NCBI GenBank assembly: GCA_000992345.1
Contig: LBUA01000002.1
Coordinates: 5,557 to 64,061, forward strand
DNA: 58,505 nt
Origin: Parcubacteria group bacterium GW2011_GWD2_38_12
Lineage (GTDB): Bacteria > Patescibacteriota > Minisyncoccia > GWC2-36-17
Reading direction: 5' to 3'
This document shows positions 1 through 58,505 of this stretch, in pieces; positions within the stretch are counted from its first letter, which is position 1; every line of letters begins with the position of its first letter. The position numbers were made by a program, and so were the translations under genes. Under the pieces are notes generated by a model. It did no database searches. It was not told where the DNA came from and saw nothing but the letters and a program-made list of their open reading frames with translations.

Positions 1-2
1 TA

Positions 3-572
3 AAAAATCCCTTACCAACCAGATCGGAAGTGAGTGACGTTTCCAACGCCGTGCTTGATGGCACTGATGCGGTGATGCTTTCGGAGGAAACGGCAATTGG
101 AGCATATCCGCAAGAGGCGGTAAAAATGATGTCAAAAATTATTAAAGAAAGCGAAAAAATATTTCCCTTTGGTAATCTATTGCCAAATAAAAAAGAGTTT
201 GCCATCAGCGATCAGGTGACTCTGGCCATCGGCGATGGCATAAATCATATTATTAAAGATTTAGATGTGAAAGCCATTGTGGCGTTTACAGAATCGGGCT
301 GGACCAGCAAGGTTATTTCCGCTTTCAGGCCCAGCCAGCCGATATTGGCAACCTCTTCGCATATTGAAGTTTTGAGGCAATTGTCTTTGAATTTTGGCGT
401 TGTGCCTGTTAAGGCGCTATCTCTTAAATCAACCGATCAAATGGTAAGGCAGGCGAGAAATATTGCCATTAAGTCGGGACTCGTGAAGCGCGGTGATAAA
501 ATTGTTATTTCCGCCGGCATTCCTTTCGGCCATTTTGGCAGTACGAATCTGATTTTGGTGCAGGTGTTATAA
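3..572 (+). CDS. pyk: pyruvate kinase, C-terminal portion (5' end lies outside window)
   Basis: The frame is open from the window edge. It translates to [40 protein letters not shown], the conserved pyruvate kinase active-site block, followed by the C-terminal regulatory domain. Stop at 570-572. Confidence 0.85.
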
Positions 573-747
573 AAGTTTAAAGTTGAAAGTGAAAAATTAA
601 AAAATTGCAGTAAAGAAAAACAGATTGCTCACGCAATCTGTTTTTCTAACCATTCTTTTTTGTTTGAGAAACTGCTAAAAAAATGTTAAATTATTGATAT
701 AGAATTTGAATTTTCATACTTATTTTATAGCTTTATGAATTAACTTT

Positions 748-3012
748 ATGGCTGATTTTACGAAACCATACGATCCCCAAAAAGTAGAAAATGAAATTTA
801 TAAAAAGTGGCTGGAAAGCGGCTATTTTAATCCCGATAATCTTCCAGTGGCTAAAAGTTATCCGTCAGCTGGCGGACTAAAAGCTAAAAGCTATGTCATA
901 ATGCTTCCGCCACCTAATGTTACCGGTTCGCTTCATATGGGGCATGCTCTTAATGCGACAATTCAGGACATTTTGATTAGAAAAAAAAGAATGGAAGGGT
1001 ATAAAACCCTGTGGCTTCCAGGAACGGATCATGCCGGTATTGCCACTCAGAATGTGGTGGAAAAAAAATTTAAAAAAGAAGGGATCTCACGGCACGATCT
1101 TGGCAGGGAAAAATTTTTAGAAAAAGTGTGGGAATGGAAAGAAGAGTATGGAAATAAAATTTTAGATCAATTGAAAAGAATAGGCGCTTCGTGCGATTGG
1201 TCGCGAACTCGCTTTACAATGGATGACAATTATAGAAAAGCCGTTGAAGAGGCTTTTCTGCATTATTATAAAAAGGGGCTTATTTATCAAGGCGAACGCG
1301 TTATCAATTGGTGTAAAAGATGCCAGACTTCTCTTTCGGACCTTGAACTTGAGCATGAAGAAGAAAAAGGAAAGCTATATTTTATAAAATATCCGATAGT
1401 GAAAAATTCCAAACTCCAAGATTATATAATCGTCGCGACGACGAGACCAGAGACGATGCTTGGCGATACTGCAGTGGCTGTAAATCCTAATGATGAAAGG
1501 TATAAAGATTTGGTTGGTAAAAAATTAATTTTACCGATAGTAAATCGTGAGATACCGATAATTTCCGACGATGCAATAGAAAAAGAATTTGGGACGGGTG
1601 CGGTAAAGGTGACGCCAAATCACAGCATAATTGATTCTGAGATTGCGGATCGTCATAATCTTCCAAGAGTTACCATAATAAATGCTTATGGGAAAATGAC
1701 CGATGATGCGGGTAAATATTTTGCGGGTCTTTCCACGCAAGACGCCAGAGAGAAAGTTGTTACGGAACTTGAAAAACAAAATTTAATTGAAAAAATAGAA
1801 GAGCGCGCCCATAGAGTTGCAAAATGTTATCGTTGCGCTTCCGTTATTGAGCCCCAGCCGAGTAAGCAATGGTTTCTAAAAATGAATGAGCTCGCAGAAA
1901 AAACAAAAAAAGCGATTGAGGATGGCAATGTCAGATTTAATAATGAGCGATGGAAGAAAATATCACTAGATTGGTTATCCAGTATACGCGATTGGTGCAT
2001 TTCTCGGCAGATTTGGTGGGGGCACCGACTGCCTGTTTGGTTTTGTCAAAACCAAACAGGAATTTCTAATTCTCAATTTCTAATTTCCAAACAATTTAAA
2101 AATAAAAATTTGTCCGACGAGCATTCTGTGGTGTCGATAAAGCAACCAAAGGAATGTCCTTTTTGTGATGGATGTCAAATGAAACAGTCTGAGGACGTAC
2201 TTGATACCTGGTTTTCATCGGCGTTGTGGCCGTTTGCAACTTTGGGATGGCCAGATAAAGAAACAAAAGATCTAAAAGAATTTTATCCCACTCAAGTCTT
2301 ATCTACGGCAAGAGACATAATAAATCTTTGGGTCCTGAGAATGATATTTTCAAGTATTGAATTTATGGACGGACAGATGCCGTTTGCAAAAGTAATTATT
2401 CATCCGACAGTGCTTGCAAAAAGCGGACAAAGAATGTCCAAGTCTCTCGGCACAGGAGTGGATCCCCTGGATTTAATAGAAAAATACGGGGCAGACGCCA
2501 CGCGTTTCGGATTGATTTATCAGATGATGGGCAATCAAGATATGAAGTTTGAAGAATCGCATTTGCTCGCCGGTAAAAAATTTGCCAATAAGCTTTGGAA
2601 TATCAGCCGATTTGTTTTGCAGAAAACAGGAGATAATTTTTATTATGAATTGCCGAAAGAAAACGATCCAAAAAGCGGAAATTACGATGCCCTAGACGGC
2701 CACGAAGGCGATTCTTTGTTGAAAAAATTATCAATGACTATTGAATATGCGAATAAGGATATTGATAATTTTGATTTTGGACAGGCGCTACATACGATTT
2801 ATGATTTTGTATGGCATGATTTTGCCGATAAATACATAGAAGAGTCAAAATCAAAAGATACGAATGATGTTAAGATAGTATTATCTCATACATTGATAAA
2901 TATATTAAAACTTCTTCATCCATTTATGCCATTTATCACGGAAGAAATTTGGAGTGAGTTACCCATAAAAGATAAAAAACTGCTTATTGTTTCAAATTGG
3001 TCCAATAATTAA
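748..3012 (+). CDS. valS: valine--tRNA ligase (short form, 754 aa)
   Basis: Class I aaRS signatures are present: PPPNVTGSLHMGHAL (HIGH) and QRMSKSLGTG (KMSKS). The editing-domain block TTRPETMLGDTAVAV and DVLDTWFSS are also present. Confidence 0.95.
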   Translation: MADFTKPYDPQKVENEIYKKWLESGYFNPDNLPVAKSYPSAGGLKAKSYVIMLPPPNVTGSLHMGHALNATIQDILIRKKRMEGYKTLWLPGTDHAGIATQNVVEKKFKKEGISRHDLGREKFLEKVWEWKEEYGNKILDQLKRIGASCDWSRTRFTMDDNYRKAVEEAFLHYYKKGLIYQGERVINWCKRCQTSLSDLELEHEEEKGKLYFIKYPIVKNSKLQDYIIVATTRPETMLGDTAVAVNPNDERYKDLVGKKLILPIVNREIPIISDDAIEKEFGTGAVKVTPNHSIIDSEIADRHNLPRVTIINAYGKMTDDAGKYFAGLSTQDAREKVVTELEKQNLIEKIEERAHRVAKCYRCASVIEPQPSKQWFLKMNELAEKTKKAIEDGNVRFNNERWKKISLDWLSSIRDWCISRQIWWGHRLPVWFCQNQTGISNSQFLISKQFKNKNLSDEHSVVSIKQPKECPFCDGCQMKQSEDVLDTWFSSALWPFATLGWPDKETKDLKEFYPTQVLSTARDIINLWVLRMIFSSIEFMDGQMPFAKVIIHPTVLAKSGQRMSKSLGTGVDPLDLIEKYGADATRFGLIYQMMGNQDMKFEESHLLAGKKFANKLWNISRFVLQKTGDNFYYELPKENDPKSGNYDALDGHEGDSLLKKLSMTIEYANKDIDNFDFGQALHTIYDFVWHDFADKYIEESKSKDTNDVKIVLSHTLINILKLLHPFMPFITEEIWSELPIKDKKLLIVSNWSNN

Positions 3013-3081
3013 CTCCCTAGCTCTTTAGCTCCTTAGCTCTTTAGCTATTGAGCTCTTTAGCTTTTGAGCTTTTGAGCTGTT
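3013..3081. repeat. word-like tandem repeat spacer (agctctttagct variants)
   Basis: ctccctagctctttagctccttagctctttagctattgagctctttagcttttgagcttttgagctg fills the whole valS-to-next-gene spacer. Confidence 0.7.
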
Positions 3082-3774
3082 ATGCTTCTTGCTTTCGCTT
3101 TTATCCTCGGAGTTCTCCCTAGCTTGATTTGGCTTTCGTATTATTTGAAAAGCGATATTCATCCTGAACCAAAATCGATTATTCTTGAAGTTTTTATATT
3201 GGGTATGATTTCCGGGGGAGCGGCTATGGGGCTTCAATATGCGCTGAATTATTTAGGTTCTGCGGATAAAACAATATTGGCGTTTGTGGCGGCATTTCCG
3301 GTTATTATGGTGGCGGGGTGGGCTTTCATCGAGGAGTATGTAAAGTATGCGGTTGTGAAAATTAGAATTCTTCACGACGTGGCTTTTGATGAGCCGACGG
3401 ACGCGATGATTTATATGATTTCCGCGGGCCTTGGTTTTGCGGCGATTGAAAATATTTTGTTTGTTTTGCCGGAGATTTTCAAGGGAGTGGATCAGGCGAT
3501 TTATTTTTTGTTTTTAAGATTTATCACCGCAACACTGCTTCACGCTTTGGCGTCTGGCATTATCGGATTCTTCTTCGCTTTGGCGATTATATATCACGCC
3601 AGAATAATTTTATTTTTAGGTTTTATTTTCGGCGTTGGCTTGCACACTATTTACAATTATTCTATAATGGTATCAGATTGGGGGTATGGGAATTATGTTT
3701 TGCCTTTAATTTTATTTTTAGGAATAATTTTCATAAAAATAGCATTTTTTAGATTAAGGAATAAGAGATTTTAA
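3082..3774 (+). CDS. PrsW-family intramembrane protease-like membrane protein
   Basis: Polytopic membrane protein carrying the PrsW-type motifs FIEEYVKY (EExxK), AAIENILF and HALASGIIG. Confidence 0.65.
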   Translation: MLLAFAFILGVLPSLIWLSYYLKSDIHPEPKSIILEVFILGMISGGAAMGLQYALNYLGSADKTILAFVAAFPVIMVAGWAFIEEYVKYAVVKIRILHDVAFDEPTDAMIYMISAGLGFAAIENILFVLPEIFKGVDQAIYFLFLRFITATLLHALASGIIGFFFALAIIYHARIILFLGFIFGVGLHTIYNYSIMVSDWGYGNYVLPLILFLGIIFIKIAFFRLRNKRF

Positions 3775-3963
3775 GGGCTTGCCCTAATTCAACACATAAC
3801 TTTACGCTTGCTTCATTAATTTAAAAATCTTTATCTAATAACCTTTAATAATCCTATAAATAAATTACAAACAAAACGAGTGTAAAATTATGTGCTGTGT
3901 GCTCATTGTTGTAGCTAAATTTATTTTGCTACGCAATAGCTCCTCTCATAAATTTAGACAACA

Positions 3964-4524
3964 ATGGCACAGTCTTTTTTTGATAAATTAACAGGTTCTC
4001 TTAAGATTCAATCAGGCGAATTAAAGGCCACCCCGGCGCCGTTAGCTGCCTCGTCCCTGGATGCGCATCCCCAAGTTTCCATTCCTGAAGCGCCAGTTCA
4101 ACAAACACAACAAATTTCCAAGCCTAAAATTATAGAAGAAATTGCGGAAAAACCAAAAGTAAAAGAGGAGATATTGCTTAGCGAGCATAGTGAAGTTGAG
4201 GGGCAATTGACCGTTGACGTTTATCAGACGCCGACGGAAATTGTCATTAAATCAACAATTGCCGGAGTTACGATAGATGATTTGGATATCTCTATCACCA
4301 ATGATATGGTAACTATTCGCGGAGAAAGAAAAAAAGACGAAGAAGTGAATGCCGAAGATTATTTTCATCAGGAATGTTATTGGGGGACATTTTCAAGATC
4401 CGTAATCTTACCCCTTGAGGTTGATTCGGAAAATTCCGTCGCATCGTTTAAAAATGGCATTTTGACCATTAGATTGCCCAAAATAGAAAAAGTAAAAACT
4501 AAAAAAATAAAAATTGCCGGCTAA
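3964..4524 (+). CDS. Hsp20/alpha-crystallin family small heat-shock protein
   Basis: C-terminal alpha-crystallin domain (LTVDVYQTPTEIVIKSTIAGV...VTIRGERKKD...GILTIRLPK) preceded by a low-complexity N-terminus. Confidence 0.88.
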   Translation: MAQSFFDKLTGSLKIQSGELKATPAPLAASSLDAHPQVSIPEAPVQQTQQISKPKIIEEIAEKPKVKEEILLSEHSEVEGQLTVDVYQTPTEIVIKSTIAGVTIDDLDISITNDMVTIRGERKKDEEVNAEDYFHQECYWGTFSRSVILPLEVDSENSVASFKNGILTIRLPKIEKVKTKKIKIAG

Positions 4525-4605
4525 CGATTTCACGACATAATGATTGTTTCTAAAAACTGGTCACTTTTGGCCAGTTTTTGTTTGTGTGATATTATTCTTA
4601 AATAA

Positions 4606-6285
4606 ATGATAAAACTTATTAAAAAAACACTTTTATATTTGGCAATCAGCTGCGTGTCCGTGGTTTTTTTGTCAGCTGTTTTTATTGGAGCAATTAACGC
4701 GCAAAAGATAGTTTTTGGCATAAAAATTGCCGGCATTGACGTTGGAGGCATGAATCCAAACGATGCCAGGGAGCGGCTAGAAAGGGCGGTTGACGATTTT
4801 TTGTCCCAAAAAATTATTTTAAAGATTGGAGAAAAAAGACACGAAACGACTTTTAATAATCTGGGCGTGAAATTGGATGCGGAAAAATCCGTTGAATCTG
4901 TTTTTGCAGTTGGACGGAAAGGCAATTTTTTGGTTAATTTTTATGAACAATTGGGAACCTTATTAAAAGGTAGAAATTTTGATATGATTGTTGATTTTGA
5001 CGATGAGAAGACGGAAAATTATTTGAAAAATTTTAAATCATACGAAAAAGATAGGCGCGACGCCTCGGTTTATTTTGATGATATGGCGATGGAATTTAAA
5101 GCGCAATATTCTAACAGCGGCAATATGATTGATCGCGGAAAATTGAAGAGAGATATTAAGGAGTTGGCGGGAAACCTAAATACCGGAGAAAGAATCGTGC
5201 CTTTTATAGCTGTTTATCCCGAGGCAACAGACGAAATGGCTGATGATGCCTTGGTTCGCGCCAATGATTTGTTAATCAAGCATCCGGGAATAAATCTTTT
5301 ATATAATAATAATTTTTGGCCGGTTGATAAAAAAACAATAGGAGGTTGGATTGGATTTGAGTTGTCTCGCGACAAAAATTTTTTGGATGTTCGTTTTGCC
5401 GAGGATAAAACATCGGAATATCTGACGCAAATTTCACAAAATATTAATCAAGAGCCAGTGGATGCTGTTTTAGTGCAAAAGGGAGGGAGGGTAGAGGCCT
5501 TTACGCTGTCTCGCGATGGCAGATATATCAACGTTAAAAATAGTTCCACAGAGATATTAGCGACTTTAGACGGATTGGGAAAATCAGTTGAATTGGAGAT
5601 GGACAAAGTGAAAGCGAAGATAGATACGAATGAAATTGAAAATTTGGGATTAACCTCGCTTCTTGCGACTGGGAGTAGTGATTTTTCCGGCAGTCCGTCA
5701 AATCGTGTCCATAATATAAAAATTGGCGCCGCAAAATTTAACGGCATAATGCTTGCTCCGAAGGAAGAATTTTCTTTTGTGAAAATCTTGGGAGAAGTGG
5801 GACCGGAGGAGGGTTATTTGCCCGAGCTCGTAATAAAGACTAATAAAACTGTTCCTGAATATGGAGGGGGGATTTGCCAAGTTTCCACTACTGCTTTTCG
5901 CGCGGCGATTTTGACTGGCCTTGAGATTCGCGAAAGATATCCGCACTCATTTCCAGTGAAATATTACAGTCCGCAGGGTTTTGATGCGGCGATTTATCCG
6001 CCGAGTCCGGATTTGAAATTTGTAAACGACACGCCAAGTAATCTTTTAATACAAACGAAAATAAAGGGCGCTAAATTATATTTTGAATTTTATGGCACAG
6101 ATGACGGCCGAAAAGTCGTCTTGACCGGTCCGGAAGAGTATGATAAAAACCCCGATGGTTCCATGAAGGCGAAATTGACGAGAGATATTTTTGATAAAGA
6201 TAATAATTTAATAAGGACGATTGTTTTCAGATCCAATTATAAATCGCCGGATTTATATCCGGTGGTAAGAAATCCACTTGAGTAG
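4606..6285 (+). CDS. VanW family protein (N-terminal membrane anchor)
   Basis: N-terminal TM helix. C-terminal VanW block PEYGGGICQVSTTAFRAAILTGLEIRERYPHSF. Confidence 0.85.
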   Translation: MIKLIKKTLLYLAISCVSVVFLSAVFIGAINAQKIVFGIKIAGIDVGGMNPNDARERLERAVDDFLSQKIILKIGEKRHETTFNNLGVKLDAEKSVESVFAVGRKGNFLVNFYEQLGTLLKGRNFDMIVDFDDEKTENYLKNFKSYEKDRRDASVYFDDMAMEFKAQYSNSGNMIDRGKLKRDIKELAGNLNTGERIVPFIAVYPEATDEMADDALVRANDLLIKHPGINLLYNNNFWPVDKKTIGGWIGFELSRDKNFLDVRFAEDKTSEYLTQISQNINQEPVDAVLVQKGGRVEAFTLSRDGRYINVKNSSTEILATLDGLGKSVELEMDKVKAKIDTNEIENLGLTSLLATGSSDFSGSPSNRVHNIKIGAAKFNGIMLAPKEEFSFVKILGEVGPEEGYLPELVIKTNKTVPEYGGGICQVSTTAFRAAILTGLEIRERYPHSFPVKYYSPQGFDAAIYPPSPDLKFVNDTPSNLLIQTKIKGAKLYFEFYGTDDGRKVVLTGPEEYDKNPDGSMKAKLTRDIFDKDNNLIRTIVFRSNYKSPDLYPVVRNPLE

Positions 6286-6325
6286 AAAGTTGAAAGTTAA
6301 AAGTGGAAGGTTGAAAGTAAAACAA
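6286..6325. repeat. word-like tandem repeat spacer (gaaagt/aaaagt family)
   Basis: aaagttgaaagttaaaagtggaaggttgaaagtaaaac lies directly after the VanW stop codon. It is related to 571-598 and to in-frame copies at 40577-40620, 41011-41056 and 55975-56010. Confidence 0.7.
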
Positions 6326-6330
6326 AATTT

Positions 6331-6414
6331 GCCGGGGTGGTGAAATTGGCAGACACGCCAGCCTTAGGAGCTGGTGAGGGAAACCTCGTGGGAGTTCAAA
6401 TCTCCCCTCCGGCA
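6331..6414 (+). tRNA. tRNA-Leu(UAG), type II with long variable arm, CCA not encoded
   Basis: Manual fold: acceptor gccgggg/ctccggc (one G-U pair), anticodon stem ccagc/gctgg with loop cuUAGga, T arm gggag-ttcaaat-ctccc, discriminator A. Confidence 0.88.
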
Positions 6415-6558
6415 CTTAGCGCAATAAAGGAAAACAAGAGCGAAGTAAAAATGGGGCTTCTACTTCTTTAAATCATCTCCTGAGCACAGAAATTTGACAA
6501 ATTGACATAATTTTGATATAAGATGTTTATATTCTTTGAAAACTAATGGAGGTGGATT

Positions 6559-7776
6559 GTGAGAAAGCTGGGAAAGCGAAGCTACACAAAAAGAAATGAC
6601 TTCTTGAAGTGGCTTGTTGGCAAGGCGGATGATAAGGGGATAATAGATAATCCAGTTAAGACGGCTCTTACTGATGGTTTTTTGAGGGTAACAGCGGAAC
6701 GGTTTTTGAGGATATTAATTAATGAAAAATATATTGAACCGATCGAAAATGGATTACATGGCAGAGAAAGGGATATTTTGGCGGTTAAAGTAAAGTCTAA
6801 TTGTTTATCGAAAGTTTCTGTAGTAATAAGAAGGTCGATAGTGAATAATGGTTTCGTTTCCGTTGGTTCTGATGGCGGAGTGATAGACAAGACCGCACAT
6901 AAAGAAAATATAATATCAGACATTCCTTTATCTACTGACACAATAAAAGAAAAGTATGGCGTTGTTGTAGTTTTTGATTATGACAACACTTCATTGTCTA
7001 CTATTTCCAAGAGGGGGCACGAAATAGATGTTCCCACGATGTATGACGCTGTTATCCGTTATGCGAATGATATCGGTCGTATCTTGAAAAAAGAAGCATA
7101 CATCACAACCTCTACGGAAGACAAAGATTTTGTGATTAAGAATTTTTTTAGTCTAGATAAGACTCCCGTGATTATCGTGCCGCCCCAAAAGGATGCGGCA
7201 GATGAGAAGATGATTGAAAGCATTGAATTTTCTTTGATGATACCTGAGTTAAAAGCAGTTATTATCGTAAGTGATGATAATAAGGCCTTTGGTATAAGTG
7301 ACAATAAATCGGCAGAAGATTCTGTATGTGAAAAGATTAAAAAAGCGGGTTGCGAGGCGCATATTGTGACAACGGGCTTTATATCGCCAGTGCTGGCCAG
7401 TGCGTCTACTAAAGTGGTGAATTTGTTTAATTTAATAGAAAAGATAGAGTCGCCGAAAGAAGGAGCGGTCGCCAAAAACAGATTCATTAATATAGTGAAG
7501 AAAATGAGTCTTGGAGTTTGTCCGATGACGAAAGAGGAAAAGTTTGTAATGACTTGTTTTGAAAGGGTTCGCGAGATGACTTGTGAGCCTGGGAAATGGT
7601 TTAATTTTTATCGATTATATGAAGGAGTTTGGCTGAAAATGAACGAGCAAGAGAAAAATAGTTTTAGTCTTGATGATTGTCGCTTTGCGATAGAAAGCTT
7701 GATAACAATAGGTATGATAAGGAAGGGAATGTTTTCTTTCGGATCTAAAAATTCTGTGGGTTATTTTGTGAGATAA
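6559..7776 (+). CDS. NYN (LabA/DUF88-like) domain protein with N-terminal wHTH-like and C-terminal extra domain
   Basis: GTG start 5 nt after ggaggtgg. The central region shows the NYN pattern: VVVFDYDN, PPQKDAADEKMIESI, AVIIVSDDNKAF and KKAGCEAHIVTTG. This is a family-level call from motif recall only. Confidence 0.5.
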   Translation: MRKLGKRSYTKRNDFLKWLVGKADDKGIIDNPVKTALTDGFLRVTAERFLRILINEKYIEPIENGLHGRERDILAVKVKSNCLSKVSVVIRRSIVNNGFVSVGSDGGVIDKTAHKENIISDIPLSTDTIKEKYGVVVVFDYDNTSLSTISKRGHEIDVPTMYDAVIRYANDIGRILKKEAYITTSTEDKDFVIKNFFSLDKTPVIIVPPQKDAADEKMIESIEFSLMIPELKAVIIVSDDNKAFGISDNKSAEDSVCEKIKKAGCEAHIVTTGFISPVLASASTKVVNLFNLIEKIESPKEGAVAKNRFINIVKKMSLGVCPMTKEEKFVMTCFERVREMTCEPGKWFNFYRLYEGVWLKMNEQEKNSFSLDDCRFAIESLITIGMIRKGMFSFGSKNSVGYFVR

Positions 7777-7782
7777 ATAACG

Positions 7783-7812
7783 CCCCGCTGCAAAAGCAGC
7801 GGGGATTTTTTT
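7783..7812 (+). terminator. rho-independent terminator
   Basis: ccccgctgc-aaaa-gcagcgggg followed by a T7 run, immediately after the 7776 stop. Confidence 0.85.
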
Positions 7813-7958
7813 GTTTTGACCCCGTAGTAGAACTTTGATTGTGTTCGTCGCGGCGACCGCAAAAAAGCGTTTTTTAAAAGATTAATTTTAGATTATTGGC
7901 AGTTTTTGATTAAAAAACAAATATTTCATTGATATATTGTTAAAGTTTCACTACGGGG

Positions 7959-7986
7959 TTGACAAAAACAGATAATCTGGTACAAT
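7959..7986 (+). promoter_or_regulatory. near-consensus sigma-70 promoter for the 8135 gene
   Basis: TTGACA (7959-7964), a 16-nt spacer, then TACAAT (7981-7986). Confidence 0.7.
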
Positions 7987-8134
7987 GGCATAAAATTGAT
8001 ATTTAAAAATTTAAAAGGAGGTGGAGCATGTAAAAGAGGCGATAACGATAAAGGTAGTAGCGACGGGGTGTTTTTGAGGAGTTGAAGTTAACAAAAAAAT
8101 AAGAAGCGGTCATGGTTACCGCGAGGAGGAAGAC

Positions 8135-9373
8135 ATGGAACAGGACAAGAAAGCGGAAGAAGAGAATGCAACAGCGATGAAGATAGCCATGAAAAAGGCC
8201 ATTGAGACCAGTAAGGGCAAAGGAGACCTCAACGCCTTGCCGAATATTTCCATGATAGGCGTGGTCAACTCCAGCGAGGTGATCGTTAAGGGTCCCTCGT
8301 ACGGAGAGAGAAAGGCTTGGGCAGAGAACCTGGGCAAAATGAAGGCCGAAAACGAGGCGGAGAAAACCCGTATTGAGCATGAGTGCGGCGGGGAGGTAGA
8401 GTTACTTCCCCCAGCCAAGCAGGCCATTCACAAAGCGATCAATTGCGAGCTTTCCAAGATCGTTTCTGCGATAATGACTGTGGACGACGGCCTTAAGAGC
8501 CATGTTGCCGTTGCCTATCTCATCCGTAAGGTTGAGTTAGTAACGGAAGTGGTTGTCAAAACAGGCGTCCCCGTGGGAGCGGATTTGTTCTTGCGGGATA
8601 TGGTCGCTACCAAAAGATTCAGGTATGCGACAGCTTCCGAGAAAGAGGCGCTCAAGAATAAGACCGCGCCGTCACATACAGTTGTGGGGCACGGCACGGT
8701 TATTGTGCCGCTTGAGCTGACCGCGGCCAACAAGGTCCTTGCCGAGCGCTTAATGATGCTCATTAAGACCGAGAAGGCCATCTTCAGGAGAGCAGAGAAA
8801 GACAAGGTCGCGGCAATGAAGGCCAAGGCCACAATCACTCTCTCGGAAGTTCTTGAAGGAAAGGTTCCCGCGGAAGGGCAGAAGCCCATCAAGCCTTTCA
8901 TATTTTTGTCCGCTCCCAAGAGAAAGAGGGAGGGCAGGGATAAGGAAGGAAAGCCCTATGAGGTGTGGGATCCTTCCTTTAACCTCCTTCTGGAGGTGAA
9001 GGATTACAAAACCCTCCACATCCTTGAAATACGCGGAGGAGAGAAAGTCGTTGCCGCGTACGAGAAGATGAGGAAAGACAAGCGTCACCTGCTCCTGACG
9101 TATGTAAGGGCAGGGAAGATCACCAATGCAATAGAGGGAGAAGAACTTTTTAAAGATCTCCGCCACTTCCTTGGTGATGTGCTTCGCGGTTTTGAAAATG
9201 AGGCCGTTGAAGCCAAAGATTCTGAAAAGGTCGTCCACGAGAAGGATAAAACCGGAGAGGCCATGAAGGATGTTACGGCCGAAGTGGCTGTCGCCTTCGG
9301 GGAGTCGATAAACGGGATATCCGAGGAAGTCATCAATGACGTGGTTAAAAAGGCTTCTGCCCAGGAGGCTTAA
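8135..9373 (+). CDS. hypothetical protein, Lys/Glu/Ala/Val-rich, GC-enriched orphan
   Basis: 412-aa ORF with gaggagg 5 nt upstream of the ATG, its own promoter and its own terminator. Codon style (AAG, GAG, GCC, CTC, ATC) differs from its neighbours. I recognise no family. Confidence 0.6.
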   Translation: MEQDKKAEEENATAMKIAMKKAIETSKGKGDLNALPNISMIGVVNSSEVIVKGPSYGERKAWAENLGKMKAENEAEKTRIEHECGGEVELLPPAKQAIHKAINCELSKIVSAIMTVDDGLKSHVAVAYLIRKVELVTEVVVKTGVPVGADLFLRDMVATKRFRYATASEKEALKNKTAPSHTVVGHGTVIVPLELTAANKVLAERLMMLIKTEKAIFRRAEKDKVAAMKAKATITLSEVLEGKVPAEGQKPIKPFIFLSAPKRKREGRDKEGKPYEVWDPSFNLLLEVKDYKTLHILEIRGGEKVVAAYEKMRKDKRHLLLTYVRAGKITNAIEGEELFKDLRHFLGDVLRGFENEAVEAKDSEKVVHEKDKTGEAMKDVTAEVAVAFGESINGISEEVINDVVKKASAQEA

Positions 9374-9387
9374 AAGTTACACTCAGA

Positions 9388-9417
9388 CCCCCGCTAAAAA
9401 TTTAGCGGGGGTTTTTT
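9388..9417 (+). terminator. rho-independent terminator
   Basis: cccccgctaaa-aa-tttagcggggg followed by T6. Confidence 0.85.
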
Positions 9418-9627
9418 ACATTATTGATTTTTATAGAAAAATATCTTAAACTTCAATATATATTGTTGATGGGGAAAATTATATTGATACTAATATACGA
9501 ATTTATGCTGTCCGGGCGAATGTCTGTCTATTAGAAGACAGATAATAAATCCGCCGACTATTGAATTAGTGAATTTGTTTGTAGATTCGGATACATTCGT
9601 AGTTTTGTATCGGTTTAGCGTAAGCAC

Positions 9628-11439
9628 ATGAAAATTCTAACAAGAAATATTTTAATAGCATTCTTAATCCTGTTTATTTTGGCAGGCGCTTTTAGTTTAT
9701 TTATAAAGCCGACAGAATCGCCAAAACAAATTATTTTTTCTGAATTTATCTCATTGGTAAACGAAGATAAAGTGCAGAAAATTTCCATAGAAAAAAGTGA
9801 TTTGACCATTGAATTGAAAGATGGTTCCAAAGCAAAGACTTTAAAAGAATCAGAAAGTTCTTTAACTGAGACTTTAAAAAATTATGGTATAGTCCAGGAA
9901 AAGATAACTAATTTGAATTTGGAAATTAAAGAGCCGGCGGAATACGGAGCGTGGATTAGTATTTTTACTTCTATCTTGTTGCCGTTTTTGATTATCGGAT
10001 TTTTTGTTTGGTTTATGTTTCGCAAAGTGCAGGGAAGTCAAATGCAGGCATTTTCATTCGGTCAATCAAAAGCGAAATTAGCCAATGGTAAGGAAAAGGT
10101 GACCTTTGCCGATGTGGCGGGACTAAAGGAGGTCAAAGAAGAGTTGAAAGAAATCGTGGAATTTTTGAGGAAGCCAAAAAAATTCTTGGATATCGGCGCG
10201 CGTATACCCAGAGGAGTTTTACTTATGGGTTCTCCTGGCACCGGGAAAACTTTACTTGCGCGCGCGGTGGCCGGCGAAGCGGGTGTGCCGTTTTTTTATA
10301 TGTCCGGATCGGAGTTTGTGGAAATGTTTGTCGGCGTCGGCGCAAGTCGTGTTCGTGATCTCTTCACTACCGCCAAAAAAAGCGCGCCGTGCATTATTTT
10401 TGTTGATGAACTCGATGCCGTTGGCCGTCAGCGCGGCGCCGGACTTGGCGGAGGCAATGACGAAAGAGAGCAAACATTAAATCAAATTTTGGTGGAAATG
10501 GATGGTTTTGAAAAAGATACCAATGTGATAGTGATAGCCGCGACCAATAGACCCGATGTTTTGGACCCCGCCTTGCTTCGCCCGGGCCGGTTTGACAGGC
10601 AAGTGGTATTGGATTTGCCGGATATCAGCGAAAGAGAAGAGATTTTAAAAATTCACATAAAAAATAAAATATTCGACAAGGAGATTTCTTTAAAAAGAGT
10701 CGCGGAAAGAACTCCGGGTTTTTCCGGAGCGGATTTGGCTAATCTCGTAAATGAAGCGGCGATACTCGCGGCGCGCGGGGAAAGAAAATTTTTCAATCAG
10801 CAGGATTTGTACGATGCTATGGAAAAAGTTTTACTTGGCCCAGAAAGGAAAAGTAATGTTTTATCCAAGAAAGAAAAAGAAATTACCGCGTATCACGAAG
10901 CAGGTCATGCTTTGATTGCGGCTTCGCTTAAAGATTCTGATCCGGTGCATAAGATTTCCATTATTCCTCGCGGGAGAGTCGGCGGGTTCACGATGAAATT
11001 GCCAATTGAAGACAGGCGGTTGCATACCAAGTCTCATTTTTTGGCTGATTTAGCCGTGTCTCTTGGCGGATATGCGGCAGAGCAAATTGTTTTTGAAGAA
11101 TTGACAACCGGTGCTTCCAATGATTTGCGGGTGGCCACGGATTTAGCGCGGCGTTTGGTCACGCAATATGGCATGTCGGATAAGCTGGGTCCGCGAACAT
11201 TTGGTCATAAAGAAGAAATGGTGTTTTTGGGCAGAGAAATCCATGAAGAAAGAAATTATTCCGAAAAAATATCAGCGATGATTGATGAGGAGGTCGGAAA
11301 ATTTATGGGGAACGCTTATAAGACCGCTAAAAAAATTATTACGGAAAAACGCAACAAACTAGAACAGATCGCAAAGCGGCTTATGGAAGCTGAAACAATA
11401 GAGCGCGACGAATTTGATCTTCTGATGAAAGCGGCATAA
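9628..11439 (+). CDS. ftsH: ATP-dependent zinc metalloprotease FtsH
   Basis: Two N-terminal TM segments. Walker [24 protein letters not shown], Walker [13 protein letters not shown] block [20 protein letters not shown] and zinc site HEAGHAL. Confidence 0.96.
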
Positions 11440-11480
11440 ATAAATATTTGACAATCAACAATTGACATTTAACCAAACAA

Positions 11481-11512
11481 AAAATCAATTCTCTTTAGTG
11501 AATTGATTTTTT
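11481..11512 (+). terminator. rho-independent terminator after ftsH
   Basis: aatcaattc-tctttagt-gaattgatt followed by a T run. Confidence 0.7.
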
Positions 11513-11580
11513 GTTTGACCAAAGACGGCAAATTTTGTAATCTTTTTAAATTAGCGGCGAAGAGAAAAATGAAAATTATT

Positions 11581-11653
11581 GGGGGTGTAGCTCAGTGGTT
11601 AGAGCACAGACCTTATAAGTCTGGGGTCGATGGTCCGATTCCATCCACCCCCA
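11581..11653 (+). tRNA. tRNA-Ile(UAU)
   Basis: Manual fold: acceptor gggggtg/caccccc, D arm gctc-agtggtta-gagc, anticodon stem cagac/gtctg with loop cuUAUaa, variable gggtc, T arm gatgg-tccgatt-ccatc. The T loop reads TCCGATT rather than TTCGATT. The discriminator A is followed by ccg. Confidence 0.82.
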
Positions 11654-11696
11654 CCGGAAATATAGAACCTTAAAAAATAATAAAAGGAGGAATGCC

Positions 11697-12323
11697 ATGG
11701 ATAATCAGGAGGGTATTATTAAGCTGCTTAAAGAAGTCGGAGCGATTGTTAATGGTCATTTCGTTTACGCGTCGGGAAAGCACGGAGAAATTTACATCAA
11801 TAAAGACGCAATCTATCTGTATCCTCAGAAATTATATTGGCTTTGCCTTTTGATTGCCGGGCATTTTTCATCTGTTGATGTAGATGTTGTTGTTGGTCCT
11901 GTGCTTGGCGGAATCCCTCTTTCCCAATGGGTTGCTTATCACTTAAGCGAAATTAATGGCAGGGGTGGTAAAGAGGCGCTTGCTGTTTACGCTGAAAAAA
12001 CAGAAGATAAGAACGGTTTCATTTTCAATCGTGGCTATGATAAGGTTATCGCCGGCAAAAGAGTGTTGATTGTTGAAGATATAATAACAACGGGAAATTC
12101 GGCGCGAAAAGTCATTAAAGCGACGCATTCGGCTGGCGGTATTGTCATTGGTCTTGGGGCTTTAGTTAACAGGGGGGGCGCAAAGATTAATGATTTTTGC
12201 GGCATTTCAAATTTCTTTTCACTCGTTGATTTGAAATTGAATTCATGGGATGAGTCTGATTGTCCTTTATGTCTTAAAAGAGTGCCGATTGATAATAAAA
12301 TCGGACACGGAAGAGCATTATAA
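11697..12323 (+). CDS. phosphoribosyltransferase family protein (orotate PRTase-like)
   Basis: PRPP-binding loop VLIVEDIITTGNSARKVI. Strong SD aaggagg upstream. Substrate assignment is uncertain. Confidence 0.65.
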   Translation: MDNQEGIIKLLKEVGAIVNGHFVYASGKHGEIYINKDAIYLYPQKLYWLCLLIAGHFSSVDVDVVVGPVLGGIPLSQWVAYHLSEINGRGGKEALAVYAEKTEDKNGFIFNRGYDKVIAGKRVLIVEDIITTGNSARKVIKATHSAGGIVIGLGALVNRGGAKINDFCGISNFFSLVDLKLNSWDESDCPLCLKRVPIDNKIGHGRAL

Positions 12324-12397
12324 TTTCTTAAAATGTTTTACTAACCTCTAGTTCTGGAAAATAAATAACAAAAAACATAAGGAAAAATGACGACCAG

Positions 12398-12432
12398 AAA
12401 GCCTGTCAAAAATTGACAGGCTTTTGTTTTTT
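12398..12432 (+). terminator. rho-independent terminator
   Basis: aaagcctgtcaa-aa-ttgacaggcttt followed by tgtttttt. Confidence 0.85.
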
Positions 12433-12468
12433 AGTCTTGAACCAATAATGAATTTATAGTATTTTACT

Positions 12469-12635
12469 TTTATTGCTGACGTAGAGCGAGGGAAATACAA
12501 AAGTAATCTTTTGTATTTCCGAGCCAAGGAGGCAACAAAGGGTAAATACTCTGCCCCCTCCAGGGCGGACCAGCGCGAGCGCAGCAACTCAAAACGATCT
12601 GGGATTTTGCCCTGGGGTTATACCCTTTATTGATT
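12469..12635 (+). ncRNA. candidate structured RNA / mini-element, copy 1 (unassigned family)
   Basis: About 80% identical to 53561-53722. Shared blocks are GACGTAGAGCGAG, the identical 26-nt hairpin aaatacaaaagtaatcttttgtattt, CC.AGGAG and AGCGCGAG. Helices covary between the two copies. There is no plausible ORF on the + strand. Confidence 0.45.
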
Positions 12636-12722
12636 TTTGCGCGGTTGGCTCAGTGGTAGAGCGTCACATTGATCCCTCACCAAAATGGGCTCGTAGCTCA
12701 GTTGGTTAGAGCGCTACATTGT

Positions 12723-12827
12723 CCCTCACCTTAAAATACGCACCCTTAGCGCAGTGGTAGCGCGTCACATTGACATTGTGAAGGTCGCAGGTTCAATCCC
12801 TGCAGGGTGCACAGTAAAAGGTGAGGG
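12723..12827. repeat. inner 8-bp inverted repeat pair ccctcacc (12723-12730) / ggtgaggg (12820-12827)
   Basis: Identical in sequence to the outer pair. Flanking t/a, and tt/aa on the inner side, can extend the helix. Confidence 0.95.
12740..12811 (+). tRNA. tRNA-Val(GAC), complete, CCA not encoded (innermost)
   Basis: Acceptor gcaccct/agggtgc, D arm gcgc-agtggta-gcgc, anticodon stem tcaca/tgtga with loop uuGACau, variable aggtc, T arm gcagg-ttcaatc-cctgc, A73. Confidence 0.9.
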
Positions 12828-12910
12828 ATAGAGGTCTCCAGTTCGAGTCTGGACGGGCCCACCATTTGTTGGTGAGGGATGAAGGTCACAGGTTCAATCC
12901 CTGTACCGCG

Positions 12911-12960
12911 CACCAAAACATAACCCCCGCCATATATATGGCGGGGGTTATGTTTTGGTG
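12911..12960 (+). terminator. long hairpin closing the tRNA nest (terminator-like)
   Basis: caccaaaacataacccccgcc-atatatat-ggcgggggttatgttttggtg forms a 21-bp stem whose base includes the 3' CACCA of gene A. Confidence 0.55.
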
Positions 12961-12995
12961 TTAGAATATATTTATTAAATAATTTAATAAATATA

Positions 12996-13325
12996 ATGCC
13001 CTATATTCCTCAAAAAGAAAGAGAAAAATTAAATCCGTTGATAGATGAGCTTGCCAAGAAGATTGTTTGGCAAGCAAAAGAATGCGGCCACGAAGGAGCT
13101 TTTGGTGGCGTTTTGAATTATGTTTGCACGCGTCTGGCGCTTAAAGTCATCAAATTGCAATTTGGGAAAATCCGTTATTGGATAATTGCCGAAACAGTTG
13201 GCGTTTTTAAAAATATTGCCGATGAATTTTATCGTCGTATTGCCGCGCCATACGAAGACAAACAAATAGAAAAAAACGGCGACGTGGATTTATATAAGGA
13301 GTTTTTTAGAGAAATTAAGAAATAA
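12996..13325 (+). CDS. hypothetical protein (109 aa)
   Basis: ORF with a coherent globular sequence (MPYIPQKEREKLNPLIDELAKK...APYEDKQIEKNGDVDLY). I can name no family with confidence. Confidence 0.55.
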   Translation: MPYIPQKEREKLNPLIDELAKKIVWQAKECGHEGAFGGVLNYVCTRLALKVIKLQFGKIRYWIIAETVGVFKNIADEFYRRIAAPYEDKQIEKNGDVDLYKEFFREIKK

Positions 13326-13333
13326 AAAACATC

Positions 13334-13564
13334 ATGCCCTGCGTTTATGTTCTGAAGAATTTAAATAATAAAAAACTCTGCATTGGCTTGACTGATGATT
13401 TTGGCGGGGAATTTGAAAAAAATCAGAAATCTATTTTGGTTTCCATAAAATTTTTCAAGGACAAAAAAGAAGCCGGCAAATTTGAAAAACATTTGAAAAG
13501 TAAAAAGGGCTTGGCGGATTTTAAGCTTAAAATGAAAAACAAGGCCCTCGGTATAATGGATTAA
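13334..13564 (+). CDS. small GIY-YIG-like (UPF0213-like) protein, degenerate motifs
   Basis: VYVLKNLNNKKLCIGLTDD resembles the GIY...YIG N-terminal strand pair, and a later FEKHLKSKKG resembles the conserved Glu helix. The catalytic Arg region is not evident. Confidence 0.4.
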   Translation: MPCVYVLKNLNNKKLCIGLTDDFGGEFEKNQKSILVSIKFFKDKKEAGKFEKHLKSKKGLADFKLKMKNKALGIMD

Positions 13565-13648
13565 CCCCCCTTGCAAAAATATTTTTGAATCTATAGTATT
13601 TGATTTATGGAAGGCACCTTAAAATAAAAATATAAAATTGGAGGACAT

Positions 13649-15076
13649 ATGCTTATAAAATCTGGATCCAGAAAAAAGGTTGTTTTGATTGAGTCTCAAT
13701 CTCCTGGGCACCATGTTTTCTCAATGGTTTTATTGCCTCGCATCGGCATTATTTTGCTCGGGACGATATTAAGAAATATGGGCTATGATGTGACGATTAT
13801 TGTGGAAAATTTTCACGGGATAGATTGGAAGAAAATCCAAGAAGCGGACATTGTGTGCATATCCTTGATCACCTGCACCTCTATTGGCGGATATAAGATT
13901 GCTAAAAGATGCAGAGAAATGGGGAAAACGGTCATTATTGGCGGATCACATCCGACTTTTATGGCAGAAGAAGCGGCGCAATATGCAGATTACGTGTGTA
14001 TAGGCGAGGCAGAGTGGTCATTTCCAGAATTAGTGAATGCGATTTTAAGAAATGATTCTAATCCAAAAGATGTAAACGGAATTGCGTATAAGATGGATGA
14101 ATTATTAATAAAGACAAAACCATCCCGCCCTGTAACATCGCAAGATCTTAACAATTTTCCATTTCCCGACTTCTCTTTGATTTACGGAAATCCGAAGATG
14201 AAGATTACGCCAATAGTATCATCCAGGGGATGTCCGCATAGTTGCGACTTTTGCAGTGTTATAGTGATGTTTGGCAGAAAGATGCGCTATCGCAACGAAG
14301 ATAATGTTTTTGAGGAGATAAAAGATCAAAAGCCAAGGCATATCTTTTTTTATGATGATAATTTCACGATAAATAAAGAGAGAACATGGAATATTTTGAC
14401 GAGAATAATGAGTTTGCCCAAAAATAAGCGTCCGACTTGGAGCGCTCAGGTGGATGTCGGCATTGCCAGCGATAAAGACTTGATAAGGTTTATGGGAAAA
14501 TCCGGATGTGAGTACGTTTACGTGGGGTTTGAGTCAATCAACCAAAAGACCCTTGAGGCATATAATAAAAAGCAGGATATTGGAAAGATTAAGAGATGTA
14601 TAGAGGCGTTTCATAAAAACGGCATAAATATTCACGGAATGTTTGTTTTTGATCCTAAAAATGATAATTCCGATATCATAGATGAAACTTGTCGTTTTGT
14701 TGAAGATACAAAAATAGAAACAGTTCAATTTCTAAATCTAACACCATTACCAGGAACACCTCTATGGCAGAGAGAAGAGAAGAATCTTTTAACGCGGGAT
14801 TGGAGTCTTTTTGACGCTCATCATACTGTTTTGGAAGCTCAAAAAATGACAACCTTAAATATGCAGGAAGAAACAATAAATGCTATGAAGAGATTTTATT
14901 CTTTGTCCAGGGTCTGGTCTTTATATAGAGAGGGCAATAAATTGGCGGCAAGATTCAGGATGTTGGGATGGTATATCGTCAAAAAATGGGAAAGGGACGA
15001 AAAGGGCAATAATAAATATCTGGAGTTTTTGAAATTGAGGTCAATGTTTCTGGACGAATTTAGAATCAAAAAATAA
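13649..15076 (+). CDS. B12-binding-domain radical SAM protein
   Basis: N-terminal Rossmann-like B12-binding-type domain, then the CxxxCxxC cluster motif SSRGCPHSCDFCSV. SD ggagga upstream. Confidence 0.82.
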   Translation: MLIKSGSRKKVVLIESQSPGHHVFSMVLLPRIGIILLGTILRNMGYDVTIIVENFHGIDWKKIQEADIVCISLITCTSIGGYKIAKRCREMGKTVIIGGSHPTFMAEEAAQYADYVCIGEAEWSFPELVNAILRNDSNPKDVNGIAYKMDELLIKTKPSRPVTSQDLNNFPFPDFSLIYGNPKMKITPIVSSRGCPHSCDFCSVIVMFGRKMRYRNEDNVFEEIKDQKPRHIFFYDDNFTINKERTWNILTRIMSLPKNKRPTWSAQVDVGIASDKDLIRFMGKSGCEYVYVGFESINQKTLEAYNKKQDIGKIKRCIEAFHKNGINIHGMFVFDPKNDNSDIIDETCRFVEDTKIETVQFLNLTPLPGTPLWQREEKNLLTRDWSLFDAHHTVLEAQKMTTLNMQEETINAMKRFYSLSRVWSLYREGNKLAARFRMLGWYIVKKWERDEKGNNKYLEFLKLRSMFLDEFRIKK

Positions 15077-15125
15077 AGAGTAATCTGCTAAAGCGGATTG
15101 CTCTTTTTGTTTTTTATGAGTTAGT

Positions 15126-16136
15126 ATGGAGAATATGAATATTACAATATCCGAGAATGAAAAAAGTCAACGTTTGGACAAATTTTTAGTTCAAAAATTT
15201 CAAGATTATTCTCGCGCTTTTTTACAGAAATTGATAAATCAGGAAAACATAAAAGTTAATAATAGAAAAGTGAAGCAGGGGTTGATTCTGAAGGTTGGCG
15301 ATGTTATATCAATAGAAATCCCGGAACGCGAAGGTATTTCTCTTGAGCCGGATTCATCGATAAAGTTGGATATTTTATATGAGGATGAAAATGTTATTGT
15401 CATCAATAAACCAGCCGGTCTGACTGTGCATCCCTCAGAAAATCAAAAAAGCGGCACTTTAGTGAACGGACTTTTGGCGAAATATCCGGAAATAAAAAAT
15501 GTCGGTGATTCTTCGACGGATTTGACTTCTTTAACAATCTCGGGGCAAGAAAATTCAGGACAAGAGAATTTAAGGCCGGGCATAATACATCGTTTGGATA
15601 AAAATACGTCTGGAGTTATGATTGTTGCGCGGAATAATGAGGCGTTCCAATTTTTTAAAAAAGAATTTCAAGAAAGGCGGGTTATTAAAAAATATATTGC
15701 TCTTGTGGCAGGCGATATTTCCCGGGAGAGAGGAGTAATTAATCTGCCGATCGCCCGCAAAAGAAAAATGCCCACAAAACAGGTGGCGGTTAAAAATGTC
15801 AGACAAGCAAGGGGGACAATAAGAGAGGCCGTAACAGAATACAGGGTTTTGCGTCATAATATTAGTATAGAGGGCAAGAAATTCACCCTGGTCGAGGTTC
15901 TGCCCAAAACAGGCAGACTACATCAAATAAGGGCGCATTTCTCTGCCATTGGTCATCCCGTAGCCGGAGATTTAAAATATGGACCGAAGAATAGGGTATT
16001 ACTTGAGACGTTAAATAGGCATTTTTTGCACGCCGAGTCTTTAGAAATTGATATACCACAAGGCGCAGGTAACAGCAAAAAAATGATATTTTTAGCGCCC
16101 CTACCCAAAGAATTGAAAAATCTGATTAGTATCTAG
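15126..16136 (+). CDS. RluA/RluD-family pseudouridine synthase with S4 domain
   Basis: S4-like N-terminus (QRLDKFLV). Catalytic motif HRLDKNTSGVMIVARN and the C-terminal LHQIRAH block. Confidence 0.9.
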   Translation: MENMNITISENEKSQRLDKFLVQKFQDYSRAFLQKLINQENIKVNNRKVKQGLILKVGDVISIEIPEREGISLEPDSSIKLDILYEDENVIVINKPAGLTVHPSENQKSGTLVNGLLAKYPEIKNVGDSSTDLTSLTISGQENSGQENLRPGIIHRLDKNTSGVMIVARNNEAFQFFKKEFQERRVIKKYIALVAGDISRERGVINLPIARKRKMPTKQVAVKNVRQARGTIREAVTEYRVLRHNISIEGKKFTLVEVLPKTGRLHQIRAHFSAIGHPVAGDLKYGPKNRVLLETLNRHFLHAESLEIDIPQGAGNSKKMIFLAPLPKELKNLISI

Positions 16137-16282
16137 ATTATCCATTTATAAGTTAATTTGGATTTAAATTCGGGATATGCTATGCTCTATATGTATAGAA
16201 TAATTCTTAATTAGCAGAAAATAATAGACCCAAACAAGAGTTTAATTGAATTTTTATTAAATTAAGTTCTTGTCCTAAAATC

Positions 16283-17197
16283 ATGAAAAAAATAGTCATT
16301 TCGTTGCTAACTTTAATTTTTAGTTTTTCATTGGTATTTAATTATGTTTTAGCGGATAACGCTTCTCCTGATTCAAGCAATAGACAAGATAAAGAATCTG
16401 TAATTTTAAATCTGCAGAAAGAAATATCAAAAAAGAAAGCTGAACTTAAAATTGAATCACAAAAGAAAATTGAAGAGGCAAAAAATCAATATTTGAAATC
16501 AAAAGATGAATTTTTAAAAGCCAAACAAGAAGTTAAAAATACCAAGGCCAAAGAAATGGCAAAGCAAATGATTGAAAGAATGAAAAAAGAACTGGAAAAA
16601 ATCAGAGAAAAAATAAAATCAACCGATGATTTATCTGAGGCAGACAAGAATTTGTTGGTAGGACAAATTAATGCGGAAATTTCCAAATTGGAATCATTGA
16701 AAACAAAAATTGATAGCGCTCAAACCAAAGAAGAATTAAAAACCGTCATTCAAGAAATTAGAGTAGAATTTAGAAGAGTAAAATCATACTCCAAGCATTT
16801 CATTGGAAAATTGCTTGTTCATCGTATCAATAAGGCAATAGTCAAGATTGAAGAAAATATCGTAAAAGTTGAGGCGAAAATTGCCGAGTTGAAAGCCGCA
16901 GGCAAAAATGTCTTAGAGCCGGAAAAATCTCTTGCAGATGCAAAAAGCCATTTAGCCGAGGCCAAACAGAAATATCAGGAAGCAAAAACCAAGTATCAAG
17001 AAGTTTTAAGCGCGACTGATTTTGAAAAGACGGCCAAAGACGCCAATGAATTGGCAAGAGAAGCCAATAGGCATCTGATATTGGCCCATAAATCATTAAA
17101 GGAGGCAATAAAAAATGTGAATAAGATAATCAGGGCGCAATTGCTTAATTTGACGCCTCCCTCGGGTACGCCGGTTGCATCTCCAGACCAAGACTAA
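16283..17197 (+). CDS. secreted coiled-coil protein, hypothetical
   Basis: Signal-peptide-like N-terminus MKKIVISLLTLIFSFSLVFNYVLA followed by a Lys/Glu-rich heptad-like sequence. Confidence 0.6.
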   Translation: MKKIVISLLTLIFSFSLVFNYVLADNASPDSSNRQDKESVILNLQKEISKKKAELKIESQKKIEEAKNQYLKSKDEFLKAKQEVKNTKAKEMAKQMIERMKKELEKIREKIKSTDDLSEADKNLLVGQINAEISKLESLKTKIDSAQTKEELKTVIQEIRVEFRRVKSYSKHFIGKLLVHRINKAIVKIEENIVKVEAKIAELKAAGKNVLEPEKSLADAKSHLAEAKQKYQEAKTKYQEVLSATDFEKTAKDANELAREANRHLILAHKSLKEAIKNVNKIIRAQLLNLTPPSGTPVASPDQD

Positions 17198-17254
17198 ATG
17201 ATGATAACCGCAGGAATCCATTAAACATAATAATTAATTAATCATTAAAAACAT

Positions 17255-17986
17255 ATGAAAATAAAATTATTAGTATCTTTGGCGGGTTTTCTTCTGATGA
17301 TTTCTTCTGTTAGCGCCAGGACATTTGTTGTACCCCATATTCTTGAAGTGTCATCGGGTATTACTCCAAATAGCGTATTTTATTTCTTAGATAATTGGGG
17401 AGAATGGATAAATTTGAAAATTACCTTTAATCAAGCGAAAAGAGCTGAAAAGAAATTGCAATATGCCGGCGAGAGATTGGCAGAGCTTGAAGCGCTGGGG
17501 GATATGGGCGATATTAAAAAAGAGCATGCAGAGAAAATAAAAAACAAGTATGAGGAGTTAAACGCGGATGTTGAAAATGACATAAAGGATTTAAAGGCGA
17601 AGGGACAAGATGTCGCGGAGTTAATTAAAAAAATAGAAGCAATATCAGTAAGACAAATTGCAGTTTTAGAGGAGGTTCTGGAAAAGGTGCCCGAACAAGC
17701 AAAGGATGCCATAGAGCATGCGCTTGAAGTTTCAAAAAGGGGACACGAAAGAGCCATAGAAGCCATTGAGAAAGAAGTTGAGGATGGGAAAATTAAACTT
17801 GAAGATCTTGGCGATGATTTGAGAAACGAAGTGAAGCAGAAAAAGGGGGATAAGTCATTAGAGTTGAAGGAAATTGAAATTGATGAGGAGAGCGGAGAGA
17901 TTGATGAGTTAAATGAGGAACTCGGCAAGAACGAACTTAATGACTTAGGTAGCGATTTAGACACCCTAGAAAAGGGTATTAGATAG
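17255..17986 (+). CDS. secreted coiled-coil protein (DUF5667-like), hypothetical
   Basis: Signal peptide, then SVFYFLDNWGEWINLKITFN...AEKKLQYAGERLAELE, followed by an acidic tail. Confidence 0.55.
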   Translation: MKIKLLVSLAGFLLMISSVSARTFVVPHILEVSSGITPNSVFYFLDNWGEWINLKITFNQAKRAEKKLQYAGERLAELEALGDMGDIKKEHAEKIKNKYEELNADVENDIKDLKAKGQDVAELIKKIEAISVRQIAVLEEVLEKVPEQAKDAIEHALEVSKRGHERAIEAIEKEVEDGKIKLEDLGDDLRNEVKQKKGDKSLELKEIEIDEESGEIDELNEELGKNELNDLGSDLDTLEKGIR

Positions 17987-18073
17987 CCAAAGCAATAAGC
18001 AATTAGCGGTAAAGCTAAACTAATAAATAAAACAAAATCTCCGTATGCAGTATGCGGAGATTTTGTTCGCCCA

Positions 18074-18101
18074 TTGACATGTAATTTTAAATTGTTAAGA
18101 T
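18074..18101 (+). promoter_or_regulatory. groESL promoter
   Basis: TTGACA (18074-18079), a 16-nt spacer, then TAAGAT. The CIRCE element follows immediately downstream. Confidence 0.6.
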
Positions 18102-18112
18102 AGTTGAATTAT

Positions 18113-18139
18113 TTAGCACTCAACTTATCAGAGTGCTAA
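18113..18139 (+). promoter_or_regulatory. CIRCE operator (HrcA binding site)
   Basis: TTAGCACTC-aacttatca-GAGTGCTAA, a perfect match to the CIRCE consensus TTAGCACTC-N9-GAGTGCTAA. Confidence 0.92.
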
Positions 18140-18163
18140 ATACAATCTAGGTCATAGCTTATA

Positions 18164-18205
18164 GGTTTGTAGTTTATAGTAATAAATTACTATAAACTAC
18201 AAACC
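18164..18205 (+). promoter_or_regulatory. perfect 20-bp-stem hairpin in groES 5' UTR
   Basis: ggtttgtagtttatagtaat-aa-attactataaactacaaacc. It ends 11 nt before the groES ATG. Confidence 0.7.
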
Positions 18206-18216
18206 ACAAACTAATT

Positions 18217-18510
18217 ATGAAACTTAAACCATTGGGAGACCATGTCATTATTGAGCCGATGGCTCAAGAAGAAAAAACAAAATTCGGCATAGTGTTGCCT
18301 CAGACAGTTGATAAAGAAAAGTCGCAAGAAGGCGTTGTGATTGCCGCAGGTCCCGGAAAATTAGGTAGTGATGGAAAGAGGTTATTGATGTCTGTTAAAA
18401 AGGGCGATAGGGTATTGTTTGCAAAATATAGCCCGCAGGAAATCAAGATTAAAGATAAAGAATATCTTATCGTGAAGGAAGAGGATGTTATCGCGATAAT
18501 AGAAAAGTAA
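18217..18510 (+). CDS. groES: co-chaperonin GroES
   Basis: MKLKPLGDHVIIEP...GIVLP...GVVIAAGPG...GDRVLFAKY, the typical Cpn10 pattern. Confidence 0.95.
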   Translation: MKLKPLGDHVIIEPMAQEEKTKFGIVLPQTVDKEKSQEGVVIAAGPGKLGSDGKRLLMSVKKGDRVLFAKYSPQEIKIKDKEYLIVKEEDVIAIIEK

Positions 18511-20267
<1,757 letters not shown>

Positions 20268-20321
20268 AAACAGCCCAATAGCTTAAGATTCAAAGAGCTA
20301 AATAGCTGAAAAGTTAAAAGG

Positions 20322-20354
20322 AAAAAACGGTTCGCCTTTGGCGAACCGTTTTTG
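20322..20354. terminator. bidirectional terminator between groEL and a convergent small ORF
   Basis: An A run, then acggttcgcc-ttt-ggcgaaccgt, then a T run. Confidence 0.8.
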
Positions 20355-20372
20355 ATTTGCGCTCCCATGACA

Positions 20373-20528
20373 TTATGACGAAAGTTCTTTGAATGCTTCG
20401 TTATATACACGCTTCCACTCTGCCAACCATTGAGGATAGCTGCCGGTTTTTCTATAGATTTCTTCAGCTTCTCGGTTGGCTATGTCAGCTGCTCTTTGGT
20501 CTAAATCATCTGTTCTATGATGGAGCAT
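20373..20528 (-). CDS. small hypothetical protein (51 aa), not in the ORF track
   Basis: Reverse strand reads ggaggtg-ctctat-ATG, then MLHHRTDDLDQRAADIANREAEEIYRKTGSYPQWLAEWKRVYNEAFKELSS and a stop. It ends at the bidirectional terminator. Confidence 0.5.
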   Translation of the reverse strand: MLHHRTDDLDQRAADIANREAEEIYRKTGSYPQWLAEWKRVYNEAFKELSS

Positions 20529-20744
20529 ATAGAGCACCTCCGCATAAGATTTTGATTTAGAGTATCACATATAGTTTAAAAAGTCAATCTTTTAGAGTGA
20601 TGCCCACGCACACATATGGTGGTTTTTTAATTGATTTTTAGCATTTAGTATTATATATTTATTTAGAAATTAGAAATTGTTTGAAAATTGAAAATTAGTA
20701 ATTGAAAATTCTAAAAAACTCTATGTAGAGTTTTCTGACAACAC

Positions 20745-20816
20745 GGCCCTATCGTCTAATGGTTAGGACGGAAGCTTCTCAAGCTTCAAATCCGGGTTCG
20801 ATTCCCGGTAGGGCCA
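20745..20816 (+). tRNA. tRNA-Glu(CUC), CCA not encoded
   Basis: Acceptor ggcccta/tagggcc, anticodon stem gaagc/gcttc with loop uuCUCaa, T arm ccggg-ttcgatt-cccgg, A73. Confidence 0.88.
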
Positions 20817-20939
20817 CATTCAAAAAAAGTATCCATAAATAATAATTTCTTTTCTTTTTGAATGTGACTAAGATAATCGAACCGCGGGCCGCAGCCCTCA
20901 AAGAGAGGGCGAAGGTTTCGAGCTCAGCAGAGCGAGAGG

Positions 20940-20959
20940 CGATTCCCGGTAGGGTCACA
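20940..20959 (+). repeat. direct repeat of the tRNA-Glu 3' end (T loop to beyond discriminator)
   Basis: cgattcccggtagggtcaca compared with cgattcccggtagggccaca at 20799-20818: 19 of 20 positions identical. Confidence 0.85.
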
Positions 20960-21078
20960 AAGGAATATAAAAGTTAAGAATCAAATATTAAAAAGGATTA
21001 ATCAATAAATGGTGAGTTATTTTAAAATCAAATAATGAATAAGGAAATAATGATTGATAATAAAAAAGGAGGATTATT

Positions 21079-21318
21079 ATGAAAAAACCGTTGAATATGG
21101 AAAAGATTGGCGAGAAAATTAAGGAACTGATAAAAAGTGGGTATAGAAAACGAGATATTGAGATTTGCATTGGATGCGAGTGGATGGGGATCAGAAATAA
21201 TGCTGTGAAGAAAATAATTTCTCGCGAGCGCAATAGGGTGACTTATAATATTCTCTGCCCGGATTGCTCTTGTAAAATAAGAACGCTTACGGAGATTGAT
21301 TCCAGGGTTTTGCATTAG
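21079..21318 (+). CDS. small hypothetical protein with two CxxC pairs (zinc-ribbon-like)
   Basis: SD aaggagg lies 7 nt upstream. CIGC and CPDC pairs are present. A terminator follows downstream near 21430-21459. Confidence 0.5.
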   Translation: MKKPLNMEKIGEKIKELIKSGYRKRDIEICIGCEWMGIRNNAVKKIISRERNRVTYNILCPDCSCKIRTLTEIDSRVLH

Positions 21319-21533
21319 ACGGACTATTGCAAAAAAATATAATAAGGGTAATATAAATATATGGGAGCGCGAGTTTTGCTTTAAAACTCAAGCATTTGGC
21401 TCCTTAACAAATTAAAAAGAAAAAACAATAAAAACGAGGCCTTTTTGGCTTCGTTTTTTATTTTTTCTATGTTTTTTATAGTAGAACGCAAATATATGTT
21501 AAAATATTACTAATTGATAAATACTAAATTATT

Positions 21534-24188
21534 ATGAATTGGCAAAGCTTATCTATCGGGAAAATTGAAGAAGATTTAAAATCTGACATCAGCGCAGGAA
21601 TAAAAGAGAATGATATTCTTCGTAGGAAAAAAAAGTACGGAATCAATAAATTAGCCGAAGAAGAAAAGTTAAAGACTTTCAAGATTTTTATAAGCCAGTT
21701 TAAAAATTCTTTTGTGTATGTTCTTGCCGGCGCATTGATTATTACTATTTTTCTTGGCGATTATATTGATGCTATTGTTATTACTCTTGCGATATTGGTG
21801 AATGTGGTGCTTGGTTTTTTTCAAGAAAAAAAAGCGTCTAATGTATTGGAGTTGCTTCGTAAAACCGCCACTCCCATGGCTATCGTTTTGAGAGATGGCA
21901 TTCCTCATCAGATTAATGCCACCGAAATTGTCGTTGGCGATGTAGTATTGCTTCGCGAGGGCGATCGCGTCCCCGCCGATATTAGGATTTTTAAATCCGA
22001 CCATTTAAAAATCGATGAAGCCCCATTAACCGGGGAATCTTGGCCTATTGATAAAAAAATAGAAATCCTGCCCATAATCACTCCGGTTTTTGATCGGAAT
22101 AATATGGCTTTTCTTGGGACATCCGTTGTTGGTGGAAGCGGCAAGGGTGTTGTCGTTTCCGTTGGTAAAAATACTGAACTTGGCAAAATATCTTTACAGC
22201 TTACAGAAATCAAGGAAGAGTTAACACCTCTTCAAAAAAAGATAAAGAAATTTAGTTTGCTTTTGTCGCTGTTTATTGTGGCTATAGTTTTCGTTATATT
22301 TTTTATAGGTTTATTTTTGGGGCAGAATTTTCTTGAAACGTTTTTGATTTCTGTCGCGCTTGTTGTTGCTGCCATCCCCGAGGGCTTGCCCGTTGGAGTG
22401 AGTGTGGCATTGGCTATCGGCATGCAAAAAATATTGAAAAAGAAGGGACTTGTCAGAAGATTGAATTCGGTTGAGACTCTCGGTAGCGCCACTATTATTT
22501 GTACCGATAAAACAGGAACGCTTACCGAGGGACAAATGCAGGTAAGCGCTATTTTGACTGCAAATTCATTTTTGGAAAGAGATGGAAAGTATTTTAAAAA
22601 ATTAGACTTTGAATCAAAGGAGAGCCATGTAAAAGTTTTAAAGATTGGATCCTTGGTTAGCGATATTTTAATTGAGCATATTGGAGTGAGTGAGCTTGGT
22701 AAATATATTTTCCACGGCGATCCGCTTGAAAAGGCTGTCGTATCAGCTTCCTTGCATGCCGGATTAAACAAAATTGATCTTGATAAAATGCAGCCCAGAA
22801 TTGATTATTTGCCGTTTGATCCGATTTGCAAATATAGCGCCAGTATTCATCAGTTAGAAAATAAGAAGATTTTATATATTATGGGCGCTCCAGAGACTAT
22901 TTTGTCATTAAGTTCAGTAGTCGACCTTGATGATTATAACGATAAAATGAATGAAAAATGGAAAAATATTCTTGGCGTAAAACTTGATGAATTTACGAAA
23001 AGAGGCTTGAGGGTGGTGGGTGTTGCTTATAGATTTTTAGATGATGATTTATTGAATTTTGATTGGAATAATCTAATCGGTGATATGGTGTTTACGGGGT
23101 TTATAGGATTTTCTGATCCATTAAGGTCAGACGTTAAAGAATCTTTGGAAATTGCGCAAAGAGCCGGTTTGAGGCCGATTATAATAACGGGAGATCATAA
23201 AAATACAGCGATTGCTATTGCCAAAGAAGCGGGATTTATTTTTGATGAAGAAAATATTTTAGAGGGGAGAGATTTAGATGCGATAACAGATGAAGAATTA
23301 GAAAAGATTGTAGATAAAATTTCAATTTATGCGCGCACTGTTCCAGCCCATAAGTTGCGTATTATCAAAGCTTGGCAATCAAAGGGGGAAACGGTTGCGA
23401 TGACGGGAGACGGAGTGAATGATGCCCCAGCTCTAAAGGCTGCAAATATCGGCATAGCGCTTGGGTCTGGGACGGAAGTGGCTAAACAGGCTTCGGACCT
23501 GGTTTTGCTTGATGATAATTTTAGCGTGATAGTCTCCGCTATCAGGCAAGGGCGTATTATTTTTGATAATATAAAAAAGATTACAGTGTTTATATTGAAA
23601 GACGCTTTTACTGAAGTCAATTTAATTGTGCTGAGTCTGATTTTTCAGTTGCCGTTGCCGATCCTTCCGGGGCAAATATTGTGGGTGAATTTATTTCAAG
23701 ACTCATTGCCGTCTTTTGCCTTTGCGATGGAGCCGGGCGAAGAGGATGTGATGAATGAAAAACCCGAAAATAAAGTTTCTTTAATGGACAGAGAGATGAA
23801 AATTTTGATATTTATTTATGGAATTTCCGCTGATATCTTTATTTTTGTTTTGTTCGTACTTTTCAACAATATAAATGGTGGCAATATAAATCATACGAGA
23901 ACCCTGGTTTTTATGCTTCTTGCGCTTCAATCGCTGGCGGGGATATTCAGTTTAAAGAGTTTAAGGAAGAGTATTTTTAAGATAAATATTTTCTCAAACC
24001 TGTATTTATTGGCGGCGTTTTTTGCGGGTATTATTATGATGCTTGCGGCTGTATATATTGAGCCGTTGCAAGATTTGCTGAAAACAACCCCCCTTACAAA
24101 ATTTGATTGGTTTGTCATTATAATTTTTGCTATAGTCAATGTTATTTTTATTGAGTTAATTAAGTTATTTTTCAGGAATAAAAAATAA
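21534..24188 (+). CDS. cation-transporting P-type ATPase (type II, Ca2+/Mg2+-like)
   Basis: Phosphorylation motif ICTDKTGTLT, hinge motif MTGDGVNDAPALK, TGES-type actuator motif LTGESWP and about 10 TM segments. Confidence 0.9.
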   Translation: MNWQSLSIGKIEEDLKSDISAGIKENDILRRKKKYGINKLAEEEKLKTFKIFISQFKNSFVYVLAGALIITIFLGDYIDAIVITLAILVNVVLGFFQEKKASNVLELLRKTATPMAIVLRDGIPHQINATEIVVGDVVLLREGDRVPADIRIFKSDHLKIDEAPLTGESWPIDKKIEILPIITPVFDRNNMAFLGTSVVGGSGKGVVVSVGKNTELGKISLQLTEIKEELTPLQKKIKKFSLLLSLFIVAIVFVIFFIGLFLGQNFLETFLISVALVVAAIPEGLPVGVSVALAIGMQKILKKKGLVRRLNSVETLGSATIICTDKTGTLTEGQMQVSAILTANSFLERDGKYFKKLDFESKESHVKVLKIGSLVSDILIEHIGVSELGKYIFHGDPLEKAVVSASLHAGLNKIDLDKMQPRIDYLPFDPICKYSASIHQLENKKILYIMGAPETILSLSSVVDLDDYNDKMNEKWKNILGVKLDEFTKRGLRVVGVAYRFLDDDLLNFDWNNLIGDMVFTGFIGFSDPLRSDVKESLEIAQRAGLRPIIITGDHKNTAIAIAKEAGFIFDEENILEGRDLDAITDEELEKIVDKISIYARTVPAHKLRIIKAWQSKGETVAMTGDGVNDAPALKAANIGIALGSGTEVAKQASDLVLLDDNFSVIVSAIRQGRIIFDNIKKITVFILKDAFTEVNLIVLSLIFQLPLPILPGQILWVNLFQDSLPSFAFAMEPGEEDVMNEKPENKVSLMDREMKILIFIYGISADIFIFVLFVLFNNINGGNINHTRTLVFMLLALQSLAGIFSLKSLRKSIFKINIFSNLYLLAAFFAGIIMMLAAVYIEPLQDLLKTTPLTKFDWFVIIIFAIVNVIFIELIKLFFRNKK

Positions 24189-24199
24189 ATAGAAAAGAT

Positions 24200-25162
24200 A
24201 TGGAGCTATCATTGATATTTTATATTATCATTCTCGCTGTATCGTTTTATATCCTTGTATGGTCTGGCAAGATTCTAGTGGTTTCCCTGAGTTTTATGGC
24301 CAGATTTCTTGAGGTTTCGGAATATGTCCTTGCTTTTGTATTGATGGCCGTGGTGACATCTTTGCCGGAATTTTTTGTGGGCATTTCTTCCGCATTATCG
24401 GATAAACCTCAAATATCCCTTGGGAATATTATTGGAGCGAATATCATTAACGTCACCCTGGCCGTAGCCTTGGTCGCTATATTTGCCAGAGCCATTAAAA
24501 TAACTTCCGATGAATCCCAGAGAAGTTCTTTCGTAGCCGCCGCAATAGCCATGTCCCCCGTAATTTTTATTTTAGATGGAATCATTTCGCGGACAGACGG
24601 GATAATCTTGGTATCTTTATTTTTAATTTATATAGTTTATCTAATTAAAAAAAGCAGAAAAGATTATAAGATATATAATTCTGTTTCGCGCGATGTTAAG
24701 GATTTGAAGGATTTTTTCGGGAATATGGGAAAATTTATCGCAGGGTTGATTGTTATTTTTGGTAGTAGCGCAATTATAATTTGGTCCGTGACAAATATAG
24801 CAATAACTTTAAATTTTTCTTTGTTTATTGTTGGGTTGATTTTAGTGGCTATTGGCACGACTTTGCCGGAAATTACATTTGGCATAAGATCGGTTTTGAG
24901 TGGGAAGGATTCCATGGCATTTGGGAATGTTTTGGGGTCAACGGTTGCTAATTCCGCCCTGATCTTAGGGGTAGTTGCCATCTTGTCGCCGATTCATATA
25001 AATAATTTTAAAATCGTATTCTCCAGTTTGGCAATGATGTCTTTATCTTTGATTACCTTTGCTTTAATGGTCAGGTATAAAAAAGCCATTACTTATAAGC
25101 ACGGGATAATTTTAATTTTCTTTTATATAATCTTTTTAGGATTGGAATTTCTATTGAAATAA
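24200..25162 (+). CDS. Ca2+/Na+ antiporter (CaCA/YrbG family)
   Basis: Two alpha-repeat motifs, GNIIGANIINV and GNVLGSTVANS, in a polytopic membrane protein. Confidence 0.82.
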   Translation: MELSLIFYIIILAVSFYILVWSGKILVVSLSFMARFLEVSEYVLAFVLMAVVTSLPEFFVGISSALSDKPQISLGNIIGANIINVTLAVALVAIFARAIKITSDESQRSSFVAAAIAMSPVIFILDGIISRTDGIILVSLFLIYIVYLIKKSRKDYKIYNSVSRDVKDLKDFFGNMGKFIAGLIVIFGSSAIIIWSVTNIAITLNFSLFIVGLILVAIGTTLPEITFGIRSVLSGKDSMAFGNVLGSTVANSALILGVVAILSPIHINNFKIVFSSLAMMSLSLITFALMVRYKKAITYKHGIILIFFYIIFLGLEFLLK

Positions 25163-25240
25163 ATTTGCGTAAATTTGATTTATTCGGAAGATATCCTGGT
25201 TTTGCTATTTAGGAAAATCTGTATATAATATAAAAAAACT

Positions 25241-26302
25241 ATGGAAATAATTTTTTTTATTATTCTTTTGATTCTTTTGGCTGGTGTAGCGGCAACTTTT
25301 TTATTTTTAAAGAGTCGTTTAATCGCGCCAAAAAATGATGAACAATCTTTACTTTTAATTCAAAATCAAATTCAAGAAATCACAAGAGTTTTAGATAGCA
25401 AGCTTGGCGAATCAACGAGAGCCATTCAACATCAATTTGGGGAGAGCGCGAAGATTATAAAAGACATTACAATTGAATTGATGAAAGTTGGGGAGGGGCA
25501 AAGGCAGGTGGTTGATGTGGCGAAACAATTGGAAAATTTACAGGATATTTTAAAAAATCCCAAACAAAGGGGAGTGCTGGGAGAATATTTTTTGAAGACC
25601 GTTTTGGAAAATGTTTTGCCGCCGGGAACCTTTCAGATGCAATATGCGTTTAAAGATGGGACGATTGTTGACGCAGTCGTTTTTGTAAAAGATAGAATAA
25701 TCCCAATAGATTCTAAATTCAGTCTGGAAAATTATAATCGGCTTTTAGAAGTGAAAGATGACACCGAACGTATCCGCATTGAAGCGGCTTTTCGCGAAGA
25801 TTTAAAAAGTCGCATTGATGAAACCGCTAAATATATAAAACCGGAAGAGGGAACAATGGAGTTTGCCTTTATGTTTATCCCATCCGAAGCAATTTATTAC
25901 GATCTTTTAATAAATAAAATCGGAGCCATTAAATCGTCCACTCGTGATTTAATACAGTATGCGGCTGGCGATAAGAAAGTGATGATTGTATCGCCCACAA
26001 CCTTTCTAGCTTATTTACAGACTGTTTTACAGGGACTTAAAGCTCTTCAGATTGAAGAATCGGCAAAAGAAATAAGAAAAAGAGTTGAAGAGCTTGGACG
26101 GCATCTGGCAAGTTACGAAAATTATATGAAAAAGATGGGCAGTAATTTAGGCACAACCGTTAATATGTATAATCAGGCGTATAAAGAGCTTGGTAAAATT
26201 GATAAAGATGTTTTGCGAATTTCCGGCAGTGCCATAGGCCTTGAACCGCTTGCTATAGAAAAACCGCAGGAGGAGATGGGGGATGATGATAGGTGGAAAT
26301 AA
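25241..26302 (+). CDS. rmuC: DNA recombination protein RmuC
   Basis: N-terminal TM segment plus coiled coil. RmuC core RGVLGEYFL...PIDSKFSLENY...FAFMFIPSEAIY. Confidence 0.85.
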   Translation: MEIIFFIILLILLAGVAATFLFLKSRLIAPKNDEQSLLLIQNQIQEITRVLDSKLGESTRAIQHQFGESAKIIKDITIELMKVGEGQRQVVDVAKQLENLQDILKNPKQRGVLGEYFLKTVLENVLPPGTFQMQYAFKDGTIVDAVVFVKDRIIPIDSKFSLENYNRLLEVKDDTERIRIEAAFREDLKSRIDETAKYIKPEEGTMEFAFMFIPSEAIYYDLLINKIGAIKSSTRDLIQYAAGDKKVMIVSPTTFLAYLQTVLQGLKALQIEESAKEIRKRVEELGRHLASYENYMKKMGSNLGTTVNMYNQAYKELGKIDKDVLRISGSAIGLEPLAIEKPQEEMGDDDRWK

Positions 26303-26346
26303 TAAGTTTAAGATCGTTGCGCGACGTCCCCTATTTTCTATTATTT

Positions 26347-26390
26347 ATCTTTTACCTTATGTTCGCCATGGCGAACATAAGGTAAAAGAT
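26347..26390. repeat. perfect 44-nt palindrome (terminator-like, no T run)
   Basis: atcttttaccttatgttcgc-catg-gcgaacataaggtaaaagat. Confidence 0.7.
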
Positions 26391-26442
26391 CTGTTAGTAT
26401 TAAATAAGCATTAAATAGGAGTATGTATATTACCACTATGGC

Positions 26443-26470
26443 TGGACAAGGTTTAATTTTTGTGTATAAT
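26443..26470 (+). promoter_or_regulatory. rplU promoter
   Basis: TGGACA, a 16-nt spacer, then TATAAT (26465-26470). Confidence 0.6.
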
Positions 26471-26498
26471 CATAACAAATAACAAATAACAAATAACA
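26471..26498. repeat. tandem hexamer repeat (aacaaat)x4-like leader
   Basis: cataacaaataacaaataacaaataacaa runs directly into the rplU ATG. Confidence 0.8.
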
Positions 26499-26499
26499 A

Positions 26500-26817
26500 A
26501 TGATTTTAGCAGTAATAAAAACTGGCGGGAAACAATATATTGTTGAAGCCGGCAAAAAAATAAAAGTGGAAAAATTGGAAGGCGAAGTCGGAAAAAATGT
26601 TATTTTATCCGATGTTTTACTCGTTGATGACGGAAAAGATATTAAGGTGGGTCAGCCAAAAGTTGACGGGGCATCCGTTGAAGCTAAAATCTTAAAGCAA
26701 GCCAGAGACAGAAAAGTGATTATTTTTAAATTCAAACCCAAAAAGAGAGAGCGCAGAAAAAAGGGGCACAGACAACATTTTACGGAGCTTGAAATAGTAA
26801 ATATCAAGACAAAATAA
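26500..26817 (+). CDS. rplU: 50S ribosomal protein L21
   Basis: MILAVIKTGGKQYIVEAGKKIKVEKL...KVIIFKFKPKKRERRKKGHRQ, the typical bL21 pattern. Confidence 0.95.
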   Translation: MILAVIKTGGKQYIVEAGKKIKVEKLEGEVGKNVILSDVLLVDDGKDIKVGQPKVDGASVEAKILKQARDRKVIIFKFKPKKRERRKKGHRQHFTELEIVNIKTK

Positions 26818-26836
26818 AAAATCCAGAGGAGGATTT

Positions 26837-27070
26837 ATGGGTGATAAAATTGGTGGGTGGGATTATAACGAAGAAAAAGCGAGGGTGAAAAAGACTAATA
26901 AAGGAGCAGTTGAAGTGATTTCATATATAACATTAACTGTTGAGGAGATGGAATACCTTAAGACGTTATGTTACGTAATGGAAAAACCGCTACAGGATGT
27001 GATAGAGAAAGCGGTAAGATATTTTATATCATCCAGCTCCGTTTTTCATTCCGTTCTTCATGAAAAATAA
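26837..27070 (+). CDS. hypothetical protein (77 aa)
   Basis: gaggagg lies 5 nt upstream of the ATG and a terminator follows at 27080-27110. No family recognised. Confidence 0.5.
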   Translation: MGDKIGGWDYNEEKARVKKTNKGAVEVISYITLTVEEMEYLKTLCYVMEKPLQDVIEKAVRYFISSSSVFHSVLHEK

Positions 27071-27079
27071 ATTTTATAA

Positions 27080-27110
27080 AAGCCTTTCTCTATATTGAGA
27101 AGGGTTTTTT
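27080..27110. terminator. terminator (serves convergent 26837 ORF and recR)
   Basis: cctttctc-tatatt-gagaaggg followed by T6, with an A run on the other side. Confidence 0.7.
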
Positions 27111-27112
27111 AT

Positions 27113-27742
27113 TTATTGCCTATTTTTAATCGCATGAGTTAGTGTCTCGTGATCAGCATATTCAACATCAGCGCCACGTTGGAGTCCGCGGGCTAGGCGA
27201 GTGATTTTGATGTTCGGATTTTTTAATTCTCTTGAGATAAATGACGCGGTGGCATCTCCTTCGGGAGTGGGATTTAACGCTAGGATTAGTTCTATATTTT
27301 TTCCAGTCGATTTTTCCAGTCGATTTTTTAAATTTTTAAGAATGAAATTTTCCGATTCTTCAGTTAGAGTATAGATATTTCCTCCTAAAATATGATAAGT
27401 GCCGTCGTAGTGTCCGGTTTTTTCTATCGCCAGGATATCCGCCTCTTTTTCTACGATACAGATAATATTTTGATTTCTTTTGGGGTCGGAGCAAAATTGG
27501 CAAATTTTATTTTCCTTGCCGTTTTTCTTATCCTGAACTGAATTAAAGGAATCAAAAATGAAAAAACAATTCGGGCAAATTTTTATTTCGTTTTTTAATC
27601 TGGCAAGTTCATTTATAAAATCTGTGAATTGGTCATTTGGCTGACGCAGAAGATGAAAAACAAACCGGGTCGCCTGACGCGAACCGATACTGGGGAATTT
27701 AGTAAAATGTTTTATTAGATTTTGGAATTGGCGGGGAAGCAA
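27113..27742 (-). CDS. recR: recombination protein RecR (TTG start)
   Basis: HhH motif FPSIGSRQATRFVFHLL, a Cys4 zinc finger (CPNC...CQFC) and a Toprim region ICIVEKEADILAIE. Confidence 0.9.
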   Translation of the reverse strand: MLPRQFQNLIKHFTKFPSIGSRQATRFVFHLLRQPNDQFTDFINELARLKNEIKICPNCFFIFDSFNSVQDKKNGKENKICQFCSDPKRNQNIICIVEKEADILAIEKTGHYDGTYHILGGNIYTLTEESENFILKNLKNRLEKSTGKNIELILALNPTPEGDATASFISRELKNPNIKITRLARGLQRGADVEYADHETLTHAIKNRQ

Positions 27743-27760
27743 TGTTCATGAAGCATGAAG

Positions 27761-27788
27761 CATGAAGTCCGCCGCGGCGGATTACATG
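27761..27788. repeat. GC-clamped palindromic element, copy 1
   Basis: catgaag-tccgccgcggcgga-ttacatg, preceded by (catgaag)x3 and located between recR and dnaB. Confidence 0.8.
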
Positions 27789-27804
27789 TTTCATGTTTTG
27801 TGTT

Positions 27805-29196
27805 TTAGAATTCTATTTCTATTCCCGATTCCGTTGTCGGTTCACTGCCCGCATAGTTATCCGTAATATCATTGAATGTCGCGCATTGGTCATTGAAATA
27901 CAGATTCACTTTGCCCACTGGTCCATTTCTGTGTTTGGCAATAATAATTTGAGCTTCACTTTTCTTTTTATTGGGATTATCCCTCTCCTCTTCACGATAG
28001 ATGAATAGCACGAGGTCGGCATCCTGTTCAATAGAGCCGGAGTCGCGAAGATCGGAAAGTCGCGGGATTTTTGACGGTCTTTGCTCAACGGCTCGGGAAA
28101 GTTGGGATAAAGCAATGACGGGTACATTTAATTCCTTGGCAAGGGCTTTGAGCGAGCGGGATATTTCCGTGATTTGTTGGACTGGATTGTCGGAATTTCC
28201 GCGGGGCTTTATTAATTGCAGATAATCAACAATAATAAGTCCCAATCCGTGCTCGGCTTGCAGGCGTCTGGCCATTGTTTTCATTTGGAGGACATCCGGA
28301 GAAGCGGCATCATCTATAAATATCTTTGCTTTGGATAATTTATCTAAAGAGTCTCTAATACGGGCAAAATCGTTATATTCTCCGGTCAGGTCAAAATTGC
28401 CGGTTCGTAATCTCCATAAATCAACTTTTGCTTCGGAGGCGATTAAGCGGTCTACGACTTGGTCTTTGGACATTTCCAATGAAAATATGCCGACAGGGAT
28501 ATCATTTTTAAGAGCCGCATTTTTTGCGATATTGAGCGCTAAAGAAGTTTTTCCAAGCGACGGGCGAGCGGCAAGAATGATGAGGTCGGACGGTTGGAGT
28601 CCGGCAAGATGATTGTCCAGCTTTTGAAATCCAGTCAGCACTCCGCGAGCAACTTCGCCTTTATGTCGCATTTCTATCCTTTCCCATGCTTCAGTTAGAG
28701 CGTTTTTAATCGGTATGAATTCTTGTCTTAATGATTCTTGGGATATGCCAAAAATTTTTTGTTCAATATTGTCTAACAATGAATCAATGTCATTTGTTTC
28801 ATTATGGGACATTTCTGCGATATCGTATGACGCGCTCATTAAATCGCGAAGTATTCTTTTCTTCTGGATAATTTTGGCGTGATTAACTATGAATCCCGCG
28901 CTGGAGACGGAATTTATCAGTGCCGTGAGGTAGCTTGATCCCCCGATATCTTTGAGGAGTTTTTTTTCTTTTAATCTGTTGGAAATGCTTAAAATGTCAA
29001 TGGGTTCGGATTTTTGATAAAGCTCCAGCATTATGTCGTATATCATTTGGTGATTTCTGTTGTAAAAATCCTTAACTTGCAAAAAATCCACGATTTTAAG
29101 CATCGCATCTTTATCCATCAAAAGAGAGCCTAGAACATGCTGTTCGGCTTCTTCGTTGTGAGGCGGGAGATATGAGGGATCTAATTTTTTATTCAT
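27805..29196 (-). CDS. dnaB: replicative DNA helicase DnaB
   Basis: N-terminal PPHNEEAEQHVLGSLL, Walker A ARPSLGKTSLALN, Walker B LIIVDYLQL and SQLSRAVEQR. Confidence 0.96.
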   Translation of the reverse strand: MNKKLDPSYLPPHNEEAEQHVLGSLLMDKDAMLKIVDFLQVKDFYNRNHQMIYDIMLELYQKSEPIDILSISNRLKEKKLLKDIGGSSYLTALINSVSSAGFIVNHAKIIQKKRILRDLMSASYDIAEMSHNETNDIDSLLDNIEQKIFGISQESLRQEFIPIKNALTEAWERIEMRHKGEVARGVLTGFQKLDNHLAGLQPSDLIILAARPSLGKTSLALNIAKNAALKNDIPVGIFSLEMSKDQVVDRLIASEAKVDLWRLRTGNFDLTGEYNDFARIRDSLDKLSKAKIFIDDAASPDVLQMKTMARRLQAEHGLGLIIVDYLQLIKPRGNSDNPVQQITEISRSLKALAKELNVPVIALSQLSRAVEQRPSKIPRLSDLRDSGSIEQDADLVLFIYREEERDNPNKKKSEAQIIIAKHRNGPVGKVNLYFNDQCATFNDITDNYAGSEPTTESGIEIEF

Positions 29197-29358
29197 GGTA
29201 ATTTAAAGATAATGATAGTATACACATTATAGATTCTTTTGAAAGATGGGAATGGGTGGCTATTTGCTGTTTTTGTTGATATATTGTGCATATAAAATTA
29301 GCCTTACCGGCATATGTGCCGGTAAGGCTTTTAAATTTGCCATTATTTTCAATAATGT

Positions 29359-30270
29359 TTAGAATATCTTTCTTCTTTTAAAGAATAAATAGACCGCCAT
29401 TAGAAGACTTGCGGATATTGCAATAATTATAAGAAAACCCTGCGGATGATTTTGAAGCGGGATATTTACATTCATGCCAAAGATTCCGACTATTATTGAA
29501 ACGGGCAAAAGCAGGGCGGTAAAAATAGTCAGTATTTTTATTGTTTCATTTAATTTTGACGTAAATAATGTGGCATTGGTGGATTCCAGCGATTCCAAAA
29601 GTTCTTTGTAGCTGTCCAGCGTGTCCCAAATGCGCAGATGATGGCCCAAAAGGTCATTATAAAAAGGTAGATATTCACTGCTGTTAAAAAATTTATTTAT
29701 TGTCAGATACAGTGATTCCAGGATTTGTTTTTGCGGTTTGATTGCTCTCCGAAAATCAAGGATATTTCTTTTGAGAATTGATATTTCTTTTATCATTTCT
29801 TTTTCCAAGCCAAGGAAAATAGCTCTTTCTGCTTTGTCCATATTTTCCGAGATACTGTCCAATTGCAGAGAACATGTATTTAACAGCTCATCCAGGATAA
29901 AATACAACAGCTTTGCCGATCCGTTTCCCAGATGCCTTTCCCTCTCTTCTAAATAGATATTGCATTTGTCAAAAATTGCCTTAAGCGGTATTAAAATTTC
30001 TTTATGCGAGGTAATAATGTGCGATTTGGTAACTAAAATATCAAGCTCCTGCGAGCGGGTTATCCTCTTTTCTTTATTGAAAGATGGAAAGTGAAGGACA
30101 ATGTAAAAATAATCATCATAAGCATCAACCTTTGTTCTTATCGTGTCGGGGATGAGTTCGTTTAAGACAACATCATGGAATTTGAAGTTTTGCCCTAAAT
30201 AATCAATGTCGCTTTTAGACGGTTTTTCAATGTCTATCCAAGCCGTCTTTTTATTTGTTATAATATTCAT
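29359..30270 (-). CDS. corA: CorA-family magnesium/cobalt transporter
   Basis: Two C-terminal TM helices with the GMN signature (IFGMNV). Confidence 0.88.
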   Translation of the reverse strand: MNIITNKKTAWIDIEKPSKSDIDYLGQNFKFHDVVLNELIPDTIRTKVDAYDDYFYIVLHFPSFNKEKRITRSQELDILVTKSHIITSHKEILIPLKAIFDKCNIYLEERERHLGNGSAKLLYFILDELLNTCSLQLDSISENMDKAERAIFLGLEKEMIKEISILKRNILDFRRAIKPQKQILESLYLTINKFFNSSEYLPFYNDLLGHHLRIWDTLDSYKELLESLESTNATLFTSKLNETIKILTIFTALLLPVSIIVGIFGMNVNIPLQNHPQGFLIIIAISASLLMAVYLFFKRRKIF

Positions 30271-30377
30271 AAATATACACAGGGCATAATATATAATATC
30301 ATAGACGCACTACTCAAAAATCTTTATACAGTATATAATATATTTAAGAAGACGTCACTTAAAAAAGCTAAAAGTAT

Positions 30378-30692
30378 ATGGAGCAAAATAAAAAAATCTT
30401 AATAGGCGTTATTATTGCAATAATAGTGATAATCTGCGGTTATTTCGGATATAATTATTATTTTAAAAAAGAGGCTGGAGAGCCGCCAGTTTCAGAAATA
30501 CTAACAGCGCAAGAGACAGAAAGAGAGAGCATTTTAAAATCGCTTACTGCGCCTGAGGGAAAAACCGAATTCACAGAAGAGGACTTGATGATTTTGAAAA
30601 ATTTATCAGCTCCACTTAAGCCAAAAACAACCAGTAATATAACCGATGAGGAAAGACAAAGAATCCTGGAATCATTATCCGCGCCGAAATAA
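30378..30692 (+). CDS. membrane-anchored hypothetical protein with triple ILxSL(S/T)AP motif
   Basis: N-terminal TM helix, then three repeats: ILKSLTAPEG, ILKNLSAPLK and ILESLSAPK. Confidence 0.5.
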   Translation: MEQNKKILIGVIIAIIVIICGYFGYNYYFKKEAGEPPVSEILTAQETERESILKSLTAPEGKTEFTEEDLMILKNLSAPLKPKTTSNITDEERQRILESLSAPK

Positions 30693-30764
30693 TTTAAAAC
30701 CTAAAACTTGAAGCCTTGAAGATTGAAGACTCAAATTTCAAGCCCCAAGGTTTAAGATATAAAT

Positions 30765-31829
30765 ATGCTCAAAGATTCTCTCAAAACCACAACTCTTTCT
30801 TTAATAATCTTATCTCTTATAGGAGTTGTTTATGCCTGGACCGAGCCAACTCAAACTCCTCCCGATGGAAACACAGAAGCTCCCTTAACCACTTCTTCTA
30901 TAGCCCAGACCAAGGTTGGAGGACTTTGGTTAAATACCGGCGGAGCGGAAGTAGGCCTAATAGTAGAAAAAGGTAAAGTGGGTATTGGGACTATCAGCCC
31001 AAGTCAGTCTCTGGACGTATCTGGACAAATTCACTCCAGCGGGGATATTTGTACTGATGTGGGAGGCGGGTCTTGTTTAAGTAGCTTGGTCGCTGATAGT
31101 GCTGGAGAAACGATAATTCACGGAACGATTAATGCTAACGGTACTAAAAAATACGGAACGGGTTTTAGTTCAACCTACAATAAATTAGGTGAAATATACA
31201 CATATACAATTACTTTTACCAATCCCTTCGTAACCGTTCCATCTATTACTGCTTTATCTACTACTGGGATTACCTCCGAAATAGGAGAATCTGTACCAAT
31301 TATTCCTGCTTTAGTAAGTAAGGACGGCAATGGTTTTAAGATTAGATTATATACAGGAGAATCACGTTTTAGTATTCCTGAGACCACTTTAGCTGAGTGG
31401 AATTTTCAAGCTGTTGGGTCGCAAGCTAATTTGGGTCCAGTTGTTGATATTATTACTGACATTACTCTCTTTGGTCCTTCCGGCTATGGCGGAGGTCTTT
31501 CCCCATCGCCTTTTGGCGTCCATTTAAATCATGGCTCTTACCAATCGGAAGGCGCTACTACTTGGAAGGAATTCACGCTCCCAGCCCCTTATTCTGATTT
31601 TTCCGGTCGTGTGTATTTTGAGGGTAGGGGCAGTGAAACTCAAATATATCTTAAATCAAAGCTTTCTTCGCCAACGCAAATTTATTACGCAGGTAATAAT
31701 CAAACAGCGCAAGGTTCGGGGTCTATTTTAATCCAAAACGGCAAGTATCAGGTCGGCGCCTTTGAAACCGATCCGGATACCTGGAGCATTACTTATTTAA
31801 AGATGACTCAATATCAAGCGTTTCAATAA
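30765..31829 (+). CDS. secreted/surface hypothetical protein (tail-fibre-like N-terminal motif)
   Basis: TM or signal segment, then AWTEPTQTPPDGN, then KVGIGTISPSQSLDVSG (the IGT..P...LDV.G motif common in fibre-like proteins). The central region is possibly lectin-like. Confidence 0.55.
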   Translation: MLKDSLKTTTLSLIILSLIGVVYAWTEPTQTPPDGNTEAPLTTSSIAQTKVGGLWLNTGGAEVGLIVEKGKVGIGTISPSQSLDVSGQIHSSGDICTDVGGGSCLSSLVADSAGETIIHGTINANGTKKYGTGFSSTYNKLGEIYTYTITFTNPFVTVPSITALSTTGITSEIGESVPIIPALVSKDGNGFKIRLYTGESRFSIPETTLAEWNFQAVGSQANLGPVVDIITDITLFGPSGYGGGLSPSPFGVHLNHGSYQSEGATTWKEFTLPAPYSDFSGRVYFEGRGSETQIYLKSKLSSPTQIYYAGNNQTAQGSGSILIQNGKYQVGAFETDPDTWSITYLKMTQYQAFQ

Positions 31830-31930
31830 AGAAATGTTTTTTGAAGTTGACAACTGACAAATAATAGTCAACAATTAGCAAAATAATAAGATAAACAGAT
31901 CCTTTAAAATTCAAAAAGGAGGACAAGCAA

Positions 31931-32419
31931 ATGTTCGGACTGATATTGGCCGGCGTATTATTTGTATTAATGGTTGTTTTTTCTAATATCCCCATTGAGG
32001 GAATAGTGATAATATCGTCATCACTGCTTTTTGTGTGGTATTTAGTTTCATCTATTCCCAGGATTCTTTTTGCTCTGTTTGTTCTGGGAATGATGATTTT
32101 CGGAGGAAGTTTTATAGCCGCAAAAACAATTTCAAAAACCCCCTTGGCTGGATTATTGGGACTCGGATCACTATTGGCGATCGGAGGGGGAATCAGCGCG
32201 ATAGCCGCAATTCGTATTTTGGCGCCAAACATTTTTCTGATTAGCGGAGCGTATCTTGTAAGCATAGGAATAGATGTGGACCCGTTTAGTCTTGGCCCGT
32301 CATATGAATATGAATATGCGCGTCTGATAATCGGCGCCATTTTCATATTGGCAGGCATCCTACTGAAGCAAAGGACGAAATTAATTGTTACTCCCAGAAA
32401 ATACAGCATAGAAATATAA
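31931..32419 (+). CDS. polytopic membrane protein, hypothetical
   Basis: aaggagg lies 8 nt upstream. Four to five hydrophobic segments. A terminator follows at 32431-32458. Confidence 0.55.
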   Translation: MFGLILAGVLFVLMVVFSNIPIEGIVIISSSLLFVWYLVSSIPRILFALFVLGMMIFGGSFIAAKTISKTPLAGLLGLGSLLAIGGGISAIAAIRILAPNIFLISGAYLVSIGIDVDPFSLGPSYEYEYARLIIGAIFILAGILLKQRTKLIVTPRKYSIEI

Positions 32420-32430
32420 GATAAAATTTA

Positions 32431-32458
32431 AAAAACTGAGCCCAGGGGCTCAGTTTTT
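32431..32458 (+). terminator. rho-independent terminator
   Basis: aaaaactgagccc-ag-gggctcagttttt. Confidence 0.75.
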
Positions 32459-32544
32459 ATGTTTTTTGACTGCGGAAAACAATAAATCAATAAATCTTTT
32501 GCGTCTCTCAATGATGAATTTTTAATGCGCGCGCAATGTAAAGC

Positions 32545-32582
32545 TTAGCACTCTTGACACGAGACTGCTAAATTCATATTAT
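32545..32582 (+). promoter_or_regulatory. CIRCE operator overlapping hrcA operon promoter
   Basis: TTAGCACTC-ttgacacga-GACTGCTAA, with one mismatch in the right arm. TTGACA (32554-32559) lies inside the spacer, followed by a 17-nt gap and TATTAT (32577-32582). Confidence 0.75.
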
Positions 32583-32678
32583 GGATAGTAATAATTCAGG
32601 ATGGTCTGGTTTTTGGCTTTGCTTTTTTATTTGCCAGCTTGGCGGCTAAAAGCTAAAAGCCAAAATCTAAAATCTAAT

Positions 32679-33395
32679 TTGCTGACAGAAAGACAAACTA
32701 AAATTTTATATTCTGCCGTCCAGGAGTATATCAAGACTGCCAAGCCGATAGCTTCGGTTTCACTTGTGAAAAAATGCAAGCTCGGATTCAGTCCTGCCAC
32801 TATTCGCAATGAATTTGCAGAGCTTGAGGATAGGGGATTTTTAGAACAACCGCATACTTCAGGAGGTAGAGTGCCGACAAGCAAGGCTTACAGATATTTC
32901 GTTGACGGATTGCTTTTAAGTATTAAAAAAGAGCGCCAGAAATTGGACAATCTTGAGAAGATGGTGAAACTATTTGTTAATTCCGAGCATTTTAATCGTC
33001 GCCTCGTAAAATCTCTGGCGAATGCTTCAAATAATATGGCAATGGGGTGGATAAATAATGATGCTGACGACGAATTTCATTTTGCGGGAATTAAAAATTT
33101 GCTTCGCGCGCCGGAATTTGAAAGTATTGAATACTCGGCAAAGGTGGGAGATATTTTGGACAGAATTGATGATGAGATTGAAGATTTCGTTAGGGAAGAA
33201 AAGGATTTTAGTGAGAATGCAAAGATTTATATCGGTAATGAAATGCCAATCCGCGGAGCGAAAGATTTTAGTTTGATAATTTCATCAATTCCGTCGCGTT
33301 GGGGAGATTTGCGCATCGCGATTTTCGGCCCGCAGAGGATGGACTATGAACGTAATTTACAATTATTAAATTCGGTTAAGAGATTATTGGAGTAA
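32679..33395 (+). CDS. hrcA: heat-inducible transcription repressor HrcA (short form); start placed at TTG 32679, ORF-track ATG at 32601 possible
   Basis: (M)LTERQTKILYSAVQEYIKTAKPIASVSLV...TIRNEFAELEDRGFLEQPHTSGGRVPT matches the HrcA wHTH N-terminus. The 26 codons upstream are encoded by word-like repeats (gctaaaagctaaaagccaaaatctaaaatc). Confidence 0.8.
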   Translation: MLTERQTKILYSAVQEYIKTAKPIASVSLVKKCKLGFSPATIRNEFAELEDRGFLEQPHTSGGRVPTSKAYRYFVDGLLLSIKKERQKLDNLEKMVKLFVNSEHFNRRLVKSLANASNNMAMGWINNDADDEFHFAGIKNLLRAPEFESIEYSAKVGDILDRIDDEIEDFVREEKDFSENAKIYIGNEMPIRGAKDFSLIISSIPSRWGDLRIAIFGPQRMDYERNLQLLNSVKRLLE

Positions 33396-33400
33396 AACAA

Positions 33401-33505
33401 TTTTTAATTTCTATTAAATTTTCAATTATCCAATTTCTAAACAGTTTGAAAATTAATTCATTAGATATTTAATGAAAAATTAGAAATTAGAAATTGAAAA
33501 TTTTA
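33401..33505. repeat. ~105-bp intergenic direct repeat, copy 1 (hrcA-grpE spacer)
   Basis: Nearly identical to 34001-34104, with one substitution and one 1-nt indel by eye. Confidence 0.9.
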
Positions 33506-33510
33506 AAAGT

Positions 33511-33981
33511 ATGGAAGATCAACAAAATAATTTAGAAAAAGAGTTAATCGAATGCAAACAGAAAGCCGAGGAGTATCTTTTGGGTTGGCAAAGAGAGAGA
33601 GCGGATTTCGTAAATTACAAGAGAGATGAGACGAAAATACAAGAAGAGTCAAGATTTTATATGAAGTCAAAAATTATTTATGAATTTCTAGCGATTTTGG
33701 ATAATTTTGATATGGCATTGAATCATATGCCGGAAGATTTAAAAGATAATAATTGGGTTAAGGGGGTATCGCATATTCGGCAACAATTGGAGATGATTTT
33801 AAGGGGAGAGGGAGCAGAAGAAATAAAATGCATTGGCGATAAATTTGATCCCACATTGCATGAGTCGCTTGAAGATATAGAATCCGACGAAGAATCAGGA
33901 ATAATACTCGAAGAATTACAAAAAGGTTATAAATTGGACGGCCGAGTTATAAGACCGAGCAAGGTAAAGATTAGTAAGTAA
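33511..33981 (+). CDS. grpE: nucleotide exchange factor GrpE
   Basis: LGWQRERADFVNYKRD...ILDNFDMAL...FDPTLHESL...GYKLDGRVIRPSKVKI. Confidence 0.9.
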   Translation: MEDQQNNLEKELIECKQKAEEYLLGWQRERADFVNYKRDETKIQEESRFYMKSKIIYEFLAILDNFDMALNHMPEDLKDNNWVKGVSHIRQQLEMILRGEGAEEIKCIGDKFDPTLHESLEDIESDEESGIILEELQKGYKLDGRVIRPSKVKISK

Positions 33982-34000
33982 AACAATTTCTAATTATCAA

Positions 34001-34104
34001 TTTTTAATTTCTATTAAATTTTCAATTATCCAATTTCTAAACAGTTTAAAAATTAATTCATTAGATATTTAATGAAAATTAGAAATTAGAAATTGAAAAT
34101 TTTT
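34001..34104. repeat. ~105-bp intergenic direct repeat, copy 2 (grpE-dnaK spacer)
   Basis: See 33401-33505. The two copies are exactly 600 nt apart. Confidence 0.9.
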
Positions 34105-34113
34105 AACAAAACT

Positions 34114-36033
34114 ATGAGCAAGATACTTGGAATAGACTTAGGCACCACCAACTCAGCAATAGCAATTGTCGAAGGCGGTGAGGCAAAAATTATTGAAAAT
34201 AAAGAGGGCAACAGAACGACGCCGTCCATAGTTGCCATCTCTAAAAATGGCGACAGATTGGCGGGGTTACTTGCAAAACGCCAAGCGGTCACTAATCCTC
34301 AAAATACTATTTTTTCGGCAAAGCGCTTGATTGGCCGCAGATATTCCGATCCGGAAGTTCAGCGCGACAAAAAACTACTGTCTTATGAGATTCGTGAAGC
34401 ATCAAACGGTGGCGTGGAAATTAAAATGAATGATAAATGGTATACGCCCCAGCAGATTTCCTCAATGGTTTTGCAAAAATTAAAAGCTGATGCCGAAGAA
34501 AAATTGGGCGAAAAAATAGAAGAAGCGATTATCACTGTGCCGGCGTATTTTGATGATTCTCAAAGGCAGGCGACAAAAGACGCGGGAGAAATCGCCGGGC
34601 TTAAAGTAAATAGAATTATCAATGAACCAACGGCCGCGGCATTAGCTTATGGATTGGATAAAAAAAAGGAGGAAAAAATAGTTGTTTATGATTTCGGAGG
34701 CGGAACTTTTGATGTATCAGTTCTAGAAGTGTCGGCAGATACCATTGAAGTACGCGGCACTGGTGGTGATACGCATCTTGGTGGAGATGATTTTGACCAA
34801 AAAATTATAAGATGGTTAATTGATGAATTTAAAAAAGATCAGGGCATTGATCTTTCCAAAGATGTTTTGGCCTTGCAAAGATTAAAAGAAGGCGCTGAGC
34901 GCGCAAAGCACGAACTTTCAAGCACCATTGAAACCGAAATAAATATTCCGTTTATAACTTCCGGCGCGGATGGTCCAAAACATTTTAACTTGAAAATGAC
35001 CAGAGCAAAATTAGAAGAGCTTGTGCGCGATGAGATTGAAAGATCGGTTAAGGAAACGGAAAAAGTAGTCAAAGAAGCGGGTTTTCAATTAACGGAAATT
35101 GATGAAATAGTGCTTGTGGGCGGACAAACCAGAATGCCGGCCATTCAAGAAGTGGTGAAGAAATTATTTAATAAAGAACCACATAAAGGCATTAATCCCG
35201 ACGAGGTGGTGGCCCTTGGCGCGGCGATTCAGGGCGGAATTATGCAAGGATCAGTCCGTGATGTATTATTGCTTGATGTGACACCGCTTTCGCTCGGTAT
35301 TGAGACGCTTGGCGGAGTTTGCACAAAGATTATTGAGAAAAATATAACCATTCCGGTATCCCGTTCCCAGGTGTTTTCCACCGCGGCTGACAATCAACCG
35401 TCTGTAGAAATACACATTTTACAAGGTGAGCGCGAGATGGCGGGGGACAACAAGACACTGGGCAGATTCATTTTGGATGGCATCCCGCCGTCTCCTCGTG
35501 GCGTGCCTCAGGTGGAAGTGACTTTTGACATTGATGCCAATGGCATTTTGAATGTCAAAGCCAAAGATAAGGCGACAAATAAAGAACAATCCGTGAGAAT
35601 AGAATCTTCCTCAGGTCTTTCCAAAGAAGAAATTGAAAAAATGAAACAAGAAGCGGCTGTTCACGCCGATGAAGATAAAAAGAAAAAAGAGGCTGTGGAA
35701 TTGAAAAATAATGCGGAAAATTTGATTTATTCCACAGAAAAAACATTACGTGATTTTGGAGATAAAGTAAGCGCTGATGAGAAAAAAATAATGGAAGAAA
35801 AAATTGAAGCGCTTAAAAAAATTAAAGAAGGACAAGATATAGAAGCTATTAAAAAAGCTATTGAAGATTTAAGTCGCGAAGCGCAAAAGATAGGTGAAGC
35901 GATGTATAAGGCGCAAGGAGAAGCGAATCCGCCAGCTGGGGGAGAAGAGGGACCCGCCTCCGCTAAAGCTTCGGCGGGCGAAGAAAGAGAGGCGAAAGAA
36001 GGAGAAGTGAAAGAGGGAAAGATTGAGGAATAA
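34114..36033 (+). CDS. dnaK: molecular chaperone DnaK
   Basis: [17 protein letters not shown]...[10 protein letters not shown]...[10 protein letters not shown]. The start is set at the conserved Met rather than the ORF-track Met at 34093. Confidence 0.97.
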
Positions 36034-36042
36034 AAATCACGT

Positions 36043-36074
36043 AGCATGAAATCCGCCGCGGCGGATTTCATGCT
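36043..36074. repeat. GC-clamped palindromic element, copy 2 (perfect 32-nt palindrome)
   Basis: agcatgaaatccgccgcggcggatttcatgct, 10 nt after the dnaK stop. Confidence 0.9.
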
Positions 36075-36083
36075 TTATAACGA

Positions 36084-37130
36084 ATGCCATTTTCACGAAA
36101 TACAGCCATTTCCATAATATCTTTTCTTATTGTTTTGACATCGTCTTTTTGGTTCTGGAATTCGCTAAAGGCAATGATTGCAATCGGCGATGTAGGCAGC
36201 AATTTAATGACGCAGGCTATTTTATCCTTTATCATTTTACTTGTTTTTATCGCGCTTAATTTTACAATTTCTCGCAAGCAAATTGGAATTTTGACAACAG
36301 TGATTTTGCCGATAGTTTTTGCGGCATTTTTTATCCGCAATTTCAATGGAGATAAAATTTTATTGATCGCCGCGGGAGTAGGTATTATCTTGTCTTTATC
36401 TACTTATCTTGCGGTTTTTAGGGAAAGATCCCAGCGATTGAAAGTGCGCACATTTAGCGCAAAAACGGACATGAATATGTATTTCTTAATTGCGCTTATG
36501 CTTTTGACAGCGCTACTTTATCAGTATAATTTTTCTAAGGGACAGGTGAGGGTAAGCGAGAGTCAAATCCGATATTTTATGCCATTACTTGAGGGGCAGA
36601 TTAAAGCGCAGGTGCCTTTTTATTCTCCAGAAATGACCACTGATGAATTATTGGTGGTGTCGGCGCTTGCCAGCGGAGAAATAATAATCACCCAAAAAGA
36701 TTTTACCCCGGACTTACAAAAGAAAGTGCAGGCAAAAATGACGGAGAACGCGACAAGCATGGCGCAAGCGCTGCAATATCCGGAGATTCAAAAATTGATT
36801 GTAGATAATTTTGTAAAAAATAATCCTAAAGCAATGGTGAAGTTAAGAAGTGATTATGGCCAGAAATTTGACATTGAAATAAAAAGCGGCCAGAGCCTGG
36901 TAACCACCTTGGCTGACGGCGTAAGTTCATTTCTTGAAAAAATATTATCGCCGTATAAAAATTATCTGCCCATTATACTAGCAGTGGCATTCTTTTTCAG
37001 TTTTAAGGTTGTTGGATTTTTATTTGTTGATATTGCGCTTTTCATTGCCGGAATTATATTTTTTGTTTTAAAGTCCGGCGGAGTTTTAAATATTGCAAAT
37101 AAATCAGTGATACAGGAGACCTTGGAATAA
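36084..37130 (+). CDS. polytopic membrane protein, hypothetical
   Basis: Several TM helices at both ends and a soluble central part. No family recognised. Confidence 0.55.
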   Translation: MPFSRNTAISIISFLIVLTSSFWFWNSLKAMIAIGDVGSNLMTQAILSFIILLVFIALNFTISRKQIGILTTVILPIVFAAFFIRNFNGDKILLIAAGVGIILSLSTYLAVFRERSQRLKVRTFSAKTDMNMYFLIALMLLTALLYQYNFSKGQVRVSESQIRYFMPLLEGQIKAQVPFYSPEMTTDELLVVSALASGEIIITQKDFTPDLQKKVQAKMTENATSMAQALQYPEIQKLIVDNFVKNNPKAMVKLRSDYGQKFDIEIKSGQSLVTTLADGVSSFLEKILSPYKNYLPIILAVAFFFSFKVVGFLFVDIALFIAGIIFFVLKSGGVLNIANKSVIQETLE

Positions 37131-37145
37131 CTCATGAAGCACATA

Positions 37146-37175
37146 ATATGAAATCCGCCGCGGCGGATTTCATAT
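37146..37175. repeat. GC-clamped palindromic element, copy 3 (perfect 30-nt palindrome)
   Basis: atatgaaatccgccgcggcggatttcatat followed by tacatgtttcatgtt, the same right flank as copy 1. Confidence 0.9.
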
Positions 37176-37199
37176 TACATGTTTCATGTTGCGAGAGTT

Positions 37200-38273
37200 A
37201 TGGCGAAAAATTATTATGATATTTTAGGCGTTCCGAAGGGAGCGTCAAAAGATGAAATAAAAAAAGCCTACAGAAAAATGGCTCATCAGTATCATCCCGA
37301 TAAAAAACACGGAAATGAGGCGAAATTCAAGGAGGCGAATGAGGCTTATCAAATTTTGGGTGATGATCAAAAGAGGGCGCAATATGACAGATTCGGCACT
37401 GGATTCAATGATAACTCCGGAGGCTCTTCTTCTCGAGGGGGATCATGGGGGGGCGACGGAGGTTTTAATGGTCAAGGTTTTGATTTTAGCGGTTTTGGCG
37501 GATTTGAAGATATTTTCGGAGAAATGTTCGGAGGCGGGAAAAGATCAAGAAGCCGCCGTGGCCAGGATATTAAAATGGATTTTGATATTGATTTGGAGGA
37601 TTCTGTTTCCGGTAAAGATGTGGAGGTGAATTTTAAGAAGGTATCATTATGTGATGAATGCAAGGGTCAAGGCGGATTTGATCCGGAAAATTGCGCGCGT
37701 TGTGGTGGAAGCGGACAAGTAAATCAAACCTTCAATAGCGTATTTGGCACAATGTCTCAAATTGTTTCTTGCCAGAAATGTCATGGCCAGGGGAAATTTT
37801 TTAAAAAAGTTTGCGGAGAGTGCCATGGTCAAGGAAGAGCAAAAAAGACAACTTTATTTAAAATGAGAATCCCAAAAGGGATTTTGGACGGAGAAATGAT
37901 TAAATTTTCAGGAGAAGGCGAGGCGGGTAATCATGGAGCTCTGGCAGGAGATTTATTTGTGCAGGCGCATTTTAAGCCCCACAAACATTTTAAATATGAA
38001 GGCGTGAATATCTATTATGATTTAACTATCGGTTTGACGCAGGCGGCGCTCGGCGATAAAATGGAAATACCAACTTTGTATGGAAGTGTAAAATTGAAAA
38101 TTGATCCGGGGACCCAGCCGCAGGATATAATTAAAATTTCCGGGAAGGGATTGCCCAAACGCGGTTCTTGGGGTGGACACGGCGATATGTTTGTGAAAAT
38201 AAAGGTATTAGTGCCGAAACATTTATCGCACAAACAAAGAGAATTGTTGGAGGAACTTAAAAAAGAAAGTTAA
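37200..38273 (+). CDS. dnaJ: molecular chaperone DnaJ
   Basis: J domain YYDILGV...YHPDK, a G/F-rich linker and four CxxCxGxG zinc-finger repeats. The start is set at [11 protein letters not shown]. Confidence 0.95.
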
Positions 38274-38306
38274 AACAAAAATTGATAATTAGAAATTCTT
38301 AAAAGT

Positions 38307-39560
38307 ATGAAACAGTTACTTAAAACTATTATCATCACTTCTTTTTTCTCGTCTCTACTTGCCATTGGGTCTTTTGTTGGGTTGCTATATGGACTTAAAA
38401 ATACAGGAGTGGATTTTGGCGTGATGAATTTCTTGTCTCAATATCTTCCGGAAAAAGTAATTGAAAGAGAAACAATAAGGGAGCCGCAGATAATAGAAAA
38501 ATACATACCACAAACGACGCAGGAACAGATAATTGTGGATATTGTAAAAAAATCTCAAGACAGCGTTGTGTCTGTGGTTGCGACAAAAGATTTACCGGTG
38601 ATAGAACAATATTTTATTGATCCGTTTCAAGGGTTTGGCAATGATTTTTTTAGCGGTGGATTGCAAATACCTCAATATCGCCAAAAAGGTACGGAAAAAA
38701 AGGAGGTTTCTTCGGGCACTGGATTTATTGCGACAAGCGACGGACTGGTTTTGACAAATAAACATGTTGTGATGGAAGAAGGGGCGGAATTCACGGTTAT
38801 TATGAATAATGGCAATAAATATCCAGCAAAGGTACTTGCCAAAGATCCAATGCAAGATATTGCGATACTTAAAATAGAAAAAACAAATTTGCCGGCGGTG
38901 AAATTAGGGGATTCCGACAGTATTGAGGTTGGTCAAACTGTGGTGGCTATCGGCAATGCACTCGGCGAATTTAAAAATACGGTGTCTACTGGAGTTGTTT
39001 CCGGGCTTTTTAGGACGGTGACGGCCAGTGGCGGAGGCATGACGGAAACACTGGACGATTTAATTCAGACCGATGCGGCGATAAATCCGGGAAATTCCGG
39101 CGGACCGCTTTTTAATCTTTCCGGCGAGGTAATCGGCATAAATACCGCAATGTCGCAAGGCGCGCAAAATATCGGTTTTGCTTTGCCGATAAATAAAGCG
39201 AAAAAAGATTTGGATCAAGTCAAAAAAACCGGAAAAATCAGTCAGCCGTTTTTAGGAGTAAGGTATATTTTGATAAATAAAGAGATTCAACAGAAAAACA
39301 ATCTGCCCGTTGATTATGGCGCATTAATCGCAAAAGGAGAGAATCAAGCGGATGTCGCTGTTGTGCCCGGTTCCCCGGCGGATAAAGCTGGAATAATGGA
39401 AAATGATATTATTTTGGAGATTAACGGAAAAAAAATAACCAAAGACAGCACCTTGTCAAAACTTTTGCAGAATCATAATATTGGCGATTCCATAAAGCTG
39501 AAAATCTATCACAAAGGAGAAGAAAAGATTATTGAGGCGATACTCGCGGAAAGAAAATAG
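38307..39560 (+). CDS. htrA: HtrA/DegP-family serine protease with PDZ domain
   Basis: N-terminal TM segment. Catalytic blocks LVLTNKHVV, DIAILKI and GNSGGPLFN, plus a C-terminal PDZ domain. Confidence 0.9.
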   Translation: MKQLLKTIIITSFFSSLLAIGSFVGLLYGLKNTGVDFGVMNFLSQYLPEKVIERETIREPQIIEKYIPQTTQEQIIVDIVKKSQDSVVSVVATKDLPVIEQYFIDPFQGFGNDFFSGGLQIPQYRQKGTEKKEVSSGTGFIATSDGLVLTNKHVVMEEGAEFTVIMNNGNKYPAKVLAKDPMQDIAILKIEKTNLPAVKLGDSDSIEVGQTVVAIGNALGEFKNTVSTGVVSGLFRTVTASGGGMTETLDDLIQTDAAINPGNSGGPLFNLSGEVIGINTAMSQGAQNIGFALPINKAKKDLDQVKKTGKISQPFLGVRYILINKEIQQKNNLPVDYGALIAKGENQADVAVVPGSPADKAGIMENDIILEINGKKITKDSTLSKLLQNHNIGDSIKLKIYHKGEEKIIEAILAERK

Positions 39561-39668
39561 AAGAATTGCATTTTTTTAGTTTATTGTGATATAAAACAAA
39601 TACATACAGTTCTTTCAAAAATGGAGGCAAGCGATGGAAAGCAATTCATATAAACAGGGAGAAGGCAT

Positions 39669-39836
39669 ATGAGAAATATCAATACATCCGTGATGGACAT
39701 TATTACTATTGTTTTTTGCTTAGTGGCGGTTGGCGCGATTATTTATTCTGATGGCTACTTGCTTTTGGTGACTACAGCGGTAATTTTGCTTATTTTTTTT
39801 CTATATGCGGCTGTGGAATTTTTTTCTGGTCGATAG
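39669..39836 (+). CDS. small two-TM membrane protein (55 aa), not in ORF track
   Basis: gggagaagg lies upstream of the ATG. Sequence MRNINTSVMDIITIVFCLVAVGAIIYSDGYLLLVTTAVILLIFFLYAAVEFFSGR. A terminator follows at 39842-39874. Confidence 0.45.
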   Translation: MRNINTSVMDIITIVFCLVAVGAIIYSDGYLLLVTTAVILLIFFLYAAVEFFSGR

Positions 39837-39939
39837 ATTAAAACCTTTGCCTATAAAATGGGCAGAGGTTTTTAAATTTTAACTCAAAGCGCAATTAGTA
39901 AATTGATTTTTTATAATATTGGCAGTATATTATTTTGAT

Positions 39940-41289
39940 ATGAAAAAGAAAAAATTCATTCGACAAGCTCAAGACAAACCTGAAATTGTAGCTCCGGCTG
40001 GGAGCTTGGAGAAAATGAAATATGCGTTTAAATATGGAGCGGATGCCGTGTATTGCGGCATACCGGATTTTTCGTTGCGCGCTCGCATCAATATGTTCGG
40101 GACAAAAGAAGTGATTGAGGGCATCAGGTATGCGCATAAAAAAGGCAAAAAGGTTTATATTACAGTAAATATTTTTGCGCACAATGAGCATATCAATAAA
40201 TTGCCACAGTATTTAAAAATATTTAAGAAGGAACTTCCCGATGCTTTTATCGCGTCTGACCCGGGCGTGATAGCGATTATCAAAAGAGAATTGCCGAAGG
40301 CAAATATTCATCTCTCTACTCAAGCCAATTGCACTAATTGGCAGGCGGCGGAGGCGTGGCATAAACAAGGCGTCAAAAGAGTGGTGCTGGCCCGCGAGGT
40401 ATCTCTAAAAGAGATGAAAGAGATTAAAAAACGCGTGCCGAAATTAGAGCTGGAAGTTTTTGTTCACGGTGCGATGTGCATGGCGTATTCGGGCAGATGT
40501 TTGCTCTCGGCTTGGATGAGCGGCAGGTCAGCCAATCTTGGCGATTGCGCGCAAAGTTGCCGTTGGCAGTATAAAAAAGTAAAGAGTGAAAAAGGAAAAG
40601 TGAAAAGTGGCGGAGAAAATCAAGAAGAAAACAAAATTCTAATACAAGAAGAAACGAGAGGTGAGCCGATGGAATTGATTGAAGATGAACACGGAAGCTA
40701 TATTATGAATTCAAAAGATTTGTGTTTGATTGATTATTTAAAAGATTTAAAAAATGCTGGCATTGATGCGTTTAAGATAGAGGGTCGCGCCAAGAGCGTG
40801 CATTATGTGGCGACTGTGGTGAAGGCGTATCGCCAAGTAATTGACTCTGGATATAAAAAATCAGTAATTGAAAAATCAAAAGAAGAATTATATAAAAACG
40901 TAAATCGCGAATACACCAATGCTTTTATTAAAGGTAATTTCGGCCAAGGTATGCAAAATTATGAAAATCGCAGTATAGGGTCTGATTGGGAGTTTGTGGG
41001 ACAAACAATAGAAGTTGAAAGTTTAAAGTTTAAAGTTAAAAGTGGTGGAGAAAATGAAATTTTTGTGAAACCGCACAATGCGTTGTATGTGGGAGAGGGG
41101 ATTGAGATTGTACAGCCAAAAGGAAAAAATATTAAAATGAAAGTTGAAAAAATAATAAATGCGACAAATGGGAAAGAGGTTGATTCAATGCACGGCGGCG
41201 TGAAGGATTTGTTTATTATTAATGTCGGTCAAAAGGTAGAGCCGATGAGTATAATTAGAAAATACAAGAATCTAGAATCTAGAAAATAG
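39940..41289 (+). CDS. peptidase U32 family protein
   Basis: KPEIVAPAGSLEKMKYAFKYGADAVYCG...EVFVHGAMCMAYSGRCLLS, the typical U32 pattern. Contains two low-complexity inserts (KVKSGGEN). Confidence 0.85.
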   Translation: MKKKKFIRQAQDKPEIVAPAGSLEKMKYAFKYGADAVYCGIPDFSLRARINMFGTKEVIEGIRYAHKKGKKVYITVNIFAHNEHINKLPQYLKIFKKELPDAFIASDPGVIAIIKRELPKANIHLSTQANCTNWQAAEAWHKQGVKRVVLAREVSLKEMKEIKKRVPKLELEVFVHGAMCMAYSGRCLLSAWMSGRSANLGDCAQSCRWQYKKVKSEKGKVKSGGENQEENKILIQEETRGEPMELIEDEHGSYIMNSKDLCLIDYLKDLKNAGIDAFKIEGRAKSVHYVATVVKAYRQVIDSGYKKSVIEKSKEELYKNVNREYTNAFIKGNFGQGMQNYENRSIGSDWEFVGQTIEVESLKFKVKSGGENEIFVKPHNALYVGEGIEIVQPKGKNIKMKVEKIINATNGKEVDSMHGGVKDLFIINVGQKVEPMSIIRKYKNLESRK

Positions 41290-41315
41290 AATTTAGAATA
41301 TAATAAAATTAATAT

Positions 41316-41347
41316 AAAACTTCGCTTTTGGCGAAGTTTTATATTTT
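41316..41347 (+). terminator. rho-independent terminator
   Basis: aaaacttcgc-ttttg-gcgaagtttt followed by atatttt. Confidence 0.8.
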
Positions 41348-41569
41348 AAGCACCCTTAAAATCATCAAAACAAAAGAGGATATATTTTGCTCACCTGTTT
41401 TATGATAGAATTTAGTCGTATGAAAAACTACGCAAAAGTTTGAAATAGAAAAGGGAGAGTGGCGTACAGAACGCCATCAGTTTTTTGTTCTGCTCAAAAA
41501 ATTAAAACGCAAAAATCGAAAGCAAAAATTACAAATTACAAATCAAAATTACAAAGATTTTGAAATAAA

Positions 41570-41980
41570 ATGAAATCATATCAAATACTTCCCCATGTCG
41601 CTGATATTAGATTGAAAGTTGAAGCGGATAATTTACCGGAGCTTTTTATGGCGGCGATTGAGGGGATGATGACGATTATTAAAGAATCAAAGGCAGAAGA
41701 GCAAGAAAGAGAAAAGAGAATTATTGAGGTAGAGTCAGCAGATGCAACATCTTTGTTGATTGATTTTATGAATGATATTTTATATCAATCTCACACCAAT
41801 AAAGAAATTTATACAGAAGTTAATTTTTTAGAATTTTCAGAAAAGGCGCTTAAAGCGGAAATTTATGGCATAAAAGTGGATGATTTTGATGAAGATATTA
41901 AGGCGGTGACATATCACGAAGTGGAAATAAAGAAAAACGAAAAAGGGAATTTTGAGACGGTGATTGTGTTTGATATATAA
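41570..41980 (+). CDS. archease
   Basis: YQILPHVADIRLKVEADNLPELF...VKAVTYHEVEIKK, matching the archease family pattern. It lies directly upstream of rtcB. Confidence 0.88.
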   Translation: MKSYQILPHVADIRLKVEADNLPELFMAAIEGMMTIIKESKAEEQEREKRIIEVESADATSLLIDFMNDILYQSHTNKEIYTEVNFLEFSEKALKAEIYGIKVDDFDEDIKAVTYHEVEIKKNEKGNFETVIVFDI

Positions 41981-42003
41981 AAAATGTAAAGCGTAAAGCA
42001 ATA

Positions 42004-43452
42004 ATGCAAATCAATAAAGACAATTTAATAAAAATAAATGATTATCTCTGGGAAATTCCGAAAAGTTTTCGTTCTGATATGCGCGTGCCGGCGCGAGTGT
42101 ATGCGACAGAGAAAATGCTGGAAGAAATTTTAACTGATAGATCGCTCAATCAGTTGATAAACGTTGCGACTCTTCCCGGAATACAAAAATATGCGTTGGC
42201 GATGCCGGATATTCATGAGGGATATGGATTTCCAATTGGCGGAGTGGCGGCGATGGATTTTGAAACTGGCGTAATATCGCCTGGCGGAATCGGGTATGAT
42301 ATCAATTGTGGCGTCAGACTTTTGAAATCAAATTTATCTTTTAAGGATGTTGAGCCGTATTTAGAAAGTTTAGCGCGGGAATTGTATAGCGAAATACCGT
42401 CGGGCGTTGGAAGGGGAGGAAAATTAAGATTAAATGACGATGATTTTGATGAGGTTTTAAAGCGGGGCGCAAAATGGATGATAAATAAGGAATTTGGCAA
42501 AGAAAATGACGCGTATTTTCTGGAATCTTTCGGGTGTTTAGAAAATGCTGATCCGGATAAAGTGTCTAGTCACGCAAAATCCAGAGGCAAAGATCAGCTT
42601 GGCACAATGGGCGCGGGTAATCATTTTGTGGAGGTGGATAGGGTGCATAAAATCTTTGATGAAAAAATAGCGGAAATTTTTGGACTCAAGAAAGATCAAA
42701 TTGTTGTTTTGATTCACACCGGTTCGCGCGGATTCGGCCATCAAGTGGCAACTGATTATATTCGTATTATGATGCAAGCGATGCCAAAATACGGAATTAT
42801 TTTGCCCGACAGGGAGTTGGCTTGCGTTCCATTTTCTTCACCGGAAGGCAAAGCATATTTTGACGCCATGGCGGCAGCGGCAAATTTCGCTTGGGCCAAT
42901 CGCCAGATGATAACTCATGAAGTGCGCAAATCTTGGAAAAATATCTTGGGCGATGCCGGAGGGGAGCTCTCTGTTGTATATGATGTAGCGCATAATATCG
43001 CAAAAATAGAAGAATACTTTATGGAAGGCAAATATAAGAAGGTGATTATGCATCGCAAGGGAGCGACGCGCGCATTTGGACCTGGGCAGGAAGAAATAAT
43101 TAAAGAGTATCGCAGTGCTGGTCAGCCGGTTTTAATTCCCGGCAGTATGGGGACTGCTTCGTTTGTTCTTGTTGGCACAAAAGATAGTATGAAAGAATCA
43201 TTTGGATCATCATGCCACGGCGCGGGGAGGCGTATGTCGCGCCATGAAGCGAAAAGAGAAGTGCGAGGCAATGAATTGAGAGAGGAAATGGAAAGAGAAG
43301 GAATCCATGTGAAGGTCGGGTCTACTCCCGGTCTTGCCGAAGAAGCGCCACTCGCCTATAAAGATGTGCGTGAAGTCGTTGATGTGGTAGAGGGCGCGGG
43401 AATTGCTAAAAAAGTTGCCGAGTTAAAACCAATAGCGGTTATTAAAGGATAA
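42004..43452 (+). CDS. rtcB: RNA 3'-phosphate/5'-OH ligase RtcB
   Basis: MPDIHEGYGFPIGGV, GYDINCGVR, GAGNHFVE, HTGSRGFGHQ and the nucleotidylated-His region SSCHGAGR. Confidence 0.95.
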   Translation: MQINKDNLIKINDYLWEIPKSFRSDMRVPARVYATEKMLEEILTDRSLNQLINVATLPGIQKYALAMPDIHEGYGFPIGGVAAMDFETGVISPGGIGYDINCGVRLLKSNLSFKDVEPYLESLARELYSEIPSGVGRGGKLRLNDDDFDEVLKRGAKWMINKEFGKENDAYFLESFGCLENADPDKVSSHAKSRGKDQLGTMGAGNHFVEVDRVHKIFDEKIAEIFGLKKDQIVVLIHTGSRGFGHQVATDYIRIMMQAMPKYGIILPDRELACVPFSSPEGKAYFDAMAAAANFAWANRQMITHEVRKSWKNILGDAGGELSVVYDVAHNIAKIEEYFMEGKYKKVIMHRKGATRAFGPGQEEIIKEYRSAGQPVLIPGSMGTASFVLVGTKDSMKESFGSSCHGAGRRMSRHEAKREVRGNELREEMEREGIHVKVGSTPGLAEEAPLAYKDVREVVDVVEGAGIAKKVAELKPIAVIKG

Positions 43453-43536
43453 AATTTAATGTTATAATAATTTTATATTTAGCTAATTTTTCACTTTACA
43501 TTGGTGTTTTGCGCTTTGAATTTTAAATTTTTATAG

Positions 43537-45375
43537 ATGTCGCTCTCAAATAAAATAAATTTTATTTTAATATCTACGCTAGTCATTGTTTTGACGGTGG
43601 TTTTTTGGATTATTACCGATATTGAAAGCAAGAATCTAAAACAGCAGATTAAAGATGAAGCTGAAATTGTTACTTTTATGATGAGGGGGGATATTGAAAA
43701 AATGTTTATTCAGATTGGTAAAGAACAGAAATCTTTACAGTCGGTTGTTGATGAGTTTGGCTCCGTTTCGGGGATTGAATATATTAAGGTTTTTGATCCG
43801 TATGGATATTATGTGGCGGCTACGCAACATAATCTTATAGGCGAAAGGGCTGAAAAGGATGACATGGATATTTTAGAGGGAGTTATTCAAAGTCAACAAT
43901 ATGTTGAAAATAGAAAAGAGGAAAAAGATTTTTTCTATTTTGAGCAATTTATACCGATAAAATCGGATATTGATGACAAAAATTCAAGAGTTATTAATGT
44001 TATTGAAGTAGAAATAAGAACCAAATCTAAAAAACCCGAGGATGTCAGAGATGCGGGAAGATTATCACAGATGATTTCAATTGCTGTTGAGCAGAGCGCA
44101 AGGTTGGTGATATCAACAGGGGAATTTAATCTGCAATCGCTACAAGCAATCACTGATAATATGATGAGGTTTGGTTTTTTTCACGATACTTTTATTTTTA
44201 ATTATAATTTGGATGTCATTGCGGCGACTGCCGGGGATCGTGAAGAGCCGAATAAGGATTCGGAACAGTATAAACAAATAAGAAATGACATAATCTCCGG
44301 AAAAAGCGCTTCCGCCTCATATAATCGTATTCATGAGGGGCAAGAAGTTGAGGTTAATGTTATGCCGATATATTTAAATCCTCAGAATCGTTCTGAAATC
44401 GTTGGTTTAGTTGAGGTTCATAATATTGTAAACGCATTTCAAGATAGAATTAATGATCTGCGTTTTCGCATGGCCCTGGCCACCATTATTTTGATTATTG
44501 TTCTTGCCGTAGTTTTGGTTTTATTTTTGCGCCGGGAAATTATCGTTCCAATAAAAGAATATTCCGCGGTAGCTCAAAAAGTTGCGTCAGGTGATTTAAA
44601 TCAGCGCATTGAGAAAACATCAAAGGACGAAATTGGAAGATTCGGCGATGTGTTTAATCTCATGGTCAGTAATCTGAGAGAGCTGGATAAATTAAAATCC
44701 GAGTTTATATCAGTGGCTGCGCATCAATTGAGAACTCCGCTTTCTGCGGTAAAGTGGGCCGTTAAAATGGTCATTGATGGAGATGTCGGACCGGTGAATG
44801 AGGAGCAGAAGAATATCCTTGACCAAGGATATAAAAGTAATGAAAGAATGATTGCTCTCATAAATGATCTGCTTGACGTGTCAAGGATTGAGGCTGGGAG
44901 ATTTGAATATGAGTTTTTGGAAAGTTCACTTGAAGATTTGATTGAAACATCAATTCAGGAATTTCAGCAAATCGTAAAGCATAAATCTATAAGTCTGAAA
45001 TATCATAAGCCAGAAAAGCCATTGCCCAAAGTGAAAATGGATTCTTTAAAATTGAAAATGGTGATTGAGAATCTTGTTGATAATGCGGTTAAATATACAG
45101 CCCCGGGCGGGCAAGTGGAAGTGCTATTTAAATATTATAGGAGCATTATTGAGGTTATTGTATCGGATAGCGGCGTTGGCATACCAAAAGATCAGCTCCC
45201 GCAGTTGTTTTCCAAGTTTTTTCGCGCTAAAAATGTGATAAGAATGCAGACCGACGGCACCGGCTTGGGATTGTTTATCGCAAAAAAAATAGTGGAAGAA
45301 CACGGGGGAATTATCTGGGTGGAATCAGAAGAGGGAAGAGGCACTAAGATGCATTTTACGTTGCCAATTGCATAA
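43537..45375 (+). CDS. sensor histidine kinase (extracytoplasmic domain, HAMP, HisKA, HATPase)
   Basis: Two TM segments, a HAMP region (VASGDLNQRIE), H box FISVAAHQLRTPLS, N box DNAVKYT and G boxes DSGVGI and GTGLGL. Confidence 0.85.
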   Translation: MSLSNKINFILISTLVIVLTVVFWIITDIESKNLKQQIKDEAEIVTFMMRGDIEKMFIQIGKEQKSLQSVVDEFGSVSGIEYIKVFDPYGYYVAATQHNLIGERAEKDDMDILEGVIQSQQYVENRKEEKDFFYFEQFIPIKSDIDDKNSRVINVIEVEIRTKSKKPEDVRDAGRLSQMISIAVEQSARLVISTGEFNLQSLQAITDNMMRFGFFHDTFIFNYNLDVIAATAGDREEPNKDSEQYKQIRNDIISGKSASASYNRIHEGQEVEVNVMPIYLNPQNRSEIVGLVEVHNIVNAFQDRINDLRFRMALATIILIIVLAVVLVLFLRREIIVPIKEYSAVAQKVASGDLNQRIEKTSKDEIGRFGDVFNLMVSNLRELDKLKSEFISVAAHQLRTPLSAVKWAVKMVIDGDVGPVNEEQKNILDQGYKSNERMIALINDLLDVSRIEAGRFEYEFLESSLEDLIETSIQEFQQIVKHKSISLKYHKPEKPLPKVKMDSLKLKMVIENLVDNAVKYTAPGGQVEVLFKYYRSIIEVIVSDSGVGIPKDQLPQLFSKFFRAKNVIRMQTDGTGLGLFIAKKIVEEHGGIIWVESEEGRGTKMHFTLPIA

Positions 45376-45446
45376 AATTCTGGTAGAATTCTAATAACTA
45401 ATAATCAACAACTAACAGTTGACAATTGACGAAGTTCAGTTAAATG

Positions 45447-45480
45447 TTTCCGCCAGAAGCGGATCCGCTTCTGGCGGAAA
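45447..45480. repeat. perfect 34-nt GC-clamped palindrome
   Basis: tttccgccagaagcg-gatc-cgcttctggcggaaa lies between the kinase and regulator genes, inside the ORF-track N-terminal extension. Confidence 0.9.
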
Positions 45481-45509
45481 ATGTTAATAGTCAAATGTTC
45501 GCAAAGCGT

Positions 45510-45890
45510 ATGGTTCAAAAAGTTTTAATAATTGAAGACGAGGATGTGCTTAGAAATGTATTGGCTAAAAAATTAGAAAAAGAGGGCTATGAAGTAATTG
45601 TTGCGGCTGATGGAGAGGCGGGGATGAATAGTATCAGAAACGAAAATCCCGACATGATTTTACTTGATATTATGTTGCCCAAAAAGAATGGTTATCAAAT
45701 CCTGGAAGAAATGCACGGAGACGAGGAGTTAAAGAAAATCCCTGTTTTGGTTATTTCCAATTCCGGCCAGCCGGTGGAAGTTAGAAAAATATTGGAATTA
45801 GGCGCTTGCGATTATTTAGTGAAAGCCGATTTTGAACCCCAGGAAGTCATTGATAAAATGAGAACCTGTCTTAGTTCAAAGGGGTTATAA
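45510..45890 (+). CDS. single-domain response regulator (CheY-like receiver)
   Basis: KVLIIEDEDV...MILLDIMLPKKNG...PVLVISNSG...DYLVKA. The start is set at MVQKV, downstream of the palindrome. Confidence 0.8.
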   Translation: MVQKVLIIEDEDVLRNVLAKKLEKEGYEVIVAADGEAGMNSIRNENPDMILLDIMLPKKNGYQILEEMHGDEELKKIPVLVISNSGQPVEVRKILELGACDYLVKADFEPQEVIDKMRTCLSSKGL

Positions 45891-45924
45891 TTTAATTATT
45901 AGCTGATAATTAACAAATAAAAAT

Positions 45925-46479
45925 ATGAAAATTATTTATATTATTATTGCAATTATTGCAATAATAATTGTTTGGTTTATTGCTGTTTATAATGGTTTTG
46001 TGCGTTTGGTCAATCGCACCAAAGAAGCGTGGGCAGATATAGATGTTCAGCTCAAAAGGCGATATGATTTGATTCCTAATTTAGTTGAGACCGTGAAAGG
46101 ATATGCGGCTCATGAAAAGGGAGCATTTGAAGCCGTTACCAACGCTCGCGCAAAAGCTCTTGGCGCGCAAACAGTTCAAGAAAAAGAAGTGGCGGATAAT
46201 ATGGTGACCTCGGCTTTAAAATCTATTTTTGCGATTGCTGAAGCATATCCTCAACTAAGAGCCGTTGAAAGTTTTACAAAACTGCAGGATGAGCTTTCTG
46301 ATACGGAAAATAAAATACAAGCCGCCCGTAGATTTTATAACGGCAATGTCCGCGACTTAAACACCAAAATAGAAATGTTCCCTTATAACATTATCGCCGG
46401 AATGTTCGGATTCCAAAAGCAGGAATTTTTTGAGTTGGAACAAAGCGAGGCAAAAGAACCGGTAAAAGTTAGCTTCTAA
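45925..46479 (+). CDS. lemA: LemA family protein
   Basis: N-terminal TM segment, then YNGFVRL...AWADIDVQLKRRYDLIPNLVETVKGYA...RRFYNGNVRDLN. Confidence 0.9.
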   Translation: MKIIYIIIAIIAIIIVWFIAVYNGFVRLVNRTKEAWADIDVQLKRRYDLIPNLVETVKGYAAHEKGAFEAVTNARAKALGAQTVQEKEVADNMVTSALKSIFAIAEAYPQLRAVESFTKLQDELSDTENKIQAARRFYNGNVRDLNTKIEMFPYNIIAGMFGFQKQEFFELEQSEAKEPVKVSF

Positions 46480-46533
46480 AAAAATTATTAATGAAGCGCA
46501 AGGCATTATTAATTTAGATTTTATGTTCAATCT

Positions 46534-47346
46534 ATGCTCTTTCAAATTTCAAAGCCGGAAATTACAAATATTTGGAAAGCTACTTGGGATAAGATAAAAA
46601 TTCGCTGGCAGTTTTGGAGTCTTGTGGTAGTTGCCTTTATTTCCCATGTGACATTGGGAATATGGGCCGGCTGGGGAGAGGATATTATTTTTTTCCCTTT
46701 TATTATTGTTGTTTTGTATGTTGTCGCGGCGCAAAATAAAATCAGAACTTCTTTTTGGAAACGATTTGCAGAGCTTAACGGATGGCAATACGCATACTAT
46801 GGTTATCCCGAGAAAGAATTGGGATTAATGTTTAAACAGGGGAATAACAGGGCCATTTCTAATGTTATTAATGGCGGTATTAATGATAGGCAGTTTAGAA
46901 TTTTTAATTATGAATTTAGTATCGGTTCTGGCAAAACTAAGCAAACGTACTGTTATACCGTATTCGTTTTTAAATTTAAAGGATCTTTTCCTCACATCTA
47001 TTTAAATAATAGATTTAATTATTATGGCGTGGATATTGGAGAGAAAATACCTCTTCCCAGAGAATTTGAAAAGAAATTTTCTTTATCGGCGCCAAAAAAA
47101 TATGAGATCGAAGCACTAGAGATATTTACCCCCGATGTATTGGCAAATTTATTGGACAACGGTTTTACCCATGATGTTGAGTTTATTGACCAAGAAGTGT
47201 TGATTTTTACTTATGGCCAGATTAATAAATTTGAACAATTAGAAAAAGAATTTAAGCGAGCATTGGAGTTGGAGGATTTGTTGGACGAAAAATTAGACAA
47301 ATTTAAATTTCAGCCGATTGGCAATATGCCGCATATTTTAAAATAA
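46534..47346 (+). CDS. membrane protein, hypothetical (DUF3137-like, LemA-associated)
   Basis: Two TM helices then a soluble domain. Sits between lemA and htpX. Its stop overlaps the htpX start (TAATG). Confidence 0.5.
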   Translation: MLFQISKPEITNIWKATWDKIKIRWQFWSLVVVAFISHVTLGIWAGWGEDIIFFPFIIVVLYVVAAQNKIRTSFWKRFAELNGWQYAYYGYPEKELGLMFKQGNNRAISNVINGGINDRQFRIFNYEFSIGSGKTKQTYCYTVFVFKFKGSFPHIYLNNRFNYYGVDIGEKIPLPREFEKKFSLSAPKKYEIEALEIFTPDVLANLLDNGFTHDVEFIDQEVLIFTYGQINKFEQLEKEFKRALELEDLLDEKLDKFKFQPIGNMPHILK

Positions 47347-48242
47347 TGGCGACCTTATACACAGAACAAGACAGGAATATTCACAAAACCTGGTTGCTTA
47401 TGACCGGGTTTTTAGTATTTATTATTGGGGCGACGTGGATTTTTTCCCAGGCATATGGCAATTCGGGAATTTTATATTTTGGCGTGGCATTTGCTTTTTT
47501 AATGAATTTTTTTAGTTATTGGTATTCGCATAAAATTGTTTTGGCGATGTCGGGCGCTCAGCCGATAAGTGAAAATGAAAATCGCGAATTGTATCGTCTA
47601 GTGGAGAATCTTTCCATCACCGCCGGTTTGCCGATGCCAAAGCTTTATATTATAAATGATCTTGCGCCCAATGCTTTTGCGACTGGACGTGATCCCAAAC
47701 ATGCGGTGATAGCCGTTACATCGGGACTTTTGAATCAGCTTGAAAGATCGGAAATTGAAGGTGTCTTGGCGCACGAATTGTCTCACATTGGGAATCGCGA
47801 TATACTTTTATCAACGATTATAGTTATGCTTGTTGGATTTGTGTCTTTGATTTCGGATTGGTTTTGGAGAATTTCTTTTTATGGTGGCAGAAATCGCGAC
47901 AATAAAGGAATCAAAGAATTAGTTTTGATTATTGCCATTGTTTTGGCGATATTTGCGCCAATTGTCGGATCCATAATACATCTTGCAATTTCCCGCAAAA
48001 GGGAATTTTTGGCTGACGCTTCGGGCGCGCTCTTGACACGTTATCCCGATGGTCTTGCCTCGGCTTTAGAAAGAATTTCTTCTTATCCCATATCTATTGC
48101 GCGCGCCAATCATGCCACAGCTCATCTTTATATTATAAGTCCATTTAAAGGGAAAGAAGCAGTTGGTTTTTTGGCTAAACTTTTTATGACGCATCCGCCT
48201 ATTGAAGAAAGAATAAAGATACTTCGGGGAATGAATATATAG
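47346..48242 (+). CDS. htpX: zinc metalloprotease HtpX (M48)
   Basis: HELSHIGNRD zinc motif, four TM segments and C-terminal THPPIEERI. Confidence 0.9.
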   Translation: MATLYTEQDRNIHKTWLLMTGFLVFIIGATWIFSQAYGNSGILYFGVAFAFLMNFFSYWYSHKIVLAMSGAQPISENENRELYRLVENLSITAGLPMPKLYIINDLAPNAFATGRDPKHAVIAVTSGLLNQLERSEIEGVLAHELSHIGNRDILLSTIIVMLVGFVSLISDWFWRISFYGGRNRDNKGIKELVLIIAIVLAIFAPIVGSIIHLAISRKREFLADASGALLTRYPDGLASALERISSYPISIARANHATAHLYIISPFKGKEAVGFLAKLFMTHPPIEERIKILRGMNI

Positions 48243-48271
48243 GGAATTTATTTTTTAATTTTAATTGTTAA

Positions 48272-48739
48272 ATGTCATTTTACGTTTTTATAAAATTTCT
48301 ACATATTTTGGGGCTTGTCCTTGGTTATGGCGGAGTGATATTTACGGCCCTACTCTCGGCAAAATCAATAAAAGATATAGGTCTTTTCAAGGCGACCGCA
48401 AAAATAACGCCCATCTTCTCGTTTTCAATATGGACGGGGTTGGCTTTGCTTTTTGTCAGCGGAGTCTGGCTTGAGAATTTTTGGTTTAGCCAAGAAGATA
48501 TTTTTTTTCTGGAAGTTAAAAAGATATTGGTAGTTTTTATTGTTTTTCACGGGATTTATGTTAATTTATATCTTACCAAAAAAATGAGAAAATTCGCGGA
48601 ATTAGATAATCCATTTGAAGCGCAGGGATTTAAAAAATTCAAAATTTTGGGCATAATTAGCACTTCCACGTCTTTAATTTTGTGGTCTAGCGCTGTTATT
48701 TTGGGGATTTTAATGAGTTCTGGATTGATGGGAAGATAA
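48272..48739 (+). CDS. polytopic membrane protein, hypothetical
   Basis: Four hydrophobic helices. No family recognised. Confidence 0.5.
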   Translation: MSFYVFIKFLHILGLVLGYGGVIFTALLSAKSIKDIGLFKATAKITPIFSFSIWTGLALLFVSGVWLENFWFSQEDIFFLEVKKILVVFIVFHGIYVNLYLTKKMRKFAELDNPFEAQGFKKFKILGIISTSTSLILWSSAVILGILMSSGLMGR

Positions 48740-48743
48740 AAAT

Positions 48744-49361
48744 ATGAAAGAAACCATTAAAAAATTAAAAAAAGAAATTAAGAATTTTCATCATTTGGTT
48801 GAAACTCAAAAAAAAGAAATTAACCGCCTCTCTTCTTTGGTTGATTATGATTTTTTGACGGGGCTTTATAATAGACAGGGATTTATCAGGGAAGCGGAAA
48901 AATTTTTTGATGAGTTAAGAGGAGAATTAAAGAGAAAAGAAAGAAGAAAGGTTTCTTTCAAGAATTTTTCGTTGATATTCGCCGACCTTGATAATTTGAA
49001 AGTGATTAATGATGAATATGGCCATAAGGCGGGAGATAGGGCGTTGAAAGCCACCACTCAAATTTTTAAGAATTCCGTCAGGCATTTTGATATTATCGGT
49101 CGCTGGGGAGGGGATGAATTTGTGATTGGATTAGTTGGTATCGGCGAAAAAGAAACATTGGAAGTGGCGAAAAAAATGAAGAAACGCCTGAAATCGGCAA
49201 AGATAAATGGTTTCGGATTAAGCGCCAGTTTTGGAATTATTACGGCAATTAACAAGGGGCGAGAAAATATTTTGAACTTATATGAATTGATTGAAAGGGC
49301 TGATATGGCGATGTATAAAGCTAAGAAAAGTAAGGGGAAGGGATTAATAATAGTTCATTAA
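48744..49361 (+). CDS. GGDEF-domain diguanylate cyclase
   Basis: Coiled-coil N-terminus, DFLTGLYNRQGF, active site GRWGGDEFVIGL and MYKAKKSKG. Confidence 0.85.
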   Translation: MKETIKKLKKEIKNFHHLVETQKKEINRLSSLVDYDFLTGLYNRQGFIREAEKFFDELRGELKRKERRKVSFKNFSLIFADLDNLKVINDEYGHKAGDRALKATTQIFKNSVRHFDIIGRWGGDEFVIGLVGIGEKETLEVAKKMKKRLKSAKINGFGLSASFGIITAINKGRENILNLYELIERADMAMYKAKKSKGKGLIIVH

Positions 49362-49365
49362 AGAA

Positions 49366-49692
49366 ATGTCCATTGAAAACGGTTTTGAACAATCAAATGA
49401 CGCCGAAATATTGTGTAATAATTTGCACAATCAAATAGCCGATGATCCTCACTGGTCGGATATTAATTGCGCCAAAATGGAAGCAGAAGATGCCGGGTTA
49501 ATCAGTAAATTTACAAGCGGAGAATTAAGCGACGACGATATTGACGAGAGGATGGATGAATTAAGAGAGGTTGATAGGAATAATCAGAAAGATTCGAGTT
49601 ATGTTTTGGCGGCTTTGCTGAAAAATAAATTAATCGCAAGTAAATATTGGGAAAAAAGAGGGGGGAGGGGAGAAAAAGAAGCTCGGTCATAA
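49366..49692 (+). CDS. hypothetical acidic protein (108 aa)
   Basis: ORF only. The start is tightly spaced after the GGDEF gene. Confidence 0.45.
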   Translation: MSIENGFEQSNDAEILCNNLHNQIADDPHWSDINCAKMEAEDAGLISKFTSGELSDDDIDERMDELREVDRNNQKDSSYVLAALLKNKLIASKYWEKRGGRGEKEARS

Positions 49693-49784
49693 ATTTTTAT
49701 GGAGGATTCGCCCTCCTAAGTTTTTATGATTAAAGGAGATTGCTATAAGTTTTGAGTTATTAGTTTTTAGTTTTTGGTTAATAT

Positions 49785-49871
49785 GGAGGGTTCGCATAGT
49801 GGTCGAGTGCGCATGCTTGGAAAGCATGTAAGGGAGAAATCCCTTCGAGAGTTCGAATCTCTCACCCTCCG
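49785..49871 (+). tRNA. tRNA-Ser(GGA), type II, CCA not encoded
   Basis: Acceptor ggagggt/accctcc, anticodon stem catgc/gcatg with loop uuGGAaa, long variable arm gggag-aaat-ccctt, T arm gagag-ttcgaat-ctctc, G73. Confidence 0.88.
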
Positions 49872-49912
49872 CAAAATCTGGTCGCGACTACGCTCGCGAT
49901 TTTGCGGTGTTT
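49871..49912. repeat. 42-bp perfect inverted repeat, left arm (starts at tRNA-Ser discriminator)
   Basis: gcaaaatctggtcgcgactacgctcgcgattttgcggtgttt. Its exact reverse complement is at 51358-51399. Confidence 0.95.
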
Positions 49913-49973
49913 GTTGTGAGCAAAATCGCCAAAACTCTTAATGTTGATATTGAGGAATTGATCAAATAATTTT

Positions 49974-51149
49974 ATGGAAAATTTTGAACCAAATTTTCAT
50001 CCAAAAATGGAAAAACCAAAAGAACCTGAGAAAAAAGAAATTAGTTTTGAAGTTTTAAAAACTCCAGAAATTTCTATTCGTGAAGAACGAGAAGCACAAT
50101 TACTTTCTTTTATCTTAAAAGCTAAAAATCCCGAATGGGGAACCGATGATACCCCATTAGCTGTTGATGTAAAAAATCATTTTTCAGAAAATCCATTAAG
50201 TTCTGAAGTTTCAGGATTTTTAGATGAAATTCGTGCCCTACAAAAAGGTGGCGTTGATGAAGAAGTTCTATACACACTTGCATTTACTTACGGACATCCA
50301 GAGAGAAATGAGGGAGCGTTTGAAATGATAACGAAACACAAATCGTATATTAAAAATCCGCAAGAGCTTCAACAAAAGCTTTTTCGCGTGCTTGAAATAT
50401 TTGGTCAATCTTTTTCTTCGTCGCCATTAGCAGAAAAAATGACCGTTGAAATTGAGAAAGACAAAAAAGCACGCGGGGAAATTTTAGACGAGACAAAAGC
50501 AAGAATTGAAAAACTGATTGCTTTTTTCAAACCTGATTCAAAAACAACTGAGATAAGGAAAATTTCCTTGATGCCGACTGACCCACTTGATAGAATAAAC
50601 ACAGGCAGTGCTTTTGTCTTTGGTGAAGAATTGGTTTTGAAAACTCACATAGACAACCCTGATAATTTGGAACATGAATTTTCGCACAGCATGATAAATC
50701 CTATTGTTGAAAAATTATCTCAACTATTGACGGACGAACAAAAAGAAAAAATATCCCAACTCGCCAATAAAAAACTAAAACAGGATTATGGCGAGGAATA
50801 TTTTAGCTTGCTGTGCGAAGAATTTATAAGAACCTACAATGATGTTTTTAAGAAGGGAGAAAAACCACAATCTTATGAAGATTTTGTGCAAAAAATTTCT
50901 GGTATTAGCGATGATCAATTCCAGAAATTTTTATCGCAAAGCGAAAGCTTAAAAGTAAGATGTGGTGAACTTGGAATAGTCACGGTTGAGGATTTCAAAA
51001 ATAAATCTCAAGAATATTTTGAACGATTTGAAAAAAATCAATTACGAGATTTGATTTTTGAACTTTATCAGGAATATTCAAATCGTCCAGATAAGGAAAC
51101 CGAAAATTTTGAAAGATTTGTTTTAGCAAAATTTTCGGTTAGAATATAA
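49974..51149 (+). CDS. hypothetical protein with HExxH motif (HEFSH)
   Basis: 391-aa ORF. The only recognisable feature is NLEHEFSHSMINP, a putative zinc-binding site. It lies inside the IR-bounded cassette. Confidence 0.55.
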   Translation: MENFEPNFHPKMEKPKEPEKKEISFEVLKTPEISIREEREAQLLSFILKAKNPEWGTDDTPLAVDVKNHFSENPLSSEVSGFLDEIRALQKGGVDEEVLYTLAFTYGHPERNEGAFEMITKHKSYIKNPQELQQKLFRVLEIFGQSFSSSPLAEKMTVEIEKDKKARGEILDETKARIEKLIAFFKPDSKTTEIRKISLMPTDPLDRINTGSAFVFGEELVLKTHIDNPDNLEHEFSHSMINPIVEKLSQLLTDEQKEKISQLANKKLKQDYGEEYFSLLCEEFIRTYNDVFKKGEKPQSYEDFVQKISGISDDQFQKFLSQSESLKVRCGELGIVTVEDFKNKSQEYFERFEKNQLRDLIFELYQEYSNRPDKETENFERFVLAKFSVRI

Positions 51150-51199
51150 GAGTGAATTTGAAATTAGCCGCCGAATTTCCGAAAACCCCCAGTCCGAAA

Positions 51200-51295
51200 C
51201 CCGCCCGCATTCCTCCCCAGACCCCTCCTGCGGGCGGGAATACAGCCGAGGCAGGGCGAATCCAAAACCCCAGACAAATTGTTTCGCCTTGCCTC
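51200..51295 (+). ncRNA. pair of GC-rich hairpins with CCCCAGA-containing loops (candidate RNA or protein-binding sites)
   Basis: Hairpin 1: cccgcccgca (51200-09) pairs with tgcgggcggg (51229-38), loop ttcctCCCCAGAcccctcc. Hairpin 2: gaggcagggcga (51248-59) pairs with tcgccttgcctc (51284-95), loop atccaaaaCCCCAGAcaaattgtt. Confidence 0.4.
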
Positions 51296-51357
51296 GTCCG
51301 CATTAGTATTTTTAATCATTTGGATTTTGCTCGAAATAGTTTCGAACTTCGTCCAAA

Positions 51358-51399
51358 AAACACCGCAAAATCGCGAGCGTAGTCGCGACCAGATTTTGC
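51358..51399. repeat. 42-bp perfect inverted repeat, right arm
   Basis: aaacaccgcaaaatcgcgagcgtagtcgcgaccagattttgc is the reverse complement of 49871-49912. Confidence 0.95.
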
Positions 51400-51457
51400 A
51401 TAGTGCAGAACAAGAAGTGAAGCGACTATGTTCTGCCTCCGCAAATTTGTAAATTTT

Positions 51458-52393
51458 ATGTATCCATCAGTAGCAATAATTATAGTTAATTGGAATAACG
51501 CCAAAGATACCGTTGATTGTATTGAAAGCATTAAAAAAATAATTTACCGGAATTATAAGATTTTTTTAATTGATAACGGATCTGGTGATGGTTCTTTTGT
51601 AAAATTTCAGTCTCTATATGCCGGTATAAGCGGAATTGAGATCCTAAGATTAAATGATAATTTGGGATTTTCCGGTGGCAATAATATTGGTATTAAAAAA
51701 GCGCTGGATGAAAAATTTGATTATGTGTTGCTTTTAAATAATGACACGACAGTAGAGCCGAATTTTTTGGATGAATTGATAAAAATAGGAGAGAGTGACG
51801 AAAAAATCGGCGTCGTCGGTCCGAAAATATATTTTCATCCTGATTTTGATGATTTATTAAAAGCCGATCGTATATGGTATGGCGGCGGAGATTTCACATG
51901 GCTTGGCGGAGGCAGACATTTGCAATATGAAGAGATAGACAAAAATCCAAGCGAGACGAACCCGAGAGAAACAAAATATATGACTGGTTGCGCTTTTTTA
52001 GTTAAGTCGGAAGTGTTGAAAAGGGTTGGATTAATGCCGGAAGAATTTTTTCTTTATTATGAAGATACGGATTGGAGTTTATCCATTAGGAAAGCGGGTT
52101 ATAAAATGATATATGCTCCAGCATCTAAAATTTATCATAAAGTTTCTCGGACAACTGCAACGCTAGGAAATCCAAAAATTCATTATTATCACATTCGCAA
52201 TGCCTTGTTACTTTCCAAAAGACAGGCGCCTAAAATTATTTTGGCAGGTATTTATATTTGGAGCGTGATGCATTATTTAAAACAAATTATTAAATTGGCA
52301 ATTTTACCTTCTAAAAGGGAAACCTCCAAAATGATAATGCGCGGAATTGAGGATTTTTGGGAAGGTAAATTCGGGGAATATGAATCAAAATAA
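51458..52393 (+). CDS. family 2 glycosyltransferase
   Basis: VAIIIVNWNN...IDNGSGDGS...FSGGNN...LLLNNDT and a DxD-type motif YYEDTDW. The start is set at MYPSVAIII. Confidence 0.85.
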   Translation: MYPSVAIIIVNWNNAKDTVDCIESIKKIIYRNYKIFLIDNGSGDGSFVKFQSLYAGISGIEILRLNDNLGFSGGNNIGIKKALDEKFDYVLLLNNDTTVEPNFLDELIKIGESDEKIGVVGPKIYFHPDFDDLLKADRIWYGGGDFTWLGGGRHLQYEEIDKNPSETNPRETKYMTGCAFLVKSEVLKRVGLMPEEFFLYYEDTDWSLSIRKAGYKMIYAPASKIYHKVSRTTATLGNPKIHYYHIRNALLLSKRQAPKIILAGIYIWSVMHYLKQIIKLAILPSKRETSKMIMRGIEDFWEGKFGEYESK

Positions 52394-53234
52394 TATAAAA
52401 CTTAGCATAATAATTCCTCATTATCGGACGCCGGAAGTCTTGACGCTGTGCCTAGACGCTATCTTGAAAGATGTAAAAAATATTTCTTATGAAATTATTG
52501 TTTCTGATGGAGAAACTGATAGCGGGATTTTAGATGAATTTAAAAATAAATATCCAGGAATCATATTTATTGAAAATAAAAAAAATGTCGGGTTTGCCAG
52601 GCTCGCTAATGCCGGTATTGGCAGGGCAAAGGGAGAATATATTTTTGAAATAAACGCGGATATTATTTTTACGAATGGAAAGGATATCCTGGATTTGATT
52701 GAATATCTTGAAAAAAATGATAATGTTGGCATTGTGGCGCCGCGCCTTTTTAATCCCGATGGCTCTGTCCAGCAGACATATTTCAGGAATTACACATTGC
52801 CGACTATTTTAGCCAGGAGAACTTTTTTGGGGAAAACCCGGCTGGGAAAAAAGATATTGGATAAATTTATGTATAAAGATGTGAATATGAGCGGTTCTTT
52901 TGAGCCGGATTGGGTTTTGGGCGCCGCCATGATGATGGCCAGCAAAAGATTTGCCAAGATAGGCGGAAAATTTGATGAAAGATTTTTTATGTATTTTGAG
53001 GATGCGGATTTGTGCAGAAGATTCAAAATAGCGGGATTCAAAATAATATATTTTCCTTTCACAAGTTTTGTCCATAAACATGCCAGAGCGTCGGATAGGG
53101 GCAAGGGGATTTTTGATATTTTTACGAATAATTTAACGCGCATTCATATTGCAAGTTATTTGAATTATTTGATTAAATGGCACATTGAAATTCCTTTGAA
53201 AATGATATATAGTAATTTCAAAAATAAAATGTGA
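52380..53234 (+). CDS. family 2 glycosyltransferase
   Basis: LSIIIPHYR...VSDGETDSG...GFARLANAG...NADI...YFEDADLC. It overlaps the upstream gene by 14 nt. Confidence 0.85.
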   Translation: MNQNNIKLSIIIPHYRTPEVLTLCLDAILKDVKNISYEIIVSDGETDSGILDEFKNKYPGIIFIENKKNVGFARLANAGIGRAKGEYIFEINADIIFTNGKDILDLIEYLEKNDNVGIVAPRLFNPDGSVQQTYFRNYTLPTILARRTFLGKTRLGKKILDKFMYKDVNMSGSFEPDWVLGAAMMMASKRFAKIGGKFDERFFMYFEDADLCRRFKIAGFKIIYFPFTSFVHKHARASDRGKGIFDIFTNNLTRIHIASYLNYLIKWHIEIPLKMIYSNFKNKM

Positions 53235-53247
53235 AAGGAGAAAAATT

Positions 53248-53514
53248 ATGAGCGAGAAAAAATCTGTTCAGCCGGATTTTTTTCTTTCTGATGAAGAAGT
53301 AAAAAAACGGGAAGAAGAAAGAAGGGAAAGAGCTGAAGAGGCGCAAGAAAAAAGATTAATCGAGGAAGCGATGCGTGAAGAAGGGTTTATTTCTGCCGAA
53401 GAAAAGAAAGCTCAAACCGAAAAAAGCAGAGAGAGTTGGATTGAGCTTTGTGAAAAACTCGGTGTAAAGGTAAAAATAGGCAAAGAAAATATCCAGAAAA
53501 AACTTTTTAAATAA
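53248..53514 (+). CDS. hypothetical Glu/Lys-rich protein (88 aa)
   Basis: aaggag upstream and a terminator at 53517-53545. Confidence 0.5.
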   Translation: MSEKKSVQPDFFLSDEEVKKREEERRERAEEAQEKRLIEEAMREEGFISAEEKKAQTEKSRESWIELCEKLGVKVKIGKENIQKKLFK

Positions 53515-53516
53515 TC

Positions 53517-53545
53517 AAAAACAGCCAGATAAAATGGCTGTTTTT
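53517..53545 (+). terminator. rho-independent terminator
   Basis: aaaaacagcca-gataaaa-tggctgtttttt. Confidence 0.8.
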
Positions 53546-53560
53546 TAACTCGGTATATGT

Positions 53561-53722
53561 TTTATTAACGACGTAGAGCGAGCAAAATACAAAAGTAATC
53601 TTTTGTATTTTCGATCCGAGGAGTTAATAAAGGTCTAATACCTCACCGTTTGCGGTGAGAAAGCGCGAGTAAAGCGAGCTCCGACAAATACCCCGTCGGC
53701 TTGCCGCGGGGGACCTTTATTA
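53561..53722 (+). ncRNA. candidate structured RNA / mini-element, copy 2 (unassigned family)
   Basis: Homologous to 12469-12635. It stands alone between two terminators (53517-45 and 53721-52). Contains ctcaccg-tttg-cggtgag and ccgac-aaatacccc-gtcgg hairpins. Confidence 0.45.
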
Positions 53723-53752
53723 ACCAGCTATTGAAGATAGCTGGTTCTGTTT
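53721..53752 (+). terminator. rho-independent terminator closing copy 2
   Basis: aaccagcta-ttgaaga-tagctggtt followed by ctgtttt. Confidence 0.7.
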
Positions 53753-53787
53753 TGAATAAACTGTTTTTTCAGCTATAATCAACGGAT

Positions 53788-54177
53788 ATGGATATTATGA
53801 AAAATAAAATAAAAATTGTTCTTGTCGAAGATGACCAATTTTTATCAAAAATTTTAATACTTCGCCTTGTAGAGGAGGGTTTTGACGTGGTTTTAGCGGA
53901 TAATGGTCAAGATGCGGCTGGTGTCATTAAGAAAGAAAATCCAAATATCGTATTACTTGATTTACTGTTGCCTAAAAAGAATGGCTTTGAAGTGTTAGAA
54001 GAGATAAAACTTGATGCCAAGATAAATCAAATACCGGTTATCATCTTATCGAATCTCGGTCAGCAGACTGATATAAATAAGGGATTAAAACTTGGCGCTA
54101 CTGATTATCTCGTAAAGGCGAATTTCGGTATAAAAGATATTGTTTCTAAAATTAAAGAGCATTTAGCGAAAATTTAG
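53788..54177 (+). CDS. single-domain response regulator (CheY-like receiver)
   Basis: KIVLVEDDQFL...IVLLDLLLPKKNG...PVIILSNLG...DYLVKA. Confidence 0.8.
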   Translation: MDIMKNKIKIVLVEDDQFLSKILILRLVEEGFDVVLADNGQDAAGVIKKENPNIVLLDLLLPKKNGFEVLEEIKLDAKINQIPVIILSNLGQQTDINKGLKLGATDYLVKANFGIKDIVSKIKEHLAKI

Positions 54178-54193
54178 AAATAATTTTTAAGCT

Positions 54194-55258
54194 ATGTTTT
54201 TATTTCCCAAAAAAATTCTAGCCATAGATGTATCCGATAGTTCCATTGAGATTCTGCAGATGTCGCAGTTTCTGGGTAAGATTAAGGTATCGTTTTTGTC
54301 GCGTTCAGAGCTTGAAGAGGGGATTGTGGAAAAGGGAAAAATTTTAAAGAAAAAACAATTAGTTTTGAAAATAAAGAAATACGCTGGCGACATAGTAAGA
54401 AGCGAGGTAGCCGTTGCTCTGCCAGATACGATAATCTTCAGTCATATTTTTAAATTTACCGGACAAGAAGCAATATCTGATAAAGAGATAATGTCGGAAG
54501 CAAAAAAGACAATGCCGATAAACTTTGATGATTGTTATTATGATTTTTTTGTTCAAGATATTAACGGAGAGAAAATTGTTTTCTTTGCCGCCGCGCTCAA
54601 AAAAGAAGTTGATGAGTATAAATCGGTTTTTAAAGAATTGAATTTTGTTCCCAGATTTTTTGATCTGAATTCCCTGTGCGCTTTAAGGTCTTTGGATATT
54701 GAACATGACGGGACATTGGTTGTTGATATTGGCGGTAAATACGGCGTTTTGAGTATTTTTGACAATGGACTATTGCAATTGACCAGCGTTGTCAACTTTG
54801 GGGGAGAAAATTTTACCGAAAAGCTGTCCGAAAAATTGAATGTGTCTCGTGAGCAGGCGGAGGTTTTTAAAATGACGTATGGGTTTAATCCGGACAAAGA
54901 AGATGGGCGCATATTTTTAGTTTTGCAGGAGGTCTTACAGCCATTGATAGATGAGATTCGAAAAATTATTAATTTTTATGAAGCTGATAATAAAAATTCG
55001 CCGCGGCGGATTAAAAAAATAGTTTTATCCGGCGGTTCAGGGCTTATGCCAAAACTTGACGAATATATTTTTGAGAATTTCAGTATTAATACTCAAATCG
55101 GCAGGCCGCAACTGGGAAATTTAATTTCGGAATATCTAAAATCAAATAATATGGAAAACGAAATTGACACCGTTTTTTTTGCGGCGACATTAGGATTGGC
55201 AACGAGATATTTGGAGGTAAAATCGCACTTTAATACCGGAGTTAATTTGTTAAAATAG
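54194..55258 (+). CDS. pilM: type IV pilus assembly protein PilM (actin-like ATPase)
   Basis: ILAIDVSDSSIEILQM..., LVVDIGGKYG and IVLSGGSGLMPKL, matching the PilM/FtsA-like fold pattern. Confidence 0.78.
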   Translation: MFLFPKKILAIDVSDSSIEILQMSQFLGKIKVSFLSRSELEEGIVEKGKILKKKQLVLKIKKYAGDIVRSEVAVALPDTIIFSHIFKFTGQEAISDKEIMSEAKKTMPINFDDCYYDFFVQDINGEKIVFFAAALKKEVDEYKSVFKELNFVPRFFDLNSLCALRSLDIEHDGTLVVDIGGKYGVLSIFDNGLLQLTSVVNFGGENFTEKLSEKLNVSREQAEVFKMTYGFNPDKEDGRIFLVLQEVLQPLIDEIRKIINFYEADNKNSPRRIKKIVLSGGSGLMPKLDEYIFENFSINTQIGRPQLGNLISEYLKSNNMENEIDTVFFAATLGLATRYLEVKSHFNTGVNLLK

Positions 55259-55329
55259 ATTATTTTTTACAACTTGAATCTCTGAAAGTTTTACTATAAG
55301 CTAAAAGTTATAAACTGAGAGCTATTTTT

Positions 55330-57117
55330 ATGCTTACTCCTATCGAAGAAGTCAAATCCCGCCTTGATATTGTGGAGGTTTTATCCGGATACATAAAACT
55401 TTCAAAAGCCGGATCTAATTTTAAAGCGGTTTGCCCGTTTCATTCGGAAAAAAGCCCTTCTTTTATGGTGTCTCCGGCACGCCAAATCTGGCATTGTTTT
55501 GGTTGCGGTGAAGGCGGAGATATTTTTAAATTTGTGATGAAAATAGAAGGTTTGGAATTCGGCGACGCCTTGAGAAATTTGGCTCAGCGAGCCGGGGTGA
55601 TTTTAAAAAGAGAAGATCCGCAGATTAGAACGGAAAGAAATAAACTTTTGGATATTTGCAGGGCCGCGACTGAATATTTTAGGAAAAATTTAGAGCAAAA
55701 TAACGAAGTAAAATCATATTTAAAAAAGCGCGGATTAAAAGACGAAACTATTGATGAATTTAAAATTGGATATAGCCCGGATTCTTCTTGGGACGGGCTT
55801 TTGAAATTTTTGGCCGCCAAAAATTTTCAGCCACAAGATATAGAAAAAGCCGGCCTTGCGGTTAAAAGCGAAAAAAATTCCACAGGATATTTTGATAGGT
55901 TTCGCGGAAGGATTATGTTTCCGATAGCCAATTCCAGCGGTGAGATTATCGGATTTGGAGGGAGGATTTTTGAGGGGAAGAGTGAAGGTAAAAAAGTGAA
56001 AAGTGATGAAGCCAAGTATATCAATTCTCCCCAGACATTGATATATGACAAAAGCAGGGTGCTCTATGGTTTTGATAAAGCCAAGATAGATATAAGGAAA
56101 AATAATTTCACCGTTTTGGTGGAGGGATATATGGACTTGATAATGTGTCATCAGGCCGGAGTGAAAAATGCGGTTGCGGTATCGGGAACTGCAATGACGC
56201 GCGACCACCTGCAGATTTTAAAAAGATTAAGCGACAATATATATTTTTCTTTTGATATGGATAATGCCGGCGAGGCCGCAACCAAAAGGGCGATTGACGC
56301 GGCGCTTTCGGAGGAATTCAATATAAAAGTAATAATTGTTCCATCTGGCAAGGATCCAGCTGATTTTATTTTAGAGCATCCGGATAAATGGGAATATCAA
56401 ATTAAAAATGCCCGAGGATTTATGGAGTTTTATTTCGATAATGTTTTATCAAAAAACAATTTGGAGACCGCCCAGGGGAAAAAAGATGTATCTAAGATTT
56501 TACTTTTGCAAATAAAAAAAATAAAGAACAGGGTTGAGCAATCGCACTGGATTTCTCTGCTCAGCCAAAAATTAAAAATAAAACCAGAGGCGCTTGAAGA
56601 AGAAATTGCGAAAATTAAGACCAATGATTTTTTGGATTCAGACAGCGCGCGGCAAATTGTAAAAGAAAATAAGCAAAAACCCAGAGAAGAGCTTTTGGGA
56701 GAGCGCATTGTTGCTTGTGTGCTTAAAGATCCAAAATTAAAAAAAGATATTGTCGGCCTTGAAATTGAACCGATTTTATGCTATCCTTCCGGACAATTAC
56801 TTAGCATATTGCAAAAAGCCGAGGATGATCTTTTAGAGCAGATTAAAGAAGAAGCGGAACATCTTTTAGATTATGCAAACCAGCTTTTATTTTCTCTTGA
56901 TGCTATGGAGGAGATTGAGTCTTTGGAAGAAGAGATAAAATTCTGTTTGAAAGAATTTAAGATACATTTTCTCAAGGAACAATTAAATAAAATAAGTTTT
57001 CAAATACAGGAGGCCGAAGAGTCTCTTGATGAAAAATCACTTGCAACTTTAATGCAACAATTTAAAAATCTAAGTCAAGAGTTGCATCAAGCGCTTGATC
57101 CGCTCGTGACGGAATAA
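55330..57117 (+). CDS. dnaG: DNA primase DnaG
   Basis: Zinc finger CPFHSEKSPSFMVS...WHCFGCGEGGD, the RNA polymerase core and a Toprim domain VLVEGYMDLI...FDMDNAG. Confidence 0.95.
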   Translation: MLTPIEEVKSRLDIVEVLSGYIKLSKAGSNFKAVCPFHSEKSPSFMVSPARQIWHCFGCGEGGDIFKFVMKIEGLEFGDALRNLAQRAGVILKREDPQIRTERNKLLDICRAATEYFRKNLEQNNEVKSYLKKRGLKDETIDEFKIGYSPDSSWDGLLKFLAAKNFQPQDIEKAGLAVKSEKNSTGYFDRFRGRIMFPIANSSGEIIGFGGRIFEGKSEGKKVKSDEAKYINSPQTLIYDKSRVLYGFDKAKIDIRKNNFTVLVEGYMDLIMCHQAGVKNAVAVSGTAMTRDHLQILKRLSDNIYFSFDMDNAGEAATKRAIDAALSEEFNIKVIIVPSGKDPADFILEHPDKWEYQIKNARGFMEFYFDNVLSKNNLETAQGKKDVSKILLLQIKKIKNRVEQSHWISLLSQKLKIKPEALEEEIAKIKTNDFLDSDSARQIVKENKQKPREELLGERIVACVLKDPKLKKDIVGLEIEPILCYPSGQLLSILQKAEDDLLEQIKEEAEHLLDYANQLLFSLDAMEEIESLEEEIKFCLKEFKIHFLKEQLNKISFQIQEAEESLDEKSLATLMQQFKNLSQELHQALDPLVTE

Positions 57118-57170
57118 TGTTTAATATCTTGCAGTTTTCTGCGGGAGAATTCTTATTTTTAATAGTGAAT

Positions 57171-57206
57171 ATCTCCGCCAAATGTTAATTAACTTTTGGC
57201 GGAGAT
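57171..57206. repeat. hairpin with tccgcc/ggcgga clamp after dnaG
   Basis: atctccgccaaa-atgttaattaac-tttggcggagat. Confidence 0.7.
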
Positions 57207-57267
57207 AAAAATATTGAATTAGAAATGGCTTTTGAGATATTTCATAATTCAATGTTAAAAAAATATA

Positions 57268-58505
57268 ATGCCTAAAAAATTAAAAAAAGTCCGCCGGCGC
57301 AGATTCAAAAAGTCCGCCAGAACCGTTAAAAAATCAATCAAAAAGAAAACAGCGAAAAAGAGGAAGAAGCCGTCTCGCAGAAAAGCAAAAATAATTGTTC
57401 CTATGCAACTTTCCAAAAAGGAACAGGCAGCATATGAATCCGCAATCGAGCAATTGGTAACTCGCGGCAGACAGCGCGGGTTCGTGACTTTTTCGGAAAT
57501 AATTCAATTATTGCCGCAGATTGAGCGAAATATCGCTCTTCTTGAAGATTTATATTCAAAAATTGAGGCAGAAAATATCACTTTGCAGGAAGCAAAAGAA
57601 TTATTGGAATTGGAAACTGGAAAAGAAACAGAGGCTTCCGAGGCTAAGCGCGCCAAAGCGCTGGATGTTGATCAATTGTCGCAAGATTCTGTGCAGATGT
57701 ATTTGCGCGAGATCGGTAAAATCTCTCTGATTAACGCCGAGGAGGAAAGGGAGCTGGCAAAACGAATTGAAGGCGGCGATGAAGAGGCGCGAAAGAAAAT
57801 GACGCAGGCGAATTTGCGACTCGTTGTGTCTATTGCCAAAAGGTATATCGGCCGCAGTCCGCATTTGACTTTGCTAGATTTGATTCAGGAAGGGAATATA
57901 GGCCTCTTTAAGGCAGTGGAAAAATTTGATTATCGCAGAGGATTTAAATTCTCCACATATGCTACCTGGTGGATTAGACAGGCCATCACCAGGGCTCTCG
58001 CCGATCAAGCGCGCACTATTCGCATACCCGTGCATATGGTGGAGACGATTTCTAAATATACGCAGATTAAAAGAAGAATGCTTCAGGATTTGGGCCGCGA
58101 GCCATTGTCTGAAGAAGTGGCAGCGGAAATGGGCATTGAGGTGGAGAAAGTTCGCCATATTCAAAAAATCGCTCAAGAGACGATTTCCCTCGAAACACCG
58201 GTGGGAGATGATGATGAAGATAGCGCGATTGGTGAATTTATTGAGGATGAAAAAGAGATTATGCCTCATCAGGCCGCTGCGCGGCATATTTTAAAAGATC
58301 AGATTGGCGGCATTTTGAACGATCTTTCTCCGCGCGAGCAAAAGATTTTGAGATTGCGTTTTGGTTTGGATGATGGAGTGACCCATACTTTGGAAGAAGT
58401 TGGCAAGGAATTCGGCGTAACTCGCGAGAGAATCCGCCAGATTGAAGCAAAAGCTTTAATGAAGATTCGTCAACATAGTCATTTGAAAAAATTGGAAGGA
58501 TACTA
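57268..58505 (+). CDS. rpoD: RNA polymerase sigma factor RpoD (3' end outside window)
   Basis: Open frame to the window edge, absent from the ORF track because no stop is reached. Basic N-terminus, then [16 protein letters not shown], region 2 [11 protein letters not shown]...[36 protein letters not shown], and region 4 [22 protein letters not shown]. Confidence 0.93.

Follow-up and report, generated by a model that had tools for sequence, protein, structure and literature searches.

Nested tRNA cloverleaves in a groundwater Parcubacteria genome and a possible self-nesting tRNA-Val cassette

Introduction

Bacterial tRNA genes are regarded as uniform in structure, and the sole interruptions known in them are group I and group II introns (PMC4033280). 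These introns insert into the anticodon loop, as do the inserts described here. The split and intron-containing tRNAs of archaea, such as those of Nanoarchaeum and Caldivirga, have halves that are joined via a G+C-rich complementary helix in the anticodon arm, and a link has been drawn between the integration of mobile elements and tRNA disruption in archaea (PMC3293823). MITEs and other small palindromic repeats (e.g. Correia elements) are ~100 nt long, have terminal inverted repeats and no ORF, and differ in presence or absence between relatives. Integrative elements that target tRNA genes, in many cases within the anticodon loop, span kilobases, have an integrase gene, and leave a direct repeat of the tRNA 3′ segment; sequence supplied by the element maintains a working tRNA. 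Twintrons and nested self-homing group II introns can nest since the element carries its own target site.

The locus reported here lies in the window—the whole stretch of DNA that was analysed, 58,505 nt from Parcubacteria group bacterium GW2011_GWD2_38_12—and resembles each of these systems in part. It differs from group I and II introns in having no ribozyme core, in a site that is not 37/38, and in the loss of target nucleotides. It shares the complementary helix with the archaeal split and intron tRNAs, and its genome encodes an archaeal-type ligase set (RtcB and archease), but the nest is bacterial, has no bulge-helix-bulge, has an arm that excision does not restore, holds a complete paralogous tRNA gene in the insert, and has shells (the interrupted outer genes) that decay in some lineages; no splicing endonuclease, the EndA family included, was seen among 20 window ORFs scanned against Pfam. 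Terminal inverted repeats and a stand-alone copy with the same core in a second locus (L124) recall a MITE, whereas the nest has no target-site duplication, one specific target gene, and a cargo tRNA that would replace the destroyed target. Unlike a tyrosine-integrase element, the cassette is a 105-nt insert with no ORF, its ends are inverted and not direct repeats, and a whole new tRNA lies inside the old one. Twintrons are spliced ribozyme or reverse-transcriptase elements, whereas no splicing is known for the nest, in which function would be kept by replacement. We found no described precedent for such a nested layout in bacterial tRNA genes.

Results

Three concentric tRNA cloverleaves occupy positions 12639–12915 of this groundwater Parcubacteria sequence, all on the forward strand, with each inner one inside the anticodon loop of the next and with ccctcacc/ggtgaggg as the identical closing pair of both shells. 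The outermost gene, shell A, has a 5′ part at 12639–12673 (acceptor strand GCGCGGT, D arm, anticodon-stem nt 27–31 (TCACA), and TTGAT) that pairs in the fold with its 3′ part at 12879–12915 (ATGA, AGGTC, T arm, acceptor strand ACCGCGC, A73, and CCA). Next to these halves are the outer repeat arms, ccctcacc (12674–12681) on the left and ggtgaggg (12871–12878), its partner in the fold, on the right; with the flanking AT the left arm forms the 10-nt ATCCCTCACC, a 10-mer also present in loci L124 and L122. An A/T-rich linker, aaaat (12682–12686), leads to shell B, a disabled ‘type II’ tRNA-Val(GAC) gene with its 5′ part at 12687–12722 (acceptor strand GGGCTCG, D arm, and CTACATTGT) and its 3′ part at 12828–12864 (ATAG, variable loop AGGTC, T arm, acceptor strand CGGGCCC, A73, and CCA), the latter followed by the linker tttgtt (12865–12870). 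The inner repeat arms, ccctcacc (12723–12730; a 9-nt arm with the flanking T) and ggtgaggg (12820–12827), likewise pair in the fold, and between them the linkers ttaaaatac (12731–12739; A/T-rich) and cagtaaaa (12812–12819) enclose the core, an uninterrupted tRNA-Val(GAC) at 12740–12811 with A73 and no encoded CCA. The inserts are 105 and 205 nt long and are made of tRNA and linkers. The repeat arms are ATCCCTCACC/GGTGAGGGAT, and variants include CCCTCGCC.

Folding the 277 nt to minimum free energy yields the nested cloverleaf (−122.3 kcal/mol, z = −6.1; 0/200 shuffles as good), and the 8-mer occurs six times in the window against 0.61 expected, a count reached in 0/100 shuffles; no further copies of the repeat pair were found in the 58-kb window. 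Acceptor, D, and T stems are fully paired in all three layers, with one G-U pair in B, the acceptor strands of each shell match their own partner only, and the universal tRNA nucleotides are all present in A and B. Both shells retain 3 bp of the anticodon stem, followed by a CAUUG bulge and then a 9–10-bp helix. The sequence-only reading had described the three nested cloverleaves with one 8-bp inverted repeat just as they were recovered here, with fold and shuffles in agreement, and was also right that the unit holds no ORF and that the shells are 3–4 nt short of a canonical anticodon arm; its textbook arms and paired acceptor stems stand too, save for the G-U pair. The 21-bp terminal hairpin it reported is instead a perfect palindrome of 25 bp with a T run after it (12911–12960, forward strand), the likely terminator of the unit, which overlaps the CACCA end of shell A. 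On its upstream side the tRNA transcription unit is bounded by a terminator-like hairpin (12397–12425, forward strand) that belongs to the preceding phosphoribosyltransferase gene. We regard it as an even proposition that the locus is a single ORF-free transcription unit, read as one transcript, with one working tRNA-Val(GAC) and two disabled genes, B and then A, around it.

The core was called as tRNA-Val(GAC) by ARAGORN and scored 72.8 bits with Rfam RF00005 (E = 4.9e-14; gathering score 29), in line with the earlier description of an uninterrupted gene at 12740–12811. It has the 5-bp stem, the 7-nt loop, and the D and T nucleotides of a functional tRNA and exceeds the Rfam threshold; shells A and B, with 3 bp of stem left, have no continuous or restorable anticodon arm, and the core is the sole layer able to decode. 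In-silico removal of the inserts from the shells gave a 2-nt ‘anticodon’ or no ARAGORN call, and Val(GAC) was recovered, for both A and B, only when the missing (A)CATTG(T) was added back. Identity is 84% between shell A and the core and 90% between shell B and the intact L124 core tRNA-Val(GAC); all three layers are tRNA-Val(GAC) paralogues.

Shell A had earlier been taken for a tRNA-Ile(GAU), but its uninterrupted orthologues and its paralogue identity make it a derivative of tRNA-Val(GAC). Two relatives, L143 and L145, were reached by synteny through homologues of the neighbouring DUF6899 gene, and each has an uninterrupted tRNA-Val(GAC) upstream of that gene, at the place matching the window nest. 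The DUF6899 neighbour is 81% identical in L143, where the downstream gene order is as in the window, and 77% identical in L145. Restored A is identical to these two genes at 47/47 and 54/54 positions, and the 31 nt that remain in A between the anticodon stem and A73 match the 3′ part of the L143/L145 tRNA-Val(GAC) without a difference. A must therefore have been an ordinary gene until its recent interruption. Relative to the uninterrupted orthologue, 5–6 nt of the target (nt 35/36–40) are replaced by the insert, and there is no target-site duplication. Synteny with the window is gone in L136–L142, L144, L146, and L147, and the best phosphoribosyltransferase match reaches only 55% identity. Within the window's own population no empty-site allele turned up: the exact nest is present in 9/9 contigs. 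Thirteen different records, drawn from NCBI, ENA, JGI, and Logan, share the 277 nt without a single change.

A metagenome scan added two nests, each with a 10-mer repeat and a CATTG bulge identical to those of the window: L121/L124, sampled in two wells at Hainich, and L122, on a 304-kb contig. A common junction, YYA-CATTG-(A)-[T CCCTCACC ... GGTGAGGG A]-TRR, surrounds an intact tRNA-Val(GAC) in these two distant groundwater lineages, where tRNA-Ile(UAU) agrees with that of the window at only about two-thirds of positions. The 9–10-bp arms are perfect and identical in the window (twice), L124, and L122, and the linkers vary in length and sequence among loci; the CAUUG bulge and the repeat inside anticodon loops, both put forward earlier as checks, recur, with bulge and 10-mer invariant in all three. 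The two tRNA types exchange roles: type GCGCG.. is the shell in the window and L124 and the core in L122, and type GGGYTYG is the shell in L122 and in window B and the core in L124. This swap implies at least three separate events. The sample comprises only three independent nest lineages plus L145, which counts against the favoured cassette reading. The pattern ACATTGN{1,2}CCCTCACC gave 120+ chance matches in genome contigs, none with a partner repeat and tRNA; a spurious 56-aa ORF over the nest returned no candidate nests as a protein-database query; and viral contigs contained neither a nest nor a joined R|L palindrome (GGTGAGGGATCCCTCACC), with eight chance matches lacking a tRNA.

Outside any tRNA, L124 has at 7706–7802 a stand-alone hairpin built on the same core (CCCCTCACCC...GGGTGAGGGG), which suggests that the repeat belongs to a dispersed element family. 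Another stand-alone hairpin, in L123, is ambiguous. No transposase was seen near the nests.

Shells have decayed in some lineages. The L122 shell has a D-loop insert of roughly 40 nt and a mismatched 3-bp stem, and L145 contains a shell 3′ half with a 51-nt T-loop insert, a stem mismatch, and the variant repeat GGCGAGGG, which has a different junction; partial duplicated copies are present in both. In the strain variant L127, positions 12831–12865 are deleted (the B 3′ part minus its first three bases), with flanks 99–100% identical to the window; L129/L131 show an alternative upstream sequence. Decay of shells, envisaged in the sequence-only reading for the A and B halves in related genomes, is seen in L122, L145, and L127. 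Shells A and B of the window are structurally pristine and invariant in the 13 records. CCA is encoded in 3/5 shells, against 1/11 of the ordinary tRNAs listed and 0/2 uninterrupted A-type genes; this excess and the pristine shells hint at a retained function.

Discussion

The reading that we favour, at roughly even confidence, is that a promoter-less inverted-repeat tRNA-Val cassette enters the resident tRNA-Val(GAC) gene again and again and takes its place, the shells being disabled relics. The cassette would consist of a 9–10-bp inverted repeat, (A)TCCCTCACC ... GGTGAGGGA(T), with short A/T-rich linkers and a complete tRNA-Val(GAC) gene, and at each wrap it would replace the anticodon-arm apex, nt 35/36–40 ((A)CATTG), of an earlier tRNA-Val(GAC) gene. 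The promoter of the resident gene would drive cassette expression, the core tRNA would presumably be freed by RNase P, 3′ processing, and CCA addition, and with decoding lost from the interrupted gene the cell would come to depend on the cassette copy. Because it carries its own target sequence, the cassette would be open to new invasion, and reinvasion would produce the Russian-doll arrangement; self-nesting is explained because target and cargo are both tRNA-Val(GAC). Spread may be by site-specific insertion or by homing-type gene conversion, and the shells are probably functionless. A miniature tRNA-carrying mobile element was among the earlier proposals and is the best fit to the uninterrupted A orthologues, the recurrent junction with exchanged roles, and the decayed shells, although there is no target-site duplication. 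Near the nests we detected neither a transposase nor a recombinase nor a homing endonuclease, so that mobility is inferred only.

Several candidate explanations were tried and rejected. The insertion point of ISDra2 is 3′ of TTGAT; an IS200/IS605 element was rejected on the grounds that subterminal hairpins are absent and that B has TTGT. A serine recombinase would cross over at an AT flanked by palindromic half-sites, but the attachment site reconstructed on this model, TCACATTG-AT-GAAGGTC, mismatches the uninterrupted orthologue TCACATTGACATTGTGAAGGTC. A retro-copy from encoded CCA is at odds with cores that have no CCA and with the position of the CCA of A inside the terminator palindrome, and the neighbouring GIY-YIG fragment and DUF6899 were rejected as a nuclease, this gene pair being conserved in relatives without the nest. 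A K-turn in the bulge was rejected by eye, tandem G-A pairs being absent from the right register.

Among the alternatives, we consider it unlikely that a single ancient accident placed a tRNA-Val and a short palindrome inside another tRNA-Val, with the junction then copied by homologous recombination among paralogues, within genomes or after gene transfer, leaving pseudogene shells and no dedicated element. The junction is the same in four shells, including the loss of the same 5–6 nt (nt 35/36–40), an observation that counts against the cassette and could represent one ancestral junction spread by gene conversion. The long identical D-arm and T-arm stretches among tRNA-Val paralogues are possible homology arms, and the partial duplicated copies in L122 and L145 and the lack of a transposase near the nests also agree with such a history. 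Linkers and core should, however, have been copied along with the junction, yet they differ completely among loci, and both the stand-alone L124 hairpin and the L145 variant repeat with its different junction resemble an element family.

The 10-mer and CAUUG are invariant while cargo tRNAs and linkers differ strongly, which could equally mean selection at the RNA level; this too counts against the cassette, as do the pristine state of A and B and the CCA-rich shells. It is nonetheless improbable that the nest is a functional non-decoding RNA whose shell halves are held by the acceptor stem and repeat helix after core removal, for example as an anticodon-nuclease decoy, as the substrate of a non-ribosomal aminoacyl-tRNA user, or as a processing scaffold. 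The window shells keep the universal tRNA nucleotides, the CAUUG bulge retains the 5′ side of the Val anticodon loop, CCA is found in 3/5 shells against 1/13 ordinary tRNAs, and the nest does not vary in 13 records; but those records are near-clonal and their invariance therefore says little, the CCA of A belongs to the terminator palindrome, the decayed L122 and L145 shells and the L127 deletion speak against necessity, and A is identical to a still-functional orthologue, so that its pristine state may only mean youth. The multi-domain tRNA-like RNA suggested earlier gained no supporting evidence and is improbable to the same degree.

We give little credence to a new kind of bacterial tRNA intron or split tRNA, in which an endonuclease would read the 3-bp stem, CAUUG bulge, and 9–10-bp helix, and RtcB and archease would restore decoding tRNAs by joining the halves again. 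In its favour, distant lineages share an unchanged helix and bulge, the acceptor, D, and T arms of A and B are perfect, the genome encodes RtcB (42004–43452, 587 bits) and archease (41570–41980, 98 bits), and A passes ARAGORN as a tRNA-Ile(GAU) when the GGG is left in. Against this, neither the window, searched with Rfam at gathering score, nor positions 12300–13000, searched at E ≤ 5, yielded an intron or ribozyme family, and covariance models detected no group I or II catalytic core. A script for the strict bulge-helix-bulge (two 3-nt bulges around a 4-bp helix) found none in the window nest or L124, for which shuffle means are 2.2 and 0.9, and the match in L122 is a register shift within a continuous 15-bp helix; the earlier view that the locus falls outside known classes holds. 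With introns allowed, ARAGORN called the core and no intron-bearing tRNA, and cut-and-join trials gave no 5-bp stem and 7-nt loop for both A and B, with nothing consistent for B. An Ile product would be unneeded in L124, where a normal tRNA-Ile(GAU) lies 60 nt upstream of the nest, and L122, L145, and L127 have shells that decayed or were deleted. RtcB and archease had been called locus-encoded, but their genes are 29 kb from the nest. Moreover, the 5′-P and 3′-OH ends left by RNase P and RNase Z are not RtcB substrates.

An assembly artefact, a mis-join of several tRNA-Val genes, is wholly improbable, for although contigs of relatives often break within or beside tRNA-Val genes and the terminator palindrome, the identical 277 nt recur in 13 records across samples, assemblers, and databases, the unrelated assemblies L121, L124, and L122 show the same architecture, and the acceptor strands of every shell pair with their own partner only.

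Nested tRNA genes that recur in distant Parcubacteria with one conserved 10-bp repeat would add a new layout of bacterial tRNA genes. If the replacement-cassette reading is true, such DNA spreads by substituting for an essential gene and not by splicing. We suggest, tentatively and with some doubt, that this promoter-less gene-replacement tRNA cassette would define a new class of selfish element, one that homes on its own paralogue at the anticodon loop, kills it, becomes indispensable, and nests within itself; with a length of about 105 nt and no protein, it would be smaller than any addictive mobile unit known. In a bolder variant, the shell halves would persist as functional two-piece tRNA-like RNAs. 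The locus also offers a concrete substrate for questions about RtcB/archease and RNase P/Z in ultra-small bacteria. For annotation, standard tRNA finders report the core only and miss the shells, and assemblies tend to break here. Several contigs end at the 12911–12960 palindrome.

Organization of the nest

The sequence at 12639-12915 (277 nt) proved to be exactly as the sequence-only reading had described it, with two interrupted tRNA genes (shells A and B) arranged around an intact core. The order on the 5′ side is the 5′ part of A, ccctcacc, a 5-nt linker, the 5′ part of B, ccctcacc and a 9-nt linker; the core, an uninterrupted tRNA-Val(GAC) at 12740-12811 (found by ARAGORN; Rfam tRNA, 72.8 bits), is followed by a linker, ggtgaggg, the 3′ part of B with CCA, a linker, ggtgaggg and finally the remainder of A, likewise with CCA. 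This is more than a chance arrangement: in every layer, acceptor, D and T stems pair exclusively with their own partners, the unconstrained minimum-free-energy fold is a three-fold nested cloverleaf (z = -6.1), the 8-mer repeat is present in six copies in the window where 0.61 are expected, and no ORF of at least 60 aa lies within the unit, as had been noted from the sequence. The unit is bounded upstream by the terminator of a phosphoribosyltransferase gene (12397-12425) and downstream by a palindrome (12911-12960). The identical 277 nt occur in 13 records (NCBI, ENA, JGI and Logan assemblies) of one groundwater Parcubacteria population, GW2011_GWC1_38_17-like, so that an assembly artefact is scarcely conceivable.

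The layers are paralogues with lost anticodon nucleotides

Shell A had been read as tRNA-Ile(GAU), but alignment of the halves identifies all three layers, A, B and the core, as tRNA-Val(GAC) paralogues. Shell A is 84% identical to the core, and B is 90% identical to the intact tRNA-Val(GAC) of L124, a related metagenome locus. A and B share the junction YYA-CATTG-(A)-[T CCCTCACC ... GGTGAGGG A]-TRR, and comparison with the intact Val(GAC) arm (YYACA TTGACAT TGTRR) shows the insert standing in place of nucleotides 35/36-40, (A)CATTG. In each shell this leaves 3 bp of stem, then CAUUG(A) as a bulge of 5-6 nt, and a helix of 9-10 bp. With introns of up to 300 nt permitted, the core is the sole ARAGORN call; deleting the insert in silico leaves A with a 2-nt 'anticodon' and B with no call at default settings. 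Retaining the GGG, which had been offered as a way of restoring arm length, succeeds for A, accepted by ARAGORN as Ile(GAU), and fails for B, which yields only a malformed call. Val(GAC) is called for both shells only once the lost nucleotides are restored.

Relatives of the locus were reached by walking outward from the DUF6899 gene directly downstream of the nest. Two contigs were informative: L143 (DUF6899 81% identical, same downstream gene order) starts ...TCACATTGACATTGTGAAGGTCACAGGTTCAATCCCTGTACCGCGCA immediately upstream of DUF6899, and L145 (DUF6899 77% identical) starts with TAGAGCG followed by TCACATTGACATTGTGAAGGTCACAGGTTCAATCCCTGTACCGCGCA. Both carry an uninterrupted tRNA-Val(GAC) that equals A with its lost nucleotides restored, over 47 and 54 nt, which identifies A as orthologous to a normal, uninterrupted gene; its interruption postdates the split of these lineages. 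The trio of genes for DUF6899, a 76-aa GIY-YIG-like fragment and a B12-binding radical SAM enzyme (window 12996-15076; also in L143 and two further related contigs, L135 and L136) is conserved in relatives with or without an upstream tRNA nest.

Nests in other lineages

Metagenomes were scanned with the pattern CATTG-N1-2-CCCTCACC-N75-105-GGTGAGGGAT, and the scan returned four loci, three of which (L121, L124 and L122) are nests. L121 and L124 are the same sequence from two Hainich wells, with a shell of acceptor GCGCGCG (CCACATTGAT-ccctcacc ... ggtgaggg-ATGG, T arm) around an intact tRNA-Val(GAC) core of acceptor GGGCTTG. In L122, from a 304-kb contig, the roles are reversed, with a GGGTTCG shell around a GCGCGTG core; the shell type of one genome is therefore the core type of another. 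In the fourth locus, L123, the repeat pair encloses 81 A/T-rich nt without a tRNA on a G+C-rich contig, and may be due to chance.

The three nest genomes are distant from one another, with the tRNA-Ile(UAU) of the window and that of L124 sharing only about two-thirds of positions. Their linkers cannot be aligned, whereas the 10-nt arms and CATTG bulge are identical, an exact repeat having been demanded by the scan itself. L124 also contains a stand-alone 18-bp hairpin (7706-7802) with the core of the nest repeat, CCCCTCACCCTTAAAAGA ... TCTTTTAAGGGTGAGGGG, enclosing 58 A/T-rich nt; it is intergenic, and tRNA-Ile(UAU) begins 16 nt downstream. Several of these Parcubacteria have a tRNA-Ile with a UAU anticodon, an uncommon bacterial means of reading AUA (window 11581-11653; L124 7818-7891; a further contig, L146, ~33-110, minus strand).

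Decay and structural variation of shells

The L145 contig starts inside the tRNA and so shows only its 3′ side. Within positions 1-270, the intact A-type tRNA-Val(GAC) leads, after a spacer of 49 nt, to GGCGAGGG, which differs from the right arm by one mismatch; next come GGC-TGTGA-AGGTC-TCAGG, a T-loop insertion of 51 nt and TTCAATCCCTGTACCGAGCA. These elements are the decayed remains of the 3′ half of a further shell, whose junction differs. The shell of L122 (region 436-975) has a hairpin of about 40 nt in its D loop (ends CCCCATACC...GGTACGGGG) and a mismatched 3-bp stem. Downstream, in the same region, is a second copy, 5′-truncated to the core and the shell 3′ half, whose D loop, anticodon loop (37/38) and T loop are each the exact site of G+C-rich hairpin insertions; the landing of small hairpin elements in loops of tRNA genes may be more widespread in these genomes. 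In the strain variant L127 (LBTL01000048.1), with flanks 99-100% identical to the window, 35 nt are absent (window 12831-12865), nearly the entire 3′ half of B, a loss that a simple collapse between the two copies of ggtgaggg does not explain. This range from pristine to ruined shells fits genes freed from selection at different times.

Two assemblies of the same population (L129 1-355 and L131 1-30) have unrelated sequence upstream of DUF6899 where the nest is expected, their homology to the window beginning exactly at GCACCA (12910). The replacing sequence has no Rfam match and no copy in the window; it could reflect chimeric joining at the palindrome or genuine structural variation.

A proposed replacement cassette

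We give roughly even chances to the proposal that a small cassette repeatedly replaced the anticodon-arm apex of a resident tRNA-Val(GAC) gene. The cassette would comprise a complete tRNA-Val(GAC) gene together with linkers and the inverted repeat; it would use the resident gene's promoter, its core would be freed by RNase P, 3′ trimming and CCA addition, and its copy would take over as the working gene because the interrupted gene cannot decode. As the gene targeted and the gene carried are of one kind, a second insertion inside the first cassette would produce the doll-within-doll arrangement. The A-with-B layer of the window is the L124 combination (GCGCG.. type shell, GGGCT.. type core); counting also the core inside B, the opposite combination in L122 and the fourth junction in L145, the minimum number of independent events is three. 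Neither a recombinase nor a transposase or nuclease was found near any nest, and the nests show no target-site duplication. Joined head to tail, the arms would give a perfect 18-bp palindrome, GGTGAGGGA|TCCCTCACC, which, speculatively, would be a fitting site for a DNA-binding enzyme that acts as a dimer, or would fit a hairpin intermediate; it was not found in viral contigs.

The lack of an enzyme and the stereotyped junction would both be accounted for by a single ancestral accident that spread among tRNA-Val paralogues via ordinary gene conversion. We find this unlikely, as it leaves unexplained the stand-alone hairpin of L124 and the differing linkers and cores beside invariant arms.

CCA follows the discriminator base in three of five shells, compared with one of 11 ordinary tRNAs of the same loci and neither of two uninterrupted A-type genes (together 1/13); encoded copies are at window 12912-12914 and 12862-12864, and at L122 657-659 and 968-970. 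This excess, the pristine shells and the invariant bulge hint that the shells might be functional two-piece tRNA-like RNAs without an anticodon. That reading is nonetheless improbable: the 13 records are near-clonal, youth alone may explain the perfect state of A, and the CCA of A is part of the palindrome at 12911-12960, a likely terminator (25 bp, perfect; CACCAAAACATAACCCCCGCCATAT and its complement) whose left arm begins within the CACCA end of A.

At the nest, the known classes of intron are excluded. Rfam at gathering score over the whole window reports nothing there besides the core tRNA, which is also the only match at E <= 5 in 12300-13000, neither group I or II introns nor small ribozymes being reported, in line with the earlier argument against a group I intron. 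A bulge-helix-bulge, which could not be drawn by eye, was likewise absent by script from the window nest and from L124 (shuffle averages of 2.2 and 0.9), and the single L122 match results from shifting the register of an uninterrupted 15-bp helix. The RtcB and archease genes that had been taken as locus-encoded are real, but lie 29 kb away (41570-43452), adjoining a U32 peptidase and a two-component system. The ends left by RNase P and RNase Z are 5′-phosphate and 3′-hydroxyl, unsuited as RtcB substrates. A true intron or split tRNA is very doubtful, given that stem nucleotides are missing, no known motif is present, shells have decayed and an ordinary tRNA-Ile(GAU) adjoins the L124 nest. The gene order at 39919-43452 is U32 peptidase-family, archease, RtcB; members of the U32 family take part in RNA hydroxylation, and these genes may form a cluster for RNA repair or modification.

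Relationship to known systems and flanking sequence

Full-text literature searches returned no description of nested bacterial tRNA genes, and a review treats bacterial tRNA genes as uniform except for group I/II introns (PMC4033280). The nearest published idea is the disruption of archaeal tRNAs by a mobile element (PMC3293823). Archaeal split and intron-containing tRNAs have a similar layout, although their defining motif is absent from the nest, and twintrons share its self-nesting logic. In its size and its inverted repeats the insert is MITE-like, but no target duplication accompanies it and its cargo is an essential gene; as in integrase-type tRNA targeting, a working tRNA is kept, but without an integrase or direct repeats. 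We rate the arrangement as outside known categories, though only three to four lineages underlie the inferred mechanism.

A search of 12300-13050 revealed no sigma-70-like promoter. Shell A is separated from the upstream terminator by ~200 nt (12430-12638) that lack an ORF, a promoter-like site or an Rfam match and contain a 13-bp hairpin (gggaaatacaaaag...cttttgtatttcc) and G+C-rich segments. Several independent contigs start or end at the downstream palindrome. Elsewhere in the window, two similar A/T-rich inverted-repeat blocks with ...AATTTCTAATT... motifs (33398-33509 and 33984-34101) lie on either side of a 156-aa ORF (33511-33981).

Follow-up and report, generated by a model that had tools for sequence, protein, structure and literature searches.

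The window analysed here is a 58,505-nucleotide stretch of the genome of Parcubacteria group bacterium GW2011_GWD2_38_12. Within it, a tRNA-Ser(GGA) gene (49785-49871, plus strand, 3' end at 49871/2; ARAGORN; Rfam tRNA, 56.2 bits) is followed directly by a 1.5-kb cassette, and a host flank (51400-51457) leads from the cassette to the first glycosyltransferase gene. The initial annotation described the cassette as bounded by a perfect inverted repeat, and this description holds: the 42-mer GCAAAATCTGGTCGCGACTACGCTCGCGATTTTGCGGTGTTT lies at 49871-49912 on the plus strand, its exact reverse complement occupies 51358-51399, and the left copy starts at the discriminator G of the tRNA, as placed by ARAGORN and Rfam. 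The 42/42 match is not a product of chance (none of 100 shuffles reached 2 matches). In a repeat search the pair lengthens to 46 nt with one mismatch (98% identity), the left arm, 42 bp of it perfect, lying at 49871-49916 on the plus strand and the right arm at 51354-51399 on the minus strand. The 42-mer has no further copy in the window, even with up to 3 mismatches allowed.

Between the arms lies one intact gene (49974-51149, plus strand), the open reading frame for a 391-aa protein with an HExxH motif (HEFSH) noted at the outset. The protein carries the conserved motifs HEFxH and LCEEFIRTY, residues H234, E235, H238, E282 and E283 are invariant, and its 260 homologues are all CPR-type. The sole Pfam match is a borderline one to DUF4932 (29.7 bits vs a cutoff of 28.7). 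The AF2 model is confident (pLDDT 86), and a fold search with it returned nothing significant, the best match being 4l7a, a putative Zn metallopeptidase, at E = 0.67. No match in a PDB profile search fell below E = 0.37, none was obtained from PHROGs, NCBIfam or PADLOC, and no ImmA/IrrE (M78) or CapP family profile was matched in Pfam, PHROGs, NCBIfam, PADLOC, the PDB profile search or the fold search. The protein is putatively zinc-metallopeptidase-like.

Intact relatives of the cassette are abundant in groundwater and sediment metagenomes. Their complete order is tRNA-Ser, S', large serine recombinase (LSR), S, G, XRE regulator, variable cargo and G', which was read base by base in L068 (contig Ga0209717_1004082); the LSR is also found in L073, L076, L115, L045 and others. 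S' and S are inverted repeats of ~120 bp, G and G' are GC-rich, hairpin-bearing inverted repeats of ~200 bp, and the whole element measures 3.5-5.5 kb. The recombinase is a divergent ~450-aa protein with Resolvase, Recombinase and Zn_ribbon_recom domains, matching PHROG 'integrase' at 1.8e-77, while its NCBIfam matches to XisF, CcrB and CcrA are sub-threshold. The cargo module consists of an XRE regulator with its own promoter and one to five variable cargo genes, which include restriction-modification, Mrr, GmrSD, SMODS and ThsB-TIR genes as well as metabolic genes. These are tightly trimmed, the first cargo ATG lying 2-12 nt past the XRE stop and the last stop 0-20 nt before G'. One regulator type is joined with up to seven unrelated cargos, the recombinase-side backbone is 86-92% identical in DNA across elements with unrelated cargo, and cassette arrays occur (L074). 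No replication, excisionase or packaging genes were found in the elements, and a full-text search of the literature found no description of them.

In L001, L003 and L006, the same cargo gene as in the window follows a full 67-aa XRE gene (Pfam HTH_3 at 2.8e-16) within flanking repeats of 202-205 bp that are 99.5-100% identical. G and G' of one element are generally this close (93-100% identical; 99–100% in seven of eight complete elements), and G arms of different elements are ~80% identical on average. Ongoing gene conversion, one of the processes first invoked for the 42/42 match, is thus unneeded: in most intact elements the arms are already 99-100% identical, and the match was inherited from such arms.

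Set against the complete order, the arms of the window are non-equivalent ends: the right one runs on inward as a complete 202-nt G', and its left partner is cut to 13 nt. The left arm is a composite of an S-type stub and the tip of G. The stub (49872-49903, plus strand), read directly from the sequence, is the palindromic hairpin CAAAATCTGG-TCGCGA-CTACGC-TCGCGA-TTTT, and the outer 32-33 nt of each window arm form such a separate palindromic hairpin. These outer segments are interpreted as homologous to the repeats around the recombinase gene in intact relatives, and the 32-nt stub as collapsed S'/S repeats from between which the recombinase gene was lost. Its likeness to the S' hairpin CAAAAATATGGTCGGCACGAAGTGCCG (L001/L122) and to the S'/S pair in L068 is short and was judged by eye; in L074 G'/G have collapsed in the same manner. 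Since the exact 35-mer of the arm has no match in 185,579 species genomes, the stub appears to be lineage-specific.

Next to the stub, 13 nt from the outer end of the left G arm survive, GCGGTGTTTGTTG (49904-49916, plus strand), recognised by alignment with the G arms of L001, L068 and others; the other ~190 nt of this arm are deleted. Comparison of window positions 49900-49970 with L001 (3510-3996), L003, L006 and L164 places the deletion junction at 49909-49915 (plus strand), in a TTTGTTG microhomology common to the G tip (GGTGTTTGTTGG) and the XRE codons VFVV (GTTTTTGTTGTG). Relative to L001, ~410 bp are absent: the greater part of G and, from the XRE gene, its promoter and 46 codons. What remains of the regulator is its last ~20 codons (VFVVSKIAKTLNVDIEELIK) and stop (49907-49969, plus strand; tblastn), with neither start codon nor promoter. 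The suspicion that a rearrangement had truncated an XRE-type HTH gene here was well founded: 49904-49966 corresponds to residues 47-67 of the 67-aa XRE protein of L001 at 90% (tblastn), and the gene is cut at the microhomology deletion. XRE genes are truncated at other positions in L007, L008 and L164.

On the right, the complete G' (51165-51366, minus strand) matches the L068 G arm at 96% identity across 188 nt, though the L068 cargo is unrelated. A second copy of the S-type palindromic stub lies outside it (51367-51399, minus strand), giving the order G'-S' also seen in L164 and L032, where a full S' follows G' within longer contigs. An S-type stub on both sides of the cassette is not predicted by the canonical order, so an extra event is needed. 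The right end of the inserted DNA falls at 51399/51400. Beyond it, the host flank contains CCTCCGCAAA (51436-51445), a 10-nt direct repeat of the tRNA end. This repeat was considered as a second att site and set aside: in relatives a minus-strand NUDIX gene stands here, and the right copy, which aligns weakly with the ribosome-binding region of that gene in L165, more likely originated there. The flank itself shows 20/29 matches to the region upstream of the orthologous GT2 gene in L165, a weak local alignment. Relatives sharing the GT2 gene did not yield an empty site, their neighbourhoods being rearranged; in L166 a GGDEF gene adjoins GT2 and the G' end lies upstream of GGDEF, and in L165 and L167 other genes stand upstream of GT2.

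An empty site is present in another relative. The initial annotation listed the scar of a tRNA-targeted integration among its readings and proposed comparing the tRNA-Ser locus across related genomes, and this is the reading that fits best. In L178, reached through the neighbouring 108-aa gene, this gene and tRNA-Ser(GGA) form the same junction as in the window, with no S or G sequence, and the alignment with the window stops at CCTCCGC/CCTTCCGC, exactly at the ...CCGC of the tRNA 3' end. Downstream of the tRNA, L178 carries epimerase and NUDIX genes in place of the cassette; as these neighbours differ from those in the window, replacement instead of simple insertion is conceivable. In relatives, the LSR gene lies between tRNA-Ser and the cassette, and the recombinase end adjoins tRNA-Ser in eight loci with different neighbours and four anticodons (GGA, TGA, GCT and CGA). 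The specific attachment site expected of an LSR integrative element is therefore known in occupied and empty versions. CCGC(CA) is common to the junctions tRNA/S', G'/flank and G'/S' (L164), which brackets the crossover position there but no more narrowly.

The G unit accounts for the GC-rich structured region originally noted in the cassette. GC content is 64% at 51200-51299 vs ~33% around it, and the region folds better than shuffles (z = -4.2 on the plus strand, -3.0 on the minus strand). From its outer end inward, G' consists of the tip GCGGTGTTT, a small hairpin TCGAAACTATTTCGA, an AT-rich spacer, hairpin 2, hairpin 1 and TTCGG repeats. Hairpin 1 is invariant and GC-rich (CCCGCCCGCA...TGCGGGCGGG, with a 19-nt loop), and hairpin 2 covaries. 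More than 118 metagenome stretches contain the G core, and 30 of these have a plus/minus pair standing 1.3-3.4 kb apart around an XRE gene and, between them, 58 cargo clusters. The core does not seem to be an obvious phage feature, because it has no match in IMG/VR viral contigs.

Could the ~200-nt unit be a structured non-coding RNA (a cis-regulatory 3' UTR, a terminator or a small RNA), with the inverted repeat a by-product of its two copies? It is a well-folding GC-rich island in an AT-rich genome, compensatory changes affect at least five pairs of hairpin 2 across 102 distinct G copies, the unit is 90-93% identical in nucleotides where the adjacent protein is 62-64% identical in amino acids, and a U-rich tract follows hairpin 2 on the cargo-sense strand. 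However, no Rfam family other than tRNA was matched at E <= 1 (window 48000-53000; L068 2300-6000), a weak match to sX4 being tRNA-driven and discarded. Nor is there a clear strand bias in the 102 copies, with 28 G-U vs 16 A-C pairs, and a DNA cruciform or single-stranded DNA structure would equally be expected to give hairpin covariation. Within each element both orientations are near-identical, which an RNA read from one strand would not require. As the principal account of the locus an RNA is thus improbable, although it is compatible with the integrative-element reading set out below and not exclusive of it.

A second possibility is an active invertible, phase-variable switch, in which the 46-bp arms would be recombination sites and flips would affect the 391-aa gene or the downstream glycosyltransferases. 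The geometry is suggestive: the segment is bounded by perfect inverted repeats (46 bp at 98%), each arm carries an inward-facing terminator-like hairpin, and in relatives a serine recombinase adjoins the repeats and the cargo and recombinase modules each occur in both orientations (states A, B and C; G'-S' in L164 and L032), with chained repeats in L102. At the window locus, however, all 12 assemblies that span both arms, from different samples, have the arms intact and the segment in one orientation (these being consensus assemblies, a rare minority orientation is possible); a thirteenth, L163, ends before the right arm. There is thus no sign of current inversion. A tblastn search of the 58.5-kb window with three LSR subtypes, a search directed at serine recombinases, found no serine-recombinase homologue; the original statement that the cassette holds no transposase or recombinase stands as regards recombinases of the serine type, to which the search was confined. 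The enzyme of the relatives is moreover of integrase type (three LSR domains, PHROG integrase) and not a ~190-aa invertase, and the promoter lies inside the segment in intact elements, as it formerly did here, so that flipping would not switch expression. Phase variation, the first of the readings originally offered, is consequently highly improbable at this locus.

The orientation variants of the relatives call for another explanation. Over evolutionary time, the cargo module has been inverted relative to the recombinase in relatives. Polymorphic inversion was not found among contigs sharing flanks, where symmetric repeats leave several comparisons uninformative, and the many contigs of ~1.5 kb were rejected as a sign of inversion, since contigs end at perfect repeats that exceed the assembly k-mer whether or not anything moves. 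Known LSRs recombine attP with attB or attL with attR only, and for this reason recombinase-catalysed inversion was not adopted; RecA-type recombination between perfect repeats of 120-200 bp is the simpler explanation.

That the cassette is a transposase-less element of IS or MITE type, moved with its cargo by a transposase (DDE or other) supplied in trans, is hardly credible: the part of that proposal which survives is that terminal inverted repeats with a conserved tip (TGGCGGTGTTTG) bound a recombinase-less cargo module and surround many different cargos, with contigs often ending in them (as repeats longer than the k-mer would cause without mobility), against which there is no target-site duplication at the window ends or in nine complete elements, the window holds a single G copy and the exact arm 35-mer is missing from the species genomes searched, complete elements with a fully assembled recombinase-side flank adjoin tRNA-Ser (eight loci) and not scattered sites, and the sole enzyme linked to such elements is a serine recombinase of integrase type, not a transposase.

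The best explanation, to which we give a probability of about 0.78, is that the cassette is a degenerate, immobilised remnant of a two-module Patescibacteria integrative element that inserts at the 3' end of tRNA-Ser. Directly shown are its anatomy, its homology with intact elements, a relative's empty site, the single orientation, and that recombinase and XRE gene have been lost. The window lacks the LSR that intact relatives possess and is therefore a remnant, not a functional member of an LSR element family. Decay is seen elsewhere in the family: the recombinase is split into two ORFs in L001 and truncated in L130, and L025 retains only ATTTTGCGGTG between tRNA-Ser(GGA) and a 73%-identical gene. 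Neither a recombinase, an excised circle nor a second orientation was observed here, so the mobility of the window locus would belong to its history.

In an intact element, the G' end (...CAAACACCGC(CA)) mimics a tRNA 3' end, and the presumed attP would consist of the G' end and the start of S', the internal S/G junction being an inverted copy of it. The G'/S' junction of an excised circle would read …CAAACACCGCCAAAATTGAAAATCGG…. The recombinase would move the whole unit, while the XRE-cargo cassette could be inverted or exchanged through the G arms, in either orientation; the arms themselves may act as symmetric homology or docking arms and as transcriptional insulators. On this assignment of attP and attB, we infer four steps for the window. 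The element would have entered directly after the ...CCTCCGC of tRNA-Ser(GGA). The recombinase gene would then have been lost by collapse of the inverted repeats flanking it, leaving the 32-nt palindrome. Thirdly, the ~410-bp deletion at the TTTGTTG microhomology would have taken most of G, the XRE promoter and 46 XRE codons. Finally, stub and G tip would have been made identical on both sides, through fold-back copying or gene conversion between the arms. The putative product is what is present today: a domesticated cargo gene, which encodes the 391-aa HExxH protein, together with a single complete G' and the two 46-bp arms.

A broader and more tentative proposal, to which we attach less than even odds, is that the intact elements form a cassette platform of CPR bacteria, in which a serine integrase resides at tRNA-Ser beside a dock of two inverted 200-nt copies, with exchangeable XRE-cargo between them. 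Tightly trimmed defence and metabolic cargo operons would be loaded in either orientation. It is possible that the paired copies of the attP region serve as symmetric homology arms, so that cargo taken up by natural transformation, for instance, could be captured in either orientation. Another possibility is that they make incoming single strands fold into an attachment site that is double-stranded, for which the folded single-stranded sites of CTX-phi and integron attC would be the model by analogy.

The window locus is a fossil, and for the annotation of its source genome the 1.5-kb cassette is a dead island with one domesticated gene. The family that it exposes is apparently an undescribed variant of serine-recombinase integrative elements. 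Patescibacteria/CPR have tiny genomes and make up a large share of bacterial diversity, nearly all of it uncultured, and to our knowledge their mobile elements and routes of gene flow are poorly described. The element family may be a main vehicle for the CPR accessory genome and for phage defence. Modules wrapped in long, concertedly evolving inverted repeats, together with an inverted spare attP, would be an unusual design for a serine integrase, raising the testable question of how cargo loading achieves precision, and the integrase with its tRNA-Ser site could serve as a compact genetic tool for CPR bacteria.

Among known systems, the elements most resemble those of other LSRs (phage-type serine integrases, SCCmec with CcrAB, the fdxN element with XisF), with which they share a single LSR of Resolvase, Recombinase and Zn-ribbon architecture, a specific site of residence, the 3' end of a conserved gene, and a small element with variable cargo. 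They differ in that the recombinase gene and the cargo each lie within long near-perfect inverted repeats (120 and 200 bp), in the inverted copy of the presumed attP inside, and in the lack of replication, excisionase and packaging genes within 3.5-5.5 kb; the window copy moreover lacks a recombinase altogether. In serine-invertase switches, an invertase of ~190 aa works with an enhancer on sites of ~26 bp, and what is switched is a promoter or the 3' end of a gene. Such switches (Hin/hix, Gin/gix, Cin, Pin; PinQ, PMC12529663) likewise have inverted repeats around a gene-carrying segment, and the relatives described here have an adjacent serine recombinase gene and both orientations, whereas the arms are 200 bp, the enzyme is of integrase type, the promoter is internal and 12 of 12 window assemblies share one orientation. 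Tycheposons are tRNA-targeting, cargo-carrying 'plug-in' elements of a streamlined-genome bacterium and are thus alike in target and cargo, but they mostly use tyrosine recombinases, LSRs being in the minority, and have replication modules (bioRxiv 10.1101/2020.12.28.424599).

Integron gene cassettes are also diverse cargo tightly bounded by conserved, structured recombination-type sequences near a recombinase, and they too form arrays, as in L074. The attC site and IntI tyrosine integrase that define them are not found here, nor is attI; the recombinase linked to these cassettes is of the serine type, each cassette includes a regulator and a promoter of its own, and two inverted copies of one 200-nt unit flank it, vs a single attC. 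The likeness to the yeast 2-micron circle (FLP/FRT) is one of geometry only. An excised circle, itself inferred, would carry two inverted ~320-bp units (S+G) splitting it into recombinase and cargo segments, and both relative orientations of these are seen; the recombinase belongs to a different family and there is no replication function.

Finally, the XRE HTH gene directly upstream of the HExxH protein in L001, L003 and L006 recalls ImmR/ImmA of ICEBs1 and CapH/CapP of CBASS, and the XRE protein matches PADLOC capH and control-protein models. The 391-aa protein differs from the partners in those pairs, having no M78/ImmA match and only the borderline one to DUF4932. Since the same type of XRE precedes many unrelated cargos, the regulator is better seen as a part of the platform than as half of a dedicated pair.

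The cassette at positions 49871-51399 is bounded by a 42-mer (49871-49912) and its exact reverse complement (51358-51399), read directly from the sequence, and the left arm begins at the discriminator base of tRNA-Ser(GGA), which ends at 49871. The pair can be extended to 46 nt with one mismatch, the window holds no further copy of the 42-mer with up to three mismatches allowed, and two 42-mer matches were reached in none of 100 shuffles. The arms enclose a 391-aa ORF with an HEFSH motif and a GC-rich stretch (64% GC against ~33% locally) that folds better than shuffled sequences on both strands. Thus the initial annotation, which described perfect repeats abutting a tRNA-Ser around an HExxH ORF and a structured GC-rich region, is borne out in its observations. 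A 10-nt direct repeat, CCTCCGCAAA, is also found on both sides of the cassette (49866-49875 and 51436-51445). Its right copy shows a weak alignment (20/29) to the related locus L165, where the matching stretch is the ribosome-binding region of a NUDIX gene on the minus strand preceding GT2; the repeat is probably not an att site.

For the 391-aa protein, 260 homologues were found in Patescibacteria-type assemblies, many of them on ~1.5-kb contigs; an ImmA- or CapP-type peptidase could not be demonstrated by profile and fold searches. In three related loci (L001, L003 and L006) a complete 67-aa XRE regulator gene precedes the same gene, the unit lying inside 202-205-bp inverted repeats (G and G') that are 99.5-100% identical. 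These repeats contain the window's GC-rich region, and therefore the right arm (G', 51165-51366) is complete and of the left arm (G) the outer 13 nt are left. The left junction reads GGTGTTTGTTG|TGAGCAAAATC, and TTTGTTG is present both at the G tip and in the XRE codons for VFVV, which points to a microhomology deletion of ~410 bp that took most of G, the promoter and 46 XRE codons. The truncated XRE gene proposed near the left arm is thus upheld by this comparison. The XRE gene is also cut at residue 37 in loci L007 and L008 and after the first ~20 residues in L164.

On the XRE side of intact loci, a divergently oriented gene encodes a ~450-aa protein in which Resolvase, Recombinase and Zn_ribbon_recom domains are combined. 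The protein hits the PHROG 'integrase' (1.8e-77) and, below threshold, XisF and CcrB of NCBIfam; it is a large serine recombinase (LSR). The gene and its adjoining non-coding DNA share 86-92% nucleotide identity among elements with unrelated cargo. In L068, read base by base, tRNA-Ser(GGA) (2334-2423) is followed by S' (2424-2540), the minus-strand recombinase gene (ending at 3917), S (3934-4053), G (4055-4259), XRE and cargo, G' (5730-5934) and host flank, where S' and S form a perfect inverted-repeat pair of ~120 bp that flanks the recombinase gene. At the tRNA the junction reads ...CTTCCGCCA|AAATTG, and the terminal ...CAAACACCGC(CA) of G' looks like a tRNA 3' end. Reverse-complementing the internal S|G junction gives exactly a G'|S' junction, which L164 shows directly. 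We infer that an excised circle would have G'|S' as its attP and that the tRNA-Ser 3' end is attB, with the crossover inside the shared CCGC(CA). At eight loci with different neighbouring genes, a tRNA-Ser (anticodons GGA, TGA, GCT and CGA) abuts the recombinase end; therefore one backbone entered different tRNA-Ser genes. Downstream of tRNA-Ser(TGA) in L008 (128-330) and L153 (3775-3990), inverted (GAGAGGGTGGGATTCGAAAGCCAC) and direct (GACCGAATCCCACCCTCTCCGCCA) copies of the tRNA 3' end precede a truncated XRE gene, which suggests repeated recombination events at this site.

In seven of eight complete elements the G arms match each other at 99-100% identity, against an average of 80% (range 65-96%) between elements, a pattern of concerted evolution. 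The eighth, L076, has chimeric-looking arms (4149-4346 and 6670-6867; 93% identical); its right arm has the hairpin-2 variant belonging to another subtype, which cassette exchange with a different element would be expected to produce. G is better conserved (90-93% nucleotide identity) than the cargo protein (62-64% amino-acid identity), and G' of the window and of L068, whose cargo is unrelated, share 96% identity. Compensatory changes recur in hairpin 2 among 102 distinct copies (at one pair GC 66, AU 12, UA 7, CG 2), and hardly any variation is seen in hairpin 1, its 19-nt loop or the neighbouring TTCGG repeats. The unit matched no Rfam family, and G-U versus A-C counts over the 102 copies singled out neither strand. 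Cargo and recombinase modules are each seen in either relative orientation: the recombinase is divergent from XRE at most loci and co-directional in L102 and L065, and the cargo 3' end adjoins the recombinase-side arm in L051 and L103, an arrangement that agrees with the G'-S' order in L164 and L032 as well. L102 has a shufflon-like layout (3755-9526), a chain of three inverted-repeat pairs (3755-3857/4724-4826, 4824-4922/6317-6415 and 6702-6810/9418-9526) in which part of the recombinase gene is duplicated in inverted orientation, and no tRNA lies within 9.5 kb.

Two collections were scanned with the invariant G core ATGMGGRCGGGTTTCGRACTGG, which occurs in at least 118 metagenome stretches and in none of the viral contigs. 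Among the matches listed, 30 loci contain oppositely oriented cores 1.3-3.4 kb apart, and in 26 of these an XRE homologue adjoins one arm and is followed by one to five genes, forming 58 unrelated clusters. Among the cargo, Pfam recognises GmrSD+HNH, Mrr, SMODS, ThsB-TIR, HNH, NYN, Exo_endo_phos, an N6/N4 methylase adjoining a probable restriction enzyme, HIT, DNA_alkylation, PfkB kinase, methyltransferase and FAD oxidoreductase. Up to seven different cargos are joined to one XRE type (≥85% identity), and the cargo is tightly trimmed, 2-12 nt separating the XRE stop from the first ATG and 0-20 nt the last stop from the inner end of G'. One recombinase in L074 (1532-7527) has two XRE-cargo cassettes next to it, arranged head to head; the cassettes therefore form arrays. 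Further XRE genes directly follow G' in L115 (7464-10828) and L045 (4171-4341), in L115 with a DNA methylase operon next, together with a recombinase fragment, which suggests tandem accretion of elements at one tRNA-Ser hotspot. More distant 391-aa homologues (L001-L042), without G repeats, often lie <300 bp from tRNA genes of other identity (Leu, Ala, Phe, Val, Ile, Arg, Gly, Ser-GCT), far above the tRNA-density expectation, and elements that target tRNA genes may have spread this gene family as their cargo.

Between tRNA and G tip the window retains a nearly palindromic 32-nt stub, CAAAATCTGG-TCGCGA-CTACGC-TCGCGA-TTTT, with a short similarity, judged by eye, to the S' hairpin CAAAAATATGGTCGGCACGAAGTGCCG of L001 and L122. 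In our reading S' and S have collapsed into one, with loss of the intervening recombinase gene; in L074 the G'/G pair between the head-to-head cassettes is likewise reduced to one copy of hairpin 1 (…CCGAAACCCGCCCGCAGGAGGGGTCTGGGGAGGAATGCGGGCGGGTTTCGG…). A second copy of the stub (51367-51399) lies right of G', a position where canonical elements have none; in L164 and L032, G' is followed by S'. Most likely one arm's outer flank would have been copied onto the other after the collapse, by fold-back synthesis or gene conversion. In L025 (3896-4000) a 73%-identical gene copy lies ~100 nt after tRNA-Ser(GGA), the S/G junction is reduced to a trace (…CCAAAATCCCTTTATTTTGCGGTGCATTTTT…) and no G' lies downstream, which places L025 further along the same decay.

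Immediately upstream of the tRNA lies a lineage-specific 108-aa gene. In the relative L178 (108-aa protein 73% identical), unrelated AT-rich DNA and an epimerase gene on the minus strand come after tRNA-Ser(GGA), S and G sequences are absent, and homology with the window ends exactly at ...CCGC. L178 thus has an empty version of the site, although its downstream genes differ too. The short-read contig L179 of another relative (108-aa protein 70% identical) stops within the 3' part of tRNA-Ser(GGA) (1628-1710) and may reflect polymorphic or repeated sequence from the tRNA end in that sample. In the relative L166 (1-810; GT2 79% identical) a GGDEF gene directly abuts the GT2 genes, with 108-aa gene, tRNA and cassette absent between them and a G' end (…CAAAAAACACCGCCA) just upstream of GGDEF at the contig start; element and neighbourhood are arranged differently there.

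With an LSR and tRNA-Ser in intact relatives and an empty site in L178, the scar of a tRNA-targeted integration is the suggestion of the initial annotation that holds, and we put the probability that the cassette is a dead integrative element at about 0.8. An active invertible switch, also suggested, fares poorly. Thirteen assemblies of the window's own population (including NCBI GCA_000992485.1, ENA and JGI records from different samples) were compared: L161-L163 are 99.0-99.9% identical to the window across the cassette, and L168-L177 encode an identical 108-aa protein in the same gene order. Both arms are intact and in a single orientation in 12 of 13, the thirteenth (L163) stopping short of the right arm. 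This single orientation, with no other repeat copies in the window, is largely what had been named as speaking against active inversion or mobility. The window also holds no LSR homologue. Defining features of a Hin/Gin-type switch, of an IS or MITE and of an integron were tested and are absent, so none of the three fits. The earlier interpretation was thus partly right, in the integration scar and the truncated XRE gene and not in the active switch.

The dead element still carries an intact, conserved 391-aa gene. The stretch from the tRNA to the start of this gene has no convincing promoter, so that expression now probably relies on read-through or cryptic promoters. In the family the recombinase would most likely integrate the whole unit at tRNA-Ser, and the identical, oppositely oriented G arms would most likely serve as recombination-prone homology arms, permitting inversion of the XRE-cargo segment or its replacement, in either orientation. 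Both the inversions and the homogenised arms can be accounted for by RecA-type exchange between perfect repeats of 120-200 bp; LSRs are not known to pair attP with attL or attR. A further possible role of the G arms is that of insulating terminators, since on the outward strand a U-rich tract comes after hairpin 2.

The window locus itself is ordinary decay, and the family, an apparently new variety of serine-recombinase integrative elements, is worth follow-up. No description of such elements in CPR bacteria was found in full-text literature searches. The closest systems are serine-integrase islands (SCCmec/Ccr, XisF elements, phage integrases) and tRNA-targeting cargo shuttles, tycheposons among them (bioRxiv 10.1101/2020.12.28.424599), from which the family differs in its repeat-wrapped modules, its internal inverted attP copy and its very small size.
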